Shown here piece by piece: positions 1-64,000 of a stretch of 64,000 nucleotides of DNA. How positions within the stretch are numbered: position 1 is the stretch's first letter; every line of letters begins with the position of its first letter. The stretch comes from Takakia lepidozioides (taxonomy: Eukaryota; Plantae; Bryophyta), in NCBI GenBank assembly GCA_030704615.1, contig CM060731.1, positions 65,782,001-65,846,000 of the forward strand, in the 5' to 3' direction. The notes beneath the pieces are model-generated. The model was not told the origin of the DNA. It saw only the letters and a program-made list of their open reading frames with translations, and did not search any database. Made by a program: the position numbers and the translations under genes.

Positions 1-97
1 AGAATGTAAGAAATTTAAAGAGCCTTACGATGTACAGATCCTCCTTAACAATATAAATTAGCAAGTTACATCCATACTGTAGGTAACACACACCCAC

Positions 98-3000
98 CTT
101 GGCAAAGATGTCATTCCAAAGAGCACGCCATATGGAAGGACCTGGCACTTGTGCATCCTGTATAGATGGGAAAGGAGGCAAACTAGAGGCAAGGCAGAGC
201 TGCAGCGTTTGGCTTAGTGCCTTCATTAGCCCTGCTGCCAAAGTCACAGTCATACGCACCAATTGCACTGGCAGCCGTAGCACCGCCCACGCAGCCGCCA
301 ATAGTGGATACACCCCTGCACCCCCCTAACCATTATTATCTGCACAACACCTCCAACTGTGTGCATATTCATGCAATCTGCAGCTGCATTGCATCTTTCA
401 TATGATAAATAAAGCGGATTGAAGGTTACAGAAGATGCCTGATGCAAATGTGAAAGATGAGCGTAAGAATTCCTTGATCAGGAAGCTTTTTAGTGAGGCC
501 CAAGAACCCCAAGATACAATGCGACAGGAAGAGCATGAGTGCACTGTGACACCCATGAAGGGATTGAAACCAATGGGCAGAGGTCCTCACCAAGACTCCA
601 GAGAGCACTAAGAAGGACACAAAATGGCCAGATAAGATAGCTCAAAAGGCTGCTGATACTGATCAAGGTTGAGGAGATGATTGTTGATATCAGATTCCCA
701 AACGCAAGGACTCCTTCAAAAACCACAGTCCAAAGCGGCAGCAGCGCGTCGCCTAATACTGCTAGTGGCTCTACAATAGGTCGCATTAACAATGACGACA
801 AGTGTCTAACAGCCCGTACAGTCATAAGGACCCACTGAAACGCCTTTTCGCAATTCTGGAGAACAAGCATCGTACCCAAGTACTTCAATCGAGATACCAT
901 CTCCCATGCTTCTATCCACTCAAAGAGAGGACCACAGATCCGAGCCGCAGTAGCCTTGAGAACAGGAACATTCTTGTACAAGTCATAAAAACCAATCAAT
1001 ACCGTGACCACTGATACAATATAGTAAATGGTTCCACAAAGTGGCCTCATCCAGGGCCAATACAAGTGGGAAAAAATAGGATATGACTGCAGGAAGATAA
1101 CCCACGGTGGCAGTCCTGATTCCAACATCTTTAACAACCGCGGTTCAGCTGTGATAATACGTCGCAACTCAAATGGTAGCATAGGTTCAGCAAACTTAAA
1201 AACAACTAAGGTATCCCGGTATGTCTCTGCTTCATTAAATGGGTGACAAGTTTCGAATAAATAATGGTTTCTGATTTCTTCCCTTTGAAAAGTTTCTGGC
1301 AAAAAGCATGCTCCAACTTGAAGAACATCAGTCCTGCTATGGGTGCCCGGTGGTCGACCCATATCAAAGTTGTTGTAAGACAAAGCTCCACACAAGCCCC
1401 ATGCATCTGCACTTTTACCCCTATTTTCAATGGTGTTCAACGAAGATAATATACAATGGTTTCTTTGTACATTTGCCAAGTTGGCATGCAGCTCTTTTGC
1501 ATTCTCATGCCTCTCTTGGGAACAAAAAGAACACGTGCAATCCAAAACCTCTTCTTGGATGTGCTGTCTGCCTGGGGTTTTATCCTTTCCAGCACCGGAA
1601 CACCAGGCATAGCACTCCCAAGAACCTCTGCCATGACAAAGAGCACCAGTCTTTGCCTCATCATGGGGAGATGAAGGAGGTGTAAGGAACTCAAGCGTCC
1701 TTCGTGGCTCATCCTCGCAGTCCAAGAGGATGCCCGTTTTGGTAGACCTAACAGGGCCAGAGTCACTAGCCCCCTGAACACATCTTCTCTTCAGCTGACT
1801 CCAGCCTGTCACTTCAGAACTCCAGACATTATGTGAGCCATCCTCCATTTCAGCGGCCATTGCTGAAGTACACCTGCATCTACTTGCAGGACTTTCAAAT
1901 GGAAAACGTTGGTGAATGTCATCTTCTGAAGCGCTGGTAGATGTTACACCATCTCGCAAGATCGGCTCCTTCCACTCTGAAGCATAAAAAATTTGTGCAT
2001 CTCCAAGGCTGTCAAATTCCCGCTTGGTCATTGTCCTTACTTCCAGCGCAACGCACGTATCTGTCTGCCTCTCAGTCCAATCAATGTAATCAGTATAATC
2101 ACTAATATGGTCGGCTAACCTAATCTAACCTAAACAGAGTAGACAGAGATAAGTTCTAATGAACACAAAGGATCACGGGTTTTTTAACTGCTTACAAGCA
2201 TCAGGGCTATGTGAGACATGGTGAAGATGCTACCTGGAGCTCATTACTGTAATTGATGCCCCGTACATTGGCCCATGCAACCTCAAAGGCAACACATCCA
2301 TGCAGTCCATGAGAAGGCTTCTTCACACGAGCTAGAGCTTTCCACCGGCGCTGCAAAGACTCCCTTAATAAAGACCAGCCGGACTTGTCACTATCTTGTT
2401 GCTCACATTTAGACCCTGCTTCTCTAATGGCATCATCTGCATTAATAGCATCACAGTAATCGTACTCCCTAAGGTGCCGTCCGGCAGACTTTCTTCTCCG
2501 GTTGGCAAATGGTGAGACCCTTGACTGCACACACTCCACAACAATTAGGCAAAGTTACCCAATCAGATGAGTCAGCACTGGCATCCGTAGCTAACAGTCA
2601 GCAGTTTCTGTCGATACCATGCTGAGGTGCATCCAATACCTGGTGGACCATTTTGGCAGCATTTTCACTTCGAACAGGGATGCTACATAAGGGAAAGTGA
2701 ATTTCACAGCTGTGTTAGAATAGGGATGATGAAAGAGGATTGTGACCTGCGTCACCATAAGCTGCCACAGCTCGGCAGGCCTACTGCGGTGCTCTTTCGT
2801 AGTCCAAGGACCATTGTCCACAATAAACACCAACTTCAAGCTATCGCCCCCCACCAGCAGAAATAATCTGGACACATACGATTGCATGTCCCTGCACAAT
2901 TCGACTCATCAAGATTCATTCCTTCTCAAACTAGCTACGACGCCAGGACCCCTCCACCCAAGTACAGATTTGCACCCTTCCTAAGCGTGTGCAGATCCCG

Positions 3001-3474
3001 TGATGAAACTGCACCTAGAAGACTCCTAACGAAGGACAGCGTCACATGATTCTTAAATTGCAAAACTGTACAGATACCCGCGTCAATTCGGGGAACTAAC
3101 ACCCACTAATTAGCCTCACACCATCTTGTCTCCAGAGGCCGTTCAAAACCACGTGCGTGGGTAACGAGCTACAAGTCCTGTACGCACAATCGCACACAAA
3201 GTCAAGCGCCTCATTGACCTGCCAAGCTCATCGACCTCGGTGCTCCAATCTTCGCTTTCAATCCCAAGCGAAACTGGTACCTCGGAAACACACAGGATTT
3301 GAGGAACTTGACAAATGAAACCTCAAATTCTCTCTGCAGAGGAAGTAATCAGGCAAACCCAATAACAGACAAAGAGTTCCAGCGCATTGGACCATAAACA
3401 TACCGGATTTGAAGATTGGAGAGGGTGTATAACCGGCCTTGCTGCTTCCTCGTCATGTGTGCGTGCAGAGCCAT
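98..3474 (-). CDS. Conserved plant uncharacterised membrane protein, multi-exon, 3' end outside the window
   Basis: GT-AG spliced exons 3474-3404 (MALHAH...LSNLQIR), 2891-2747 (DMQSYVSRLF...RPAELWQLMVTQ), 2524-2234 (SRVSPFAN...GINYSNELQ), 2064-591 (TDTCVALE...FLQSYPIFSHLYWPWMRP...GFYDLYKNVP...) and 315-98 (...IWRALWNDIFAK) join in consistent phase. The C-terminal third has hydrophobic segments. The motifs recall a land-plant family of unknown function. Confidence 0.85.
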
Positions 3475-3825
3475 CCAACATCAGAGTGCAGACGCATGGC
3501 AGATGGGATTGGAACCGCCCCGCCACCGTGCTCCACCTTTCCAAGTCCGATCTGTGCACACTCTCACACACCCACACGAGCACACACAGCGTGGGTGAGA
3601 TGTGTGCGAGGGCAGGTCTCAACTCTCAACTATAATTGAGAGCAGCCTCAGCCTGGCTGGCCCAGTGGCCCCGCTGCGCGTCTCTCGGCATTCTCACGTT
3701 GCACCCCTCAACCATCGCCTCTCTTGTCTCCAACTGCCCTCCTTTTGCTCTTTTGCTCTTTTGCTCTTTGCTTTTCTTCTGCCTTATGTGATAAATGCCA
3801 TGTTAGGGCCCTCTCTGGTCAGTGG

Positions 3826-4665
3826 GGTTATGATGGTGGGTTTTTTGCTACTAAAAGGACCCCATCATACCGTCCCGGTTTTTCTTTTTCTGCATACGCA
3901 TTTGGTTTAGATGTGTAATTTGGGACCGGTCGGTCAAACAGACAAACATGTGAAAATCACAGAGTAGTTGAATCTGATGGTGGGTTCTTTGCTATTAAAA
4001 AGACCCATCTTTCTTTTGATCATATCATCCCAGTGTTTTTTTTCCGCACACGCATTTGGATTGCATGTCTAATAGGGGACGGGTCAATCAAACATACAAA
4101 CATGTGAAAGTCACACAGTTGTTGATTGTGATGGTGGGTTGTTTGCTTTCATCATATCATCCCAGTTTTTTGTTTTTTGCACACACATTTGGATTGAGTT
4201 TGTAATTGGGGACATGTCGATCAAACATACAACATGTGAAAGTCACACAGTTGTTGATTGTGATGGTGGGTTGTTTGCTTTCATCATATCATCCCAGTTT
4301 TTTGTTTTTTGCACACACATTTGGATTGAGTTTGTAATTGGGGACATGTCGATCAAACATACAAACATGTGAAAAGTCACACAGTTGTTGATTGTGATGG
4401 TGGGTTGTTTGCTTTCATCATATCATCCCAGTTTTTTGTTTTTTGCACACACATTTGGATTGAGTTTGTAATAGGGGACATGTCGATCAAACATACAAAC
4501 ATGTGACAGTGACACAGTTGTTGCTTGAGATGGTGGGTTTTTTGCTGTTAAGAAGACCCATCTTTCTTTTGATCATACCATCCCAGTATTTCGTTGTTTG
4601 CGCACACGCGTTTGGATTGTGTGTCTAATAGGGGACTGGTCAATAAACCGACAAAACATGTGATT
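3826..4665. repeat. Tandem repeat, ~133-bp unit: 3 near-identical copies plus diverged flanking copies
   Basis: The unit catgtgaaagtcacacagttgttgattgtgatggtgggttgtttgctttcatcatatcatcccag...catacaa starts at ~4101, ~4233 and ~4366. Longer diverged versions lie at ~3826-3946, ~3947-4100 and ~4500-4665. Confidence 0.9.
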
Positions 4666-6402
4666 GACTGTGATGCTGTTTTGATGGAGCGTCAGCATAT
4701 CATACAGTAGGCAACAGCTTGCATATGTCAGAGTATGTTTGCTTTAGACAATGAGATAGCGGCATGGCTTGTGATTGGATCAGACACAGACTTGTTTGAA
4801 TTTTGAACAGGCTGTGGCTGCAGGCTGGCTAGTTGGTTTAACCAAGGACCTTGCCAGAAGCTGAAAAAGAACTCAGCATCAATAGCAAGATGGTGAAAGA
4901 ATGGGTGTAATGATTTCTAATTGCAAAGGCTTTTTAGGCCTGCGCATGACTGGAAAGCAAAAGAACACATGAATTGATCATTACAAAAAATTTCAACACT
5001 GCGACGGATGGCAAAATAAGTTTTGAATTTGTTTCTATTTTATAGAAATATTGCAAGTAAATACATCCCCTCACTTTGAGTGCTGCCCTGAACCTAACCC
5101 CGGTTAGAGAAGCCAGGGATGAACATTGGCAACCCACTGTACAGCCAAATCTGTGGTGGTTGGTTGGATCCCATGATTTCCACCAAATGATGGTCCCTTT
5201 GTATCCACCCTATGTTGGAGAGGATGCTTGTGGTTTGGAGTTTAGAGGAGACGGTGGCTCTTTTTTCCACCTCTTTGCAATACAATTTGGGGCTCTGTTC
5301 CCTTCCCGCCACCAAAAAAACAAAAAAAAAGAGAAAAAGAGGAGAGATCTGATCCCTCAAAACCCATTGGTTTTCAGCTGTGGACTTCACTCACATCACA
5401 CCCCATCCCATCACATCACATCACATCACCATTGCAAATTTGTAGATTAGCAGCAGAGAAATTGCAAGTGACCGTTGGGCTGCCCATCCTTGACTCACCT
5501 TTGGCAACCCCTACAAATGGCACTACAAAGAACTACAAACAAAACATCTCTGAAAACTCTGAAAGATTGTGGGGAGGCGGTGGGTTATCTGGTGAAAGAT
5601 GTGCTAACCAAGTTCCTCTGCTTTCAACCTGAACAATCCTCAGATACCTAAACCTGCTAAGGACCAACTGTTAGATGGGTCCCCTGTCTCAGGGCAACAC
5701 GAAAACAACACTCATTGCACAAGTCTATCTAAAGAAGGGCTAACATATTGTTTGGAGAAAACGAAGGACAAAGTATAATGTAAAGAGCTACTTCTAAGAA
5801 CTCTGTTGCACTCCAGCTAAAGAGAGCAGAAAAATACTTAGGGAAAAGCTCATTGTTCCTTTTGGGACTGACAGGTTTCCAGTAGATTAAAAATAGTAAC
5901 GTGTCCACATTGCCAAAATCCAGATCAATAATCCAGCTAAATAAAACCATGAAACTTCAATCCGGCAGTCTGGCTACAATTACATCCAACATGTTACACA
6001 AGTCTTGTAACATAATTTTTGGAAGCAGACATCATAAATGAGTGCGGACTTGTGCTTTATCTACCCTAAAATGACGCTCATATGCCAATGTAGTAACCCC
6101 CATTTGACAGGCAACTCTGATGGGAGAGTGTATCATTGGCAGCATATAAAGGAATGCCCACACCCAGTTATATGAAACATAAGCATACCAAGGGGCTCCG
6201 CTATGAGATACAATTATTTACAGCAACAATTAACAAGATGTACATACTCAGAGGACCCCATTAATGTGTTCTTTATACAGTTAGCTACTGTTAACTAATG
6301 ACTCAGAGATGGTCAGTCATTCAATTTAAGAAAGTTGAGCATAAAGTCACAAAAGTGATTGGGAAAGCAATGACACAGTAAATCTGGCAATCTGTTGGTG
6401 AA

Positions 6403-8294
6403 TCAGTGGAAAGGCCCTAAAACTGCATTTACTGCCAACAGAAAAAGGATAAAGACAACAAGTAAAAGGGCATACCGACGCCAAGCGTCTCCTTGCACTG
6501 CTTTAACAGCCGTAACACGTGCACTACAATCACCAGAAACACTCAAAAGCGCCCGACCATCTGGGGAGAACTCCATGGCCGTCACAAAGACCATGTGCGC
6601 TCGTTTTAACCTCTGCTGTATTGATAATGTAGCTGAGTCAATGATGGAAATGTCTCCCTCGCTACTTCCAATAGCAAGCAACCTGCACAATCAATATCCT
6701 TTGTCAAGACTTCACTTGCTTAGTGGTGTATCTATAAATAGGGCCCCAGTGTGGTGGACGGAGCTGGCAGAAATTGGAAGACATTCATAAGATGTAACCC
6801 ACAACTGCCAATAAATTTGCAGAGAGGGAAGTGGATGCAGTGGCAAGGACTCAATTCTGCCTCCTTACTGCAGTGAATACATAGTGATACTTGGAGATCA
6901 TAGTGACCTTCCACAAAATCTAAGGGCCTGGACAAACAGCAAAACACTCCCCCTAACCCAGGTCTGACATAATCTTGGTATCAGGAAGGTCGTTCTTTTG
7001 AAAAGACCCAGGGCTCAGTCAGGTAAGAGCCAATGTACAAGGTTGCATCTCATTTGACAGTTACAATGGAGCCCATAGCATCACATGAACACAAAATCTG
7101 TGGTTGACCCAGCTTCCTGCAGAGTCTGTGTCAATTCCTACAAAAACAATTCGTTCATTTGAGGTCGGTTGTGATGCAATTACCTGCCATCTCGAGAACT
7201 GGCAAAGGCAGAAATAGGGTCTTCTTGCAACTTCCGTGACCTCACCCTCTGCCATGAAGAAGTATTGAATGTTGAAACGAATCCTTTCCCTTCCTTTCTA
7301 GAGGTCACAAACAGAAGAGGCTTGGTGCCATCTCGAGAGAATCTCGCGAATCCATAGCCTTCCCCTTTTGTTGCTTGAAGAGAAGCCACCGCAGTGCCTT
7401 TAGAAAGATCCCATATTCGGCACCCACTATCATCAGATGATGAGACAAGAAACGCAGCATCCAAACTGAAGTCTACACCTTTGATTGACTTGTGAGCTCC
7501 AGCTTGGTCAAGAATCACCTGCAGATATTGCCAGTATCGATAAGATACGCTTCCAATTTAGAACACAGCTAAAGGACATCAACTTAGGGTTTCAAACTTA
7601 GGGTTTAAGCAAATACCCGGGTGCTGTCTCAGAGAAGGAGACAGATTGACAGACTGAAGCCACATCGCTATGCGAGAGCTCACATCCCCACACGAAAATG
7701 TTGCAGTAGAATTGGGCACTATCACACCTTCAACCGTCATAAATCTGTTACGAACTACTGTGGCTTTCAAGGGTATGTCACTGCAAATTTTACCTTGAAG
7801 CTCGGCCACTCAACCACGCGCAAATGGCCGTCCTCAGCCCCAGTCGCTAACCGAGTCCCATCGGCGCTAAATGCCAAGGAATTCTGCTCTCCTACGGATT
7901 GCAGAAGCTGGATTTCTCTCTCTTCAGATGCGATTCTGACTTCCCCTCCCTCCACCCTCTTCACGGCAAAAAGGCGACAGTCCTCTTCAAATGAACAAAG
8001 CACACCCCCTCCACCGGGATGTACAGCCATTCTCAAGGGGAGATCATTGTCTGTAGAGAAAGTATGAAGTGCATCCGAGAGCACGGTCGTGCTGAAATTA
8101 TACTGCGCCAGCAACAAGCAATTCGGTATACCATTGCGGCCGGTCCCGCCCCCTCCAGCCAAAATCACGAGCCCTTCTTCCTCCGTCCCTTCATTACTCC
8201 CCTCCTCCTCCCTCACCTCCGGCAGATGCTCCACCCACGCCCCTGAGAACAGCGGCATCGGGTACTTCTTGGAGCATTGCAAATACCGATTCAT
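6403..8294 (-). CDS. SEC12: SEC12-like WD40 protein (Sar1 guanine-nucleotide exchange factor, SEC12-like 2 type)
   Basis: Three exons, 8294-7794, 7518-7184 and 6682-6403, with GT-AG junctions in phase. It has the Sec12 K-loop-like motif ILAGGGGTGRNGIPN, WD40 repeats (LAFSADGTRLATGAEDGHLRVVEW; AHKSIKGVDFSLDAAFLVSSSDDSGCRIWD) and a C-terminal transmembrane helix (YALLLVVFILFLLAV). Confidence 0.92.
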
Positions 8295-9489
8295 GCTTGC
8301 ACTCCTCCCCTCTCAAATCTGTAACCCACCTCAACCCAGCGCACCACACCAAAAACGAAACAAAACCCAACTCCCAGGCACTGTGTATCCTGCAACTGCC
8401 AAATCTAAAAGTATGGCCAACACCCTGTGCACACACCCCGACACAACAATTTCTACATGAACTTATGAAGTCGAAGCTCCACTTTTTGAGAGAGAACCGC
8501 AAAAGGAGTCTCCTAATTTAGACAGACCTTCGGATGTGTCATCGGCACTAATCACGGCAAAGAAGATTATGAAAATAGAGATCAGTGGGAAGGCACAAAG
8601 CAGTGAAAAGGAAATAGGGTTTCGATTTCGAGAAAAAGAATGGCTTCTCATCATTTTTGGTTTGTGTGGCAGCTGCTGGCATTCATGCCTGTGCAGTGAT
8701 CAAACACCTAAGTGTAGCATTTCTGTGTTTCAGAAGAGACAATCTGTTCTGCAATGTCAACAGTCTGTCTGATCATTTTTGGGTGAATTTGAGTGAAGTA
8801 TAGGGTAGTACAAGTTATGGCTTGACAAGTTAATGAACTGTGCATAACTTTTTGTGCTTTGAACTTTTGAGGTCATGTAATACCTTAATAGAACGGGGTT
8901 TGTATAGGACAGATTTCTTTAGTTGAAAGTTTAATGAATTTTTGCGTGTTTAGAAGTACAATTTGTGGTGCATGCATCATGCAAGGCATCTTGGGCATGG
9001 AAGAACAGCCTGCCATATTACAGATTCAAGACATGGACACACAAAAGTTTCTTGGAGCTTGTTTTAGAAGATAACGGTACCATTGGAAAGCTCTTCATCC
9101 GCCCCATCTTTTTGTAGTTAGAGCAATTTCCAATAGACCTCATCTACTTGCAATAATTTGAGTTTTTCACAAGTTACCATAATAGGTACACTTACTAAAT
9201 TGCAATTTTGGTACCTTGTTGTAACCACTCTAAAAAATAAAGATTGTAGTCATGCCAAAACATTGACCTTTCTACCCTTGGGATTTAAACAACTATGGCT
9301 TCATAAGGAGACACCTATTGTCAACAGTAGTCAGAAGGTGAAGTGGCTCTTAGTTAGGCCGGTTTTAGCTCGAGTCTTCTTCTTTCTCTCTTTTAGAAAG
9401 AACAATTTGTGTCATCAACAGCGCGGATGTCTGCCTATGATGAAGGTCGTTGAATACTCAGACTGATGTGGTGTGAAATTTTGTTTGGT

Positions 9490-9960
9490 GTCACTCCTTG
9501 CTATATCATCTGGTCATAGATCTCGAAAGCCTCACTATCGTTCTCATGCTGAGTATGTACTGCAATCATCGCATTCCATGAGACCACATTTCGTTCAACC
9601 ATATTTTTGACCACTTGATGTGGTTCCTTACAATCCTATACTTGGCATACATAACAGCAGGGGTAGTTTCTAGAATGATATTTTGCGTACTGTCAGCTTT
9701 CAGTGATGTCATGGACCTCTTTGCCATTTTTCCATGACTCCTAGGCCAAATGTGACCTTATCAGACATCACTCCTCCTTGCAACATTTGCTCATAATTCC
9801 CAAAAGCCTCTCTACCACACCCATAATCAGCCTTTGTGGTCAACACTTCCAATCACTTCTATCATTTCTAAGAAATCAGTTGGACTCCGTGAAAGCTGAG
9901 ACTTATCATGGCATTCCAAGAGACTAAATTTCATTTAGCCACTGATCAAGGGCTAGGTTA
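9490..9960 (-). pseudogene. Degenerate PLS-type pentatricopeptide repeat (PPR) fragment
   Basis: The reverse strand reads SWNAMIS (~9920), QMLQGGVMSDKVTF, GKEVH, MYAKY and KNMVERNVVSWNAMIA. These lie in broken frames with no long ORF. Confidence 0.65.
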
Positions 9961-12900
9961 TTAGTTTGAATGTTATGGTATGGTACTTATTCATGGTTTT
10001 GTGGGACACAAGCATCAAGTCTGCAAAATACCTGGGCATCAAAGCAAAATAAAAGAAGATAAGCGGGTGGGAGCCAGTTAAAGATCTTGAGCCTAGGGTT
10101 TAGGGCTTAGCACTGCTCTTAGCCATCACGACTGGTGAACGAGGTTCAAACGTAATCCATCTCCCTCACCACCACAGCTAGTGCAGCTTGACTTATGATC
10201 GAGTTCCTGGGCCAATGCAAGGATCATACAAGTAGTCATCATACTGGTTCCATGTCCACCGAGAACCATCCCCTCCACTAGGCCTTGGGCGGTTCGCTAC
10301 AGGACCACCGGAGTAGCCGATGTAGGAATGACTCACAATGTACAATTCCCTCAAACTTTGGCGCATGGAGACTTGCTTATCTTACCGTATATCCTTGCAG
10401 CCAAACATGTATCATGTCTGCCCAATTACGAGTCCTTGGTCACACACGTAGAGAGAGCTATTAGGGAAATCCTTATTTAGAGATAGATGGGATCCCCCTC
10501 CATGAATCTTAACACCGCCCTCTCTACACTGCCAAAAGTACCCGGAATTCAAGAAGTGGAAAGGGCTACAGAATTTGACAATTTCACCTGTGTCTCAGTA
10601 GCAGCAGCACAATGCTGGAAGTACAACTATTGGAGATTGCCGATGTAAAAGTCATCCACCAATTCAAACACTTTGGTTCCATGCTGTGGCCTGACCCCAT
10701 GCCCTTCTCACATTTATTAGACCCTGCCTCATAACCTTGCCTTTCTGACATGTTTGAGCCTTCTTTCATATCTTCTAAATGAGGGTTACTAGCCATCTAA
10801 CATAGGCCTATTCTTTCACATGGCTTCTTCTACTTCTCTAGCAGCAGTTACATCATGTGGAAGGGTTCCTATAAATTATCGTATAAATTCTGCATTGGCG
10901 GATGATTACAGAAGCAGGCCCTACACCCCCACATGTCTATTTAGAGGATTCCACTGTGCTTTGTTTAGGTCTCAGGCTACATGGCTGTCTGCAGCTGTCA
11001 AGCCTACATACTCACAGGCACATTGAACATAAATATTGGAGGAAATCCAATTCCACAGAGAGCAGATGGCAGAGGTACCCAAAAAAGCCCTTGGTTGAGT
11101 CTCCGCCAGCATGCACAAGAATGGCATCGCCACCAGGATGCTCCTCGACATACGATGTCACATTGTACACCTGTCACCCACCGCATCACCTTCTGTTCGC
11201 TTTAATCATTTTCAACTCTTGCTTGCCTTCCTCTCTCTTGGACAGTCAATTGAACACCACTAACCTTGACCCTTCCCCCCTGCCGCCCTTATCTGCTGCA
11301 TCGAAGAAAGCATGTATGGCTCTATTCTATCAATTGCAGTTTTGTCACATGGAAGCACCCATGCTGTTTCCCTATTATGGCATCAAATCACAGGTGTTCT
11401 CTGTTATATGTCTAAAACTTAAGACAAATTGTCAACAAGTATATACTGATGGCTGAAGTTGAACAAAAAGTTGACGTGTTACAATCTTCTCTCAATGTGG
11501 CACATTTTTGCATGATACAGTTTAGCATACGTGCTGGCATTGTGTTTGTACTAGAAACTACGGGTCCAGCCCGCTGGTAGAGCCCTCTAGCTGGAAATAG
11601 ATGCAACAAAGCTGGTTGTTTGAAGGGTATGTAACCATTCACACTCCTAAGAGAAAGGGCAGGATTGCATGAAATCCCTCTCTGTCAGAGACTGAGATTA
11701 GACTCAAGTTCCAATGATACAGCTGCAAGGGCTTTATGACTTAAATTGTTATTCTTTCTATCGATTTTGTATACCTGACATGCAAATACTCTCCACTCAA
11801 TCAGGGTCCGTTCCAGAGTTGGTAGTCGCTTCTGAAAAATGGGCAGACATTACAGATCCTGTAGCTACTGGAAACCTAAACACTCTAAGCTTACCACCAT
11901 ATAAAGAAGTCTATTAAACCGGGACAAGAGATGACGTCCTCTCCTTGCAGAATTTCTGAGAACACTCCCAATGACGTACATTAAAGGGCCGAATCCTCAC
12001 GACGTAGGGACTTCCTCAGGATCCCACTTAGAAATTGACTCATGGGGTCTGAAATTTCTCAGCCGGAAATTGCAACAGACCACGACTCCCTTACAAGGGG
12101 AGCAACCTATTCATTTTGGGGCTACATGTATAATACTCGAAAACACCATGAGACAAACCTTGCTTTTCACAATAATCCAACAATCGTTTCTGGTGCGGTG
12201 CTCTGCTACTTCAGCTTCTGTAAAGGTCCGCACAGTCTGTTCCAACCAACCAACCCTCCGTCAGTTCCCTCCCTCTTTCATGAACCCACAGTCTAGCGCA
12301 CACCTTTAGAACAAGACAGATGAAATGTACCCAATGCTTTGGCATTACACGCACGGTGTAGCTTTCGTCTCCTAAACAAACTCCTTCCCAGTGGAGCGAA
12401 AATCTTAGGGTCCTGCCATATCGCTCCCCGAGCCAAACGACGACACGGTTGAAAGATTGTGCAAGACTCAAGATGCATAATACTAAGAGACTGACATGGT
12501 TACTAGAAAACAGTTTGCACGGTCACATGAAAGTACGAGAGAGAGAGGAGCAGTCAAAGAGGAGAAAGGGGGACTGCCGGTGGAAAGAGAGTAGGATGAG
12601 GAAATCTGATGGGATAAAAATGCAGGGGGAGGCGGGCGATTACTCAAAGAGCACCTTCACAGTGGCATGTCCAGTGGACGACTTGCTGGAGCCTGTACGA
12701 GTGAACGCAGGAAGCAGGAAGGACACAGAAATCATGGCCGCCAGCACCAGTGTCATCAAAATGGTAAGAAAAACGGCCACCATAGCCACTAATCTCAGGG
12801 AGATCTTCCCTCCTCATATAGATCTGGGACAGGCTCACACTCTCGCTCCTAATCTTCAGCAAGGGTCCCACGAAACAGATTTGCATCTGTAGACGTTTAT

Positions 12901-13789
12901 ACATCACTTCATCCACGGATTTCAATTAGGACACAACAGCATCTACAGTAATATCTAACTGTCAGATTTTGGATTGACGGTATAGCCAGTTCTTCCCATA
13001 CAATGGTCTTACGATGACCCCTTCTAGAACTCTTCTGCACTACATGCGCTAGGCTTGCTCTGGAATTCTTCAGCACCTCCCTCAGTCTCACGTGCTCCAT
13101 TGATTTTAAAGAATTGCAGTGCCTCTTCTGCTCACCACGCAATTTTTCCATCTCCGCCTGATGCTCCTGCTCATCATGCAATTTTTTCAGCGGATACACG
13201 TTCACCTGATGTCCAGGCTCGTCTATGTTCTTCTCACCTTTAAGACAAGTACAGCATTGATTCTATGCTTGTCAAGGTTGTGCTGCTTTTAAAGATATTG
13301 AAGAATGTTTGGTTGCATGTGTGGGTGATTATGGAGGACAGGGAGCATCTGGTTGTTCGTTTATCATGATCTGACTTGGGATCGGGACAAGCGGAGTTGG
13401 GATATAGGTGGAGCAGCTGATAGGCTCACAGGGATTCTATTGAGTTATTGCAAAGAGGTCATGGATCTGTGGAGGCAGAGGTTGCACGTGTGCATTAAGT
13501 TCTTACTCCATTTCTATTATCTTCCGCCAGAACCCAGGTATGTTGGTTAGTCTCCAGCTTGCACAGGGCGCAACGGGGACATTGAAACTGAAGAACACTT
13601 TCTTCTTCTGTTGCCCTCTATACTACGAGATCCTGGGAGATTTCCACTGTCTATTCCGCGGAACCCAATCTCTCTGAAGTCTTCCACTACGAGGATCAGA
13701 AACGCTTCGCAGCTTACCTGCATGAGGGCTTCACCCTTAGACAATCCCTCGAGCAATAGTTTCATTTTTGGCTCTGGTTTTGTTTCTCT

Positions 13790-14010
13790 CTCATATTTTC
13801 TTCCATTTGGTCCCATAAGCTCTATGAGCTTGCCGCGGACGTTATAAAGTACGATTTCGTTTCGTTTCTGTTGTGCATTCTCCCTACCTTGGGTTGGGGA
13901 CATAGTTGATGTGAGCTGGGCAGCTTCCAGGTCAAGACACTGTTATGATCGTTTTCCTGCCAGTGTGAGGAGACCTGCCCATGATGAGAAACGCAAGGCC
14001 ACGTTAGCTA
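13790..14010 (-). pseudogene. Possible degenerate MYB-repeat fragment
   Basis: Frame-shifted reverse-strand peptides GKRS*QC ... GECTTE ... QAHRAYGTKWKKI resemble the MYB repeat pattern (GKxxxQC / GxWTxEE / AHxxYGNKWxxI). The similarity is weak. Confidence 0.3.
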
Positions 14011-14695
14011 CGACAACTGCTGCACTTGAAAGACCTTCTAAGGTGTTCCTTTCTGTTAGCAGAGAAAAAGCTTTTGACATAGATCTGATCACAAATGCAG
14101 TCCATCTTCTCCTGCGGCCGTAGCTGTATTGAAGATGGAGTCTCTTAGCCCCATGGAGCGAGCTGTAAGATATCCCTTTCGTCATTCTCACGTTTTCGTT
14201 TGATGCTAGGTGTTGTATCGTGTGTCTGTTCCTTGAGGAGGTATGGCCATGCACTTATTGTGCCCAACATTTTGTGCAGGCTGAGCGAGACCGTATGGTT
14301 CTTGACATCAAAATGAAGCTGCCATGGGGGTGTTTTGAGGTATCAGTCGTAGAACCAAAGTGTATTCGCATTGCAGAAGCACATACTGGTGTTGGTAGTC
14401 ACTGGGTAAAGTTGTATTTTTGCACTTTGCACCAGGGCTTGTGGCGAAGGCTTCTCCTGCTGGTTGTTAGTTGTTACGGATGATCCTCTTTCTTCTTCCG
14501 AATTCGGCTCATTAGTCGGCGAGAATAACCATTTCAATTGGACCCTGTGTGGTTATCTGATATCAAACCTTGTGAAGATATGGATTGCCACCGTGACAGA
14601 GGGCAGGAAGCCCTCTTTGGCAGGTCAAACTTGGCTTAGAAATCCCTCTTGTAATCTAGACCGAAAGGTAGAGGTCAGAGTCGTTTAAGCTTGTT

Positions 14696-16005
14696 ATGAT
14701 ACCATTTGGTGGCATTTTGTCTGGTCATAAAAGGCAGAGACCCTATGCAGGTGAGTGGGTGATGGTGGCTTCTAGCCAAGGGAGGGGCTGGGCTGGAGAG
14801 ATACATGACTTAGACACGGATCTCTATGTGTTCAGCGCTGTCAATGGCTCCAATAGGCGCTTGGTTGTGAGGAATGGAGGTTGGCCTTTCCTGGGCAGAC
14901 AATGCCACAGTCTTCTTTCACCGGCAAGCTGGTGGTGGAGCATCTACAAAGTCAGTTTGTCAGACACTGCAACTACAGAAGGTTTGCAGTGATTGCTTCC
15001 GTTGCTCTTTAATGATACGCCAAACTAGGGATCAAAAACCTAAAATTAGTCTAACGAAGTGGCACTTAGAAACTTAATGCACCTGACTGACTTGGAATGC
15101 TCTTGGACTCCTTTTGCCCAAATGCATATCCGATGGTCCAGTTGCTATGTTTGAGGTGATATGAAAGTTGAGCGGATCACACCACCAGGCATGCATGCAT
15201 TCACACCAGCAGCTTCTCAGATGGGGAAGTGGATTTCTGTGGCTACTCGACGCCCTGGATCTTCGTATCGGCATGTTGAGTTTTTGACTTGCAAACGAAG
15301 CAGTTTGCCAAATTGACAGAATGGATCAATCCGGATGTGCACCATTATAATCCCTTTGTCTCTTCAGATTCTGGCAAAATTGGGTACCACAGATACAGAG
15401 GAGACTCATCAGAAGTCTTCTCTCCTCCCTCCATCATTCCCCATGTTGAGCAGGTGAAGTCACCACTCCCACAGCTGTCCCTTCTTCGCGTGTTGGGCTC
15501 TTTTCCATCATTCTCACCCGATGGGTTGTTGATTGCCTATATACCAAACATGAGCACTGATAGTGGTGTCTATGTGATGAAGTTGGATGGTTCAAGTAAA
15601 CAGAAAATCTTTTCGGGGCTCGTTTTTGGAACTGCATGGGATCCATAAAGGAAGGGTGTGGTGTATACGGCACATGGCCCAAAATTTGCTTCAGAGCACA
15701 GCACTGTGCATATAGTGACCATTTATAATGCAGATGTGGCCGATGTGGACACTGATGATGCGAGCTCCTCATGGGAAACACTAACGAAGGAGGCAAACAA
15801 TGTGTTTCCCTCACCCTCGCCTGATGGCAGGTATTTAGTCTTCCGCTCAGGTCATTCTGGGCACAAAAATCTCTACATTATGGATGCTTTCACTGGAGAA
15901 GAGGAATATCTTCGGAGGCTGACAGAAGGGCCTTGGACAGATACGATGCCAAATTGATCACCTGATAACCAAGGGATCGCTTTTCTTCTGACGCAGACAA
16001 TCCAG
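14696..16005 (+). pseudogene. TolB-like / PD40 beta-propeller protein pseudogene (plant 'tolB protein-related' family)
   Basis: Motifs VVRNGGWP, ERITPPGMHAFTPAAS, HHYNPFVSSDSGKIGYHR, GSFPSFSPDG and NVFPSPSPDGRYLVFRSGHSGHKNLYIMDAFTGEE..LRRLTEGPWTDTMPN. In-frame stops occur at 15646-15648 (WDP*RKG) and 15955-15957 (N*SPD), with frameshifts and missing ends. Confidence 0.85.
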
Positions 16006-18244
16006 GTATGCCTTTCTTGAGTTTGCTTTCTGATCTGAGAGGGTTACAAGGGAAGGGAGCAACAGACATATTTTGTGGCTTTCATTGTAGCTAAGCGTTT
16101 AGGACCTGAGGTTTATGGTCTCACTCTGCAAGGACCCCTGTAAGGACGTTTCGCTGCATGCAAAAGATAACATTTGTAAAAGACAATGCAGGTTTGAAGG
16201 GGAGTATTTCCTTGGATGTTCGGTGTAGACAGGGTGGAAATCAATGGCAGACAGATATGTCAACAGGAGGAAGTCCTCTCTAATGTATTTCTGGTTTGAT
16301 TTTTCCTCTGTTGAAGTGAACAAACATATGAATAGAGCAGGCATCAGCAGTTATAGTGTAGGGATGCTTGACCCATCATCAGAAAAGATTCAGACTCGGA
16401 AGATGGATATTTTCTTGGAAGTCAAACTTCCAAGAAGACCAGCTTGGCTCAGTGACGCTTCATTAATGAGTCACCACACACGACTCATCCTCAAGGTGGT
16501 CATGATGCCACACAGAAATGGTGTCCTGTTTGTGCATCAAGTGGTTTACATTGCATTTGTGGGATGCTGATTTGGCCTCCCGCGGAGTCCAGCTCTTCAT
16601 CTTATGCGAATCAGACTATGCACATTGGCTGTCAACGGACAATGGATTCCTGCTCTCGGCTTGCAAGAAGATGTCCATCTTCCGAGTCTGAATCTATCAG
16701 CTTTTCCTTTCCTTTACTGCGCGGATCTTCAGATAGGAGTGCAGCCTTGCCGTTTGTCCATCAATAATCAATTAGGCAGCCAGTCTGAGGCAGCGGCCAT
16801 GACTCAGCAAAATGTTCTCAGATGTCTAACAAATGCACTCTGCCCATACCAAGATATGCGGTTGCACTGAATGCCTATGTCATCATTGGAGTAGCAAAAG
16901 AAAGGAAGCTGCAGCAGGCACTCCATTGACTTAGCTAGTGGATTGTTCAATCTACTACATCAATAATAGCTGAGGCATATGTGATTCCTGCAGTCTTAAG
17001 GTACACCTTTTCATCTGCAGATCAAATTGAGGGGTTTATTGTCTCTCATGCGGCAAGTCAATGAGGGATACTGGGGATTGTTACCAGAACTAGCCATAGT
17101 ACTACCCTTACAGCAGCAAATGCAGCAGCAGGATCCCAGCAGTAGTGATGAAAACCACTGTTCTCAGTTCGCCTCTTTCTCTCTTTCTCTTGATGCATTG
17201 TCTCCTTAGATTCTACTTGTCGCATTGAAGGTTGATGCCTTTCTTTTAATGCCGATTTTACTGTCCTTCCACTGTCCCTCTTTGCCTGCCATGGCGTTAC
17301 AAAGTGCGTTTCTTCCTAATTTTTGGGTGTGGAATGGGGGGAAGACCATACATCAAAAACCTCATCAAACAACCTCGGCAAACCAAGAATTGTCACCTTC
17401 CTGAAAAGGCAACTTTCAGAGGAGGGCAGGAGGATGAGATTGCAGCACAGGGTATCCAAAGACAACCTGTGAAGGCCAACCCAGCCAGCAACTACAAGTA
17501 CAAGTTTCTTCCTCCGCAAAGAACAGCTAAGGCCAGCAAGGGAGAGTTCAAATGCATCCCACCAGGACTTTAGGACAATGCATGAAACACCTTTCTTGTC
17601 CCTGCATGTTTTGAATCCTAGCAAGGAAGACCTCGTATTTGTCCTCCTCTGCTTTGTGAGAGCGTGCTGCATGACGAGATTGAATCAGTTGAGGAAACCA
17701 TTTCAATGGAACTCTATAAATTTCTTTCTTGATGTCAAAGCAGACCTGGCCTACTGTGGACATGATTCTTATACTAAGTATTTATGGTGTCTCTTGCTCC
17801 CCTTCCAGTTAATGCGTTTCTATTCTTTTCAAGCTTGTTAGAACACCTCAAAGCAACAGACACAGTGCCCATTGGCCTGACAGGTTTAAGTTGCAAAGAA
17901 GCAAGACGAGAAAGATGAGGACGTGGATGAAAGGTGGCCCTCCTGGATGACAATCAATTCCGGCGTCATCTCTGCGCCTCGTACCCGATCCTGACCGTTG
18001 GACAACGTCATATCCGTCCTCTCCAACGTCGGGTCTGTGGTAATACCTACCTACCTCATGTCAGCAGCAGTTGGATGGATGAGAGGGTGAGTGGATGATA
18101 AATCGTACACATCCTCTACAAAGAGACTCTGGTCCTCTTAGCAAGCAAGGCTCTAGTGTTACCATACAAGCAATCGCTGTAGAGGAGCAGCATATACCCT
18201 GCAACGGAAAACGAGTTTCACGTCTCGGAACTGAGATCTGAAAA

Positions 18245-18261
18245 CACGTCATACTGACGTG
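18245..18261. promoter_or_regulatory. Palindromic double TGACGT (bZIP/TGA-type) element upstream of the cysteine-rich peptide gene
   Basis: Perfect inverted repeat CACGTCA-tac-TGACGTG ~490 bp upstream of ATG 18755, with further ACGT cores nearby (~18219, ~18268). A TATA-like ttataa lies at ~18639 and a GA-rich 5' leader follows. Confidence 0.4.
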
Positions 18262-18754
18262 ATGTGGACGTCGGAATTTTGCAGCCCTAACTCTGCCTTA
18301 TCTCCACATCACAGGTGGCGAATTATGATTGGCCAATATAATAACGTAACAATCTCCTACAGTAAATAACTGGCAAGGGAATTTGCGGCGCCCTCCATTA
18401 TTACTGTTCTGAATATACGCCGAATTTACCCACAGTATCCCTCCGACAGTATCCCTCTGACGGATTGAATAAATTAGATGTATAATGTTTTCTGGGGAAT
18501 GATCTGGATGATATCACGTAGATGAAGCCATCAGCATGGATGCTATTCGTCCATTTATTTGTGGATATGTTATATGGTATATATTTTCTGGATGTCAATT
18601 CTCAGAGGATGAATACTTTGGATGAATGAAGCTCTCACTTATAACGACAAAAGCCAAGCAGGCCAAGCGGGGGGTTAGTGAGAGAGAAGAGTATCGGACG
18701 GAAGTGAAGTCTAAGTATCGCAGAAGAGAGAGAGAGAGAGAGTGATCAGCGGCC

Positions 18755-18946
18755 ATGGCCAAATCAAGCAACACTGCCGCCCAGTTTGTCGCAATGCTGC
18801 TGCTGGCCAGCGTTTTGCTGGCTGCTCACGGCCCTGGCCTCGTTGAATCTCAGTGCGCCAGCAACTCGGTCTCATGTGGAGCTTTTACCTGCTGCGACTC
18901 CCCGCTGCGCTGTGTCTGCGACGGAGTTGGAACGTGTGGATGCTAA
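18755..18946 (+). CDS. Secreted small cysteine-rich peptide precursor (8 Cys, ginsentide/knottin-like)
   Basis: Good start context (gccATGG) and a hydrophobic signal peptide (FVAMLLLASVLLAA...GLVES). The mature 31-mer QCASNSVSCGAFTCCDSPLRCVCDGVGTCGC has spacing C-x6-C-x4-CC-x5-CxC-x5-CxC and ends at the stop codon. Confidence 0.85.
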   Translation: MAKSSNTAAQFVAMLLLASVLLAAHGPGLVESQCASNSVSCGAFTCCDSPLRCVCDGVGTCGC

Positions 18947-21324
18947 ACTGATGATGGGCTCACCTACGCGACCGACGGCATTGTGGACCGGCCTTTGTTG
19001 AAGGCAAGATCTTCCTACCAGAACTCCAGCTGGTCTTATCAAGCTTATAGTTCAGCTTGTGGCTATGCAGATCAATCTCCCCGAGCCGTGGCTGCACACC
19101 GGCCGGTGGGAGGCACCAGTCGGGGGGGGGAGGAGTAGCTTTACAGATTTCTCAAGTTGCTCTCCATCGCAATATTAGGCCAATGTTAAATTCAGCTCGG
19201 ATGATTATTCGCTACTCACATGAAGTAAATCTCATTGCTCGCAAACCTTATGCAGCGTTCGGGCTGTACTACCAACCATATTAAAATTTTCGAATATCAC
19301 TCAGGTGCCCAAGTTATTCCTGAAGTATCGAGTTAATCACCTCACTTTCTGACTCGCTCTCATGTCTCGTGTTGTTGTAATGCAGGTTAGCAATGGACCT
19401 CTGAGTCTAAGAGAAGAATTCCTTCAGACTACGTCGACGTGGGATGGTCACTGCTCTAGGATTGCACCTAGAGTACTTAATCAGTTTGGGTCGTAGGCTC
19501 TTCCCCTAATAATGCAGATGCACAACTGGTGGATAGTCAGTGGCTCATTGACACTAAGAAGGTTGTGATGCACTAAGCTCATTAGAAGCAAACAACTTGG
19601 ACCTTGCTGATAGTGAGCTGAAGTGTAAAAGTTTGCAGCAGCTACTAGCCTTGGTTTGGTAGCTGCACTTTCTGATTTGGAATTCAGCTCACACTCTCTG
19701 AATGCTATAAACGGTTTCTCACTATTTGGATTGCGACCTTTTCTGCAATTTGGATAAGATAACGGCCAACATTAATGGTGCCATATATGTACTGAATACT
19801 ACAAGAATACTTTGCATTCTTCATATGATGTAGAGATTGAAACTACATTTATCCGTCTTCCTATTTAGTAGAGCCACTTCACCGAATGATGTGGCGACGT
19901 TGCGCGATGCACTGGAAATTGCGGCAGCAGTTCATCATACGGACGTGGAAATATCAAGTACTATATTCAAGGACATCTTGGGGCCTTTGCCTGTGTGGGA
20001 TGAACTTCGGTAGGTGCTACACAGTACTGACTCACTCTGATGATATCAGTCAGGCTGACCATGAGAAACTGGAGATAGACAACTCCCCCCCCCCCACCTC
20101 CTCTGAAGACAGTTGGATGGGTTTTATTTGCTATTCGAAACTTTGCAGTAATTCCCTCTGTGGCTGTTTCTCACCCTTTGACAAGTACGAATTTCCCTTC
20201 AATTTCCTCCCTCATTCTCCCTCATTCAGTCATGAGGTTGAATGACTAGACCCTGAATATTTTGGAGCGTATTGGCCTTCTGCAGAAACTGAATGCACTT
20301 TGTTGCAACTGGCTTTTATAATCCCCACTTGTTTCTGCACATTTCTGCACATTCTGGTATAAATGGGCAACTGTTTGTCTGCATTAGCAACTCCGTGCTG
20401 AATATTGTTTCGAGGGGAAGCATTTTCACCTGGACTTGCCAGCTGTGGCTGTCCTTGTTTTAGCCTTTGCACACGCAAGCACCTTCTCCTGTTCCCTAGA
20501 CAACCAGGGTGTGGATATATGAAGGTGTGCGAAAACGGTGACTTTGGGAAGGCCTCCTCGGGTTTACTACGAGCGCTCATGCATCGGGGCATTCAGCTAT
20601 GGAGTTGTGGGCAGATGGAATTGTTGCTGTGGCAGTCACAGGCGCCGCCCTCCTCCTCTTAATTGGTGTTGCGTTGGGGCTCTCGTAAGGCTGACATCCT
20701 TCCCAGTTTCACTCTGTTTTGTACGTTCAATTGGAAGACAGTGTGTGGGTCCCAAGCAAACTCATAGAAGGTTGTCTTCTATGTACTACATCTCCACGAA
20801 TCGAAAAGTGCACTAGCGAAAGCAAGTTTCGACGATCAATTCGGGAATTGTTTGCAAATATACAGACAAAGGAGTGTAGACTGGCGCACAAATGAGCACT
20901 GAGCGAAAATTATTAGATAAGGCCATACGCAATTCCCAGCAATTACACAGAAAAAGCTCGTAGAGATGAACCTATTTGAGCAAAATATCGGCATTGAATT
21001 TTGTGTTCTTGTTGATTGGTCAACACATTCATTTCTAGAAGTCAGCTTGAGTTCTGTGTGAAGCCTGGCTGAGAGCTTGTATGGTTTTGCTGATCTCTTT
21101 TGCAACTTAGAGTTCTTGCTTCAAGCTGGAGTGAAAGAGCTTGCATAGGATATATTCCTTGGGACATCTGTACTGCTTCTTTACCAATTGTGCTTCTGTG
21201 GGTTGGCAGCATAGCTTGTCACCCCTTATGGCTGGTGAGATGGATACAGAAAAAGCAGCCCCCTGTCCTCTTCCACAAACCCACTCAAGGTACCTTTTCT
21301 CCCTTCTCTCTTGTGCTTTTTTTT

Positions 21325-21608
21325 TCCCCTCTGTTCACCAACTATGAGTACTCTCAAGGCTGAGCCTAAAGCCCTGGCCCTGTTGGGGTCTAGCTTTTGG
21401 GCTACTCACACACAGATTGATGTTTGTGTGAGGGTTTTCTAGAGGATATCTGGAAAGGCCGAACTAATTGTCTTTACCAAGGTAAGTCACACTACCGGAG
21501 TGAGCCCCTCACAAAAGTAGTTTCCATTCCCTATGTTTCCGTCCAAACTGGGCACGGAGTCTATGGCGACAAGGCTACGGCAACACAAGTCTTATGAGTA
21601 CATTCTCT
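21325..21608 (+). mobile_element. 5'-truncated 3' end of the LINE family also found at 57.7-61.4 kb and 62.6-63.3 kb
   Basis: Shares gctgagcctaaagcc...cacacacagattgatgtttgtgtgagggttttctagaggatatctggaaa...caaactgggc...aaggctacggcaacacaagtcttatgagtacattctc with the other copies. Confidence 0.85.
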
Positions 21609-21999
21609 TCTGCTTTTACAGATTGACTGGCAACAGGATCAACATGTCTCACTATCTGTATAACATAGGGGTTCAGTAGCAGTGCTTGCAATTCTAGCAT
21701 GATATCAAAGCCAGTCCTTAGATCAACGCTCAATTTGCTGTTACGCAATGTCGCCATCCCAGCCATCAGTTTCAGTGGTGGCATTGCTGCCCTGGCTTTT
21801 CTAAGGGTGGTTGGATCTAGTGTGTGCAGAGAAAGTAGTGGTGCTCACCCTTGATGATGGCCCCCATGCAAACATGATGATTTCTCCCTCATCCTCTCAT
21901 ATTTAAGAAGGCAAGGAAGGGAAAAAGGGGAAGGTAGATGCCTGGGGTCGACATGAGACCAGAGGGGCAATGGAGGGCTCGTTTTCGTAACTAGGGTTA

Positions 22000-23700
22000 G
22001 GTTAGTCGAGGTAATGTCATTTTCTTGTGAAAGAGGTTTGTCAAGTATCTCACATTGTTAGGACTCAGGTAAATATACTAAGAGCCATAGTTCACAGCTG
22101 AAAGATGCATATTGTTTGTAGGGTTGGATATGCTAGCGGTTTTGTTCACCTTCCTTATCCAGTAATTCCCATCTTTAACGATGACAAGTTACATGTAGGG
22201 CTGGATAGAAAGGATTGTTTGAATCTGAAAACCTCATCTCCTTCTGTCCATCTCAAAAGGTTGGGATTCTCCCATGCATTTATCTAAGGAGGTTTAAGGA
22301 AACCCCAAGAGGGTTGGAGGGTTTATGCCATATGATCCCCTTTTGTGGGTTCATGAGGACAGGTCATGAGGTAGGCAATCACACAATGAGGGATGTGGCT
22401 AGCTGGAGCCTTTCGCCGGTATGCGCTTCGAAATTTTTGAGCCTAATAAAATTGTAGATGTGCTCAATAGGCCCTAAGATGGTTTTAGTTCAGTGGAGAA
22501 TCCAACTCACTAGGCCAAATGAACATTTCAAAATACTTTGGACCTTCTGTGTGCTGTGTCAGGAGGAATTTGAGGAGCAACTTATAGCAGTGGACAATCG
22601 TATCAATAGCTTCGTCCAGTACGATACAAGTGACAACTCCATAAAGTGGTTTTGCCCTGTAAGTACTAAGTTGTGTAATTCTCAGGATTTGGGTTGTCTG
22701 AATTTTAAGTCAAGAATCTAGCATCTTGTTCAGTGAAGTGATCAAAGCTTGCTCAATAGCCACATTGACAGACTTTACAGTGTGAGTTGGGATCTAATAG
22801 CATCTGTATCTCTCTCCCCTCTGCCCTTTTGTGACTTGCAGTACAACCACATGCACATTTGCAACATGTGTCTCAAGCTAGAGTGTTGCAGTGCCCTGGC
22901 ACGGCTGACAAGGAAAGGGGATCAAGTGTGCATGTGCTGGCATTGGCATAATGCTGGAGGTTGTCGTATGTAGCCTGCTAGGTTGAGGCCCCAGAAATTT
23001 TCTAGGGAGAGTTGGTGTCTTGCGGCAACCATGCCCTTAATAGTTAACTTTACTGCTGGTGTGGCAGGGCCATGGTTTCTACAATAGGAAAATCGTGAAA
23101 ATTTGCAAGGCACATGGCTATAGGATAGCCTTGGGGTCTTTGTTTCCTCTGGACCACATGTTTAAGGACCAAGCCAGGCTCCTCGTCAACAACATGCTAT
23201 GGCGGGTGAGTTCTCTGCTCTATCTTCTTCTCGAATGTAAAGCCATTCGTGTGTAAATTTTCCCTCCATGCTACATTTGATAACTCCAAGGAAATATTTG
23301 GGGCTGAATGTGTAACTCAGGATTTTTGAGTTGCCTGGGGTGGAATTATGCCCTGACACATTGGGTGCTTCAACTGAGCTTATACAAGTCACTAAGTACT
23401 GCGAGCTAGATGCTGTTATTTTGGATGACTAATGTGGATCGTGATATCTTTAAGAACTTGACTAGTTTGTTGACAGGAAGCTTAATGTCTTTTCGGAATT
23501 ACTTTAGGCAATGGGCTTGAGTAGTTCAACACTCTGAGGTTTATCCTGGCATGCCAACCAGTTTGTGTCCCAGCCACAATGGTTCAATCTGGAGATGGGG
23601 GACGTGGCTAAGATGACATGTCCGTGACTTACCAAACAAAAAACAGTTGTAATGATGGAGTGGGTGCATGTTTGGTATGAAGATGCATCCAGGTACAGTC
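22000..23700 (-). mobile_element. Probable highly degenerate non-LTR retrotransposon remnant
   Basis: There is no intact ORF. Reverse-strand SPKYFLGVI resembles the YLG motif at the end of LINE RT domains. Boundaries are approximate. Confidence 0.25.
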
Positions 23701-25251
23701 ATCATACTGCATGATCGATTACCATTCTAGTACATGTGAGGAGATACTTTTGTATGTCACGAATAATAGTGTAGCCGTGAGAATTTCACCGTGAAAGACT
23801 ACACAGAAACAGAAGGCCTGCTGATTCCTTATTGCCAATTTGTAAAGATGCTAGTACACTGGCGTAATGTATGTTTAGGTGAAATTTTCATTATCTCCTC
23901 CTGTCAAGGATTGCTGAAGACAACAAGTGAGAAATGCAGGTTTTGAGGATGCTGTTACCAGAATTGAGAAGACAAGGATACATGGTGGTTACGCTCTGCG
24001 AGCTTATGCATTTACAACATGACTCTCATTTGCATAGTAATGTGTAAGGTTTGTTGAATAACACAGTAGCCTCCAACTCCACATAGAGCATGCAAGTCCC
24101 AAGTGAGGTCAGTATTCAAACCAGTGGGTTGACCCCTGCTGGGTGATAGAACAAAGGACCTGTCGTCATGAGGATGAGTGATCTAAACATCTGAAGATCA
24201 ATTCAATCTATACCAGTAAGTTAAAAATTGGGATACACAGTGACGTTCCGCAAATGTTTGGGCCTTCTAAACAGATGTGCCCTAGCCATGGTTGTGTGAG
24301 GGTTAGTTCTTTGTTGCTTTCAGTGTCCATGCTGGAAGCCAATGCAGTGACTGGTTGGTTTAACGAATTAGCTGATGACGAATCTCACAGCACCACAGGA
24401 TTTGCAGCCCTTCATGATAGTAGTGGACATCCCCCTCTTCCTAATGAACTGACTCATTGTTCTATTAATCAACTCATTCCAATATGAAGGTTCAAAATTA
24501 CTGTGTATGTACATACTGATTTGAAAGTTGGTAACTGAGCCATCCACCAGAAAATTGCTCTCCCGCCAAGGCAGCTTTTTCTCTGCCTCCTGCTATCACA
24601 AATGCACAACTTAATTGCAGGTTGTGGTTGGAACTTGCTGACTTTCTGGATATTAGAGCTTTGACACAACATGTGGAACCCAGTCCAACTCTCAGGAGGA
24701 GACCCCAAGCGTCAAGACAATTAGGGTCAACTGCAGAGGTATATGGATTCTAGTAAACCCTGGTTAATCAACCACTTGTATAAATGTGCAATGGGAGATG
24801 CATTCCCTATTTCACACATGAATCAGTGCAATTGCTCACTTTTACAGGTGCGTGAGTAGCGTCGTCCCGTCCGTCATTGCTGCTGCTGTCGCCCTATGTG
24901 GAATGTGTGTCATCTTTCGCCAGATTATTCAGTTCGAGGTCAAAAATATCTTCCTGCCGTAGGTGCAAAAAGCAGCAATGGAGATTGTACCTTCAGTGTT
25001 GTTCGCCACCCTATCTGTTGTATGTGCTACCTGGACAAACTCTTAAACCCAAAACACTGGGCTCCTTCCATGCTCTCCATCTGAAGCCAAAGTAGATAGC
25101 AACTTGCCAAATTTCAAGTATGCCTCTTCTTATTTTTTGTTGTATTCCCGGAGCTCTTCAGATGGCTCTTACTCAAAGCAAGACTGGAACAGAGAGATGT
25201 TGTGCCTCTTTCACTTGAATCTGGGTCTGATATGTATATGAGAAATTTGAT

Positions 25252-26910
25252 CTATGCCACCCCCGAGTGTTGCAAGTCACGGACTCTGTTTTCCCCTACC
25301 TTGGTTGTCGGGGTCAAACTCTCTACACGCTCATAAGATTGTCGACTCGTTGGTGGCTTCTTGAGAGCATGTAATGAGACTAGGATAGAGTGAGAAAGCC
25401 ACGCATCTGCAGCAGCATACTGAATCTGCCTGAACGTCAAGCCCCGTATCTCCCAGTTACTCATCGTGGACCTCCTGTCCTTCTTGTAAGTGACCCCGAG
25501 CACTCTTTTCGTTAGAGTGGATATGCCTGCCTTTCTAAGAGACTGATCTCCCAATATGGAAGCCGCAAGTGGCCCTAGTTCGACCTCCCCCGCACACTCA
25601 AGACCGTGATCTTCCTTCAGCTTCTTTGTGTCCTCCTGCACATCGGCTAAAATTCAAACCTATCCAGATTCTTCCTTCACAATATTCAAAAACGGGTATC
25701 GCAATTCGTTGTCTGAACTGTCACAAAGCAGTCCTGACCATGCAGCATTGATGTTGGACTGACAAAGATCAAAGGATGAACCGCTTTCAGGACCCTCCGA
25801 CTTTTCGCGATTAAACACTGCATTTGGTGATTATGCACCGTAACAGAGTGACACAAAGATAAAAAAAAGTACAAAGATATGACGAAGTATCATCATTCTG
25901 TATAGGTGTGATATGTTTCAACATACCTTAATGCCAACTCCACCCAACATCACATTTGGGTCTGCGAGGAACCGTCTAAGGGATGAAGGAAACACATCAA
26001 TGTGTAGAAGCTGAACCAAAAGGCACCGTGTCTCGAGAGAGAGCTGCAAAATGGCAGCAACATGGTAGTCACCTTTCTGGAATGTGGGGCGCCATTCGAT
26101 GTCCAACCCCAATTTAGTCTCCTCTCTGTATTCATCCAACCAGCTCTCAACCGTTGCAGCCGAGGCGGCCACTGTCACCAGCACTTTCTTTCCCAGTATC
26201 TCCACCACGCTATCGCAGCAATCAAAGCCACTTCCCGTCGAAGGGCCGTACGCATTATACCTCGGATACGCCCAGTCGGATTGTTCTTCTTTAGCAATTG
26301 GTTCGTCCCAGCCGGATTGTTCCTGTGTAGCAATCGGTTCGTCCCAGCCACTCCAATTCCTTCCCCCACCCTCTGTCTCCTTCCAATTTGCAAAATTAGA
26401 TTCCGTTTCCTGCGGGACCGGGATACGTTCCGTCTCTATGCACGTCTCTCCCCAAGCCCCAGTTCCTCTTTGCTGGTGCATCTGTCCTTCTATGCCCACT
26501 GGCATACGCTCCGTCTCTATGCACGTCTCTCCCCAAGCTCCAGTCCATCTTTGCTGGTGCATCTGTCCTTCTATGCCGGACGATGGCTGGCTTCGTCCTA
26601 AACCCTCGCTGCCTTGTCCCCAACCCCATATCTCAGAGATATTGTTCTGTTGGACTGGTTCCATTGAGGTCCCTCTTTGCTGGTGCATCTGTCCTTCTAT
26701 GCCCGACGATGGCTGGCTTCGTCCTACCCCCTCGCTGCCTTGTCCCCAAACCCATACCTCAGAGATATTGTTCTGTTGGACTGGTTCCATTGAGGTCCCT
26801 GCAGACTTCATCTCTCGCCTCCTCCAGTTCCTCCGACTTCCCTCCTGCCTCTTTGTTTTCCCTCTTTCTTCCAATGCAGCCTCCATAGCGCTCCCTGGAT
26901 TTGGGAGCAT
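25252..26910 (-). CDS. DEDDy 3'-5' exonuclease (WRN/WEX-like DnaQ fold) with a repeat-built WG/GW-rich N-terminal extension, ~455 aa
   Basis: Exon 1 is 26910-25927 (AAG|GTATGT) and exon 2 is 25635-25252 (GTGCAG|GAG), phase 0. ExoI LGLDIEWRP, ExoII GVGIK|EDTKKL, SNWE and ExoIII QIQYAAADAW are all intact. The N-terminal ~230 aa are low-complexity repeats. Confidence 0.92.
26270..26800 (-). repeat. Nested coding tandem repeats within the exonuclease N-terminus (126-bp, 81-bp and 36-bp units)
   Basis: 42-aa unit GTSMEPVQQNNISExWxWGQGSEGxGRSQPSSGIEGQMHQQR x2; 27-aa unit xTGAWGETCIETERxPVGIEGQMHQQR x~1.6; 12-aa unit SGWDEPIAxxEQ x~2.3. Confidence 0.9.
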
Positions 26911-26962
26911 CTTCCTCTCTCCCTCCCAACCTGCTTAATCAACCACCTGCCCTCTCTATCAA

Positions 26963-27262
26963 CTCTAAATCACTCACCTGCGCTCTATCGATCTCCTCCT
27001 TCTGCACTCTAAATCACTCACCTTCCCTCCATCGATCTCCTCCTTCTGCACTCTAAATCACTCACCTTCCCTCCATCGATCTCCTCCTTCTGCACTCTAA
27101 ATCACTCACCTTCCCTCCATCGATCTCCTCCTACTGCACTCTAAATCACTCACCTTCCCTCCATCGATCTCCTCCTTCTGCACTCTAAATCACTCACCTG
27201 CCCTCTATCAATCTCCTCCTTCTGCACTCTAAATGACCCCCCTGCCCTCTATCAATCTCCCA
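26963..27262. repeat. 44-bp tandem array, 6 full copies plus 1 partial, immediately upstream of the exonuclease ATG
   Basis: The unit ctctaaatcactcaccttccctccatcgatctcctccttctgca starts at 26963, 27007, 27051, 27095, 27139, 27183 and 27227. Confidence 0.95.
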
Positions 27263-27321
27263 CTCTATCACTGCCATTCTCCAGCGAGAAACTTCTCCTT
27301 AAACCATATGAGTGTTTGTAC

Positions 27322-28247
27322 CAGTGTTGGACTGGTATGTCGAAAAGAAACTGGTATGTATACTGGTATGAAGTACCAGACCAAGTCTGGTATCACCTCA
27401 GGCCGCTACCTAGCATATACCTATATTGGCCTGGTATCTGCTTCCTAATACTGTGGACAATACCCTAGTCTGGTAGGTGGTTGAAAATCTGGTACCTGAT
27501 ACCAGTACCATATCCATATTTGTGAGGAAAACCTAGGTATCAATAGAGTTATCGGTACAGTGAGCCTCAGTTTGGTACCATGTTTGGACCCGAGTTACGG
27601 GTTTCCTCCTAAGTTTGAGTAAATCCGTAAAGTGCAGAAAATTGGGCACGAAGTCAGAAAAGAGGGCACCAAATCATAAACTGGGGATGAGGGCAACCGC
27701 TGCTATAGCGCGAGCTCGTGAGCTCTGACCGCCTCCGCCTCGACGACTAACAAAACTCGGCACCAAACTCCTTTCACCCCCATTTTCCTAAGTCCTGGCA
27801 GTTTGGTCCCGTGTTTTTTTCTAATCGTACCGCTTGATCCTGAGTTTCGAGTTTCATACCGAGTTTTGGCCAAACTCAGGGTTCTCATGCCGAGTTTGGG
27901 ACCCTTTACGGATAACTCTAATACTTTGAGGAACTTGAGGATTGAGGAATAAAATCAATGAGAAGCATGCTTGTACACATTTATATGAGAAGTGGGCCTT
28001 TCAATATTTGACATATCATGAGTTTTCTCGATACCAGACCAGGATTGATAACACCCAGGTATCGATTTATATTCTTGCTATTGATACCCGTAAAACACCA
28101 CACCAATCAGGTATTATTCATACCACCATGGTATCCAAATCTTAGATTTTTGCCAATACCAATACCTCCCTGGTATCACAATTGGCCGGAGGCCTATATG
28201 CCAGTACCAGCCTGGTGTGTTCAAAATACAATACCAATCCAACACTG
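27322..28247. mobile_element. Non-autonomous hAT-type DNA transposon (MITE)
   Basis: TIRs CAGTGTTGGACTGGTAT / ATACCAATCCAACACTG with 1 mismatch. 8-bp TSD gtttgtac (27314-27321) / gtttggac (28248-28255). Numerous subterminal GGTAT/ATACC repeats and no transposase. Confidence 0.85.
27544..27920. mobile_element. Small TIR element nested within the hAT MITE
   Basis: TIRs TAGAGTTATCGGTACA / TTTACGGATAACTCTA (14/16 match) with internal (C)CGAGTTT-like repeats. No clear TSD. Confidence 0.55.
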
Positions 28248-28416
28248 GTTTGGACCTTGCCATGGCACAATTAGGGTGATCCCAGGTTCACTCCTGGGAG
28301 GGATTGATTAATTGATGTACATATGAGAGGAAGTATCGAAGAGAAATTGGTTTACACTAGACATAGGATGGGAGTTGATTGCGCGCTTGCAAAGCTTGCC
28401 TATAGGATGCCTGGAG

Positions 28417-28760
28417 CTAACCGGAGGGCCCCTTGGGCCCGTGGTCAAATCCCCACCCCCCATCCCCTCGTGTATGCTTCACACCCATCCGAGGGTCCCA
28501 CGCTCCATGTTCCCAGTGCGGCGCTCCCCTGTTATTGGAGCGACGAAGCAGTAAAACTGGGGAGCAATAGCACAAAGGAGCCGGGAGTAGTAACAGGGGA
28601 GCGGTAACAGGGAGTGGCGGAGCAATAACAGAGGGGAGTTGTAACACACGGGAGCAGCGGACACACGGGAGCAAGGAGAACAGGGAGCGGCGGACACACT
28701 GGGGAGCGGTATGTATGTGGGAACATGGGAGCAACAATTGGGAACAGGGGAGCGGAGATC
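28417..28760. repeat. GC-rich low-complexity repeat (GGGAGC motif array), probably a TE subterminal region
   Basis: About 10 imperfect (a)cagggagc/cacgggagc units at 28560-28755, preceded by the hairpin gggccc-ctt-gggccc at ~28426-28440. Confidence 0.55.
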
Positions 28761-30724
28761 AGCTTGAGGGACTTAGAAAATTTTTGGAGATGCGAAAATC
28801 TAATGGTACCTTAGTCAAATCGTTAAACATATGATTTCCATCGCGCCATGGGCGAGGTTTGAACGTTTGAACCCAACACCCCCACAATAATGGTCAATGC
28901 ATCTAGCCACCAAGGTACCCGCCAAGGGTATTATAGTATATTTTGTATTATAATACAGGCAACTAGGGTTTCGCATTGCTTCGCACTACTAGCGACGAAT
29001 TCTGAGAACTACGCATCATGTTAAAATAAACGAAGAAAATGTGGTCAAAGGACCTTAAACCGTGTCAAACCTCCGATTTGTTGTGGTGTGCTGAATCATG
29101 CTCCCTAGTTTTCTTTGAAAATGAAGTGTTGTTGCTATTGGTTGTTCCCACAGTGTCCGGTCTTTCAGACCTTCTGAAACTGACCAAATGAGTTGGGGTA
29201 CATAGTTTTTCCCTTCTTCTTACGTTTTGCCAAAGCAAGAGAGCCCATTGCAATTTGAGGCTTGTTTCATTTGATATTAATTTGACACGTGTAATGACTC
29301 TTGATACAACAAGTAGATTTTGTTTATAAATGTTGTTTATATGATATCTATTTCCTCTTTATTTTCACTTGGTTTAGATTTCAAATTGTTTGGATGTTGA
29401 TCTAATGTCATGGTTTCACGAACAAACTTGGTTATTTTATTTAATGTTTTTTTTTTTTTTTTTTTTTTTTTTGGCGTTCATCATATATTTGTCTTTATTT
29501 AAAGCATATTTTATCTGCCTCTCCGTATTAACATTTTGGTTTTCCATATTATTTGAAGTTATACACATGCCCAAGTTCTCAAAACTCAGGGTGCAGTTTC
29601 TGAACCTCCTACTGGTTCGCTAGTGTGTTGGTATGAATACAGTTCAGCCGAAAAAGTTGGATATTATGAAGCCAATGCAAAATTATCTCCTATGATGGGG
29701 TCAGTATTGCAGAGATCTATGACTTTGAAGGCTCGGAAACCACGTGCCGGTGCTTAGGAATCCTACAGCGGGGCTCTACAATATCAGCCAGACTGCAGGG
29801 ATACAATTTCTTCAGAAGCTGCAGGGATTTTGGGATCAACGAGGGCATTGGGTCTCAGATCTGCTACCTCGCTTGAAGAATTGTCTTCTCTCTTTCGACT
29901 GACCTTGATTACATTGGGACCAGGGAAAAATTGTTAGATAACCAGAGCTCAGCTCTGATGAAGTGTAAGTTCAGTGAAGAGGCTGAAAAAGATGTGGGTA
30001 AAGAGAGGACAATGTCAAGCCATGGGGATGGAAGGGCATCCAGAAGCCTTTTAGAAGACAAAAATAGAGGGACTAGGCTGGCTTCAAGACCAATACATTC
30101 GTAGAATCGTAACTCCACAATCCACAACCCACAAAACTGAACCCACAACCTGCACCAGCAAGACCAGGTCCTCCACCAATCCCCAATACTCATTTGCTTC
30201 CTTCTGTATGATATCAGTCCCGGACATTTGCAAGTCATTGACTTCTTTGGTCAATGTTGTTTGGTCATGGTTAGTCCTAGCAACATGAGCAGCAAACACC
30301 ACCAGGAAACTCAAAATTATGTTGTTTTCTCTCGGAGTTCCACTACAGCTGATTTGAGCTCTGCCTAAGAAGCAGCTATCATACGTTCCTTCCACACCTT
30401 CTCGGCAAGGCGGACGATCAGAAGGAAAGCTACGAGCGTGAGGGATTTCACAAGAAACATGATGCTTTGGGTCCACTAGACCTCCCTTAGCGGGTTGTAT
30501 CCAGTGTCAACTTCTCTGTCTGAATTCATCCGTGCAAACAACGCTTCCGCCCCTGTCATAACAGCAGGCAATTGAAATAACTCATTGACGAACCTTCAAG
30601 TGTGAGATCACATGCAAATCTAGCCAAATATGTGAATGTACATCAAAATTGTGTCATTAACTCTTGTGTAAGCTAAACCCACATTACTACCAATGTGTCA
30701 ATACTGATGCTTCAAGCCGTTCTT

Positions 30725-31330
30725 TTACATTCCTTCAAATACTTGCAAGACCTCCCTATGAATACCATGTTGGGCATATCCTGCGATCATCGTATTCCAC
30801 AACACCACATTTCGTCCAGCCATATTGTTGAACACTCCCTCCGCATCCTCAATGCTCCCACATTTGGCATACATGTCCACGAGGGTATCGTTCAGAATCA
30901 CATCTGGACAATCCAGCTTTGGCGATGCAACCATGCACCTCTTTGTCCTTTTCCAGAGTTGCCATGCTTGCACACGCATTGCAAACGCACACAAACGTGA
31001 TGTGGTCGGACCAAAGCATCTTCACATGCCCAGAAGTGCCAGAAGAGGCATTGTGGATCCTCTCTTAATCCTCTTTCAGAAGCTGTGGTCATGGTTGAGG
31101 TGTCTGATTTTATCAACTGTGTCGCTGCAGCTGCTGCCTTTAATTAACCATATGCCCATGCAGGTTTCTTGTAGCTATTGATCCACAGGGAATCATAGGT
31201 AATCTGGAGCTTGAAATCTGGCCCTCTTGGATGAATCTGGACCCACACTTTATCCCTGCTCCTTCAGCTATCCATGCCTCTGCACACTCATTAATGTCGG
31301 TACCTTCCAAGGGAGGCCCCCAGACCACAC
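30725..31330 (-). pseudogene. Decayed fragment: OSB-type PDF motif followed by PLS-type PPR repeats
   Basis: Reverse strand ~31240-31150 reads IHPRGPDFKLQITYDSLWINSYKKPAWA, a PDF motif. 30994-30725 reads ILNDTLVDMYAKCGSIEDAEGVFNNMAGRNVVLWNTMIAGYAQHG, a PPR. Frames are broken. Confidence 0.7.
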
Positions 31331-32810
31331 TGTGCCGCCATGGCTTCTACCATGCACATGCACTCAAATACCCTACTCATGCCCCGTTCGGCTCTGCTCG
31401 GACATACTCATTATTCAGGGACTACCCGTTCAAGCCTCGCCACCTACTTCACTATCCCCTTAGCTCATCATCCACTTTATCGAGTTTACATTCTACCATG
31501 ATCGATACCCCACGATTCAATCCTGGAAAAACGACAAAAATACGCCCCACTCATTCTTGCAATTCGTCAGCAGGGATGGAAAACTGGCCCACTCACAGTC
31601 ATCACTGCCGGAACTTGAGGCGACATACACAACGCTAGTATCAATGATTTACATGATATTTTCAAAATACCAATTCTCCTAATCCATCAATGTTTCAAAG
31701 CAATCCATCTTACAGCACTCCATTCCCTAACAGCCATCATCACCAACAAACGTCAATTCAAAGCTAGCCCTCAAGTGCACCCTGCGTGTCGCGCACCTCA
31801 CTTCGGTAAGCTCCCCTTCAAGTCATAGTTACTCGCTTTGATGCGCGCGCCTGACTCCCAACCTGGCCGCCGGGCCAACTTGGAGCTTCGGCTGCTCACC
31901 GAGGCATAACGGTCCCCCTTCGCTCTCCCACTAAACCCTCCACCTATTTGGGCCTAGTGGAATTCCCTTTGGTAGATGGCAGTCCGGAACAGCTCCCCAC
32001 TCTTTGGTCGCTTTCCGGCTCGCTCGCTTACTCACTAGTTTTTGGTCACCAACGGGTTTGCATCGTTCTCGGGGTCACTACTCCCCTTATATATACTTCT
32101 GTAGCTGTCCGCGGGGGTTTCACAACCAGCCATGCCATTTTATGGCGAACCACCACGAAAACCCTCGACTCCCGGTGGTGAGTCGCGGTGAGTCTTGGCC
32201 CACTCACCACGGCCCCATTGGGCCGTGATGAGTCCCAAGACTCCCCACGACTCCCACCACGAGGTCTCCACCCCATGGTGAGTCCTATGCCACCCCCACT
32301 AAGTCCCGCTAAGCTACCACCACCCCTTGTGGACCCACCCCCACCGCAACCCGGTGTGCGGGGCTCCGCCTAGTGAGCGCCTCTGCCTCCTTGAGTGCCT
32401 TGGGCACTCAAGGGTGCTTCAGCCCCTGTACCTATCGCTGCTACTGCCCCCACCATAGGGGCAGCCCCTTCTGTGTCCCGACCCCTTGCCCTCAAGGCAA
32501 AGGGCCGCGACACTGCGTCCCCCAGGGTCCCCCTGGGAACTCAGGGGGTTCATAGCAGCCCTCCCCTCTCTCTTTCCTTGGTTACCTGGTGTCCCACAAG
32601 ACACCCTTCCTACTATATGGCCCACTCCCAAAAGGGGGCAGTAGCCGTAAGGCGAAGTGGTTCTTAGTTATGCCGGCTACGGCTGGAGTCTTCTCTCTCT
32701 CTCCGACCCCAGTCAATGGTGGAAAAGGTGAATGTCTATTGGAAGCAGAAGAAAGTCAACATATAATGAATTAGTGTGATAAGTAGGGTTGGGGTGTTTG
32801 TTGGAACAAT

Positions 32811-33133
32811 AAGTTGCCATGACTTACCGTGATTTACCTTGATCTACCATGATTTACCATTACTTACCAAATTACTGGATATTTTTCAGTCTCGCCAACA
32901 CCAGTTCAAGCTACTCTTGTTTCCAGTTTCCAGTATCTAGTTCTCTAGTCCAGTTTCCAGTATTTCATTCAAGTCGTGTTCTAATATCTTGTACTTTGTT
33001 CATTGTTATAAAAATCGTCTTGATTCATATTTACTCATCGTGCATTCGGCCACGCCGACCTTGACTTCTTGTCTAGTCTTGTACCTCTAGTCTGATCCCT
33101 TGTTTGTGTTCAGTCATGTTCTCGTCCCTGACA
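32811..33133 (+). repeat. 5' LTR, 5'-truncated and internally deleted
   Basis: Matches the 3' LTR (ccatgacttaccg..., then ttttcagtctcgccaac...ctcgtccctgaca) but lacks the TGTCA start and ~200 bp including the TATA region. Confidence 0.85.
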
Positions 33134-33981
33134 GTTTGGCGAGACTAAAGTTTGTTCCTTAGTTAGTTAAGATGAAAGACACATTTGCGAAAATGGTCGC
33201 CACATTGCAAAGTCTTCAGCTCCAGATGCAAGAACTTCATACCTCTACCGCCCAATTGCAAGGTGATCAGTTTCAAGATCTTGGCAACGCTCTCCACAAT
33301 TCGCAACAACAAATTTCAGAGTTAAAGGAGTCGAATAATGGATCTTCCATACAAGTCCCTACTGCAACAGCTCCTACTGCAACTGTTCATCTTCAACAGA
33401 TTACGAGAGAACCAAAGATCAACATGCCCGAGAAATTTGATGGAACGAGATCAAGATTTCGCGGTTTTGTTCAACAAGTACAACTGTTCCTACTACAACA
33501 TCCACAACGCTACCCCGATGAAGGGATTCAAGTCAGATTCGTGGGCACCCTTCTATCAGGCACTGCCCTATCTTGGTTTGCACCGCTAATAGAAAAAAAA
33601 TTCGCATTTACTATATAATTTAGAAGCATTCATGTCCGAGTTCACTGCAACGTTTGGAGAGAATGATAGAGAGAGAGTTGCAGAGGCAAAAATACGAAAT
33701 CTTTGACAAAGAGCACGTCATGCTTCCGTTTATGCTGCCGAATTTCGACAACTTGCGTGCGACCTCGACTGGAATGAGAAGAGCCTAAGTCAGTTTTAAT
33801 GTGGGCTAAAAGATGATGTAAAATATTTGTTGCTGACAATGCCAAACGTGAGTACACTGAACAAATTCATCCCCAAGTCATTGCATGCGACAATCGTTTG
33901 TTCGAAAGATGTCAAGAGAAGCGATCTGGATGGTCAACAACGCACCATGCCGCTGCTACTACGGCAACGACGCTACCGCGT

Positions 33982-35472
33982 GAGCCTGGCGTGTGAGTGT
34001 GTGAGCGTACGCTCACATAATGGTGATGTGGCGTGAGCCTACGCTCACAGCGCTGACGTGGCGCTGGTGCCGATGTGGCGTGAGCCCACCCAAGGTTGTG
34101 TCACGTCACCACAAAGATGGTGGGCCTATAACCGTGGAGCCTATAACCGTGGGATTTCACCATCTGAAGATGAGATGGGTTAAGGGTTTAGGGCGTCCGC
34201 AGAGATCAACATTGTGTTAACACGAGGTTGATTTCAGAGAACTTGAAATGAACCTTGTATTATCACGAGGTTGATTTCCTAGAACTGAAATCAACCTGGT
34301 GTTAACACGAGGTTGATTTGAAGTTCTCGAAATCAATCTTGTATTAACATGAGGTTGATTTCCGAGAATGTTCATTTGAATGTGACTTGATGTGTTCGCA
34401 ACTGAACAAATGAGTTTGAGGAACGAATGCAACAAATGGTAGACGCACGCACAACACGATTGATGACGTGACATACACCGACAGACATACGACTTCATTT
34501 TTTTTTTTTTTTTAATTTCTCCTTGGGGGTGATGCAAATCAACCTTGCGTTGACGCAACCTTGATTTGAGAAATGAAAACATCATTTTTTGATTTTTTGA
34601 TTTTTTTTTTTCCTCCTTGGGGGATGATGCAAATCAACCTTGCGTTGACGCAACCTTGATTTGAGAATGAAAGCATCATTTTTTGAAGATTTGTTTTTTT
34701 CTTCCTCCTTGGGGAATGATGCAAATCAAACTTGCATTGACGCAACCTTGATTTGAGAAATGAAATCATCATTTTTTGAATTTTATTTTATTTTTATTGT
34801 TTTTTCTTCCTGGGGGGTGATGCAAATCAACATTGCGTTGACGCAACCTTGATTTGAGAAATGAAAGTGTTTTTATTTTTTATATATTTTTTATTTTTTC
34901 CGGAGGGTGATGCAAATCAACCTTGCGTTGACGCAACCTTGATTTGAGAAATGAAAGCATTCTTTTTTTAGGACTGTTTTTTGCATTTTGTATGGTTGTT
35001 GGGCCTGTTGTTTTTCGTTTCGTGTCTTGCAATGCAAGTCTTGCCAACCTATTTTGCACCATGTTTTTTCATAAACCGCAAAGACGCTTTAGGGATTTCC
35101 TGGTGTTTGTTTGGAGAACGTCTATCAATGAAAAGTGGATATGAATTGGGGGGACGGAACTTCGTTAGAACGAACTCATTCTCCTTCTTGTTTATTACGC
35201 AACATGACATTGTGCTCTCTGAAATATCATGTGCCCGTGGACAAAAATCATCCACAAACCACCCGTGATTTCTCATCCGACTAAGATTTGGATGAGGGAT
35301 GAGACTTCTCGGAAATTAATGTTGGCAAATCTGGGGCGTGGTAGTCCCCTACAGTTCCGCGGAAATAGGTGACATCCGCGGAATTAGGTGGCATCCGCGG
35401 AATTAGGTCTTGCACGTGGGAAACCTTGCTGATGTGGCGTGAGCCTGGCTGGGCTCACACGCGGCTAGGCTC
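33982..35472. mobile_element. Non-autonomous TIR DNA element inserted in gag, with GAG...CTC termini and a probable 4-bp TSD
   Basis: The left end GAGCCTGGCGTGTGAG matches the reverse complement of the right end, GAGCCTAGCCGCGTGTGAG. Flanks are gcgt/acat. Removing the element plus one 4-bp copy restores the gag frame (...TTLPR|ASIPRTT...). Confidence 0.75.
34205..34970. repeat. Internal tandem repeats of the TIR element
   Basis: ~35-45-bp units containing taacacgaggttgattt (34205-34360), and five ~90-100-bp units tgatgcaaatcaaccttgcgttgacgcaaccttgatttgagaaatgaaa separated by T-rich spacers (34530-34960). Confidence 0.9.
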
Positions 35473-38400
35473 ACATGCAAGCATTCCCCGTACTACGGCA
35501 CCAAACACAATGATCCATCAGACATCCGATAATGATCCTATGCAGATTGATGTTGTCCGATTCAAGCCATTGACGCCACAAGAAAAACAAAGACGACGCT
35601 CGAATGGATTATGCTTTTATTGCGGAGAAGATGATCACATAGTATTAAACTGCCCCAACAAAGAGAAGATTCAAAACTCGGGGCACAACTCAAGTGTTCG
35701 ATACAAGGAGGTCGGAAAACGAAGATGTCCAGTCACAGTAGGGACCATGCGGCTGGACACCCCAAATTCCTCACCAAAAAAAAGTTTCTTTCTACCTCCA
35801 GACCCTGTACCTTGTTTCACAGTTCCAGTAAAGATCAGGATGCAAAATCGAGATATCTCCGTAGAAGCACTTTTGGACTTGGGCGCTTCAGCGTGTTTTA
35901 TTGACAAAGACTTTGCGAAGCAACACAATTTAACGCTCATAAGAAAGAAATTTCCGGCCCATGCTGAAGTCATCGATGGACGACCGTTAGCATCAGGAAA
36001 TATTGACCATGAAACTCGACCTCTTGAAGTAAAACTTAAAAATCAAGCATCACATATTGTTTTCAATGTCATCCAGTCTCCAACAAATCCTGTGATCATT
36101 GGACTTCTTTGGTTTGTACTTCATAATCCTGACATCGACTGGCGATCACGAAAATTTCGGCAAGACAAAAATGCAAAAGCACCAAAGGTATTCAACCCAT
36201 GTTTCTTGGAGCTAGAGCCTTGATGAGAGCTACGAAGAAAGATGCGACATTTGCACTTTATGCGACTCCGATCAAAACCACAACAGACCAAGGTACGTCG
36301 ACATTACCCACTCAATATCAAGATTTCAAGGATGTCTTTGAGAAGAAAAATGCAGATATGTTGCCAGAACATCGACTTTATGATTGTGCAATTGAGTTGC
36401 AAGAATGAGCTCAACCACCATTCGGCCCGATCTACAATTTATCTTAGACGGAGCTGGCTGCTTCACACGAATACATTGATGAAAATTTGTCATTCATTCG
36501 ACATTCGAAATCATCCGCGGGAGCACATATCTTATTTGTGAAGAAGAAAAACGGATCGTTACGCATGTGTGTGGACTATCGTGGGCTCAACAAAGTCACT
36601 ATAAAAAATCGTTACCCACTACCGCTGATTTCTAGACTTCTCGAACAATTTGAACGAACAATTTTTTTCACAAAGATTGACTTGAGATGAGCTTACAACC
36701 TTGTACGAATAAAAGAATGAGACAAATGGAAGACTGCTTTTAACACAAGGTACGGACATTTCGAATACAATGTTATGTCTTTCGGTCTTACAAATGCTCC
36801 GGCAATTTTTCAACACATGATGAATGATATTTTTCGAGAATTTTTAGATGACTTTGTAGTCATCTATTTGGACGACATTTTGATATTTTCACATAATGAA
36901 GAAGAACATGGTCGTCATGTATGCATTATCCTTGATAAATTGAGGGAAAAATGACTGTATGCCAAGTTGGAAAAATATTTTTTTCACCAATCTGAAGTCG
37001 AATTTTTGGGCTACATTATTTTCGACAAATGAGTCTTTATGAATCAGAAGAAAATATAAACCATCATCGAGTGGATTAAACCAACTTCGGTCCGAGATGT
37101 ACAATGCTTTCTAGGATATGCAAATTTCTATAGAATCTTTATCAATGACTACTCCAAAATTGTTGCACCATTGACACGATTCACAAGGAAGGACAAATTT
37201 GTATGGGACGAGAAGGCTGACCAAACATTTGAAAGGTTGAAGCAGACATTTACAACGGCTCCAATACTGGTACATGCAGACCTATCTAAACCATTCTTTT
37301 TGGAAGTAGATGCATCGGACTTTGCACTTGGTGCGGTACTATCTCAATATGGTATAGATGGCCGACTTCACCCTGTTGGTTTTTGTTCTCGCAAATTTTC
37401 CGCTGCGGAAATCAATTATGAAATCCATGACAAAGAACTTCTAGCGATTATCGATGCTTTTGAGGAGTGACGTCATCTATTGGGAGCTAAACATCAAATC
37501 ACAGTCTATACCGATCACAAAAACCTTGAGTATTTTATGAGTGCTCGTGTTTTGAATCGACGTCAAGCGAGATGGAGTATGTCACTAGCAAGGTTTGATT
37601 TTGTTATTACCTTCCGTCTCGGACATCTTCAAGAAAAACCAGATGCTCTTTCTCGACGATCGTATCTTGTACCAAAAGAAGGGGATGCAACTTTTGACCA
37701 ACATAAATCCATCATCTTGAAACCAACAAATCTTCAATTGAATATGCTATCCATGTCCACATATGACGATATAACTATCTTAAAAGATATTCATGAAGCA
37801 CTGAAGAGCGACAAATTTGCTACGATACTACGAAGTCAACTAAATCGACCTCGAGACAATCCACATGTTACAAACGACTTCGAATTCAAAGATGACTTAC
37901 TTTATTTCAAGAGACTTCTCTATGTACCTCCAAGACCTACACGACTTCGAATTCTTCAAACATGTCGTGATCTTCCGGCTGCAGGACATTTCAGCTTCAA
38001 CAAAACAATGGAATTAATATCCAAGGACTACTGGTGGCCGCAGATGTGGAAACTCGTGAAAGAATTTATAAAATCTTGCGACATGTGTGCTAGAGCGAAG
38101 GGACCACGACATCGACCTTACGGCCTTCTTCAACCATTACCCATTCCCAAGGGTCCATAGTCATCCTTGTCTATGGATTTTATTACGGACCTTCCAATTT
38201 CCAAGACCACCGATTCAATCCTTGTTATTGTAGATCATTTAACGAAGATGACACATTTCATTCTATGTAATAAGACGGTTACCGGCGAGGAAACTGCAAG
38301 ACTCTTCCTCAATAATATTTACCGCATTCATGGACTCCTGAAGGACATCGTATCTGATCGAGGACTACAGTTCATATCAAATTTCTGGAGGGGATTATTT

Positions 38401-39835
38401 CACAAATTGGATACTAAGATCAACCTCTCTACAGCTAATCATCCACAGACTGATGGTCAAACCGAACGTGTAAACCAGATTTTGGAGCATTATCTTCACT
38501 GTATCATAAATTATTACCAAGATAATTGGACGGACCTTCTGTCATTGGCTAAGTTTGCCTACAACAACACTATACATTCTTTGACCAAACAAACTCCATT
38601 TTTCTCTAATTATGGTCATCATCCTCAAGCAAACCCTTTCCACATGGAGACTGTTGGAAGCCCTGCTGAAAAAAACCTTGCTACTCATCTTACTACGATT
38701 CACAAGGAGCTTACATTTCACCTCGTAGAAGCTAAAAAACAATATAAGGAGTATGCAGATCAACGTCGCCAACTCCAACCCCAGTTCAAGGTCGGAGATC
38801 GTGTGTGGTTTCTTAGACGAGACATATAAACCTCGCGACCATCAAGGAAGTTGGATTATCGACGTCTGGGACCATTCAAAATTATTCAACACGGTTAGTT
38901 TTCGGCTTGAACTCCCACGAAGTATGCGCATCCATCCAGTCTTTCATGTTTCATTATTGGAGTTGTATCATCTATCGAATATTCCAAGGAGAGTCTCCGT
39001 ACCACCTCCACGAATCAAAGTCAATCAGAAAATTGAGTATGAAGTTGACGAAGTCCTAGACTCTCGCATCAAGTATAAACGTCTTGAGTATTTCGTACAT
39101 TGAAAATGCTAGGACATCAGCGAACGAACGTGGGAACCTTCATCCAACCTCGTCAATGCATCTGACAAAGTCCAAGAGTTTCATCAACGATATCCAGCTA
39201 AGCCCTGAGCTACACGTCAATAAGACGTCACAACGATGTTGTCAGCCAAATTAGCTTCAAGGTGAAGACTCCACATTCAATGTACCTGATACACGCTAAG
39301 GAGGGAGGAGCACCACACATCAGTATATATAGCTACTCTTCCAGCACTTCTAGCATTCTTGCATCTTGTATTGGTAGCATGGAGTCACAGGAACCAGATA
39401 CATTGGAGTTGTCGCTTACCCAGCTACCAGATCAGCCGTTCCAACTCTCACGACCTTCAACATCACGCCGACGCTCTCGAGACGATGGGCCACCAATGCG
39501 ACGCATACTTCCTTGTCTCGACCCCGTACGACGGCAAATGAAGCCTACTCGAAGTCTGATAATTTTGTTGGAGGTTGAGGCTTCGGACCCAGAGGGCAAC
39601 AAAATCATGTTTGAAGGCAGCTTCGAAAATCAGAATGCTTAAATCACTACGTGGTCCCAAGTTCAAGGTGTTGGACACTATTGATGGTTGCAGAGACTTA
39701 TAAATCATTTGAGTCAAGAACGAAGAGCCGAATACTTGGCAAGTACCATTCCCCGGATTTTGGATTTTCTCCAACTCTAAACAAGTCCAAGATTATACCG
39801 CTCCTCGAGGAACTCGGCGCTAGAGGAGGGGGTGA

Positions 39836-40448
39836 TGTCACGGATATAGCCCAGAGGAATTATGAGGAGTAAATACCAGAAGTTACCAAATTACCATGAC
39901 TTACCGTAATTTATCATGATCTATCATGATTTACCATTACTAATCAAATTACCAGGAGTTTACCAAATTACCAAGAGTAACTTGGGAAACTGCTCATGAA
40001 GCTTCTTTTGGAGGAAACTTCTCCATCAAGATACCTCATTTGTTTAAGGAAGCTTCTCCATCAAGAAACCTTTGTTTAATCTTGGAAACTTCTCCATCAA
40101 GAAACCTCCATAGGGGAAGCTTCTTAGGGAAGCTTCTTAGTAGCCAGTGTATATAGGAGATGAGACTTGACACTTTTCAGTCTCGCCAACACTAGTTCAA
40201 GCTACTCTTGTTTCCAGTTTCCAGTACTCTAGCCTAGTTTCCAGTATCTAGTACTTCAGTCCAGTTTCCAGCATTCCAGTATTCAAGTCGTGTTCCAATA
40301 TCTTATACTATTGTTCATTGTTATAAAGATCGTCTTGATTCCTATTTACTCATCGTGCATTCGGCCACGCCAACCTTGACTTCTTGTCTAGTCTTGTAAC
40401 TCTAGTCTGATCTCTTGTTTGTGTTCAGTCATGTTCTCGTCCCTGACA
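39836..40448 (+). repeat. 3' LTR (613 bp, TGTCA...TGACA)
   Basis: Follows the polypurine tract and has terminal inverted TGTCA/TGACA. TATA-like gtatatagg at ~40148. Confidence 0.92.
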
Positions 40449-40692
40449 GGCAGTAAGGTGATAGATAGAGATGTGGCCAGAAAATGTGTTTGCGTTGGTG
40501 ACCCATGTATTGGGCGTATTTAAATTTAAGTGTCTGGTGGATTTGTGCATTAGTGATAGCTTTGGTGTGCCAGAAGTGGTTCGAGAGTTTGTGGTGTAAT
40601 ACCTCGGATTGGGTCCATTTTTTAATATGTATTTTGGTATGACTGATAGAGGCTACGGCCTGTTCGTTTGCTTCACGAGTGAGGGTGGGCAA
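40449..40692 (-). mobile_element. LINE ORF2 C-terminal fragment
   Basis: KKWTQSEVLHHKLSNHFW...IHQTLKFKYAQYMGHQRKHIFWP...SPYC resembles the region preceding the C-terminal zinc finger of non-LTR ORF2. It is truncated at the Gypsy LTR. Confidence 0.5.
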
Positions 40693-40699
40693 GAGATTA

Positions 40700-42050
40700 C
40701 GTGTGGGTCGTTGGGGTCGGAAATGTATTCATTCCAGAGCTTCTCCTCGTCTCTGTTATCTGTTTTCTTATACTTTCATGTTGTCACATTGGCAATAACA
40801 TGTCAAAATCACTCCAAAACCACCATAGATCCACCAATGAGCTAACTTGCAAAATTTAACATGAAAATTTAGGGACGACTCCGATAACATGGAAAAACAA
40901 GGTGAAATGTGTTGAAGAAGGTACATTCATTAACAATCCCTTGTTCTATCAATCCTAAATTGCATCTGCTTCTCTCTGTAGTCCAACAAGCATTCACCTT
41001 TTTGTCTCCATTGTCCCACCATTGATTGGGGTCGGAAAAGTGTTCATTCCAAAGCTTCTCCTCATCTCTGTTATCTGTTTTTGGATATTTTCCTGCTACC
41101 ACATTGGCAGTAACTTGTCAAAGTCACTCCAAACCACCATAGATCCACTCAACGAGCTAACTTACAGTTCTAATTCAATATGCATCTTAGGACCGAGTCT
41201 GATGAGAGGGCAAAACAGGCTGAAATAGGTCGAAGAAGAAGGTGCCCTCACCAGATTGTCCTTGACATTGTGTCATGATCCATAGAGGATATGACCGACC
41301 ATCAACCCAAAAGGACCTCTTATGTGTGCTACTTGTGTCTGTAATCAGGTAATGTCGGATTGATCTGTGAGAACCACCACGGTGCATCTAAAGCGGGTAG
41401 AGATTGAAACACCCAAGCTGACTCTCCCAAGAACCTTGCAGTAAATATCAGGAAGAACACCAAATCATGATATTAACAAATGCATCTCAGGGCCGAGTCT
41501 GATGAGAGGGCAAGACAGGCTGAAATAGGTCAAAGAAAAATGTGCCCTTACCAGACTGTCCTTGACCTTGTGTCATGACCCATGGAGGATTTGACCGACC
41601 ATCAACCCAAAATGACCTCTTGTGTGTGCTGTTTGTGTCTGTAGTCAGGTAATGTTGGATTGATATGTGAGAACCACCACGGTGCATATGAGCAGGCAGA
41701 GATTGAACACAACCTGCTATACCAAATCATGGTACTGATAGGAGCCAAGAGCCCACCTTTGCAGGATAGACAAACTTCTTCAGATCGTACATTAAGAAAA
41801 AGCCACACCCTTCCCCCATCATTTGCTCATAGGTCTCCAAGGCCTCCATCCCGCGCCCCTGCTGTGCATATTTTGTAAGCATGGCGTTCCAGGACACCAA
41901 ATCTCGTTCAGCCATATTGTTGAACACTCCCTCCGCATCCTCAATGCTCCCACATTGGGCATACATGTCCACGAGGGTATAGTTCAGGATCAATGATCAC
42001 ATCTGGTACAATTCCAGCTTTGGCGATGCAACGTACCATGCACCTCTTTT
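40700..42050 (-). pseudogene. Decayed cluster: PLS-PPR fragment plus duplicated OSB-type PDF-motif exons
   Basis: PPR at 41993-41850 (LVDMYAQCGSIEDAEGVFNNMAERDLVSWNAML). Two ~230-bp copies 300 bp apart (41180, 41480) encode INPTLPDYRHK / FWVDGRSNPPWV. DEEKLWNEHFSDPNQWWDNGDKK lies at ~41070-41000, with a second partial copy at ~40715-40850. Confidence 0.7.
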
Positions 42051-42487
42051 CCCTTTTCTTGTTTCTCACTTCAATGTGAGTTCTATCCACAAGACCTCAA
42101 CTTCAGTAAATACCTTCTCCATGACAGATCCCCTCCACTACACTTCTCCATAACGTTCACCATGATCTAGTTGTTTTCTGTTTCCATATCACTCATTTCG
42201 AACTTTACAACCCTCACTGACTCACCCAATGTCGAAAGCCACATTAAGACGATTCTATGCTTCATCATTCATCTGCAAGACAGCCTCTTCAGCTCAGCAT
42301 GGATTTCCTCAATTCGTTGAGAGTTTGCAGATTGCAAGGTGAACGATGGCGGAAAACGCAGAGCTTATGCAGTTCAAGAAGATCAAGATCCGGGCATTTC
42401 GGGCAGTTTCGAAAAAGTTGACCCGGCGATTCTATTGGCATATTTCGGGCGGTCAGCCTGGGCAGATTCGAAAGAATTTGACGACGA

Positions 42488-42510
42488 TGACGTGGTGATG
42501 ATGACGTGGC
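42488..42510 (+). promoter_or_regulatory. Two TGACGTGG (G-box/ABRE-like) motifs upstream of PIEZO
   Basis: TGACGTGG at 42488 and TGACGTGGC at 42502, followed by a GC-rich stretch (gggcgggg ~42574), ~570 bp upstream of the first coding exon. Confidence 0.3.
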
Positions 42511-43075
42511 ACTATGGCTTGCTCTACGCTAAACTAGCTTCCGACCTTCTGTCGTCGCTAGAATAACGACACAGGGCGGGGCGCGGTTGTGGGGATTTGA
42601 CTGCGGGCCCCGCCAAGGGCGTGCCGGCTCCGGCAAGGCTGGCACGCGCACATTCAACTCGATCCTATGTCTAGGACTCTAGTGTGTTCCAGAGAGAGAA
42701 ATTCCAGAGGCTGTTGGAATCTTATGGATGCCAATATCCCGCACAGCCAACTCTGCTCGGGCCTACTACGGGGTTTTGTTACCCCAGGATGCAGAAGAGA
42801 TGGATCTGATTGTTGAGAGTCAGGCGTCATTCCGAGCTGATTCGAAAAAGTGATGTGGAATGTAGTTTGTTTTAGTCTTGACGAGGACTATGTAGATCAT
42901 GGCTACTTGCACTTGAGCTGCTTCATCACGTGCCGCTGCCAGCTTCAGTCAGGAACATAAGTTTACACAGGGATAGGGGGAAACGAATCATTGAGGAGCA
43001 CGAATTTAGATGCTTGGTTCTGTAACGAAGGGCATGGAGGAAAGGTTTAGGGTTTGTACAGGACAACCATAAAGC

Positions 43076-46000
43076 ATGCAGGCGTTGGTTATTGGAGCGA
43101 AACATTTCGCTCCAATAGTACTTCTATGCGGTGAGTTTTCCGCTCCTTGTATCGGCCGTGGTGCATTAGTTGTCAATGCTTGTTAGATAATTCCCATGAC
43201 CGATTTGTTTTCGCGTGCGAGAATTTTACTATCGTCCCATTTGAGAAGACACCTCTTCTCCTCCTTACAGACTCCTCACCCCAAATATAGGCATATGCAC
43301 GTCTCTTACTTTTGTCTCCCTTCAAAACTTTCGGTTTTGGTTGTTTTCATTTTTGGGTGGACTGAACTTAGTTTGCGAAGCAGATGCAGGGTTCGTAGGA
43401 TTCTGGGGAATTTCCTTGGTTATCTGTGAATTTCTCAGGTGAAGGGGACAGATAGATTTGATGTATTGCTAACATTCTCTGACACATGGTCTTTCAGCTG
43501 CGTTTGGAAGTTGGAGCTTGATCTCGCTATGCTTCTTATTTGCCTTCTTTGTCGTTCAATACAAATCACAGAGACGAGGTATTCACCCTTTTTACCGGTT
43601 GTGAGCAATAGATATCGCAGATGTAAGTGAGGGGAAGAAATGGTCAGTCAAGCTTTGAGTTATTTGGACACCAAGGACGAGATGCTTTAGGTGCGTTTTA
43701 TCAGATGCTCCTAGTTTTTTCTTTCCCGGGTTCAACGACCTGCAGTTCAAATGATTAGTGGAAGTTGACGAAGGCTGTATGGCACTGCCAAATCTGTAAG
43801 CAGTTATTTGCCAACTGATTTGGTGTCGTCTTCTTGTGTTCAGAGCCATTTATACGGCCAAGAACAGGGCTATGGATGTCTGTGGTGCTACTAGCAGCAA
43901 CAGTGATTGTTACAGAAGGGGTGGTCGAACTAATCTGGGCATTGCTTGGGAAAGAGGGCCATCGTTTGGAGTCCCAATGGTTGAAGGTTCTGGGGCTGTG
44001 GAGGTAGGTTACTTCCTCCGACCTCCATAACTCTTGTTTCTTGGAGAAAGAAATTGTGCTATAAGCTTGCACCATACTGCGCCAGTGCAGCAGATATGTA
44101 TTATATATTTTTTGCCAAACGACCCCTTTGGATACACCCGACACTCCAAGTCTGTGAAGCGTCAACCAGCCTGCAGATTGCTTCAATGTCAAATCTTGTG
44201 TGTTATTTGTGCACCGTACTGCACTAGGGATGAATGCTTGTGATGCAATGCAATTGAATATAGCCTCTCTTTGTATGTCTGCCCATCAAAATATGGGCCA
44301 CAGGCTGGCTTCAACACTGATTGAACCTCTATGGAACTGTCTGGGCCCAAAGTTTTCATGAGAAGCCTCACTTTTAAGGAATGAGTGGGTGATCCCAAAC
44401 TGCTTCACACTGTCTGGAACTTGACTCATGCTTCTCTAACAACAAGTTGTGTCCCATAGGTGAATCCCATGCTTTTCACATTTTGCTTGCTCTATAACAG
44501 GTTCTGCTGCTGTGTAACATGGCATCTGAAGACTATTGTGGATTGGCTCCTTTGAAGTTATGCAGATCGGATTACTCTTTGCAAGAGTAGCATCCACTAA
44601 TCCGGTGACATCTCAAGTTCTTAGGACTTCCCTTCAGCAAATTGTAGGCTCACCAAATGTGATGGAAAAGTGCTTTGGGGTGTAATGTGGTCTGTGAACA
44701 GGCTCAATCCATTGGAGAGCAGCTCAGGTGTATTTTTGTCCCTGCTTCCACAGTTTGCAGTTGTGTTAACGGCTGCCTGTGCCTTATACCATGAGCAACT
44801 CACCACCTTGCATGTGCCTCAGCACTCACTTTGGGGTACTACTCCAATTTTGCATTCAATCATACCAAGATATGGCGGTAATTACTTGATTCGGTGGAAG
44901 TTTAGACAGTGTATAAAGCTTCAGTACGAGGCATCCCTTATGAAGCAAAATATAAAACTAGCTATGGGTTTATTTATGTTGGGTACATCTAAACACATGA
45001 AGCAGCTATTAAGGGAACTTTGTTGATAGATTATTTTGAAGTGGGGGAATCTTGTTCTCATGCAGTTTAACCTGTTTAACCTTTCAATATTGATTTGATT
45101 GAGAACAGGACTTCAACCCTCTCTGCAAATGCGTTCTCTCTTCTTCTGGATAAGAGCTTGTAATGGTTCATTGCAGATGAGCAAGGGTTTCATCTGAGGG
45201 CCAACTTGCGAAGCTATGCCCTACCGACAGTGAAGTTGCTAGTGGGCGTAGCACGCCCCTCATGGATTGCGCTCCCATACTTCCTTTGCAGCTGTGCTGG
45301 GCTTAACTACTGGTCCATGAGCAATGACTTTGTTGGCCCATCTTGGTATTCACAGTCAACCTGTGTCATGCTTGCTCTTTGTGGAATCAACAGATGGTGA
45401 ATCCCTCTAGAGAGACAGAGAGGGAGAATGTACTCTTTTGTCTGTGTTCCTTGCGATTGTTGGCAAAGGCATACTTATGAAGGCATAGGTGTCAACACCC
45501 CGACCAGGTTGTGCGCTTTCGACCAGAATTGCCATAGGACTTGTGCATGGTCAAGTACAATCTGGTGACAGGGGACTGAACTTTCCATTGTAGACATGAT
45601 CCTGGAGCCACGGTGTTGATTTGATCACTGCTTCCCTAGCCCTTATATATGTGACACTGCCAGACGCACCCAGAGAACCTTATGATGTCCACAGAGGGAG
45701 AGAGAGAGAGAAGATTTTTATAACGTCCACTTGGGAAACTGAGAGCTGATGGACACATTGAATGTAACGCGTCAAAATACTCCAAATGTTCCCTAAAGTT
45801 CCACAGGGTAATTGAATCAAATAAATAAACTTGCATGTGGCAGAGTGCCTCATGCAAGTAAGCTGCTAAGCAGTTTGGCTCCTCATATCGAGAGAGAAAA
45901 ACATCTAAGGTGTTCCTGGAGCAAATGTTAGTCTCGGTCACAATCATGTAGTCATAAAGAAACCAAATGCCTTCCTGAAACAGTTTGTGTTATTGGTCTT

Positions 46001-49000
46001 TTCTGGTACGTTGAGGATTTGACTGACGGAATCATCTGTTGTGGGCTTTGTTTAAGGGAGTGGAGGCCTCTTCTCTTCTACACTGCAGCACATATTGCAT
46101 TACTTTACACGAATCAGCTCCCCCTATCACTTCCCCAGACTGTCGCGGATGCTGTCGAGTATCTAGGCTTGTTCAGAGTATCAGTCAAGGAGATGGCATG
46201 GCCAGAGGGCATCCAAGCTGTGTCTCTCATTGCTTTGTACATTCTGGTGCTCCCTCCATTCCTCTCTTGGTATGCTTTGTTGTATTTGATATGTTCAATC
46301 CCTTAAAGTTTTTAGGTTGTCTGTGCCAAATTGTCATTGTTGATTTAGCATTGTGCTTGCATGCCCTTGGGGACAGAGAGATTGTGAGAGAGAGCTTGGT
46401 TTGTCATTCCAGCCCGCAGCATAAGTCTGATCGTGTTTTGCAAAATCCCATGGCAGCTATGCTTTGCCATAAATGACACGGAAGAGGAGCAGGACGAGGT
46501 TGAGAGCTCATCGGTGGGAGATTCCTTGCCATCAACCTTCAAGGGTTGTGGTTCACCAATGTTAAATGTCCAAGTCACCAACAATGACTTGCTTACAGAA
46601 AGTCTGTTGCCTTCTGATCTACCAACCTCTGACAGAGACACAATGTAATGGCCAGATTTTCACTCTGTAAGGTCTGCCATATATTGCATTCATTGATATA
46701 AGCATTTGCCCAGAAATAATGTTCATGAATACAAATTTGTCTTGCCGGATCCATTTCCTATCTCTGGTATTCATCGCAGACAGGACAAGTTCTACATGCA
46801 TTCAACGAGTAGTGTCAATTGCTTTTTTCTTGTATCGTGAGTCTGTTCCGTAAAAGGAAGGTCTGAGTTTTTGCTTGTCCAGCAAGCTATGATTCATTTG
46901 AGCAGTACACTAACTCGTAAGGTCAGGATTTGTGTAAATACTTTTGAATTGCTTCTTGTTCTTAATCATCAATGCCAAGCAGGTGGTAATGGCAAGCACA
47001 TCACATTGAGGCAATGTGTTACCCAATAGAATAGCTTTCAGTGCTATCATCCTTTGCGTCCAGTCTTCCTCAACCTTTCCTTAGGGTCGGCATATAGAAA
47101 GGTGGGAGCTGGGAGTGATGTGTGTACACTTGCAACTGTGTTTATAGGACCTCAAGAAGGTGGGCAGTGGAGCAAAGGCGCGGGGTTGCTTTCCAGCATG
47201 CCACTATCAACTTTTTTGCTTATGGATTTCCCGTAGATTTCCCACTGTCAACCTTTTTGCTTATGATTGTCATGTAGGGTTCTGTTTCCTGTGAAGGTTA
47301 AAAATGCAGTACAATATTCTTTGAAAGACCCAGGTGGAAGCAGCTGTGTTTGGGCTTCGTTGCTTGATGCAAACCTCCATTCCTGTAGGTTTAAGGTGAC
47401 AAAGCCTGATGTTATTAAGGGTTTCTCTGTTTTGCTTTGCCCACTCCTTCACATCCATTTTGCTGCTTTCTTGATGATTTTCTCTAGTGTTGCAAATTAG
47501 GGTTGACCTTCAATGAGAGTGACGCACAGGTGGGGCTGGGATGACAGAGATACTGGGCTGATGTAAGATTTGTGGTGATGGCCGTGCAGATCTGTGTGGT
47601 GGCACTGATTTGTTGGAGCTTCATTTATGCTAGTCTTTGTGCGTTTGGTTTGCTGCTGTATGTGGGCTATATCTTCTTGGCCCTCCCTTCCATTCTTACT
47701 CTGCGCCGGCTCAATCGATTGTTGCTGGGTTTCATCTTGCTATGGGCTCTCAGTACCTATGTCTTCAATGCAGCGTTTTCAATTATGAACGAGTTTAATA
47801 TGGTAGGATTCACTTTGCAATCCTGCTCAGTTCCTTTGTCTTGTTACAGTATTATGCCTACTCTATGAGAGTTTCTTGGAAGGAATCTATTACTTGCAAA
47901 AGAGTTGAGAAAATTCGCAATTCCTGTCATTATGTTTTCCTGACATAACTGTTTGCCACCCTCACTCTTGGCAGGGTTGTTTCTTTGGTTGACATGTCTT
48001 GTGTTTCTGGATATCAGGGTTTGAACATTTGGCACACAATTGGACTATGGCATTATTCGACCCCAGGGCTGTTTATTTGTGCTCAGTTTGGGCTTGGTGT
48101 TCTTGTGGCCACGGATATAATTGTGAGCAACAGCATTGCAACCAATCTTAATAGTCTGGAAAGCCCCCGTGGTGAGGGCACCGATGGTGTCTCGGATGAA
48201 GGTGACAGGGTTGTGCTTCTTGTGTTTTCACCACATTTCGCTCTCTGCAGTGGTTCTCATATCTGTTTCATTGATCCCTCTTGTTTTAAAGGAAGAAAAT
48301 GGACACTTAATATACCCAAACCTCGGTCGACCTCGGCAATCCAAGAAATGGCGGCCTGTACTATCATCTTCCTTCACGATCTCCACTTGCTGCCAGCCCA
48401 GGCTTTCCTCATATCCCAGAGACCAGCAGAAATGGGATCCTTGACCTGTCGGTTTAGCAGGGTGGGTAGATGCCTTGGTGTGACATGATATACATACAGA
48501 GATCCTCTCACCTTTTGGTCCACCACCGCATGGCATCCTCACGAAGCAAGACAGCATTTGGCTCATCCAGGAAGACCTGAGGAGATCCACGTTCAATTAA
48601 AATGCATACCTAAATGCCAGCTCTCACCAATTCTGAATTCTAGGAAGAGATTCTCCTTGTCACCAGGTATAAACATATAGGACCTTCCTAACCTTTTCAC
48701 ATCCCTCACTCCTTGGGCACCTCCCAAATTGGTTGTCACACCCTATGGCGGACCCTGTGGCGAGAATTTGTCCTGGCTGTACTACCCTGGAAGAAAGACT
48801 ATCGTTTATTTTTCTTCTGTCCTACACATGATCCTGGGAAGGTACTACTGTCTCTTTACAGGCTCCCCATTTTTGGCAGAAGCTTCGGTGTTGAGGTCCA
48901 GAAGTGCTTGGTAGCTTACCAGCATCAGGCCTTTCGTCATTAGGTGACGTGTTTTGACGTGGGTTTTGTTGCTTTCCTTTGTCCCTGGGCCCTTGAGACT

Positions 49001-52000
49001 CCCCAGTGCATTTCTTCATTTGTTTCTACATCCATTTCTGCATGTGTGATCCATGGGTGTGCTTGTCAGGATAGTGAATTTCATTCTTTTGCATCCTAAT
49101 TGGTACCTAGCTCAATGAAAGGCACTCTTTAAAACAGACAGCTGCTGCATTTCTTTGCCCAAAAATCCAGAGCGTGAGACCGGTGAATGCTGTGGTCCAC
49201 CTTGGGTCTGAATTCTGGGGTGGATTCTTGTCGTCCTGTCCCAATTGGACTGAGCTGACAAGGGTGCAAATGATGTACTTATTAAACAGTGCTTGCTGTA
49301 GGCTTCTGGAGATAGACCCTGTCCCCAATTGGGGCGCAACAGAACGGGCAGGGAGGGGGGGCGAGAGCAGGGGCCAGAAGGCCCGCTCTAGTAGTGGGAG
49401 TTTATGGAGAGATACTTGGGCTGTGTGCTAGCCAGCATGATTAAAGAGCCCACTTCCCCAGCAGTACGACTTAGTAACAAGCTCTTAACTGTAGCATTGC
49501 ATAGTCTCATATGTACATCTCTCTCACTACAGTTTCATCCATTTTCACTACACTCTGACTATCAGTCCAATTATAGTGCAGGTGGCAGGTCTGTGACTAG
49601 AGTAGCAACACTGGAATCAGCAATGCGATTTCTTGATGTCATGGCTTAGACTTAAACTGTGAAGAATGAGAAGAGTTAACTGTAATGCAATGCAATGCTT
49701 GTTTTGCAGTCCGGGAAGATAAGAGGGTGTTAGTGCTGGCGGTCATTGCATGGTGTGTGCGAGGAAGTGGCCATGTATTATCTCTGCTTCTGATATTTAT
49801 TGTGGGAATGAAGGATGGCCTCCTTCATGCAATATACAGTGAGTAGTAGCCCCTTTTGCTTTGTTGATGGACAAGCATATTCATCTTTGGAGCTTTGTTG
49901 GTTGAGTTCAAACTATGTTGTTGAATGGGAGGATAGGTGAGCCCTTGCTTGATGAATTGCAAGTTGCAATACTCCAGCATGCAGGTTGGCTGGGCTTACT
50001 TACCATGTTTTTACAGTAGATGCCGGAGTATCCTGACATTGAATGTTATCTTCTGTTGTGTAGTGTTATTCTTCCTGGTGTATTTGGTGAGCTCATCTAT
50101 GGCTAAGGGAACAAGACAGTACTTGATTCTTTTATGCGAGCTGCACTTTGCGGTGCTCTATCTGTTACAATTAGACTGGATCTCCGCAGCACTCGACAAA
50201 CACCAAGCTTCATGGAAGCCCATCCTTGCCCCCTTAGGTGAGTCAAGTAAGGAAGAATTTGTTTATTGGCTTTCTTCTGAAGGTAATGAGATATCCTGTA
50301 ATTTGTTGCAGGGCAGATGATCTTCACTTTTCGTGTAAGCTACTTAGACAATTGAGCTTATGGAATGGTTTCAGTGCAAGTCACAATGGTTCTAGGTTAC
50401 GACGATCCTCCTTTAATTGAGTTGACTTGATTAGGCATCCTATTTAATCGTTTGAATCCATTGTTCAGGACCATCAGAGAGAGAACATAGAAGACTTTGG
50501 TGCAGATGCAAAATGAAAACTGCACAAGTACATTTCTGATTGTGTCCAAGACAGCTGGGGTCTGGTCCAACTAGGCCGTGACTCATGGAGCCACTCCCCC
50601 AAGGTAGCTTTACCAGGGTGTGGAATATGACCTGAATGTCTAAGATTGTGAGTCTCCTGTCTGGGTTGTGATAATGACAGGTGAGTAGAGGAGATATCTG
50701 TACACTTGTGTAAGCAACTCTTTTCCCCAGCATGATAGGCATGAGTGTAAAGAAGGAAAAATGTTGATCTTACATATGAACATCATTCCCTGTGTTCGGT
50801 GTTGTTTCCACTTTATGCAGGTTTGTGGACCAAAGCCAATCTCCAGGATTTCTTGAGCATTTCAGTCCTCCTGTGCTTTTCAGTGGTGCAAAACCATGGC
50901 CCCAAGGTGGTGAGCTCTTTGTCTACCACAGTGCAGCACAGCCCACAGACGCCTTTAGGATGGGGCATGCTGAACAGTGGCAACGGCCGCTCATTCCTCT
51001 TGTCTGTATATGCATCCCGAAACTTTGATCATCTTCAGCAAGAAGGCAACCCTCCTGGTACGAGTCGCCAGTGTCACTACCCGAATTATGTAGGAACCAT
51101 CAGCAGTAATTGCAGATATGTTTTTTTGTCGCATTTTTCTCTCTTATGAGGAGGGTAGGTCCTACCTTCCCTCTTTATCTTGTGTATTGCAGATGTATTG
51201 ATTGATGTGCCAGTTTTATGTCATGTTTGCAGCTAATTGGATCACTAAGCAACTTGCAGCTATTGCGGGAAGAATTCGCTTCACCTACCGGATGTTTGGC
51301 ACCTACATTGCTTATTTAACAGTGCTACTGGTCATATATGGTGTGGAGCCGAATTATGTGTCGTTTGGGTATCTTTGCCTGTTGCTGTTTTGGATAGTTG
51401 GGCGACAAGTGCTAGGAAGAAGTGAGAGGTGGCTATGGCTTCCTTTGATGATGTTTGCAGGGGTAGTATTCATAGTGCGCTACATATTAAGTGCATTTCC
51501 TTACCTCCAATCTTCGGTGGATGCTTGGATTCCTCTTTATCCGGACTTGGGCTTTGATCCAGAGGCGTCACTGTTTCAACACTTGTGGGACTGCTTGGCA
51601 ATCCTGATAGTCATGCAACTCTTTAGATTTGAACGTTCACAGAAAGAGTTCGTTGTGGAGGACTTTGATCAGGCCGGTGATCACATCAACTCAAACCTGG
51701 GTTATGTGGGATTCATCAAGCGTTTTCTGATTTTGCACAGTGGAAAGTTTTTATCAATTGCTGTCGTTTATGCAGCGATCACCCCGGTCAGTGCAATTGG
51801 ATTCCTATATATCATAATGCTTGTCATTACTAGTAACATGTCCAAGACGTCTCGCCTGCCTGGTCAATCTTACGTACTTTACACAGGCTTGATTGTGGTG
51901 AGTGAGTACCTATTTCAGATGTGGGGGCAGCAAGCAGAGATGCTGGCAGGCCAAGTGCATGGGGAGTTTGCCTGTTGGCTAGGTCTTCGTTTGTATGGGA

Positions 52001-55000
52001 AGGGTTTTTGGGGGACAGAGCTGGGACTCAGAAGCAAAGCAATGGTGTTGGTAGCATGCATATTGCAATGCACAACGTTGGGTTGGCTGGAGCTCTTACC
52101 TGCATCCCTGCGTGTGGATGAACAGTATGAAGAGCCCTGTCTGTTGTTCCTTCCTTACCCTCGACGAAGCCGCAGCACCCTGCAAATCCCAGTTGAGACT
52201 GCCCCTTTGGTGGAGGAACCTAGGATGGAAGCTGTAAAATCGAAGGAGTATGTCACTGTACCATATTGCGCACCAGCCTTGCCTTCTGAGTCGAGCACAT
52301 ACATATCTGACAGTCAAAATGTGGGTCAAAGCCAGAGACCACAGGCGGACTTGATATCTGTCTCTGAGTCTTGTACCTCATCAATCCACAGTAGCAGGAT
52401 AGGGCCAAGCAACAACGAGAATGATATCAATGGGCATCATAGTCTGGGCTCGCCTTGGGGAAGTGGAGTTGAGTTCCATCGGTCTACTAAGAGAGGCATG
52501 CTGATGTTAAAGCAGGAAAGGTACGAGGCACAGATACGTACATTCAGAACACTGTTGAAGTACACAGTGGAGCATTTCTGTCAGCTTTATGGCCTGGAAC
52601 TGAGCATGCTGGCACTGCTGGTTAGTAGCTTTGCACTGCTCAATGTGGTGTCCCTGCTCTATATTCTGGTGCTGGCCCTCTGCATCATCCTCAGCCGGCG
52701 CACATTACGGATGCTGTGGCCCTTCTTTGTGGTGCTGGTCGCATGTTTGCTGGTGACAGAGTATGCTGTGCTTGCAAATGCACCTCCAGCCTGGAATGTT
52801 CTTGATCCATTGGTTGTAGATGGAGTGCAAGGTCGCTGTCATGACTGCTGGAAGAATTACAGTGGCCAGATGGCGCGTTGCTGGAAATGTTGGCTTGGTA
52901 TGTTTGCCATCAAAGTCCTTTTCTGATATTAGCAATCTCCACATCACTGAGTTGGTCTAATATGCTTATGACCTGGCTTGAGTATTCACAGTACCGCTGT
53001 GGAAGAGTAGTAATGCTTTTGTTCATTCCCTTTTCCAGCTGCTCAATTACTCATTAGTCAATCACTGGCTTGTATTAGAACAGTGCATTCCTTGATCTAT
53101 TTCTGTAGGCACAAGGATGTGGTGTTTTCCATTGTCTGGAACGACATTCTTGGATGTGGACAATCTTTGGGTAGGGCTCTCTCTTGCTCTTCCAGAAGCA
53201 TAAATATGACTTCAACCCCAGAGTGGTATTTGATATGCGTGCTGTTTCCCATTTGATTGGGGTGGCTGCAGGTATGCTGGTTGATGACCAGCAAGCACTG
53301 GTGGCCCATTTTATGGTTTTTATCGTTGCTGGTTTCCAGTTACGTGCCAACTTGTCAGCAGGAGGTTTAGACACACGCTCATTTCATGCACCCATCATCC
53401 CAGCCAGTGACAGGCTAGCCTGGAAAGAGATTTCGTATGATACAACTGCTCAATGGACGTGGCTTGACCATCTGCGTTATTACTTCTATCGCAATCTCCT
53501 TCATGTGGTTCTATTGCTGCTGTTTGTGACAGGCACACTGCAGTATGATGTGTTACATCTGGGTTATCTTGCATTTGCTCTCATTTTTTTCCGCATGCGC
53601 AGCACCATCATGAAGCGTGGCAACTCCATTTTTTGCTTCTTGCGTCTCTACAACTTCATCCTTATTGTTGCTTCACTGACCTACCAAGCACCCTGCTTTG
53701 GTTACGTGAGTAGTGAGACATGCACTTTACCGCTGAGTTTATACATCATCGTGGGGCTTTACAAGTATGACTATGGTTTTCGGATCACAGAGCGGTCTGC
53801 ATTGGTCGACATCGCCATCTTTTGTCTGGTAGGCTTGCAAGCCTACATTTTTCGAACCAGTGAGTTTGGGCAGATGCTGCGCTACCTTGAAGCACAGAAA
53901 GTGGAGGCCCGTGCACATGCACAGGTACTAAACACATTTTTGTAGTGGCTAGTTGATTAATCACAATCGTTGACTTGATGTACTCTGCAATGACCTCGCT
54001 GAAAACAACCAGATTACAGCCAATGTTCCACCCACTTGTTGTATAAGCAGCAAGTGAATCTTCGTTGATTGTCACTGTACATGGTCACATATTGAGTCGA
54101 GCTGTTTTTTGATACCTGCAGGAGGGTAAAACAGCTTGGAAAAAAGAGCAGCTGCGGCACATACGGGAGTTGGAGGAGCGCAAGCAGCAACGCCGCCTGC
54201 AAGTGGACAAGATGAAATTTGATATGCTGCACATGCAACTGCGACTGAAAGGGCTTGGTGCTACTGGCCCTATGATTGAGCTGTCCGATCGAGGTGGGCC
54301 TATTCACCCATCCATGTCACCTTTTTCTCATGCCGAGTCCCCCAAACCCTCCCTTGGCACCCCTCAGGTCGAGCGTATGGTTAATGAAACAGTGGCGGTG
54401 AGGGGGACAGAGGCAGGGGAAATTCAGGGATTGTCTGCTGACAACCACTTGCCAGCCACCAGACCTCATGCCCAATCTTACTCTGTAGAGTCAGATGATA
54501 GTGGTGGAGAAATCAGTGTGGTGCGGAAGAGGAAAAATACACACATGAGAAGGATGGTAGCAAGTAGTGATGATTCGCTCATTACTGAGAGACCTGTTAA
54601 GCCAGAAGAACCTCACCCTGGCAGACTGCGGAAAGCTCTGACAGACTCAGCTGCACTGAACAACATGGTGCCAGGTTTGGGCCTACCAAGTCCTTCACTG
54701 CCAAGCTCCCCTAGTCTGGAGATGAAAAGGCGGGGGCAGCTAGATGGTGGCAAAGTATATCAGAAGCAGGGGCTGCTGTCAAGCATGCCATTTCTAGAAG
54801 GTGTTGTGCAGGTGCAGTCACTGTGGAACAGAGCCCTGCCCAATTTGGTGGGTCTTTTGGATTTGGAGCAAGAGGATGAGAGCACAGAGAGTTCTTCCAC
54901 GGAAGATGAAGGGCGTACTGACAAGCGAGGAAGCCAAGTTCAGGAAGCCCCTAGGCATAACCTGCCACCCAAGGTGGCAGGAAGGGGACGGAGTTCTCGG

Positions 55001-58000
55001 CGGTTGATAATGAATGAGACATGGCGCCGGTTGTGCATGCTGTGCTACTACTTCTGGTGTCAGATCAGTCAAAACACGGCTGTTGTTTGCTACTTCTTCT
55101 TTGTTGTTGTCTATGTCTGGAACTTCAGTATGCTCACTCTGGTGTTCCCCTCTGCCTTGTTTGTTTATGCATTGCTTGTGAACCCAGGCCCCAGCCAGCA
55201 CTTTTGGCTGGCGATGCTTATATATACAGAGTTAAATATATTACTCCAGTATTGTTATCAAATTCGTGCGAAACACTGTGATAATATGGAACCATCCCCA
55301 TGGCTGAGAAAATTTGGAATTCCAGGGTCCCTGAGGTCCCACTCCTTTGTAATTAGCGTCCTCCCTCTCTTCCTAGTGTATTTGGCTACCTTAGTGCAGA
55401 GCTCAATCAAAGCTCGAGATGGTGAGTGGATGTTTGTGGATGAAAGCAATTCTTTTGCGTCCAGTCGCCGAATGTTGGATCCGGAGGGGCAGATTGGAGC
55501 ATCTCATAGGCTAACTGTATGTGAAAGATTATGGACACTTGTAAAATGGGTTAAGGACATGTTCCAGAACCTCATCAGAGGACTATCCAGGTATTGGCAG
55601 GCTCTTACTAGTGGCTCAGAAGCTCCCCCACACTTTGTGCAAGTGTCAATGGATGTTGGCAAGTGGCCGGAAGCAGGCATTCAGCCAGAGCGAATCGAGT
55701 CTGGATTCAATCGAGTTCTTGCAGCTGTGAGACACTCAAGCTCTGCAGATGGGGAGTTGCTCCTCTCGGACATGTGCAGTCGGGTACAAGTAGAGAGCAT
55801 AGAGAGCAGCCCTGGTAAGATGCATGCAGCACTCGCTGTGCTGGAGGTAATTTATGCGGCTCCTTCCAAGGCACATGTAGCTGATGCCCACCAACTGTCC
55901 CTCACTCCAGCAGCTGACGTTGCAGCTGAACTGCAGAGAGCAAAAGAAGAAGGGCAGGTGGAAGCAACTGGGTTCCCTTACCCTATATTGTCAATTATAC
56001 CAGGGGGCAAGCGCGAAGTTGACCTGTATGCTTTTATCTTTGGCACTGATCTGATCACATTCCTGTTTGTGGCGCTTGCCTATCAATCATTTGTCAAGCG
56101 CAGTCCTCAGTTGCTCGATGTCACCAGAGTGGAGGACCAATTTCCCAAAGATTTTGTCTATGTACTTATGGTTGGTACTTTTATCCTCTTCTGCTTGGCT
56201 TTGATCTCTTGGATGTGCTCATGTTAAGTAGTTTTGCAAAGTTCTTATCTACATACTTCACGCACTTGTCTGTCCATATGCACATGTCAAGCAGAAGCTT
56301 CTCAACAGGACAGGGAATGTAATGAGAAAAGAATACAGGATAGAAGGAGGAAGGCAATGTTAGATGCCTGTGGTATTGGGTTTTACTGATGCAGGAGGAT
56401 TTGGTTTGTTGTGGGTGCACATGCATGCAGACATTGTTCTTTTTGATTGTGGTTGACCGAGTACTCTATCTATTCTCTTGTGCAACGGGCAAAGTGTTAA
56501 ATTACTTCCTCAGCCTTAGTCTTTACACAGTATATGCGTCACGGTGTGTCTGGGGGATGGAGGCCACTGTAGAGCCTGAGCCTCAGGTCTATTTTTTCCA
56601 ACTGCTGCCGCTACGTGTGTTCTATATGATGAAGGGGCTGTCGCTAGCACTGCAAGCATCGCAGATCAAGCATGGCCTCCCTCACAAGAGTGCTCTGTAT
56701 GGGCAGTTCCTGGCCAGACATGTCAATCGTCTCAGCTGGGTGGGTTTCCGTCTTTACCGGGCCCTGCCATTCCTTTTTGAGCTGCGCTGCGTGCTGGACT
56801 GGTCGTGCACCACAACTGCCCTCACCATGTATGACTGGCTTAAGGTATGTTCCTATCAGTGTTGAGCAATGGACCAAGTTGATGTGTGTGAAGGTCATAC
56901 ATGCCAATAGGGTTGAGGGATTCTCCAATGATTGGATCTGCCTACAATATGCAAATAAGATCTACCTTTAAAGTTACTTCATCGTGGGTTGTGTTACTAC
57001 AAACATATTTAAGCTCTGGATGTCCCTTCTCTAGATCTATATTTTATTTCATGAGCCAGGCTTGAAAAGATGGGGGAGGAAAGGCCATGGATTCTTGTTG
57101 GCATTCCAGACACCAGGGGGAAGGCGGCACAAGAGAAGAAGACAATTGCCATAGCCTTCCTGGTCTGGAGGCAGCTGAAGAAGAAGGAAAGAGAAAGAAA
57201 GAACATTGCTTGCTGCAGCAGAGAGAGGGATCACTCATTAGAGTTTAATTTCTGTAGCCTTTTGGCAGTAGGCCTCGCGACCGGTTTGGACTGAGTCCCC
57301 CCGCACTGTCCTTGTGAAGACTCATTCTAGTAGAGGGGTAATCTTTGCAATGAAATTTATTATAGCCTTCCACTCTTTCTCAGGAAATCATGCCCTCTAT
57401 CTGGTGCGAGTAATCATCTGACAATTGAGACACAAGGAGGGCAACAGCTTTTGGTGTTTGCTCTTGCTCTTTGATTTGAGTGGAAAGACATGCAGTGACA
57501 GTCTGTTTGATGCTTTTCAAGAGTGCCACTCATTATAAAAGGACACTGGCTACAGTGCATCGAGAACTTGTTGGAAATCCCTATCATGCCAAATGGGTTG
57601 ATTTCTTAGAGTTTGTTTGAAATTCAGCCTAGTGTCCAGCTCGTGTTAGTCCATCCTCATTTTCTGTGGAAGTTGTAAAGAATCTCCAAGTAGATTGTGT
57701 CGGGATTCAGCTCGGATGGAGAGAGATTGTACTCATACGACATTTGCCGTAGCCTTGTGGGATCGAGAGAGAGAGAATGTACTCATAAGACGTTGTTTGC
57801 CGTAGCCTTGTGGCCATTGACCCCGCGCCCAGTTTGAGCGGAAACCAAAGGGACAGAACCTACCTCTGTCAGGGGCTGACATTGGTAGTAAGACTTACCT
57901 TTATACATAGAATTGATTCGGGTTTCCCAGATATCCTCTAGAAATCCCTTCACACAAGCATCAATCTGCTGTGTGTGATTTGCCCAAAAACTAGGCCTCA

Positions 58001-61000
58001 GAAAAGCCTGGGCTTTTGGCTCAGCCTCGAGACTTTCAAAGTTGGTAAACAGAGGTACAGGCACAATTCTCTTGATAAATTGGAGGAGAGCTTCTCTCTG
58101 GTGAGGGTACCCCGGACAGTGAATCAGAAAATGAATATTGTCTTGGGGTTGCCCACACAACGGGCAATTGCACTCTACCTTTGCTCTCTGCTTCTGTTTA
58201 CAGTTCAAAGGTAGGCTTCTTGCCCTGAGTTTAAATTTCAGTCTGGTGCCGAGAGTGGGTAGACCCTTGAGGTCATCCATGATATCCTCCCCCATGTCAC
58301 AGAATGGAAACAGGTTCAAGGAAGTTTTCTGCCTAACTTCATTTGCATCAGACAATTTTCTGGTAACAGACATGGCTTTGGACACTACAGTCTCTAAGTC
58401 AGAATTATCCAGCAAGGTCAAGACTTGCGGGTCCAGATTCAGATCCTTGAGAATCTCTTCTACTCTCTTCTGCCAGGACTTAGCCTGTTTGGCAGGGCGG
58501 TCCTGTTTCCAAGATATAGAGTCCATTAACTTAGGGTATCTGGTGTTGGACGTGTTGCAACTGACCCCACCATCTGACCTTGAATTCATCTCGTCGGGAG
58601 CTTAAGGAAGGGATGCCAAACTCACCCCGAACAGCCGCATTGGCTGTTTTGGAGCATGCTGACATGCACTCCTTAAGCACCCCCACTTGAATGGATTCTA
58701 GAGACTTAGCCTGGTTGGAGTTATCAAACCATATAGCAGATCCGTACTCCAAGGCAGGTCTAATAACGCGGCAAAGCAAGGTTTTCTTGACCTCAGAGTT
58801 AATCCCTCTGCAGTGGAAAAATTTAGTGAGACTCAGCGCTTTGCCCTTGCCAGTTTGAACAACTTTCTGGATATGTGCATCCCAGTTACAGTTGGAGGAA
58901 AACTCAACGAAGAGAGGACTGGAATCTCTTGGCTACCCCACTGCCACTTAAGATCACTTCCTCCCTCTCCTCTGTCGTTGAATGCCACCACTGCACATTT
59001 ACTGACATTAGCCTCTAGCCCCCAAAGATCAAAGTATCTCTTCGCGCAATCAATCAATTCCTGGAGGTTGAAAGGAGTCTCCCCTATGCCTGCGAAGTCA
59101 TCCGCAAACATAAGGGCTGGAATGGTGGCATCACCCACCCTTAACCCAAATCCCTCACGTTCTACATCCTCGAGGAGTTGATTGATGAAAACATTGAAGA
59201 GCAGAGGGGAGAGGGTACATCCTTGAGCTACACCTTGGTCTATGTCAAAGAGTAACACAGCTTTTGGTGTGAGCATACAAGTTATGGACAACTCTCCACA
59301 TTTTTCCCTTGATTCCGCAAGACCAGAGTCGGAGCCATAGACCATCTCTCCACACTGTGTCATAAGCCTTTTTGACATCCAAGAAAAAACAAAAGTGGGT
59401 TTCCCTTCTTTTTTCCTTCCCTGAATAATCTGGCTTAGAGTGAAGATATGGTCCACACAGCCCCTGTTTCGCCGAAAGCCAGCTTGGCCTTCGTGAAAAC
59501 AACCTCTAGATTCCAGATCAACCTCGAGACGGGTACTTATAACTCTGCAAAATATCTTGCCAACAGCATTGAGAAGCGTGATGCCACGATAGTTCCCCGG
59601 GTCTTCTCTGTCACCCTTCTTATATAGATTGACAATGACCCCCTGTCGCCAGCGAAAGGGGATCATTTCAGTCCTCTAGATAAGGTTAAAGAAAAGAACT
59701 AGGGCCTATCATGGGATCGCCACCGTGCTTGATAAGCTCGTTGACTATGCCATCAGGTCCACCAGCTTTATATCCGTTGGAATGCTCAATTGCTTCCACA
59801 ATCTCAGAAGAAAATGCGTAGTGGTGGCATTCAACGGCCGTGGAGAAGGCTCAGAGGGGCTCTCAATTGCTAGAATCCATTCAGGTCGCAGTGCTCAAAG
59901 AAAGAATGTCGGCATGTTGTACATGAACAGCATGGGGCAAGTTCAGCATACCTCCCTTAAGCTCTGGACGTGATGAAGGGCAAATGGTGGGATCAGCTGA
60001 GTTGCATGCTTAATACCAGAAACCCTAAGGCCTGCAGGAAATAAACACACAGAAGTCAGAGCAACATGGGAGCCCCTGCAACACATCCATCTAATGTAGC
60101 CACCCCCCATTTGTCCCGATAAAGATTAAGTTGGGCAATATGAAACTTCCCTAAACTTGTTTCCAGTCTGTCACATAGGCGAGGACTAAAGATGATCTCA
60201 AGGAACTACCTGCCCGTGGCAATAGGCTGCAATCTAAACTCAGGGCCTACCTTTGAACAGTAAACTTGGAGGGGCTCGGAGGGGCTCTCAAATGGAAGTC
60301 ATGGGGTCAAGAAGACTCCCTGTACCACTTCCTACACATATCGCAGCGTTCAGTTTTCCTCCAATTGTACCTGGGATGTGCATATACAGAAAGTGATCTG
60401 AAAATCAGCTAAGCGCAAAGCTATAGGGTCTCACCAAATTCTTCTACTACAGAGGGGCTGATACTGAAGTTAAAACGACCATGCTTTCCAACATTGTTAG
60501 GGCTGTCTTCGAGTATGCATCTGTTCTGTGGGTTCAAAACTCCAACCATGCTAAATCTTGCTAGAATCCATTCAGGTCGCAGTGCTCAAAGAAAGAATGT
60601 CGGCATGTTGTACATGAACAGCTAATGTGGCTGTGTGGGGCAAGTTCAGCATACCTCCCTTAAGCTCTGGACGTGATGAATTGAATGGCAAATGGTGGGA
60701 TCAGCTGAGTCGCATGCTTAATACCAGAAACCCTAAGGCCCGCAGGAAATAAACACACAGAAGTCAGAGGAACATGGGAGCCCCTGCAACACATCCAGCT
60801 AATGTAGCCACCCCCATTTGTCCCCATTCCTCCTGAAGTTGGGCAATATAAAACTTCCCTAAACTTGTTTCCAGTCTGTCACATAGGCGAGGACTAAAGA
60901 TGATCTCAAGGAACTACCTGCCCTTGGCAATAGACTGAAATCTAAACTCAGGGCTGGAAGCCTACCTTTGAACAGTAAACAAACCCTGCAAAGATTAAAT

Positions 61001-61350
61001 GTATGTGTCCTTCCATTCTTCAGAGTTCCCCTCACTGTTAGACCTAGAAGTTCTGTCAAGGATACTGTAGTGGGTTTCAAAGGTTTTGACAATGTCAACC
61101 GTTGAAGTCACCACTGCACCCTTAGTAGTCCTCAGCGCTTGTCCTTGCTGACAGTTTTTCGGCTTGTACAAACGTTGAAGGGCCAACCAGAATCTCTTGT
61201 CATTACCACCATGGTGGTTTGATTTTATTTCACTGGATAGCTTGTCCCAGTATAATTTCTTCTGAGACCTTACAAGCTGATTGATATCTTTGCGGATCTG
61301 GTAGTGCCTAGCCCACAATTCTTTGTTGGTTTTCAAATTGCAGCAGTCTT

Positions 61351-61397
<47 letters not shown>

Positions 61398-62357
61398 TGC
61401 TGTTGTTCAAGACCTCCTTTAAAGTTAACTTTTTGGTGTTTGTGGTTCTAAATGGCGGGACAGCTCGAGGACATATATGGCAGTTTGTTTCTGGTGCAGT
61501 GTATTGTAAAGCTTGTTCGAGAGAAGCATCGGTTGGGGCAGAAGCAGGGATTGTTGATTAAGTTTTGCAGTGGTGTGCTCCTTTTCTCAGCTCTCATCGC
61601 TGTCATATGGGCTCCTATGTTGGTGTGTTTCTCACCTTCTGATCTGTAACTGGGTTTGTCAAGCTCTGCTTTCTTCATCTGGCCACATGCTTGCTATACT
61701 CTATCTGGTCCATAGAGGTTTCTGATCTTCTACTCGACAGCAATAAGGCACCCTGGTGATTATATGCTGTCATTTTTTAGAGGCTGAGTAGTGGTTCATA
61801 TCACTGCATTAGTCTCTTAGGAAAGCCATCTGAGCAGTGCTGCATATCCTGGTCTGCAGATATATAGTAGTGGCAACCCGACAAACATGGTGAATCCCGT
61901 CACCAATGTCCATGCAGGCATTGAAGTGAAAACAGCAGGTGGCACGTTCACACTTTATGAAACTGGCCTATGCCATATTCGCGATCTGGAGGCATATGTG
62001 GATGATATGTGGTATGCACTTTCTTCGTACGACATACGCGATGTGCAGATCATTTGCTGTGAACAAGATGCTGCTTCCCTCTGGCTCATCCCACCTCGCA
62101 CCCTACAGAGCTTGATACGCTCTATTGATGATGATAATTTGTCTTTCCTACTTTGGTGGGAATTCACTCGAGAACGACCTAAAGGAAAAGAAGTCGTTCG
62201 ATTTACAGATGTGGTGACCAATATAGAAAACACGGTGGTGGGCACTCAGTTGAAGGCCGTGTTCAATGGCACCCTTAATGCTGTTACCATTTCTGGTTTA
62301 TATCCTCTCTTCCTCCGAGTGCCTGGTTCTGGCAATGTGCATCGATTGGAAAGTTCC
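43076..62357 (+). CDS. PIEZO: PIEZO-type mechanosensitive ion channel, multi-exon, 3' end outside the window
   Basis: Exons include 43076-43130, 43498-43578, 43844-44003, 44702-44877, 45177-~45345, ~46057-46245, several smaller exons to ~51060, 51233-52897, 53272-53924, 54122-56170, 56431-56844, 61464-61622 and 61860-62357. It carries the diagnostic PFEW motif (ALPFLFELRCVLDWSCTTTALTMYDWLK|LEDI), VIWAPML|IYSSGNP, GLYKYDYGFRIT and many transmembrane segments. Confidence 0.96.
57720..61350 (-). mobile_element. 5'-truncated, rearranged LINE (non-LTR retrotransposon) in a PIEZO intron
   Basis: ORF2 pieces: linker (61336-60995), RT (PGNYRGITLL, QAGFR, FLDVKKAYDTVW, GVAQGCTLSPLLF, LMFADD; 59666-58833), RPALEYGS, and C-terminal CPLC..DNIHFLIHC (58589-57783). 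The 3' end ttatgagtacat(tc)n is duplicated at 57720-57790. Inverted and duplicated pieces lie at 59780-60990. Confidence 0.92.
59868..60985. repeat. ~400-bp direct duplication of scrambled LINE pieces
   Basis: tgctagaatccattcaggtcgcagtgctcaaagaaagaatgtcggc... starts at ~59868 and ~60559, and each copy runs to ...cctacctttgaacagtaaac. Confidence 0.85.
61354..61394. repeat. (GA)n microsatellite, ~20 units
   Basis: Read directly from the sequence. Confidence 0.95.
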
Positions 62358-62564
62358 GTAAGTAAATGTTTTGCTTTGCCTTTTCAACCCTACTGACTAA
62401 CCATACTGCAGAAAATTAGGCCCCTAGGGCAGTGGCCAGCAGAGATGTTGTTTACAAACAAATGCATGTATTGTACAATGAGTCTACTCAGTTGGGTCTG
62501 TCCCCTTCACAAGAAAGAGGGCTGTAATCAAGTTCTTCCAAACTAGGCTTTGTAACTCACTCTT

Positions 62565-63320
62565 TAGGTTAATCGACTATATATCTTGGAAGCAGGAGCA
62601 CCCTGTCAAACAGGCGAAGTCCTGCGGAAGAGGGTAGAAGAGATTTTCAAGGATCTGACTCTAAGTCTACAAGCCATGATTCTGCTGGATAAGTCTGACT
62701 TAGAGGCTGAAGTTTCCAAAACCATGTCTGTTGCCAGGAAATTGTCTGATGAGAATGAAGTTAGGCAGAAAACTTCCCTGAACCTGTTTCCAGTCTGTGA
62801 CATGGGTGAGGCCATCATGGATGACCTCAAGGGTTCACCTACTCTCGGCACTAGACTGAAATTCAAACTCAGGGCAGGTAGCCTCCCTTTGAACAGCAAA
62901 CAGACGCAGAGAGGAAAGGGGGATTGTAAGTGCCCGTTGTGGGGGCAACCTGAAGACAATGTCCACTTCCTGATTCATTGTCCTGGGTACTCTCACCAGA
63001 GAGACACCCTCTTCAATTCCATCAAGGGAATTGTTCCTGTACCTCTGTTTACCAACTTTGAAAATCTTGTGGCTGAGCCAAAAGCTCAGGCCCTTTTGGG
63101 GTCTAGTTATCGGTTAAATCACACACAGCAGATTGATGTTTGTGTGAAGGGATTTCTAGAGGATATCTGGAAAACTTGGATCAATTGCATGTTTCAAGGT
63201 AGGTCATACCACTAGTGTCAGTCCCTGAGAAAAGTAGTTTCTGTCCCTTTGTGTTCCGCTCAAACTGGGCGCGGGGTCAATGGCCACAAGGCTTCGGCAA
63301 ACAATGTCTTATGAGTACAT
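62565..63320 (+). mobile_element. 5'-truncated 3' end of the same LINE family, in the next PIEZO intron and in opposite orientation
   Basis: ORF 62586-63215 (KRVEEIFKDL...GTRLKFKLRAGSLPLN...DNVHFLIHC) is paralogous to 57783-58589 and ends gtcttatgagtacat. Confidence 0.92.
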
Positions 63321-64000
63321 TTTTTAGGCTCACCTCGGCACTCAACTGAAATTTGAACTTAGGGCAGTTCTAACCAGCCCAATGCAGAAAGCCTAGAATA
63401 GAACTTCGCCAATTGCACAGCGAAGTAGCTTACAAACATTAAAATTACAGAATGGGTCGAGTTATCTTCTATGATCGGTGTGAGCATCAGACAAGGTCCT
63501 CCCAACCAACCCGACTAGTCTTGGTTCTACTCTGGTAGAACGTCCCTTAGTCTCCATGTTTGCTGGAGTTGGCTGCTTGTATCTAAGTTTCTTTCTAGGA
63601 ACTGACCCGATTGCTCTTTCAGCAATATGCCCAGCACTATCGGAAGGGAAATGTCTTATTCACTAACTGCCAGTCTAGGGACTTAGCCCGAAAATGGCTA
63701 AGTCCCTGGACGGCAATAGGGCCTAGAACTGGAAAACGGCGCCGAATTGACTTAGTAATAAAGCTTACTTAGCTTCACTTTGTACACAGTACATCATATC
63801 ATAATGCTCCATGTATCCCCATTGGATTTCCTTGGTCTCCAGACAGTTAGTCACCAAGCCAAGTACTGTCATGCAGTGTTATATTCTGAATGCTCTTCGG
63901 CTCATTGTATGGGAGAGTGTGGTTGAAAAGGCACTAGGTCTGGCTTAATGCGGTCCCTCGCTAATTATCGCACTGAGTGTGCAGCTCTCTTGGTTACTTC

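What the first reader, a model, noticed from the sequence alone, without database searches (positions are those of the whole stretch)
25252..26910. DEDDy exonuclease fused to a WG/GW-rich tail: candidate Argonaute-hooked small-RNA trimmer
Seen: an intact WRN/WEX-type exonuclease (D-x-E, D, Y-x3-D all present) preceded by ~230 aa of Gly/Ser/Glu/Gln-rich repeats. These hold 13 Trp, 7 of them in WG/GW dipeptides (VWG, IWGWG, AWG x2, SGW x2), and the repeats were visibly amplified by recent tandem duplication. Known: WG/GW platforms in disordered regions are Argonaute hooks (NRPE1 CTD, SPT5L/KTF1, SDE3, NERD, animal GW182). DnaQ-fold exonucleases act in silencing (Arabidopsis WEX and RICE1/2, Drosophila Nibbler, C. 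elegans MUT-7). Inference: one protein could dock on AGO and trim small-RNA 3' ends or clear slicer products. I do not recall this domain combination being described in plants.
Basis: partly seen in the sequence, partly recalled or inferred. Interest (0 to 1): 0.85.

Follow-up and report, generated by a model that had tools for sequence, protein, structure and literature searches.

The report
Tryptophan-tailed WRN-type exonuclease of bryophytes
This is a real, expressed moss gene: a Werner-type 3'-5' exonuclease with a disordered, tryptophan-rich N-terminal tail whose core Gly-Trp-acidic motif is kept across mosses and liverworts, which fits an undescribed Argonaute-docking nuclease, although no binding has been tested.

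Summary
A two-exon gene on the minus strand (exon 1 25927-26910, intron 25636-25926, exon 2 25255-25635) encodes 328 + 127 aa. It has a 232-aa tail with 13 Trp, 7 of them in WG/GW, then a complete DEDDy exonuclease whose nearest solved relatives are WRN-exo and EXD2.

Spliced RNA contigs from two studies use the predicted intron, cover the repeats and pass the ATG. Orthologues also keep Trp.

With Trp masked before alignment, one motif, [SG]-G-W-[DE]-[DEQ], still lines up in ten of the eleven moss, liverwort and allied tails, 31-45 aa before the domain. The eleventh has GWWDE at -46/-47. A second Trp lies 12-24 aa further on in eight of them.

AlphaFold predicts the tail to be disordered and the domain to be confident. 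The Trp-tailed proteins form one well-supported bryophyte clade. Other streptophyte lineages have similar tails.

An Argonaute hook is the best single reading (about 0.4). It meets the published sequence criteria, but binding is untested. Docking to another hub and a condensate role remain open. I found no prior description. The scan flagged other GW tails in this genome, but not this gene.

The parts
26962..27199 (-). 44-bp tandem repeat (5.4 copies) upstream of the start codon, probably part of the 5' leader. Several units carry a 4-codon mini-uORF (M-E-G-R-stop) and a splice-donor-like AGGTGAGT.
   Evidence: TRF; sequence and translation; X1 contig depth over 27007-27340. The period is not a multiple of 3, unlike the repeats inside the coding region.
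26908..26910 (-). Start codon ATG. It is the first in-frame ATG after a TAA 27 nt upstream.
   Evidence: One low-depth X2 contig reads ATA here (C>T at 26908), so in that sample translation may begin at Met9. That would remove only 8 residues.
26215..26910 (-). Coding sequence of the 232-aa N-terminal tail. It is rich in Gly, Glu, Gln and Ser, has net charge -13 and 13 Trp, and is predicted disordered.
   Evidence: Composition. AlphaFold2 pLDDT is 36-56 with no secondary structure over residues 1-228. No Pfam domain in the tail.
26543..26800 (-). In-frame tandem duplication of 126 bp (42 aa) x2 at 95% identity. Each unit carries a W-x-W-G motif.
   Evidence: TRF; translation. RNA contigs cover 26510-26661, 26675-26787 and 26771-26881.
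26423..26577 (-). In-frame tandem duplication of 81 bp (27 aa) x1.9 at 94% identity. Each unit carries an A-W-G-E motif.
   Evidence: TRF; X1 contig record 1 reaches 26452.
26271..26349 (-). In-frame 36-bp (12 aa) repeat x2.2 that carries the S-G-W-D-E-P motif twice (W189, W201), followed by S-D-W-A-Y-P (W213). The three Trp are spaced 12 and 12 residues apart.
   Evidence: TRF; Trp positions and spacings. Covered by the spliced X1 contig 25926-26452.
26299..26316 (-). Conserved anchor motif S-G-W-D-E-P (W201, 34 aa before the domain). It is the counterpart of [SG]-G-W-[DE]-[DEQ] in the moss and liverwort orthologues.
   Evidence: The column aligns in ten of the eleven tails compared, even with Trp masked to X before MAFFT; the eleventh, P0019, is misaligned by 3 columns but has GWWDE at -46/-47. 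Positions -31 to -45 in the ten.
25927..26214 (-). First half of the DEDDy exonuclease domain (exon 1 residues 233-328), including the Exo I motif D270-I-E272 (26095-26103).
   Evidence: Pfam PF01612 profile positions 7-79; alignment to WRN-exo 2e6l/2fbt; AlphaFold2 pLDDT 93-97.
25636..25926 (-). Phase-0 intron of 291 nt (GT..AG), at a position conserved in moss relatives.
   Evidence: Spliced contigs in two runs from two studies join 25634|25926, give or take one base. The relatives P0001, P0002 and P0006 read through at the same point, and L002 has the same two-exon layout.
25255..25635 (-). Exon 2: second half of the exonuclease domain (Exo II E1-D2; Exo III Y73-x3-D77 at 25405-25419) plus a C-terminal extension of about 35 aa. 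The stop codon is at 25252-25254.
   Evidence: Pfam PF01612 profile positions 86-166, 37.4 bits, above the gathering score; alignment to EXD2 6k17.
24866..25251 (-). 3' UTR, at least 386 nt. Overlapping X2 contigs extend coverage to 24438.
   Evidence: Contig pieces X1 record 1 and X2 records 8-10.

Best explanation
The locus is an expressed two-exon gene. It encodes a catalytically complete WRN/EXD2-type DEDDy 3'-5' exonuclease behind a roughly 230-aa intrinsically disordered, acidic tail studded with Trp.

Shown: the gene model, the splice, transcription of the tail, the intact active-site motifs, the predicted disorder, and conservation of a proximal two-Trp module across mosses and liverworts. 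That module is [SG]-G-W-[DE]-[DEQ] about 31-47 aa before the domain (31-45 in the ten tails that align), with a second Trp 12-24 aa further on.

Inferred: these Trp act as short linear motifs that dock the nuclease on a partner. The most likely single partner is an Argonaute, with the Trp inserting into the tryptophan pockets of the PIWI domain and the acidic flanks meeting the basic surface around them. That would put a 3'-5' exonuclease next to the 3' end of the bound small RNA, or next to the 3' end of a sliced target. It would then trim or clear RNA in the manner proposed for Atrimmer, Nibbler or RICE-type enzymes.

The in-frame repeat amplification in this species would raise hook valency. 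The distal basic, Trp-containing patch (residues about 17-35) may be a nuclear signal or a nucleic-acid contact.
For: - Gene model and expression: contigs of two runs from two studies splice exactly at the predicted GT..AG intron, cover exon 1 up to 26981 and show no other joint.
- Enzyme: PF01612 is contiguous across the splice. D-x-E, D and Y-x3-D are present. The model of a Sphagnum orthologue superposes on WRN-exo at TM 0.81; Nibbler and RICE1 are also matched.
- Disorder: pLDDT is below about 56 with no secondary structure over the tail, both in the window's exon-1 product and in the orthologue P0007.
- Trp conservation: the anchor motif aligns in ten of eleven tails with Trp masked, and P0019 has GWWDE at -46/-47. 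In moss type B, 70% of Trp are conserved against 30% of other residues. Among Sphagnum species, tail Trp are invariant at 6/6 and 10/10 positions, against 82% and 92% of tail sites.
- Trp context: over 88 Trp in 12 tails, Gly at -1 is enriched 3.9-fold and Asp at +1 3.5-fold.
- Trp content: clade tails have a median of 3.3% Trp, against 0.78% in 60 other relatives.
- Phylogeny: the Trp-tailed proteins form one clade with 99% SH-aLRT support.
- Published criteria: an AGO1-pocket ligand is expected to have conserved Trp in a disordered region plus a conserved negative patch (bioRxiv 10.1101/2025.10.18.683247). TNRC6 sites hold at least two Trp 10 or more residues apart (PMC9262622). Here the spacings are 12 and 12.
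[quoted passage not shown] The DEDDy enzyme ATRM2 interacts with AGO1 (PMC8957957).
Against: - No binding data of any kind. No complex model could be made with these tools.
- The GW-hook predictors (Wsearch/Agos) were not available.
- Only one to two Trp are positionally conserved. In moss type A the other Trp are no better conserved than average (16% vs 18%).
- The domain is closest to WRN-exo and EXD2, which act on DNA or on both nucleic acids, and is further from Nibbler. An RNA substrate is therefore an assumption.
- Acidic Trp motifs in disordered tails are also used by DNA-repair hubs, by CCR4-NOT and as condensate stickers.
- Several Trp sit in non-hook-like contexts (R-N-W-R-R, E-V-W-V).
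- The Arabidopsis WG/GW screen lists no nuclease (PMC2910046).
- The contigs break inside the repeats, so no single RNA molecule has yet been seen spanning the whole tail.
Confidence: 0.4

Rival explanations
1. DNA-repair docking tail. The enzyme is a WRN-exo-like DNA end-processing nuclease. The acidic Trp motifs recruit it to a genome-maintenance hub that reads acidic-aromatic peptides, such as RPA70N, the TFIIH p62 PH domain or Ku.
For: The best sequence and fold matches are WRN-exo and EXD2. The conserved motif is Trp followed by Asp/Glu in a net-acidic tail. That acidic-aromatic peptides bind RPA70N and p62-PH, and that human WRN has acidic repeats next to its exonuclease, is my own recollection and was not checked here.
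Against: Gly precedes Trp in 41% of cases. That is the hook signature and is not a feature I know of for RPA or p62 ligands. No other repair domain is present. No partner was tested.
Confidence: 0.2
2. Sticker-and-spacer tail, or a non-AGO RNA-decay partner. The Trp act as aromatic stickers in a Gly/Ser/Gln/Glu-rich disordered region and partition the nuclease into condensates (siRNA bodies, P-bodies, nuclear bodies). Alternatively they bind the Trp pockets of CCR4-NOT (CNOT9/NOT1), as the GW182 silencing domain does.
For: The tail has a disordered, low-complexity composition. Trp number and position turn over while Trp density is kept. In-frame repeat amplification changes valency. The SGS3 preprint itself notes that aromatic residues in disordered regions also drive condensation.
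Against: A positionally fixed [SG]-G-W-[DE] motif at a fixed distance from the domain, kept across mosses and liverworts, points to a specific ligand site and not to generic stickers. The tail has few Tyr or Phe (3 Y and 2 F in 232 aa).
Confidence: 0.15
3. The tail has no specific function. It is a fast-evolving low-complexity N-terminal extension. Its Trp richness reflects repeat amplification and compositional drift, and only the exonuclease domain matters.
For: Tail sequence diverges quickly: 12-18% pairwise identity in the broad and type A comparisons. The amplification is recent and species-specific. Close paralogues such as Riccia P0015 work without a tail.
Against: The anchor motif is retained in every member of the clade, and Trp are invariant among Sphagnum species. 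Trp density is four-fold that of other relatives' tails. Every duplication is in frame. Trp-rich tails recur in Mesostigma, Diphasiastrum, Amborella and Proteaceae.
Confidence: 0.07

Closest known systems
WRN exonuclease domain (human/mouse; PDB 2fbt, 2e6l) and human EXD2 (PDB 6k17)
   Same: Same DEDDy/DnaQ fold and the same Exo I-III residues. They are the best sequence hits (E 4.6e-17 with the Ceratodon orthologue) and the best fold hit (TM 0.81, 29-30% identity).
   Different: WRN carries the domain at the N-terminus of a RecQ helicase, and EXD2 has a membrane anchor. Here the domain stands alone behind a disordered Trp-rich tail. Substrate preference is unknown.
Arabidopsis WEX (Werner syndrome-like exonuclease, required for PTGS) and the plant proteins NCBI names 'Werner Syndrome-like exonuclease'
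   Same: Stand-alone plant PF01612 exonucleases. Angiosperm relatives in the same HMM neighbourhood carry this name. That WEX mutants lose post-transcriptional silencing is from my own knowledge (Glazov et al. 2003) and was not checked here.
   Different: Orthology to WEX was not established. No Arabidopsis sequence was recovered among the 150 best representatives or the 120 listed Protea-like hits. Most angiosperm members are about 200-215 aa and have no tail.
GW/WG Argonaute-hook proteins (NRPE1 CTD, SPT5L/KTF1, SDE3, the SGS3 disordered region, animal GW182/TNRC6)
   Same: Trp in a disordered Gly/Ser/acidic context. Multiple Trp are 10 or more residues apart. There is repeat amplification and turnover, with only the Trp conserved, and a negative patch.
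   Different: None of the known hook proteins carries a 3'-5' exonuclease, and none was listed in the Arabidopsis screen. Here one motif is positionally fixed. AGO binding is untested.
AGO-associated 3'-5' exonucleases: Arabidopsis Atrimmer1/2 and RICE1/2, Drosophila Nibbler, C. elegans MUT-7
   Same: DnaQ-fold nucleases that act on AGO-bound small RNAs or on RISC cleavage products. The Nibbler EXO and RICE1 structures are matched by the orthologue model (TM 0.68-0.71). RICE1 is also a weak sequence hit of exon 2 (E 0.0037).
   Different: This domain is closer to WRN/EXD2 than to Nibbler. As far as I know, none of those enzymes has a GW tail. How they meet AGO is a different or unknown matter.

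Membership tests
DEDDy 3'-5' exonuclease, Pfam PF01612 (WRN-exo/EXD2/RNase D type) | Significant match to the PF01612 profile over the whole domain | tested here: met
   Exon 2 scores 37.4 bits (cut-off 23.6) over profile positions 86-166. Exon 1 scores 18.1 bits over positions 7-79, below the cut-off on its own but contiguous with exon 2. Full-length orthologues carry precomputed PF01612.
DEDDy 3'-5' exonuclease, Pfam PF01612 (WRN-exo/EXD2/RNase D type) | Exo I D-x-E, Exo II D and Exo III Y-x3-D catalytic residues | tested here: met
   D270-I-E272 aligns with the WRN D-M-E motif. E1-D2 and Y73-A-A-A-D77 of exon 2 align with the E-D and Y-A-A-R-D of EXD2. These columns are invariant or nearly invariant in 71 relatives.
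DEDDy 3'-5' exonuclease, Pfam PF01612 (WRN-exo/EXD2/RNase D type) | DnaQ/RNase H-like fold | tested here: met
The domain of the orthologue P0007 has pLDDT 91-98 and matches WRN-exo at TM 0.81. The exon-1 half of the window's domain has pLDDT 93-97.
DEDDy 3'-5' exonuclease, Pfam PF01612 (WRN-exo/EXD2/RNase D type) | 3'-5' exonuclease activity, and its substrate (DNA or RNA) | not testable with these tools
   Needs an enzyme assay.
GW/WG Argonaute-hook proteins | Trp residues located in an intrinsically disordered region | tested here: met
   All 13 Trp lie in residues 29-213, where pLDDT is 36-56 and no secondary structure is predicted. The orthologue behaves the same way.
GW/WG Argonaute-hook proteins | Several Trp flanked by Gly/Ser/acidic residues and spaced 10 or more residues apart | tested here: met
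   7 of 13 Trp are in WG/GW. W189, W201 and W213 are spaced 12 and 12 apart. Across 12 tails, Gly at -1 is enriched 3.9-fold and Asp at +1 3.5-fold. The spacing criterion comes from PMC9262622.
GW/WG Argonaute-hook proteins | Trp and a negative patch conserved among orthologues while the rest of the tail diverges | tested here: met
   The anchor [SG]-G-W-[DE]-[DEQ] aligns in ten of eleven tails with Trp masked, and the eleventh has GWWDE. Net charge is -5 to -18 in nine of the eleven bryophyte-clade tails; P0023 is +6 and Riccia +1. The criterion comes from bioRxiv 10.1101/2025.10.18.683247. The distal Trp of moss type A are not positionally conserved.
GW/WG Argonaute-hook proteins | Score above threshold in a dedicated predictor (Wsearch/Agos) | not tested
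GW/WG Argonaute-hook proteins | Trp-dependent binding to the PIWI tryptophan pockets of an Argonaute | not testable with these tools
   Needs pull-down, co-IP or a complex model. Only monomer prediction was available.
Arabidopsis WEX orthologue group | Falls in one clade with AtWEX in a domain tree | tested here: inconclusive
   No tool returned AtWEX, so it could not be placed. The tree shows a bryophyte-only clade with Mesostigma nearby.
Nibbler/MUT-7/EXD3-type small-RNA trimmers | Closest structural and sequence relatives are Nibbler or Mut-7, and accessory Mut7-type domains are present | tested here: not met
   WRN-exo and EXD2 rank above Nibbler (TM 0.81 vs 0.68). Pfam finds no domain other than PF01612. 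This argues against membership of that group, not against a trimmer-like function.

The most novel reading that the evidence does not exclude
Bryophytes, and perhaps the streptophyte ancestor given the Mesostigma protein, possess a dedicated Argonaute-docked 3'-5' exonuclease. In it a GW/W-acidic hook and a WRN-type DEDDy nuclease are fused in one polypeptide. This would physically couple RISC to 3'-end trimming of guides or to clearance of sliced targets. It would be a cofactor class not described in any plant, and a candidate for an old, conserved ligand of the AGO tryptophan pockets.
Probability: 0.3. Interest if true: 0.85.

Novelty: new variant of a known kind. Interest (0 to 1): 0.62.

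Why it matters
Plant small-RNA trimming and clearance of cleavage fragments are attributed to nucleases (Atrimmers, SDNs, RICE1/2) whose route to Argonaute is poorly understood. A recent preprint on the AGO1 tryptophan pockets notes that further pocket ligands probably remain to be found.

A nuclease that carries its own conserved hook would give a direct, testable physical link. It occurs in genetically tractable models: a Marchantia orthologue and mosses. W-to-A alleles, knock-outs and small-RNA 3'-end sequencing are all routine there.

Even if the partner turns out not to be Argonaute, the result is a clean example of a short linear motif held at a fixed distance from a catalytic domain across mosses and liverworts, inside an otherwise freely evolving, repeat-expanding tail.

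Tried and rejected
- Each exon was handled by reference, and full-length natural orthologues (P0007, P0008) stood in for it.
- Word-indexed protein search restricted to the domain: returned only mosses and added nothing.
- Search with the Protea relative: gave many angiosperm 'Werner Syndrome-like exonuclease' entries but no Arabidopsis protein. WEX orthology stays open. A motif grep for WEX-like strings from memory did not identify it either.
- ESM Atlas feature search of the tail: no usable hit.
- Rfam over 23000-30000: nothing.
- Bacterial-type promoter/terminator scan: irrelevant for a eukaryotic gene and discarded.
- Karlowski 2010 WG/GW candidate list: contains no nuclease. Literature searches for a GW-tailed exonuclease found none.
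- ATG8-interacting (W-x-x-[LIV]), clathrin/AP (DPW, WxxF) and ALIX (YPxnL) motif readings of the conserved Trp: considered by eye and rejected, because the required flanking positions are not conserved across the orthologues listed.
- The 284-aa ORF on the opposite strand (26084-26938 +): rejected as a by-product of repeat composition. The intron orientation (CT..AC on the plus strand) shows that the minus strand is the mRNA strand.
- Organism names of the nearest Logan relatives: not given, so the window's species was not identified beyond 'a moss'.
Full report
**Gene model**

The finding lies on the minus strand. Two ORFs, 25918-26910 (330 aa) and 25252-25641, are separated by an interval that begins GTATGT and ends TGCAG. 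Cutting there gives:
- exon 1 = 25927-26910 (328 codons, ending G-V-G-I-K);
- a 291-nt phase-0 intron (25636-25926);
- exon 2 = 25255-25635 (127 codons), with the stop at 25252-25254.

Pfam PF01612 (3'-5' exonuclease) matches profile positions 7-79 at the end of exon 1 and 86-166 at the start of exon 2, so the splice rebuilds one domain. Every search used one exon by reference, and natural full-length orthologues stood in for the whole protein.

**Expression**

Contigs of two public runs from two different studies were laid on 23500-28500. Both contain a joint that skips 25635-25926, give or take one base, with CT..AC on the plus strand. That is GT..AG on the minus strand.
- This shows that the runs are RNA, that the minus strand is the mRNA strand and that the predicted intron is used.
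- One X1 contig runs from 24866 through the splice to 26452.
- Further pieces cover 26510-26661, 26675-26787, 26771-26881 and, in X2, 26771-26981. That last piece reaches 71 nt beyond the ATG.
- No other joint was reported, so nothing indicates that the repeats are spliced out.
- The contigs break inside the tandem repeats, as short-read assemblies do, so a single molecule spanning the whole tail has not yet been seen.
- A TAA lies in frame 27 nt upstream of ATG 26910.
- One low-depth X2 contig reads ATA at the start codon (C>T at 26908). If real, translation would begin at Met9, costing 8 residues.

**The enzyme**

- Exon 1 aligns to human and mouse WRN exonuclease across the D-x-E motif.
- Exon 2 aligns to EXD2 across the E-D of Exo II and the Y-A-A-x-D of Exo III.
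- With the Ceratodon orthologue, EXD2 and WRN-exo tie as best solved relatives (E 4.6e-17).
- An AlphaFold2 model of the Sphagnum orthologue P0007 has pLDDT 91-98 over the domain. It superposes on WRN-exo at TM 0.81 (29-30% identity), ahead of the Nibbler EXO domain (0.68) and RICE1/At5g06450 (0.71).

The domain is thus a complete DEDDy exonuclease of the WRN/EXD2 kind. Sequence cannot tell whether it prefers DNA or RNA.

**The tail**

- Residues 1-232 contain 33 Gly, 29 Glu, 22 Gln, 21 Ser and 13 Trp (5.6%).
- Shuffling the tail gives a mean of 3.4 Gly-adjacent Trp (p = 0.03).
- Tandem Repeats Finder reports duplications of 126, 81 and 36 bp at 95, 94 and 88% identity. All are multiples of three, unlike the 44-bp array just upstream of the ATG, as expected for coding sequence.
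- The duplications inflate the Trp count. About eight Trp are independent, by my reading of the repeat units.
- Pfam finds no domain in the tail.
- AlphaFold2 on the exon-1 product with a 27-row alignment gives pLDDT 36-56 and no secondary structure up to residue 228. The domain then starts at pLDDT 93-97. The orthologue gives the same picture.

**Relatives**

A word-indexed search found only bryophyte proteins: two Sphagnum paralogue groups, Ceratodon, unnamed moss transcripts and a short Riccia protein.

A profile search of 1.84 billion representatives gave 5231 hits. A maximum-likelihood tree of 126 domains places mosses, three liverworts (Marchantia paleacea, Riccia fluitans, Calypogeia fissa) and one unnamed sequence in one clade with 99% SH-aLRT support.
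- Every clade member with a complete N-terminus has a Trp-rich tail. The median is 3.3% Trp, against 0.78% in the tails of 60 other relatives. This comparison is descriptive, because the rows are related.
- Near the clade sit two Mesostigma proteins, one with 9 Trp in a 117-aa tail of charge -23, and tail-less Riccia paralogues.
- Trp-repeat tails also occur in other clades: Diphasiastrum (A-W-P-N units x6), Amborella (P-W-F-D units x5), Protea and Tasmannia. Most angiosperm members are about 200-215 aa with no tail.
- The architecture is therefore fixed in mosses and liverworts and recurrent elsewhere in streptophytes.

**Is Trp conserved?**

Aligners reward Trp-Trp matches, so I replaced every Trp by X before running MAFFT on eleven tails.
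- One column still lined up in ten of the eleven, all the mosses and liverworts: [SG]-G-W-[DE]-[DEQ]. It lies 31-45 residues before the domain. In the window it is S-G-W-D-E-P at W201, with a duplicated copy at W189.
- The eleventh, the unnamed sequence P0019, is misaligned by 3 columns but has G-W-W-D-E at -46/-47.
- A second Trp lies 15-22 residues before the domain in eight of the eleven, 12-24 residues after the anchor.
- In moss type B, 70% of Trp are conserved pairwise against 30% of other residues. In type A, which includes the window, the more distal Trp are no better conserved than average (16% vs 18%).
- Among Sphagnum species all tail Trp are invariant (6/6 and 10/10), against 82% and 92% of tail sites.
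- Over 88 Trp in 12 tails, Gly precedes Trp in 41% (3.9-fold enrichment) and Asp follows in 22% (3.5-fold).
- Net charge is negative in nine of the eleven bryophyte-clade tails (-13 in the window).

The amplified repeats are a species-specific elaboration.

**Mechanism**

The data show a catalytic domain preceded, at a fixed distance, by a conserved Trp-acidic short linear motif in a disordered tail, with further Trp whose number varies. That is the anatomy of a docking tail.

Argonaute is the best single candidate partner.
- A recent preprint sets out what an AGO1-pocket ligand should look like: conserved Trp in a disordered region plus a conserved negative patch that meets the basic surface around the pockets (bioRxiv 10.1101/2025.10.18.683247).
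- TNRC6 sites hold at least two Trp 10 or more residues apart (PMC9262622). The tail meets each of these criteria.
- Plant 3'-5' exonucleases are already placed at AGO. Atrimmer1/2 trim AGO4-bound precursors (PMC6232588), and the DEDDy enzyme ATRM2 interacts with AGO1 (PMC8957957).
- I put this reading at about 0.4.

It stays an inference. Nothing here shows binding. The domain's nearest relatives act on DNA or on both nucleic acids. Acidic-aromatic peptides also serve repair hubs such as RPA70N and TFIIH p62 (my recollection, about 0.2). They also serve CCR4-NOT pockets or condensate formation (about 0.15). A functionless tail is unlikely (about 0.07), given the fixed motif.

**Novelty**

The Arabidopsis genome-wide WG/GW screen lists no nuclease (PMC2910046). 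Full-text searches for a GW-tailed exonuclease found none. The database entries for the relatives are 'hypothetical protein', '3'-5' exonuclease domain-containing' or the automatic 'Werner Syndrome-like exonuclease'.

I therefore rate it a new variant of known kinds: a known enzyme family carrying a known type of tail, in a combination not described. Orthology to Arabidopsis WEX could not be settled, because no tool returned that protein.

The scan's earlier notes mention two other GW-tail candidates elsewhere in this genome, neither checked, and nothing on this gene.

**Dead ends**

The Atlas feature search, Rfam and the bacterial promoter scan gave nothing useful. The organism could not be named. 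The closest relatives are unnamed moss assemblies at about 55% identity over exon 1.

Noticed in passing
window 26962-27199 (minus strand): A 44-bp tandem repeat (5.4 copies, 97% identity) sits just upstream of the ATG and is covered by X1 contigs. Several units contain a 4-codon uORF (M-E-G-R-stop) and a consensus-like splice donor AGGTGAGT. It may regulate translation, or it may hold a leader intron.
   Followed up: partly
window 26908: One X2 contig (depth 4) has C>T on the plus strand. This turns the annotated ATG into ATA on the coding strand. It could be strain variation or an assembly error. The next in-frame Met is residue 9.
   Followed up: partly
window 27584-27924: This stretch is covered at 4-7 times the depth of the exonuclease gene in X1, and more in X2. 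The contigs differ from the window at 3-5 positions per 100 and diverge into several different continuations at 27922-27924. It looks like a transcribed multi-copy repeat or a shared exon. There is no Rfam match.
   Followed up: partly
window 33172-33618 (plus strand): A 148-aa ORF whose sequence looks like a retrotransposon Gag fragment. This is judged by eye only and no domain search was run.
   Followed up: no
window 26084-26938 (plus strand): A 284-aa ORF is open on the strand opposite the tail-coding repeats. The intron orientation shows it is antisense to the mRNA, so it is most likely a by-product of repeat composition.
   Followed up: yes
proteins P0007 vs P0012 (Sphagnum); P0016-P0018 vs P0015, P0041, P0037 (liverworts): Mosses carry two Trp-tailed paralogue types, A and B, both present in Sphagnum. 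Liverworts carry one Trp-tailed gene plus at least two paralogue types with Trp-poor N-termini (tails of 37-123 aa). This is a natural contrast for testing what the Trp-rich tail adds.
   Followed up: partly
tails of the window protein (residues about 17-35) and of the moss orthologues: There is a second recurring element: a basic patch with an embedded Trp ([RK]-x-W-[RK]-[EQR]-[RK]), far upstream of the acidic GW module. It may be a nuclear signal or a nucleic-acid contact.
   Followed up: no
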